From NCBI RefSeq assembly GCF_004010195.1, contig NC_057719.1:36679822-36699821 (forward strand): a stretch of DNA of 20,000 nucleotides, in the 5' to 3' direction. Below the pieces are notes generated by a model. It was not told where the DNA came from and searched no databases. It worked only from the letters and a program-made list of their open reading frames with translations. The position numbers were made by a program, and so were the translations under genes. Positions 1 to 20,000 of this stretch are shown here, in pieces (the first letter of the stretch is position 1; each line of letters starts with the position of its first letter). This stretch comes from Chiloscyllium plagiosum (taxonomy: Eukaryota).

Positions 1-843
1 CCCTCGATCTCTTCATAGCCAATTACTGCCGCGACATTAACTGCCTCAACCTCTCCACCCCTCTCACCCACTCCAACCTCTCACCCTCGGAACGTGCAGC
101 CCTCCACTCCCTCCGTTCCAACCCCAACCTCACTATCAAATGGCAGACAAGGGAGGCATAGTAGTAGTTTGGTGCACCAACCTTTACACTGCTGAGGCTA
201 AATGCCAGCTCGCGGACACCTCCTCCTACTGCCCCCTTGACCATGACCCCACCTCCCACCACCAAACCATCATCTCCCAGACCATCCATAGCCTCATCAC
301 CTCAGGGGATCTCCCATCCACCGCCTCCAACCTCATAGTCCCACAACCCGCACCGCCTGTTTCTACTCCTGCCCAAAATCCACAAACCTGACTACCCTGG
401 CCGACCCATTGTCTCAGCCTGCTCCTGCCCCACCAAACTCATCTCTGTATACCTCGACATGGTCCTATCCCCCTCAGTCCAAGAACTCCCCACCTACGTT
501 CGGCACACCACCCTCCAACGCCCTCCACCTCCTCCATGATTTTCGCTTCCCCGGTCCCCAACGCCTTATCTTCACCATGGACATCCAGTCCCTGTACACC
601 TCCATCCCCCATCACGAAGGACTCAAAGCCCTCCGCTTCTTCCTTTCCCGCCGTACCAACCAGTACCCTTCCACTGACACCCTCCTTCGACTGACTGAAC
701 TGGTCCTCACCCTGAACAACTTCTCTCTTCGACTGACTGAACTGGTCCTCACCCTGAAAGACACCCTCCTTCGACTGACTGAACTGGTCCTCACCCTGAA
801 AGACACCCTCCTTCGACTGACTGAACTGGTCCTCACCCTGAAA
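1..843 (+). mobile_element. Penelope-like element, reverse transcriptase fragment (frameshifted, truncated)
   Basis: Peptides ADKGGIVVVW (ORF 140-391) and LIFTMDIQSLYTSIPHHEGLKALRFFL...LTELVLTLNNFS (ORF 409-855) are typical PLE RT motifs, split across frames. Confidence 0.85.
676..843 (+). repeat. 42-bp tandem repeat, 4 copies, inside PLE RT
   Basis: cttcgactgactgaactggtcctcaccctgaa starts at 685, 727, 769 and 811; in frame (LRLTELVLTL x4). Confidence 0.95.
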
Positions 844-1076
844 TCTTCTTCCTGATCTCTCCGCCCCCACCCCAGTCTGTCCTATCACCCTCACCTTGAC
901 CTCTTTCCACCTATCACATTTCCAACGCCCCTCCTCCAAGTCCCTCCTCCCTACCTTTTATCTTAGCCTGCTGGACAAACTTCCCTCATTCCTGAAGAAG
1001 GGCTTATGCCCGAAACGTCGATTCTCCTGTTCCCTGGATGCTGCCTGACCTGCTGCGCTTTTCCAGCAACACATTT
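844..1076 (+). mobile_element. PLE terminal repeat (pLTR-like), runs into gap
   Basis: C/T-rich tract, then cctgaagaagggcttatgcccgaaacgtcg...gatgctgcctgacctgctgcgcttttccagc; same family recurs at 1772-1918 and 8738-8955. Confidence 0.8.
988..1023 (+). ncRNA. Minimal type I hammerhead ribozyme motif (PLE type)
   Basis: CTGAAGA (992-998), extra A, stem II GGGC-TTAT-GCCC, GAAA (1012-1015), palindromic ACGT stem III, GTC cleavage triplet; short imperfect stem I. Confidence 0.75.
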
Positions 1077-1771
1077 NNNNNNNNNNNNNNNNNNNNNNNN
1101 NNNNNNNNNNNNNNNNNNNNNNNNNNNNNNNNNNNNNNNNNNNNNNNNNNNNNNNNNNNNNNNNNNNNNNNNNNNNNNNNNNNNNNNNNNNNNNNNNNNN
1201 NNNNNNNNNNNNNNNNNNNNNNNNNNNNNNNNNNNNNNNNNNNNNNNNNNNNNNNNNNNNNNNNNNNNNNNNNNNNNNNNNNNNNNNNNNNNNNNNNNNN
1301 NNNNNNNNNNNNNNNNNNNNNNNNNNNNNNNNNNNNNNNNNNNNNNNNNNNNNNNNNNNNNNNNNNNNNNNNNNNNNNNNNNNNNNNNNNNNNNNNNNNN
1401 NNNNNNNNNNNNNNNNNNNNNNNNNNNNNNNNNNNNNNNNNNNNNNNNNNNNNNNNNNNNNNNNNNNNNNNNNNNNNNNNNNNNNNNNNNNNNNNNNNNN
1501 NNNNNNNNNNNNNNNNNNNNNNNNNNNNNNNNNNNNNNNNNNNNNNNNNNNNNNNNNNNNNNNNNNNNNNNNNNNNNNNNNNNNNNNNNNNNNNNNNNNN
1601 NNNNNNNNNNNNNNNNNNNNNNNNNNNNNNNNNNNNNNNNNNNNNNNNNNNNNNNNNNNNNNNNNNNNNNNNNNNNNNNNNNNNNNNNNNNNNNNNNNNN
1701 NNNNNNNNNNNNNNNNNNNNNNNNNNNNNNNNNNNNNNNNNNNNNNNNNNNNNNNNNNNNNNNNNNNNNNN
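1077..1771. other. Assembly gap
   Basis: Run of N. Confidence 1.
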
Positions 1772-1918
1772 CCAAGTCCCTCCTCCCTACCTTTTATCTT
1801 AGCCTGCTTGGCACACTTTCCTGATTCCTGAAGAAGGGCTCATGCCCAAAACGTCGATTCTCCTGCTCCTTGGATGCTGCTTGACCTGCTGCGCTTTTCC
1901 AGCAACACATTTTCAGCT
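1772..1918 (+). mobile_element. Second PLE terminal repeat copy; hammerhead core mutated
   Basis: Similar to but not identical with 936-1076; CTGAAGA at 1828-1834 but GAAA changed to AAAA. Confidence 0.8.
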
Positions 1919-2029
1919 CACATCTTATATACATTGTTATGTCATGAATAGGGCCCTAGCCATCTGCTCACTGTGTAGGCTCAATCCCAAAATAGGGTAT
2001 AGCAAAACAATCCTGTGATATAATGGCAC

Positions 2030-2350
2030 TGCAATTTTAGGAATCTGAAAGCAATTGATGGAGTATGCAGAAATAGTTTTCAGAGTGAGGGCAAGTCAAG
2101 GACAAAGGAACAATACAATACAAGCACAGACAAGCCATCAAGCAGTGATGTTAGGGAACACTTTTACATGCAAAGCTTGATAAGAGTGTGGAACTCACAA
2201 AACGTGATCAATGTCAGCTTAGTTAACCTTTTGTTTCTGTGATTAATAGGCCATTACTAGCCAAGAGCACTAAAGAACATAGGCCCAAGACTTGTGGAGG
2301 GACACGTGATTTCATTGAATGTCTGTACAGAGTGGAGGGGTTGTTCCCTT
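2030..2350 (+). mobile_element. Highly degraded CR1-type LINE 3' region
   Basis: tcaaggacaaaggaac...gttagggaacacttttacatgcaaagcttgataagagtgtggaactcac resembles the CR1 ORF2 C-terminus (F.QRVV..WN.L). Confidence 0.45.
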
Positions 2351-2414
2351 ATTTACATAATTAAATTTGAAAAATTATTTAAAACTTTAAAGTGTAGAAC
2401 CCAGCCTTCTAGTT

Positions 2415-2570
2415 ATAGAATCATAGTCATAGAGATATATAGCACGGAAACAGACTGTTCAGCCCAACTTGGCCATGCCGACAAGATATCTTAAATTAAC
2501 TAGTCCCATTTGCCAGTATTTGATCCTAAAATGTCACTCCTCAACCTCCAGTGCTCCACAGAAAATAGCC
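2415..2570 (-). mobile_element. HER1/CR1 LINE 3' tail fragment
   Basis: atagaatcatagtcatagagatatatagcacggaaacagac matches the tail of the copy starting at 3466. Confidence 0.7.
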
Positions 2571-3074
2571 ATATTGATTGAGATTATAACAAGGTATTTC
2601 AGCAGTCTGCATTGGAAATGATTCAATGAAGTTAACATTTATTAACAGCAAATAAGTAGGTTTTAATAGGAGGCTGTGTTTGCACTTATGCTTCACAAGT
2701 ACAGTCTGTTCTGATATAACACAATAGTTCCATTCCTGTGCAATACTGCATTAAGAAAATTGCATAATAGCAGCACAATGGGGGTGGAATCGCGTTACAG
2801 TCAATACAGGTAAGGAAAGTTTGAGCTCTATAAATAATGATCTAAATTCTTCAATCAGGTTATAGCCAATTCATGCCAAACCAATTATAGCCAATCCAAT
2901 ATATAGCAGAACCGACTGCAGAAAAAGCTATAAGTGCTCAATTTCCAACATTGCTTCCAGTTAAAGATAACATATATATGAACAGCACAAATAAAGGCTT
3001 AAAAATTTAAAAAAATTCTAACATAAGCAAACAATTCACAAAGCTGTACACAATTGACAACAATTCTGATTTAC

Positions 3075-3146
3075 CTTTTCTCTCTGGTATGTTGATCGAA
3101 TGCAGTGCCAAATACCACTGTACATATGTTGTGTCTGAATTCTCAC
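3075..3146 (-). CDS. SLC25A47: SLC25A47-like mitochondrial carrier, coding exon 3 (72 nt, VRIQTQHMYSGIWHCIRSTYQREK)
   Basis: tttcactag acceptor and AAG/gtaaat donor; closely matches recalled human SLC25A47 VRIQTEPKYTGIWHCVRDTYHRER. Confidence 0.92.
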
Positions 3147-3228
3147 CTAGTGAAACAACTTGTATTAGCTACAGTATCATGAGTGAAGCATTGGCAATTT
3201 CTAGCAGCAGCTCAAATACATACACTAC

Positions 3229-3272
3229 CTTGATTGTATCCAAAGGATATCCAACAGCGGTAGCAAGTCCAC
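3229..3272 (-). CDS. SLC25A47: SLC25A47-like coding exon 2 (44 nt, (G)GLATAVGYPLDTIK)
   Basis: cag acceptor and AAG/gtagtg donor; carrier signature Px[DE]xx[KR] (PLDTIK); 82-nt intron to exon 3; phase 1 start fits exon 1. Confidence 0.92.
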
Positions 3273-3465
3273 CTGTGGTGGCAATGTAGATTTCACACCA
3301 ATGGATATTAAACATAATTTACATTGCGAATGTTACATGACAGATATTTTCAACATGCTTACCTTACATAAAATTTCTAAAATATCTATTTTACTGTAAT
3401 CTGTAAAACATATGTATCTGTATTGGCATGGTTATGATCTTTACTGTGCATTGCATTCTGCTTTT

Positions 3466-4097
3466 ATAGAGTCATAGAGGTGTACAGCATGGAAACAGAC
3501 CTTTCGGTCCAACCTGTCCATGCCGACCAGATATCCCAACACAATCTAGTCTCACCTGCCAGCACCTGGCCCATATCCCTCCAAACCCTTCCTATTCATA
3601 TACTCATCCAAATGCCTCTTAAATGTTGCAATTGTACCAGCCTCCACCACATCCTCTGGCAGCTCATTCCATACATGTANNNNNNNNNNNNNNNNNNNNN
3701 NNNNNNNNNNNNNNNNNNNNNNNNNNNNNNNNNNNNNNNNNNNNNNNNNNNNNNNNNNNNNNTGTCCTGTACAGCCGCAACATGACCTCCCAACTCCTGT
3801 ACTCAATACTCTGACCAATAAAGGAAAGCATACCAAACGCCTTCTTCACTATCCTATCTACCTGCGACTCCACTTTCAAGGAACCTGCAATCCAAGGTCC
3901 CTTTGTTCAGCAACACTCCCTAGGACTTTACCATTAAGTGTATAAGTCCTGCTAAGATTTGCTTTCGCAAAATTCAGCACCTCACATTTATCTGAATTAA
4001 ACTCCATCTGTCACTTCTCAGCCTATTGACCCATCTGGTCCAGATCCTGTTATAATCTGAGGTAACCCTCTTCACTGTCCATTACACCTTCAATTTC
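3466..4097 (-). mobile_element. HER1/CR1 LINE 3' part (spans small gap)
   Basis: KVESQVDRIVKKAFGMLSFIGQSIEYRSWEVMLRLYRT and VWNELPEDVVEAGTIATFKRHLDEYM are CR1 ORF2 C-terminal peptides; TCTATGAC-type tail. Confidence 0.9.
3680..3762. other. Assembly gap
   Basis: Run of N. Confidence 1.
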
Positions 4098-4403
4098 GTC
4101 AGAGAAAGGGCCAGTTGCAAGTAACTATCCAATTCAAATTCTGCTCTTTCACCTCTGCTGCCTAGATTTGAATTATCATGAAAGTAACTCTCCAGGATAT
4201 TAAGCAAAGGGGAATCAATCTGTTGTAACTCATTTCTAATTAAACTCAAGTACACAACTGAAAACTGTCAACATTTTCCCATTGAGCCCACAGAGATGAT
4301 AAATATGGTCACCTGCTACACAGTTTAACATTGGTTGATGTGCATTTTTAGAAACGAGACTCAGCTTATTAGAGGGGCTGCTATAAACAGGATTTATAAT
4401 AGA

Positions 4404-4495
4404 CAGATAGGAGGCTGGAAGAACACAGCAAGCCAGGCAGTATCTGGAGGGGGAGTAGTCGACATTTCGGGTGTGACCCTTCTTCAGGATTTTAT
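4404..4495 (-). mobile_element. Short PLE terminal fragment with hammerhead motif (4461-4487)
   Basis: Reverse complement reads CTGAAGA A GGGT-CAC-ACCC GAAA TGTC; flanked by an imperfect 23-bp direct repeat 4381-4403 / 4496-4518 (20/23 identical). Confidence 0.75.
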
Positions 4496-6306
4496 CTACA
4501 AACAAGATTTATAACAGAAATGGGCCACCGATTTTACCCAGTAAACTAAAATCAACAGCAATTTCAGAGTCAAACACTGACTTATCGAAAACCTTTCCAT
4601 CACTTCTGTATTGTAAACAATACAATATACCATTCCTATTTTCTGTTGCTAATTCGCAGCTGAGTATACCAAAGGTCCAGTGGTAACAAACTAGCTGGAA
4701 AAGCTTAGATACACATTAACAGATTATCAGCTAGAATCAGATCCATTTCAGTTATATAACTATAAAAAGGAATGGATGACTTTCGATGCAGTCATGCTAA
4801 ACGTTTAACTGAAGTATTTTATGTATGAACATGCACCATTCTCCAATAAAATAATATTTCTGGTTTTAGTGAAATTCACCAAAAAGAAATTAATCTCTCA
4901 TGTTGGAAGCTTTAATAAAGTCCTAGTTTAAAATTAACTGAAGGATTAAAATTGTAAATTATTTTGATGATTTACAAGTTGTCTTGGAAAATATTTACAC
5001 AATAACTGATGCACCTGAAGACATAACGTGAGAGTTATGTTTTATTTGCACAGTTTTTTTTCTATTTTAACACTGTTCTGGAGACAGCTGTCTGCTTACC
5101 AGCTAAGGGCATTCACATTTAAATATTGTCTTTTTAAAAAAATTGGTTCCACAGCAGCAATCTGAGTTACTGGTCCAGAGACAAAGGGAATAACTTAAAT
5201 CTCCAACAGCAGGCAAGTTTGGCTTGGGCAGGATTACATCTTAAAGACATTCAACATGACCTCAATCAGCCGACATTTGATTTTAATTGACAGCACGTGC
5301 ATTCCCCAACCCATTCACAGGAGGCAGCTTAGTTAGTAAAAACCATGTAAGTGGCTACCTGTTGTTATTTTACTGGCTCTTTACCTTAATCCATTTTAGT
5401 TGGATTCCCTAGCTGTTGGTAAAACTATTAAAATTCCATTGCACCATTACTGGAGAATCAGGAGTGTTTCTTCCACCCAATGAACTGTTCTGCTTCTAAT
5501 TCCATGATTCATAACTTGACACCATTCATGATCTGCCCTGCATTTCCCTACCTTCTTTCTGCATTGACCACCATCTTGTGCTATAGTTTTCCTACCAAGC
5601 AGACCAGAAATCAATCAGTTGTTCTGGTTTTGGGGGGTAGGAAACCCACAGAAACAATTTTAAAGATGTCCCATAATTAATATCAACATGTTGTATCTCT
5701 CCACTCTCAGGGCATAAGAACATGAAAACCATCATCTCTTCAGACAGGCATATCTGAAAAAACAGAAGCAAATTTTGTGTCAGATCCCAGTTTTGTTAAA
5801 TCGCCACCCTGCTTGGCTTGTACATTGCCTCTCGCAGTGGAGTAGATGATTCTATTCCCACCTCATTTTCAGATGAGGTCAGAAAACAAGGCAGCACGGA
5901 GAAAGACGTTGCCACCTGCCAGAATTTCTACTAGCCACCGTTAGCTAGCCCCAGTCCTTGTGGTAATCCACTGTTCTAAGTGTACTGGTGTTTTCAGAAA
6001 CAGGTCAGCTTTGCTCACAGAGCAGCATCAATGTCCAGCTAGTTAGCATACCAGCAAAGTAGCTACTTCCTGTTGCAGAATTCCCCCTCCCACTCTCTAT
6101 CTCGCTACAGCAGTCATTTTGTTATGGAAGACTGAGAGTTTTTCAAGGACTTTTTATTTTCATGGAGTACTTTTTCTATTTTCAATAACTCCTTTATTAT
6201 GAGAATGGTCTTGTACTAATAGTAACATCTGTATGAGAGCAGTTTTTTCTAAGAAGGGTTTCCTTCTTTAGCTTGGTATAAGTGCTATTTTATCCAAGAC
6301 TGTATA

Positions 6307-7075
6307 ATTTATTTTATTCACTCCTGGGATGTAAGATTACTGTCTGGCCTCACATTAGTTGCCCTTCTTGAACAGCCACAGTTCAATTGGTGTAGATACA
6401 CCCACAGCAACATCAGGGAGGGAGTTCTAGGAATTTGAGCCAGCAAAACTGAAGGAACCAGTGACATATTTCCAAGGGAGGATGGTGAGTGGCTTGGATG
6501 GGAACTTGCAGGTAGCAAGTGGGCGGCACAGTGGCTAGCACTGTTGCCTCACAGCGCCTGAGACCCGGGTTCAATTCCCGCCTCAGGCGACTGACTGTGT
6601 GGAGTTTGCACGTTCTCCCCGTGTCTGCGTGGGGGTGCTCAGGTTTCCTCCCACAGTCCAAAGATGTGCAGGTCAGGTGAATTGGCCATGCTAAATTGCC
6701 TGTAGTAAGGGGTAAATGTAGGGGTATGGGTGGGTTGCGCTTCGGCGGGTCGGTGTGAACTTGTTGGGCCATAGGGCCTGTTTCCATACTGTAATGTAAT
6801 GTAATGTAATCTAATCTAATCTAATCAATTCCATACATCTGCTGCATTTGTCCTTCTAGGCAGGAGTGATTTGAGAGTTTGGAATGCGCTAAAATGGAAC
6901 CTTGATGAATTTTTACAGAGTATCTTGTAGATGGTACACACTGTGGCTATTTGTGGCTGTGCTGGTAGGCATGAATGTATGTGGATGTGGTGTCAATCAA
7001 GCAGACGGTTTTGTCCTGGATGGCGTCAAGCTTTTAATATGTTTTTTGTAACTGCACACATCCAGACAAGTGAGA
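6307..7075 (-). mobile_element. Old CR1-group (L2/Crack-like) LINE 3' end, interrupted by an HE1 SINE
   Basis: Minus strand reads aaattcctagaactccctccct...gtgggtgtatctacacc...ttcaagaagg...gaataaaataaa; homologous copy at 17150-17404. Confidence 0.6.
6519..6826 (+). mobile_element. HE1-type tRNA-derived V-SINE, young copy
   Basis: Pol III A/B-box head (gtggctagcac...gggttcaattccc), V-domain tgtgtggagtttgcacgttctccccgtgtctgcgtggg, (TGTAA)n(TCTAA)n tail. Confidence 0.9.
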
Positions 7076-7093
7076 ATCAAAAATTACAGAAAG

Positions 7094-7424
7094 TTCTGGA
7101 TGTAGGTGTGTTCGCTGAGTTGGAAGGTTTGTTTTCAGATGTTTCGTCACCCTTCTAGGTAACATCAGTGAACCTCCGGATGAAGCACTGGTGGCATGGC
7201 CCACTTTTTGTTTATATGTTTAGGTTTCCTTTGGAAGCTCAGGAACCAAAGGAAACATAAACACAAAGAGAAAGCAGGCCATGCCACCAGTGCTTCATCT
7301 GGAGGCTCACTGAAGATGTTACCTAGTATGGTGATGAAACGTCTGAAAAACGAACCTTCCAGCTCAGCAAGCAAACCTACATTCAGAATGTCAACCTGAG
7401 CTACAAATCTTCTCAAAACTCACT
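7094..7424. mobile_element. Palindromic PLE insertion (second family) with 11-bp TSD
   Basis: Inverted arms 7094-7234 / 7246-7388, unpaired tail to 7424; ATTACAGAAAG at 7083-7093 and 7425-7435. Confidence 0.85.
7307..7346 (+). ncRNA. Minimal hammerhead ribozyme motif
   Basis: TCA-CTGAAGA-T-GTTACC-TAGTAT-GGTGAT-GAAA-CGTC-TGA; 3-bp stem I (TCA/TGA), 6-bp stem II with two G-U pairs. Confidence 0.7.
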
Positions 7425-7451
7425 ATTACAGAAAGCTATCTGCAATATCTG

Positions 7452-7753
7452 TGGTGCGTGGCTTAGTGATGGCTGCCTCACAGCATCAGGGACCCAGGTT
7501 TGGTCCCACCCTCAGGCAACTGTCTGTACGAAGGTTGCACATTCTCCCCATGTCTTTGTGGGTTTCCTGCAAATGTTCCAGTTTCCTCCCACATCAGGAT
7601 GTGCAGGTTAGGTGAATTGGCTAATCAAAATTGCCCACAGTTTCCAGGGATGTGCAGGCTAGGTGGATTAGCCATGGGAAATGCAGGGATAGGGGTAATG
7701 GGATGGGGCTGGGTCGATGGCTGCTTCTAGACAGTAGAGATTCTATGATTCTA
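7452..7753 (+). mobile_element. HE1-type V-SINE, diverged
   Basis: gctgcctcacagcatcagggaccc...ttgcacattctccccatgtc...gatgtgcaggttaggtgaattggc; tail gattctatgattcta. Confidence 0.85.
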
Positions 7754-8737
7754 CATTGTGTCCTTTACTGTGAAGTGTTGCATAAATGTATTTATAAGCC
7801 ATTGTGAAAAGAAGAAGGTGCACCAATATCACAAACTTACTTTACAATAATAACAAATTACTAAATTCAAACATACATGTTCATTTAACTTATTATATAA
7901 GACCACCTCTCAACAATACGCTTTGAGGCTTAAAAGCTCCTTTACGTCCTCACATCTCACACTCAACATCAGGGATCAAATACCACTGTTCAAGGTTGAA
8001 TTTTCCCTCCATACTTTCTCAAATTTCTATCCACCTCATTCAGCTGGGTGGGACTGCATTTACTTAACCCATTCATAGTCCACGAATCACAGCAATGGTT
8101 TCACTTGCCACCATTGCACCTCTGGCTCCACTGGATCTACTCTGGACCCCCCTCCAATTTCCCTTCTTGCTACCACTTGGCAACATCATCCAAATGAAAA
8201 AGTGTTCATTTCTGTACACATGTTGATGACATTCAACTCAACCCCTCCACTCTCTATATACTATACTTTGAATGAGCAGAAACTTCCTTCAGCTTTATAA
8301 CTGGGAACATAAAACCTTTGAATTCCTCGATAATCTCCTTTCTCTGGCTACTATCCGATATTGAACCAGACTGTTTGCAAGCTTGGTGCCAAACTTGACC
8401 CTAAGATGAACTTCCAGCCATGTATCCACACTATCATGAAGATCACCTATTTGCATCTTTATAAGTTGCCTGTCTCAGTCATTTGTTTGCTAAACCTCAT
8501 CCATGTCAATGTTATCTCTAGGTTTGACTATTTTACACACCCCTAGCTAGTAGACTAAAGTCTATCCTCTAAACAAACTGGGTCATCCAAAGCTCTGCTT
8601 CTATACTTATCTTCAGCAAATCCTGAACATCCATAGCTGCTGCGTATTGACCATACTGGTTTCTGATTATGTATCATAATTTTAAAATTTTCATCCACGT
8701 CCAAGAACTTGCTTAGCCTTGCAAGACCCTGCCCTCA

Positions 8738-8955
8738 ATTGAAAAATGTGGTGCTGGAAAAGCACAGCAGACCAGGCAGCATCCGAGGAGCAGGAGAATC
8801 GACGTTTCAGGCATAAGCCCTTCTTCAGGAATGAAGGGCTTATGCCCAAAACGTCGATTCTCCTGCTCCTCGGATGCTGCCTGGCCTGCTGTGCTTTTCC
8901 AGCACCACATTTTTCAAATCTGGTACTCCAGCATCTGCAGTCCTCACTTTCTCCT
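8738..8955. mobile_element. Palindromic PLE insertion with 15-bp TSD
   Basis: 85-bp inverted arms 8739-8823 / 8833-8917, 9-nt spacer, tail to 8955; AAGACCCTGCCCTCA at 8723-8737 and 8956-8970. Confidence 0.9.
8797..8832 (-). ncRNA. Minimal hammerhead ribozyme motif, sense to SLC25A47 pre-mRNA
   Basis: Reverse complement of 8801-8828 reads CTGAAGA A GGGC-TTAT-GCCT GAAA CGTC. Confidence 0.7.
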
Positions 8956-9451
8956 AAGACCCTGCCCTCACCCCACTACCTTTAATCAACCCCATTCCCT
9001 TACCCCTCCATGCACTCATCCAAGTCTGGCCTCTTCAGCATCTCACATTTACTTACTCCATTGTTAGTGCTTGTACCTACAGTTACCTAGACTTCAAGTT
9101 TTAGAATTCCCTCCCAAAACATGTAGGATTGCTCTCTCTATCCTTTTCAAGATGCACCTTTAATCCTGCTTTTGGTTATCTGCCCTCATTTCTGTGAATG
9201 CTTATCATTCTTTTTCAATATAGTTTCTATTAAGCACTTTAAGATTTTTATTATGTTAAAAGCACTGTATAAATAGAATTGCTGTTGTTTTCAAAACAGT
9301 ACATGACTTCATTTTTCCCTATCTTTGCAATACTCTCCAAACCTCCAAGATTTTGCCATCTTCAATTTTGCCATAGCCAATTTTAAATGGTGTACCATCA
9401 GCTGACATAGCTTTAAACTCTGGAATTCCTTCCCTAGATCTCTCCACTTCA

Positions 9452-9870
9452 GAAAATACAAAACAGGAGGAAGTGGTATGACATTCAGCCCCTCAAGCCT
9501 GTTCTGTTATTTAATGAAGTCAAAGCTGATCTTCTACTTCAGTTACATCTTATAGTACCCTTGCACCTCTTGAAGCTTTTAGCAACATTTGTAAATCTTG
9601 CATTTGAATATAACAACTCAACATCTACAGGTCTCTGGGGTAGAGAAGTTCAAAGATCCACAAAGCTTTGACAAAGTAATCTCTCACAGTTGTAAATGGT
9701 CAACCCATTATCTGAAACTGAGACTGCTAATTCTAGACGCACCCTGCACCTAAACTATCAAGCCACTAAGAATTTTATAAATTCCAATGAGATCACTTAT
9801 CATCCTTCAAAACTCCAAAAAAAATCAGTAGAAATCAATATCCTTATCCCAGCAATCAGTCTAGTAAAAC
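9452..9870 (-). mobile_element. Degraded CR1 3' end
   Basis: aacaggaggaagtgg...cattcagcccctcaagcctgttctg...tctctggggtagagaagttcaaagat matches the reverse complement of CR1 tails (compare 13400-13620). Confidence 0.55.
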
Positions 9871-10659
9871 TTTACATAAAACCCCACTTCCTTTTGCTAA
9901 TTTGCCCTTATTTCAATTTTTATGGTTGAGTGTCAAACTTTGAAATATGCTAGAGGTGCTGTATAAATACAGTTTATCATCAGTGACCGGATTCTATGCC
10001 GAATGTGGTAAGATACTAAACACCAAACAGTTTCAGCATGACTTCTCCAGTCTTTTACTCTACACAGCATTAGCTTCCCATGCACAGTATTTCACAACTG
10101 TCAAGATTAAATTTCAGCTTTCATTGTTCTGCTTGTACATTTTGTCCTACTTATTTTACTATTTCTAAACTATATACCATCTTTCTCCATTTAACACTTC
10201 TACAAAATGTGAGCTATTTGCAAGACCCTATTTTTCAAGAGAAAAACAAAAATCCAAACAAAAAAAACACTAAAAAACCTAATTTACATAATGCCTGTCA
10301 GCCTTTTTCAGGCAAAAGATTACATTGTGTCATCAACAGAAAAGCTAAATTTACTTGCATTCTTTTCAAAGTTATAACTAATAATGGAACATAAAATATC
10401 CTAATAAAAAGTTAAACCATAATATTTTTACCCACGTCTATGGATACTATTCATGGTGTGCATCAGTTGCAGTTGGTCAATATGGATAGGCTTTAAATCA
10501 GAAAAGGTTTCAGGTAAAAAAAAGATAAAGATAGTAGTTGAGGACATAAAACTTCTACATGGTTCTCGGTAAAGACAAGAACACAAAGGGACAGATCATT
10601 TAAGAGTCCACCTACACATAAGGACCAACCAAACACCAGTTATTAAAAAAATCTCTAAC

Positions 10660-11560
10660 TGAATGTGAAAAGCATTCATACAGTCACTTAGAGGAATTAG
10701 CAGCACAAATAAAAATAAAATGATTTAGATACACTTGCTATTACAAAGGCTTAGGAATGGAGGTAGCCAAGGTTATGCAATAAAAATTCCATGTACACAA
10801 CATTTCAAAAGGACAGGCAATATCAGTTCCAGTAGTCAAGGATAATTTCACTTATAGTACAGTGATTGACAGTACATTGGAGTGAAGAGGATGCTTGTCA
10901 TAGACTCAATAGAGAGAGAAAACGAGACACTTTGAGATAGTGGTGAAGTTGGGGATTGGTAAGAGATATTGAAAAAGAAGAAAACAATAGGCTAATGGAA
11001 AGATAACACTTTTTAACGATCCAAGCTTCATATTCAATGTCAGCAGTCAGTTGATAGTCTGTGATCAAAGAGATTTCTTGCTTTCTTGAAGTTTCTTTTT
11101 GCTCTCACATCTTCAGCCTTATAGTTCAAACTTAAAACCAGCCACATCTTGGCGAAGCAGGACCTGCTATAAGTGGAGTCCAGTGTACTGTCTTCCCAGC
11201 TGTTGAGGTGAAAATGAATAAACAATGGTCAGAAAGGATTTAGGCTCAAATCTGGAAGTAGAATCAGTAGATACAGTCAAAAAATACTAATGGTAGTAGC
11301 TTGTTGGCTCTGGAACAATAGTTATACCGGTATACAAATCACTAAGGAAGGAAAAATTGGAGTTTGATGCAAAGGCAACATGATTGCAAGAGACTTTAAA
11401 TCTTCATGTAGAATGAACAGATTAAATTAACAAAATTAACCTGAAAGATAGGCTTTTAGAATATTTTTATGACATTTCCTGTAACAACATGTATGGAATC
11501 AACTCAAGTCAAAATCTAGTATTGCATAACAAGGCAGCATTAATTAGTACTTCCACAGTA
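10660..11560 (+). mobile_element. Possible ancient CR1 endonuclease-region remnant
   Basis: aatgtgaaaagcatt...gaggaattagcagcacaaat (N..SI...EELAAQI) and gagactttaaatcttcatgtagaatg (GDFN.H..W-like); no intact ORF. Confidence 0.35.
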
Positions 11561-11609
11561 CAAGATCTGCTAAGAAAGAGAATATAACACAACTGAAACC
11601 CAGACTATA

Positions 11610-12070
11610 GTAAAAGCAAAATACTGTGGATGCTGGAGATATGAAATAAAAACAAAGTGCTTGTGCTGGAGAAACTCAATTCTGGCAGAAACTGTGAAGA
11701 GAGAAACAATTAACATTTCAATTCCTATAAGTCATCTTTGGAATTGTAGGAGAATGAAAAGTTATGATTTTTATGCTGTTGACAAAGTGGGAGAAAGAAC
11801 AAATGGAACAGATGTATGGGGTGCCAAATAAAATACAAAAGCAAGTGCTAATAGTAGGAAAAGAGAGAGGTCAGCACAAAAAGATGATAACGATAGATGT
11901 GAATAGTAGAAAATACTTCAGCTCTAAGCAAATATACATTTCAAGACATGGTTTGGGAAGTACAATCAAAATGGAGGACAGTATGAGCTCCTGAGCTCAA
12001 TGTTAGGACCTGGAGGCTGTAAAGTGCCAAAGCAAAAACTGTGAGATGCTGTTCATCCAGCTTGGTTAGG
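11610..12070 (-). mobile_element. Degraded PLE 3' part (GIY-YIG C-terminus plus terminal repeat)
   Basis: Minus strand near 12065-11995 reads KLDEQHL...FGTLQPPGPNIE (frameshifted); ends ctccagcatccacagtattttgctttt. Confidence 0.65.
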
Positions 12071-12436
12071 CAAGGCTTGGCTAAAGTTTTAAGCTAAAAC
12101 TTTTTAAGTCTTCAAGACTTAACATTCTGCTCCATTTTGATTACATGCACCCATCCCATCCTGTTCGCATTATCTTGTCTACATGAATTTGTTCTCAGCA
12201 GAGTTGAATTCTTTTCTATTGACACCTATCAATATGGCTATTTTGATTGGGAACCATGAGGAGAGGGTTGGCATCAGGACCATAGAGAGAACTGGAGGTG
12301 TGCAGCAATGAGGCAAGAGGAAGACAGAAAGAACAGGGGAGAAGAGCAGGTGAAGCCCCTTTGATATCTTATCCCTGTTCACCTGTCTGATCCCTTGACC
12401 AGTCTTAGTCAGTAACTGCTTGTCACTCACGAGAAC

Positions 12437-13629
12437 CAATGGATGTAACCAATCGAGACTTCCAGAAGACCTTTGATAAGGTGCAACATAGGAAACTGAG
12501 TAAGGTAAGGGCCTATGGTATTCAAGGCAAGGTACTAGAATGGATAGAGGATTGGCTGTATGGCAGAAGGCTAAGAGTGGGAATAAGAGGGTCCTTCTCA
12601 GCATGGAAGCCGGTGACTAGTGGTGTACCACATGGGTCAGTGCTGGGAGAACAGCTTTTCACTTTATATACTAACGATCTGGATGAAGGAACTGAGGGCA
12701 TTCTGGTTAAGTTTGCAGATGATACAAAGATAGATGGAGGGACAGGTAGCATTGAGGAGGCAGGCAGGCTGCAAAAAGACTTAGAGGTGAGGAGTGTGGG
12801 CAAAGAAGTGGCAGATGAAATACATGGGAAAGTGATGTCATGCACTTTGGTAGAAAGAATTGAGGCATGGAACTATTATTTTCTAAATGGGGAGAAAATT
12901 CATAAATGCAAAGGGACTTGGGAATCCTAGTCCAGGTTTCTCTTAAGGTAAAATTGCAGGTTGAGCCAGTAGTTAGGAAGGCAAATGCAATGTTGTCATT
13001 CTTCTTGAGGATTTGAATATAAAGGCAGGGATGTACTTCTGAGGCTTTATAAAGCTCTGGCCAGATCACATTTACAGTATTGTGAGCAAGTTTGGACCCC
13101 ATACCTCAGGAAGGATGTACTGGCTCTGGAGTGGAGGTTCACAAGAGGAGGCTCACAAGAATGAACTCAGGAATAAAAGGCTTAAAATATGTTTGAGGAC
13201 TCTGAGACTATACACAATGGAGTTTAGAGGGATGAGGGGGGGAATCTGATTGAAAAACTTACAGAATACCGAATGGCCTGGGCAGAGTGGATATTGCGAA
13301 GATGGTTCCACTGGCAGGACAGAAGAGGACCCTAGGACACAGCCTTGGAGTAAAGGGAAGACACTTTAGAACAGAGATAAGGAGAAACTTGCTTAGCCAG
13401 AGACTAGTGAATCTACAGAATTCATTGCCACAGAAGACGGAGGAGGCCAGGTCATTGAGTATATTTAAAACAGAGGCAGATAACTTTTGATCTCCTTGGC
13501 AATCAAGAACTTATGGGGAGAAAGCCGGAAAATGGGACTGAAAAGCCTATCAGCCATGATTCAATGGTGGAACAGATTCAATGGGCTGAATGGCCTAATT
13601 TCTGCTCCTACGTCTTACGGCCATGGTCT
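12437..13629 (+). mobile_element. CR1 LINE, 5'-truncated, RT domain to 3' tail
   Basis: DFQKTFDKV...VTSGVPHGSVLG...KFADDTK (ORF 12439-12930); FRTEIRRN..SQRLVNLQNSLPQ; tail gggctgaatggcctaatttctgctcct. Confidence 0.93.
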
Positions 13630-13959
13630 GTAAGCTGCCATATAATTCTGTGAGCCTTTTTGGAGTTGGTTCTTGGTGGCCATTTTCTCACCCGAACCCC
13701 TGTACCATCAAAGCAAGAGGAAACTGGGGAGGAGAACGGGTTGGGGTGAAGAAGAAGAGAAACCCCTTTGATGCCACCACACACCCAAGATATTTTCTGT
13801 TGCCGACCCCTTTAAAATGTTGTCTCTGCTCTGTGCACATATGCAGTGAGATGCAATGATATAGAGGATCGATGTCCATGCCCTTTTCTGAATTATCATG
13901 CAGCTGCATTTGCCCAGCAGTTTTGGTGTCAGCAAATACTGCTTTTCCAGCCCCCTTCA

Positions 13960-14060
13960 GTTCTGAGTGAGTGTCATTGGACTTGAAACATGAGCATCTC
14001 TCTTCACAGATGCTGCCAGACTTGCTGAGTTTCTCCAGAATTTTCTGGTCTTCTTTCCAA
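13960..14060 (+). mobile_element. Degraded PLE terminal repeat
   Basis: ctgagtgagtgtcattggacttgaaacatg...cacagatgctgccagacttgctgagtttctccag; decayed hammerhead core. Confidence 0.6.
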
Positions 14061-14330
14061 ATTCCATATTAAGATTGGAAGTGACACATTGTAGACCCAA
14101 ACAAGAATGCTAAACATAAACAATGTCATTTACATGATAGGGAGAGCTGGCTAAAGTCAAATGGGCAAGTATGCCAGTAATGTTTTCTACTGTTTATTTT
14201 AAACAATTCAAAATGTTCTAAAAAATATATTGTTTAAAAAATGTTCAGTAAGAAAGACCCTTCCACGACTTAGTAAAGAGCCTGAAAACAGTGTAATATT
14301 AAATGAAAAGGTTCAATGTTGCAAAGGAAA

Positions 14331-14690
14331 GAATCATAGAATCCCGACAATGTGGAAGCAGACCATTTCACCCACTGAGTCCACAATAACCCTCTGAAGG
14401 GCATCCCACCCAGAACCACCCCACTACCCTAACTCCGTAAACCTGCCTTTACCATGGCTAACCCACCTAACCTACACATCCCAAGGCACTATGGGCAATT
14501 TACCACAGCTAATCAACCTAACCTACAACCATTGGACAGTAGGAGGAAACTGGAGCACCCAGAGGAAATCCATGCAGAAAAAGGAGGAATGTGCAAACTC
14601 CACACTGACAGTCACCAGAGGGTGAAATTGAACCCAGGTCCCTGGCACTGTGAGGCAGCAGTGCTAACTCCTGAGCCACTGTGCCACCCC
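14331..14690 (-). mobile_element. HE1-type V-SINE
   Basis: Reverse complement of head gggtggcacagtggctcaggagttagcactgctgcctcacag, V-domain, and tail gattctatgattc. Confidence 0.9.
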
Positions 14691-14848
14691 AGAGAAACTC
14701 ATCAGGACTAGCAGCATCTGTGAAGACAGAGCAGAAAGGAAAGAATTTCAGATATTCCCTGTCCTTTGTCTCTGCGGACGTACGTGCCTTCTGACATCTC
14801 TCCCAAACAGCCTGGCTGGGATTTGAAGGCTCTGCCCCCCACACACAA

Positions 14849-15190
14849 GATTGTTGTAATGTAGGAAATCTGGCACTTAATTTTCACTTAGCAAACTCCC
14901 ACAATAAACAAAGCAATAATGACTACATTATATTTTTGTTATACTGATTGAGAAATAAATATTGGCCAATATAATAACAATAAATCCCCTGCCCTTCCTT
15001 GAAATAGTGCCATGGGATTGTTAACATTTACCTGAATAAGAAAATGGGACCTTGCCTTAACATCTCATCCAAAAACAACACCCCTGACTGTACAATGCTC
15101 CCTCAATACAGCTCTGAAGCAGAAGCTTTGAAGCAGGACTTGAATCCAGAAGGCATGGTTCAAAGATAAATGTCCCAACAATTGAGCCAA
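14849..15190 (-). mobile_element. DeuSINE (SacSINE1/AmnSINE-like), diverged
   Basis: Minus strand has Deu-domain-like tcccatggcactatttcaaggaagggcagggg...tggccaatatttat...ttgtgggagtttgct...ttcctacattacaaca. Confidence 0.7.
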
Positions 15191-15419
15191 TTTTCAGGGT
15201 TAAAAAGTGAGGAATAATTTGAAAATTAATCACAAAATACAAAGGAAATACTGTAAAAATTCAAATTAGACAATACTCACCAGTTACTTTTTAAGCGGCC
15301 CTTCGGGTTCCGGGTGATTTGCTTCTATTCTAGTTTGATGGATACAGAGTTGGCTGATAAGTCCAAGGCACGAAGGATAACTGTTGCTTGGACGGTCAGT
15401 TGACTTGACTTTGCTTCTG

Positions 15420-16478
15420 CATTTTTCAAAGAATGTCTGTGTCTTCCTTAATGAGCCTTATCCCATTGTTTTATGACAGGGCAGTCATATTTGACAAGTT
15501 TGCTACTGGTCTTTGAGGATATAACAAGCAGAGATGATAAAGGGAAGATGTACAGATGTTGTGTATTTGGCTTTCCAGAACGCATTTGATAAAGTGCCAC
15601 ATAAAAATTTATTTGACAAGATAGGAGCTCATGATATTGCAATAATGTATTAGCATGGATTGAGGATTCATTAATACAAGATGGACAGAGTGAGAATTAA
15701 TGGGTCTCCTTTGGATTGGAAAAACCTAACTAGTGGAGTGCTACTAGATCCAGTTCTAGGGCCTTAATTATTTACCATCCATATTAATAACTTGGATGAG
15801 GGGCAAAGTCTAATGCATCCTTTACTGTTGACTGGGGGGGGGCATGGAATTTAAAAGTAATGTCTTGTTACAACTGTACAGGGTATTGGTGAGGCCACAC
15901 CTGGTATACAGTGTACAGTTTTGGTCTCAATGTAGTTAAGAAAGAATATACTGGCATTAGAGGCTGCTCAAAACATTCACTAGGTTGATTCTTAGGACAA
16001 ATAGACTGACTTATCAAGAATGGCTAACCAGTTTAGGCTTTTATTCATTAAAGTTTAGAAGAATGGTGGGTGGGGGTGAAGGTGGCAGCAGTGGCCTTAC
16101 TAAAACCTACAAGATTCAGAGGAGGCTTGACAGGATAGATATTGAGAAGATGCTTCCACTGCTGGTAGAATCTCAAATTAGGCGACATAGTTACAGAATA
16201 AGGGGACAACATTTAAAACTGAGATGCAAAGGAATTTCTGCTCCATGAAGGTAACAAATATCTGAAAGCCTCTACCCTAGAGAGTTGCGGAGGCTAGATC
16301 ACTGAACATATTTAAAGAGCAGGTAAATAAATTTTTGGTGTTTCAGAGAGTTGAAGGAGGATTATGATAAACAAAAGAGGATTTGAGGCCTGTGGCAAAT
16401 TGACCGTGACCTTGTTGAATGACCAGCAGACCCGAGGAGCTAATGATCCATTCCGAACCCTATTTTTAGTATTATGAT
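15420..16478 (+). mobile_element. Diverged CR1 LINE with internal deletions
   Basis: ttccagaacgcatttgataaagtgccaca (FQ.AFDKVP), aactagtggagtg, gtgaggccacacctg (VRPHL), ORF 15985-16248 LTYQEWLTSLGFYSLKFRRM. Confidence 0.8.
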
Positions 16479-17149
16479 TGGTTACTACGAATGGGTGGAG
16501 TACTTCAGGGATGATTTGAAGACAGTTTTAAACTGAACTGGAGGAGATTGTTTGAGTGATTAATGTTTCAATTCTGAGCTCCTTCAATGGCTTCAAAATG
16601 GCTTGTCTCCCTCACGTCCAGACTAGGGTTCCAAAATGAATCAGAAAATTTTAGCATCAGGCTTCTGAGGGACAGATATTGAGCCCTGTATTTTCCACTC
16701 AAGTAAACTTCAAGAGGATGAAAGCAATTTTAATAAGTACAGTAATACATGCTGTGCCCATCTCAAACATGTTGAAATGGCCTGTGCTTCACCTGATGTA
16801 AAGCTCCACACAGGCACTCCTATGTGCTCCAAAATTAGTGTGCACTTGATTCAATAAATGTACATTCTCTTCACTGAAGTGAGCAGTCCAGGCTTCAACT
16901 AACTCCTTGCAAAATAATCCTGCTCATTTGGCTATTTTTCTTGGAAGCTCCCTCCCCAGAGTTCTTCAAAAAATCTGAGAATACTTTGCCTGCAATTGAA
17001 TTCCTTCCTCACTCATTTCAGAATGGCATTGATTGCATCACAGTCCCAAAATTACAACTAATAACAAATGGCAATGTGAAATGACAGACAATTACGTAAA
17101 TTTAAACCAAAGATGGACATTGTACAAACCTTAGAAAATGAAATCTCTA

Positions 17150-17404
17150 CGGGATGCAGGCTTTGCTGGCTAAGCAAGCATTCATTGGCCATCTCTAACT
17201 GCCCTTGAGAAGGTGATGATGAGCTGCATCCTTGAACTATTTCAGTCCACCTGGTTCAGATACACCCACAGTGTAGCAAGGATGGGAGCTCCAGGATTTT
17301 GATTCAGTGATTATGAAGGAATGGTGATACAGTTTAAGTCAGGATTGTGTGGTGCTTGGACAAAAACATGCAAGCGATCGTGTTCCCATGCATCTGCTGC
17401 CCTA
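17150..17404 (-). mobile_element. Old CR1-group LINE 3' end, same family as 6307-7075
   Basis: Shares gatacacccacag...gggag.tc.agga.tttga...tgaaggaa...catctgctgc with the 6307-7075 copy. Confidence 0.6.
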
Positions 17405-17630
17405 AATAGGGAATCTAGAATATGGGGCCAGGTTTTCCAGAATGGTGGCCAATCATTAAAGACTCCAATAAGGAAAAACTTCTTCAGTCTGAGGATTGTG
17501 AATTTTTGCAATTGTCAGAGCATTGTGAACTTTCCATGGTCAAACAAGTTTAAGACAGATGACTTGAATACTGACCTTGATCGCATTGAATGGCAAAGCA
17601 TGTTACAGGGGGCCTGTATGTTTCTTATAA
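17405..17630 (+). mobile_element. Degraded CR1 C-terminal fragment
   Basis: LKTPIRKNFFSLRIVNFCN in ORF 17321-17650. Confidence 0.5.
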
Positions 17631-18268
17631 CCACCATTGATGCTAACTAGTAACAGTTATCCTCTTGTTATCACTCTTTGAACTTCCTCTCATACTGATA
17701 TAACCCCTTAAACAAAATATCCAACTCTTGGCAATACTGACTTTATCATGAGTCCCCACAGCTTTGACTTTAATAAATAACCTTCCAAGTAGAACTTTGG
17801 ATTCTACCAACTACACACCTCTCCTTCGAAGGAATGCATCAATGACGAAAGACAGGGGTTTACACTAACCAAGAATCATTGCCCATTAGATATACTTTAT
17901 TATTTAAACTGTCCCTGGAAATGTGACAACATTTAGAAACATCAGACACAAATCATGTCCTGCAGCTCTTAGTAATGATCTTCCAACATTCTCGTGTGTA
18001 TCTGAATAAACAAATTTTCAATGGCAAACTATGAATTCTAACATGTACGACTTTAAAATTAGTATGTTCTTCACTAACAAAATAACGCTTAACTATATTA
18101 ATAAGTAACATTCAAGTCAATCCACAACTGAAGCAATGACAAAACTAGTGGAATTTTCCATTTTTTTAACATATAAAATCCTGTGTACCATCTGAAACTA
18201 ACAACTGTATGCGTGGAATAAATACTGATCATTTTCAAACACTTTAACGACAGAGTACCATTTCTTAC

Positions 18269-18305
18269 CTGCAAACCACCCAGCTAAGAAGTCAAGTAAA
18301 TACAT
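18269..18305 (-). CDS. SLC25A47: SLC25A47-like coding exon 1 (37 nt, [13 protein letters not shown])
   Basis: acaaaATG start, DFLAG helix-1 motif of this carrier subfamily, consensus donor CAG/gtaaga, phase 1 joins exon 2 (G+GT = Gly). Confidence 0.85.
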
Positions 18306-18329
18306 TTTGTGCCAAATGTCAACTTCTTC

Positions 18330-18712
18330 TCATCAGCAATTGCGAAATGACGGACCTTAGTTTGAATATACAACAGTCACCAGAGAAACTAAAACAAGAC
18401 CATAAACGAACAGGAGTAGTCTAATTAACTTGAGTTACGTAACACAAGTTGTGAAAATAACAGCAAAAACTGCTGCCCCTGAACGAAAAAAGCCGAGTGC
18501 CCGCATAAAAATTATGTAAGATCCGACTAGCGGCGGAAATAGCCGAGTCAGGGCGGAAATAGCCGAGTCAGTGCGGAAATAGCCGAGTCAGGGCGGAAAT
18601 AGCCGAGAAAGGGCGGAAATAGCCGAGACAGGGGGGAAATAGCCGGGTGTCCACGAACGCCGAAAATAAACGAGTAACGGTCGAACTCTTCGTCGGGAAC
18701 GTGGCTGGCGCT
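18330..18712 (-). promoter_or_regulatory. Putative 5'UTR/promoter, CpG-enriched, with PAR-bZIP D-box and C/EBP-like motifs
   Basis: GTTACGTAAC 18434-18443, ATTATGTAAG 18511-18520, ATTGCGAAAT 18339-18348; locally CpG-rich at 18480-18720 in an otherwise CpG-poor window. Confidence 0.6.
18531..18648. repeat. 20-bp minisatellite (GGGCGGAAATAGCCGAGTCA), about 6 copies
   Basis: Units start at 18531, 18551, 18571, 18591, 18611 and 18631; degenerate unit at 18481. Confidence 0.95.
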
Positions 18713-18732
18713 TGACGGGAAGTTTGATTTTT

Positions 18733-18986
18733 TTTTCATTTCCCTCGGTTTTATTTTGAGAACTGACAAAATGGACATTCTGCAATATACTGCAGCTTTG
18801 TTTGGTGCTAATAATTCACAAAATGGCAGTCATAAAACTAGTGTTCAACCCAACCTTACCTTTAACCGAGTATATGCACTTTCCAACTTGCAGTCTTTAA
18901 TGACACATTTTAAATTAAAAATAAAAGGCAACGACAAAGAAAAGTACTGTGCCCCAGCCCCATTATGTAGTTGGAGATTTGTAAAG
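18733..18986 (-). pseudogene. Retroposed poly(A)+ fragment (mRNA 3'UTR-like, or unrecognised LINE 3'UTR)
   Basis: Minus strand ends AATAAA (18755-18750), 13 nt, A9; flanked by an exact 20-bp direct repeat TGACGGGAAGTTTGATTTTT (18713-18732, 18987-19006). Confidence 0.7.
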
Positions 18987-19005
18987 TGACGGGAAGTTTG
19001 ATTTT

Positions 19006-19333
19006 TGTGATCAAAACAGTGAGGGGGAGGGTAGGGACTAAATCAAAATAAATCCCTGGTTTATTTTTTTTCCTTAAATCCCTGATTTATTTTTTTTACA
19101 GCAATGACAGTTGCACATTAGGGTCCCTGTTTATTTATTTATTTATTTTTCCTTAACCCCCGGTTAGGCGGTAGTGCTTATTTTATCCCCAGTACCCATG
19201 GTGTGTGTGTGTGCAGGTGTGAGACACAAAGTGCACGAATCTTTATTCAAATTCCACCACCAGGAAGATAGGAAAACACCCGGGTGGCCAGTGACAAACA
19301 CTGCCCTTCACCTCAAAGAGCAGTGCTGTGTGA
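19006..19333 (-). mobile_element. Rearranged Tx1-like 3'UTR fragment(s)
   Basis: 19006-19050 matches 19726-19770; ~19168-19333 matches ~19555-19730. Confidence 0.75.
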
Positions 19334-19348
19334 CGACGGGAAGTTTGA

Positions 19349-19953
19349 CTTATTTTTTCCAACACTCTGGTTCTTTTTTTTCTTTTTTTCTTTTTTCTTC
19401 TTTTTTTTTTAACCCAAATAAATCTCCTGTTTATTTTTTCCCCACACTACCACCTAAGTGCGATAGTGCTTATTTTTTCCAACACTCTGGTTCTTTTCTT
19501 TTTTTTCCCATGTTTATTTTTTTTTATTTTAACCCCCACACTACCACCTAAGTGCGGTAGTGCTTATTTTTTTCCCCAGCACCCATGGTGTGTGTGTGCA
19601 GGTGTGAGACACAGTGAAAGACACAAAGTGCACCAATCTTAATTCAAATTCCACCACCAGGAAGATAGGAAAACACCCGGGTGGCCAGTGACAAACACTG
19701 CCCTTCACATCAAAGAACAGTGCTGTGTGATCAAAACAGTGAAGGGGAGGGTAGGGACTAAATCAAAATAGAATTGGACGGAGAAATGATGCACTCCACT
19801 CCCTGAACAACTCCAGGGTGTTGATTGACACTGCGTGCTCCTTCTCCAAGGACACCCGGGCACTAACGTAGCCGTGGAAGAGGGGCAGGCAGTTGGCCCT
19901 AACGACCCCCTCCACGGCCCGCTGCCTCGACCTGTTGATGGCCAGTTTGGCCA
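19349..19953 (-). mobile_element. Tx1-like (L1 clade) retrotransposon 3' end with additional short stacked 3' ends
   Basis: AKLAINRSRQRAVEGVVRANCLPLFHGYVSARVSLEKEHAVSINTLELFREW resembles Tx1 ORF2 C-termini; A-rich tails; repeated cttattttttccaacactctgg at 19349 and 19469. Confidence 0.75.
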
Positions 19954-20000
19954 CCTCAGAGTGTATTTTTTTTTAGACAATACAGACCCAGCAAGCCCCC

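Follow-up and report, generated by a model that had tools for sequence, protein, structure and literature searches.

Likely repeated retro-insertion at a single native site upstream of a mitochondrial-carrier gene in the shark Chiloscyllium plagiosum

The DNA we have analyzed (the window in what follows) is a stretch of 20,000 nucleotides from the genome of Chiloscyllium plagiosum (assembly GCF_004010195.1, contig NC_057719.1, positions 36,679,822 to 36,699,821). It includes only 27 residues of a mitochondrial-carrier gene, in two short exons on the minus strand. The first coding exon (18269..18305) has 37 nt, starts with an ATG at 18305, reads MYLLDFLAGWFA and ends in a GTAAG donor. The second one (3229..3272) has 44 nt, reads GLATAVGYPLDTIK and is bounded by AG and GT. 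Both were recognized from their translation and splice ends, and we take them to belong to the SLC25A29/45/47/48 group, the original prediction having named the gene SLC25A47. Inside the long first intron, the minus strand of 15281-15440 contains CpG and ends in a GTGAGT donor: It might be an alternative or non-coding exon. Short repeats are found at 990-1075, 1780-1915, 8740-8950 and 7090-7400, two of them as inverted pairs; they resemble Penelope-type leaders. There are assembly gaps (N) at 1077-1771 and 3680-3762.

The region 18150-20000 was compared, at 80% likeness, with four of 21 listed sequencing runs: one set of contigs from each of three organisms (A, B and C), and one run of raw reads from A. 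These reads are about 4 in 100 of the run, with a single-copy depth below 1. In this comparison, pieces under about 20 letters may escape read alignment, and tails use up the loose letters. Organism A is very close to the window, with 2 differences in the 413 letters of 18150-18562, while B and C each differ in 21 of about 400 letters. The first coding exon has single-copy depth in the contigs of all three.

Upstream of this exon we find a CpG-rich region (18400..18727), with 50% GC and a CpG observed/expected ratio of 1.45, against 0.27 for the whole window. Its composition makes it a likely promoter. Part of the CpG excess is due to a tandem array detected with TRF at 18532-18645, with 5.7 copies of the 20-bp unit GGCGGAAATAGCCGAGTCAG, each of which, we assume, resembles an E2F/ETS site. 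Organism B does not align over 18550-18609, and in C the array is collapsed, with a high depth, so its copy number is likely variable. At the end of the region, the CHR-like hexamer TTTGAT is found at 18723-18728. According to the part of PMC4176359 that we cite, this variant bound DREAM above background in vitro, and a CDE/CHR element consists of a CHR hexamer with a CDE, [CGT][CG]5, four bases upstream. Here, the corresponding bases (18713-18718) are TGACGG, which do not fit the CDE pattern.

The hexamer overlaps a 14 nt word, GACGGGAAGTTTGA, which is found in three exact copies, at 18714-18727, 18988-19001 and 19335-19348. The 20,000 nt window contains no further match with up to two mismatches. 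Only 0.13 copies are expected at two mismatches, and none of 200 shuffled sequences reached three copies. The three copies had been reported in the original prediction, together with a CpG-rich promoter setting about 400 bp from an ATG, and both observations are correct: The distance between the word and the ATG at 18305 is 409 bp, and the CpG-rich region just described, to which the word belongs, is probably a promoter. We also agree that the site does not resemble an rRNA, tRNA or snRNA target, since a search of 18200-20000 against Rfam gave three matches, all with E >1 and far below the gathering scores. Neither the word nor its complement appears in the literature text searched, whose scope did not include subscription journals or Repbase Reports. 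A search by title and start of abstract, with the same scope, gave no paper on shark Tx1 target sites.

The three copies are not identical in their surroundings. Site copy 1 (18713..18728, plus strand), which reads TGACGGGAAGTTTGAT, is the left end of the stack. Site copy 2 (18987..19002, plus strand), a candidate target-site duplication of the first insert, shares with copy 1 the 20 letters TGACGGGAAGTTTGATTTTT, which include a T5 tract. Site copy 3 (19335..19348, plus strand) has the 14 letters only. It is preceded by an extra, stuttered GAC and followed by a C and a 10 nt piece of the 3' UTR of the LINE described below; there is no tract derived from poly(A). A T-rich tract and a different insert had been proposed after each copy, and the tract is found as T5 after copies 1 and 2, but not after copy 3.

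In B and C, the contig pieces from the upstream side include the whole word and stop at 18728, right after it; they also reproduce the depth bins. Two matched pieces of the B contig leave 51 of its letters unexplained. Since the upstream match ends in both organisms right after the word, the word is native upstream sequence, with TGACGGGAAGTTTGAT as the site, and the extra copies are best read as duplications. They are likely target-site duplications from repeated retro-insertion at this single native site. Inserts 1 and 2 are each flanked by the word on both sides, and the right end of insert 3 lies beyond the window.

Insert 1 (18728..18986, minus strand) has an AATAAA signal at 18755-18750 and an A9 tail at 18736-18728, with no recognized coding part. 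Depth on this insert is single-copy in the two relatives, B and C (37 against 35.2 and 19.4 against 18.6, respectively), and the sequence is found there in a separate context. The contigs which contain it have 1,991 letters in B and 5,841 letters in C, and only 18736-18988 fits the window. The letters outside the match (1,408 + 330 and 1,412 + 4,183) are unlike the window on both sides. In both contigs, the match ends at 18736, 14 nt past AATAAA, exactly where A9 begins. The other end of the match is at 18988, two letters into site copy 2, a 2 nt microhomology between the site and the 5' end of the mRNA. The duplication is 16–20 nt long. In organism A, depth on insert 1 is 13.9 against 5.6, and one contig ends exactly at 18988.

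Insert 1 is also better conserved than its surroundings, represented by 18150-18549. Taking B and C together, there are 9 differences in 499 letters, against 42 in 798 (combined Fisher p=0.0018). The values are 4/253 against 21/400 in B (p=0.020) and 5/246 against 21/398 in C, which alone is not significant (p=0.062, with two deletions left uncounted). We read insert 1 as a 5'-truncated mRNA retrocopy because it is single-copy in B and C, better conserved, surrounded there by foreign flanks, and its match stops at the poly(A) site. It is likely a recent retrocopy of the conserved 3' end of a cellular mRNA, present in A beside its source. In fact, it has several traits of processed retrocopies: poly(A) at the cleavage site, a target duplication and a source locus elsewhere. 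Insert 1 is not a Tx1 piece, although a Tx1-like element had been proposed for the site. We have also considered that it might be native promoter sequence, and have rejected this idea, as its B and C contigs do not continue into the promoter in the depth bins.

The last part of the stack contains a LINE (19531..19953, minus strand), with the last ~60 codons of ORF2, a stop near 19760 and the 3' UTR. A minus-strand reading frame (P0003, 19951-19802) is identical in 34 of 50 positions (68%) to the C-terminus of a homologous protein, P0016, which begins inside the reverse transcriptase. P0016 has matches to RVT_1 (E 4.8e-05) and zf-RVT (E 2.4e-04) which do not reach the curated cut-offs, and its Atlas neighbours carry the same families. 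All five of its matches among solved structures are of L1 ORF2p type (E 7e-07 to 2e-06), human L1 ORF2p being the best. Thus, the features of an L1/Tx1-type element, a LINE reverse transcriptase with a C-terminal zinc-binding region, are found by proxy, through P0016. P0003 itself matches no Pfam family, gives only leads below 0.8 in the Atlas, and one profile (A1) has no match among solved structures. The Tx1 label is tentative. Members of the Tx1 clade group with Tx1L, Keno, Kibi and Koshi in reverse-transcriptase phylogeny and have an N-terminal endonuclease of APE type, a part of the protein which lies outside both the ~60 codons in the window and P0016. No named Tx1 reference protein appeared in the protein searches. 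Homologues of the LINE end are found in whale shark, sawshark, sawfish and other cartilaginous fishes. DNA patterns of the LINE gave no loci in metagenome or viral contigs, and no relative of P0016 was found among 596 pattern matches in metagenome contigs. The end of ORF2 is also found inside annotated shark and ray gene models (P0007, P0008, P0011, P0017, P0018 and P0019; ripply2-like, FAM169B, KIF25 and others), which may reflect either exonization or annotation errors.

This LINE is very abundant. Raw-read depth on its 3' UTR is about 5,500-fold in A, which corresponds to 8,200–12,700 copies (~10^4) for a genome of 2.9–4.5 Gb. Since 1,588 raw reads continue past 19953, and 956 of 3,182 reads carry 19 nt which are missing in the window at 19798, the copy in the window is 5'-truncated and internally deleted. 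Truncation at the 5' end, an A-rich 3' tail and a multicopy state are all found. A shark Tx1-like element had been proposed here, and 19530-19953 is indeed the 3' end of a LINE. The proposal stands as far as a LINE piece of L1/Tx1 type is concerned, but not for the word as its target, as discussed below.

Insert 2 is made of pieces of the same LINE in an unusual order. The piece next to site copy 2, A' (19002..19050, minus strand), consists of 45 nt of the stop-codon and 3' UTR region, with an internal end, plus A4-5. It has one difference in 45 positions (19006-19050 against 19726-19770). A spacer region follows (19047..19150, minus strand), with three A-tracts, each then continued by a TAAA(C/T)(C)AGGGA word. 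It includes a 6 nt LINE tip at 19072-19077 and a 26 nt piece at 19098-19123 which does not belong to the LINE. This piece has its own A8 tail and sits between two spacer words: It is perhaps a second tiny copy of a cellular RNA. The rest of the insert is piece B' (19151..19333, minus strand), LINE 3' UTR which is 5'-truncated where A' ends. Compared with its counterpart in the LINE copy (19217-19333 against 19614-19730), it has 6 differences in 117 positions, a 12 nt indel and a 2 nt indel, and the terminal hairpin is different. The loop of this hairpin in B' (19151-19175) is turned around with respect to the consensus of loose ends in organisms B and C, a possible micro-inversion.

Read on the strand of the element, the order in insert 2 is B' (19333-19151), tail, spacers, A' (19050-19006) and A4-5, while the intact copy has the A piece before the B piece. 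Insert 2 is therefore a circular permutation, in which A' and B' overlap by 5 nt (about 3% by chance). A structured or self-cleaving 3' UTR was considered as the cause of the permutation but finds no support: The fold has a z of -1.50, 14 of 200 shuffles are as good, and there is no Rfam match. In organism B, loose ends before 19734 are seen in 73 contigs, and this is also where several joints end. The LINE family may therefore break, or exchange its 3' UTR, repeatedly at this point.

Insert 3 begins with a tail (19349..19530, minus strand) of LINE tips and A-rich tracts, which ends 10 nt into a LINE tip without poly(A). A 15 nt word is found twice (19359-19373 and 19479-19493), within an exact 29 nt repeat (19349-19377 and 19469-19497). 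The LINE tip at 19434-19478 has a hairpin nearly identical to that of the LINE copy which follows. Inserts 2 and 3 had been predicted to be different, but they are not different elements: Their shared pieces have only 6 differences in 117 and 1 in 45.

In both inserts, LINE sequence surrounds the foreign spacer words, which makes it improbable that these are native at this locus. Spacer-bearing contigs with small indels over 19073-19081 are found in A and C. The join from the spacer at 19420-19439 to a LINE tail, which is partly T-rich, is present in 9 raw reads of A (8 different starts) and in two contigs of C. Taken together, these joins and contigs suggest, to a modest degree, that LINE tails elsewhere in the genome are also followed by spacers of this kind. 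As each of the two inserts has its own repeated spacer word, the data suggest that both may be read-through copies of stacks located elsewhere.

The last part of the window (19954..20000, minus strand) has a 12 nt junction (19954-19965), then an A9 tract (19974-19966) with one end of another insert, so that the stack continues beyond the window. Such an insert had been predicted from the T tract near 19966, and an A-tailed insert end is indeed present; nevertheless, it is not flanked by the 14 nt word, the 12 adjoining letters being different. The ends of the compared stretch are covered by 30 raw reads, against a single-copy depth of about 1, so the insert end at 19975-20000 may be a low-copy repeat.

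We have also considered whether copy 3 could come from a plain tandem duplication of 18988-19333 and 19335-19730, which would have spoken against successive insertions. The stretches after copies 2 and 3 align with a score of 36, and 138 of 500 run-shuffled controls score as high, so this explanation is rejected. Piece B' need not be a local duplicate of its counterpart either, given the indels, the different hairpin, and the fact that 4,727 of 18,534 aligned reads are at least 95% alike.

A different question is whether the word is the target of the element throughout the genome. The bin containing the word and its T tract (18708-18769) has a raw-read depth of zero in A, against about 5,500-fold on the LINE. 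At least 709 raw reads (296 + 413) have loose T-rich 3' ends at 19513 and 19517, with a median of 42–43 letters, and the genome-wide loose 3' ends listed for the LINE (19513-19519) are T-rich, with an agreement of about 0.5. Joints with sides of 20–22 letters were aligned elsewhere, and no read lies on 18708-18769. For the purpose of comparison, a working criterion for a Tx1 target is its presence in >20% of flanks, as given in the section of PMC4494074 cited here. The 14 nt word does not reach this value, with a depth of zero against at least 709 loose-end reads, a count in which short pieces may be missed. The original prediction would be contradicted if the genome-wide flanks showed only generic A-rich sites, and this is in fact what we see, bearing in mind that short pieces may escape alignment. 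Contig depth on the bin exceeds that of the known pieces (33.6 in A, about one 20 nt piece in B and about one 30 nt piece in C), which could reflect a small number of additional loci carrying the word. A new sequence-specific target of genome-wide use is not supported: The site is likely a local hot spot and not the main target of the LINE family. Of the proposal that a Tx1-like element repeatedly hit this target, we keep the repeated retro-insertion at one native site but not the word as a sequence target.

The explanation we favour, which we consider fairly probable, is that the three copies are target-site duplications of successive target-primed retro-insertions at one native CpG-rich site, probably carried out by the abundant L1/Tx1-type LINE. 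The LINE endonuclease would nick the plus strand where TGACGGGAAGTTTGA(T) ends, and the T-ended 3' OH at the nick would prime reverse transcription on an A-ended RNA. The cDNA would then join the far end of the target through a microhomology of 2–3 nt, and repair would duplicate 14–16 bp, rebuilding the site beside a T tract suited to the next priming. In one event, the end of a cellular mRNA would be copied in trans (insert 1). In two others, the templates would be LINE RNAs whose transcription had continued across stacks of LINE tips elsewhere in the genome (inserts 2 and 3); such donors would explain both the foreign spacer words and the internal LINE ends of these inserts. The local hot spot might be due to open promoter DNA, together with a loose core, A and then T(A/C)(A/C)A across the junction, as at other junctions. 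In fact, a T-(A/C)-(A/C)-A start after an A-tract is found in 8 of 8 rows (seven motif, spacer and 19965 junctions plus 19500-19525), although the rows were chosen by hand. Instead of a target core, TAAAC after an A-tract may also represent the last unit of a (TAAA)n tail belonging to the LINE itself. Two further points stand against the explanation as proposed: The 5 nt overlap of A' and B' is not accounted for by read-through alone, and the near-identical hairpin at 19434-19478 and the exact 29 nt repeat fit local slippage equally well.

These same points suggest that part of the stack could come from one complex event or a local rearrangement, with only one or two true insertions. Template jumps and slippage in a single reverse transcription, or a small circle excised between the repeats and then re-inserted, would produce both the permutation of insert 2 and the repeats in the tail of insert 3, and the stuttered GAC before copy 3 points in the same direction as the overlap, the 29 nt repeat and the hairpins. 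However, there is no colinear homology after copies 2 and 3, as the 138 equally high shuffles indicate, B' and its counterpart differ by a 12 nt indel and the hairpin, and the source of insert 1 is unrelated. In target-primed reverse transcription, a template jump alone places no copies of the target between templates. We regard this alternative as unlikely, although it is the least unlikely of those we have considered. The most doubtful one is that a sequence-specific Tx1 family recognizes this word, in which case TCAAACTTCCCGTC would be expected after many LINE 3' ends. Three hits on one word, in less than 650 bp and in the same orientation, are what such a family would leave, and the extra contig depth on the word bin in A agrees with it. 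Many Tx1-clade elements show target preference, according to the portion of PMC4494074 used here. Against it stand the zero raw-read depth on 18708-18769 and the loose T-rich ends, none of them from a read on the word bin. Moreover, two other words are found after the LINE tips of the stack more often than the 14 nt word, which is single-copy in the window outside the stack. We give it very little weight.

A somewhat less improbable alternative, which we still consider doubtful, is that a promoter-bound protein or open chromatin guides the LINE to core promoters, where the sequence itself would matter little, so that LTR TATA boxes and host CpG promoters would both be hit. Three unlike words of 14–16 nt are each reused within the stack, and the native one belongs to the CpG-rich region, with a start codon at a distance of 409 bp. 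The site contains the TTTGAT hexamer, for which in vitro DREAM binding is described in the cited part of PMC4176359, but the bases upstream do not form a CDE. This is also a single locus, and some of ~10^4 copies are expected in promoters by chance. A LINE of this kind would rebuild whichever word it cut and seed new stacks with read-through copies of old ones and with cellular mRNA ends. If it were true, with young LINE copies enriched at host promoters, the finding would matter more and the targeting factor could be directly tested. To our knowledge, promoter homing is known only for LTR elements and P elements. For P elements, dimers near transcription starts are described in the part of PMC5932611 considered here.

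Returning to successive retro-insertion at one native site, the stack is a natural record of a LINE which reused one host upstream site, copied an mRNA end in trans and probably carried spacers from other stacks. It is also a warning: The recognition sequence of an element cannot simply be taken from the word which a stack repeats. Tandem insertions sandwiching a target duplication are already in print, and the shark stack adds a case to a known behaviour. The closest example is that of the Tx1-Mar LINEs and SINEU-3 of crocodilians, whose tandem insertions sandwich a target-site duplication and are read as sequential in the part of Kojima 2015 (PMC4494074) cited here. As in the shark, tandem insertions surround the target duplication and passengers are moved in trans by a Tx1-type LINE, so the shark stack may work in a similar way. 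However, the target of Tx1-Mar and SINEU-3 lies in a multicopy transposon and flanks 313 of 347 near-full SINEU-3 copies, according to the same text (PMC4494074). In the shark, the word belongs to the host and has a single copy, it is not connected with the LINE elsewhere by any raw read, and one of the inserts is likely an mRNA end.

Double insertions at one site are also known for the P-element, R1 and other non-LTR elements of Drosophila, as described in the part of McGurk and Barbash 2018 used here (PMC5932611). The target duplication in the tandem junction and the 5'-truncated non-LTR units are common features, and the enrichment of P-element dimers near transcription starts reported there may be compared with a stack near a likely promoter. 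On the other hand, the Drosophila cases are insect elements and mostly dimers of one family, while the shark stack has three mixed inserts at a vertebrate promoter region, with foreign spacers inside the inserts. In the human NF1 gene, recurrent L1-endonuclease sites are described in the cited part of Wimmer et al. 2011 (PMC3219598). There too, a single-copy host site is reused by a LINE without strict sequence specificity and with varied passengers (Alu, L1 and poly(T) in NF1). Nevertheless, the reuse in NF1 takes place in separate people and is due to human L1, while in the shark it is stacked on one allele and would be due to an L1/Tx1-type element.

A preprint (bioRxiv 10.64898/2026.06.26.734816) puts the number of retrocopies in cartilaginous fishes at 14,081, and associates retrocopies outside mammals with CR1 or Tx1. 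Insert 1 resembles LINE-made processed retrocopies in its poly(A) at the cleavage site, its 5' truncation and its target duplication, but it has no recognized coding part in which a loss of introns could be seen. L1 3' transduction is a known LINE behaviour. By comparison, the flanks which would have been transduced in the shark stack are other LINE tips and spacer words.
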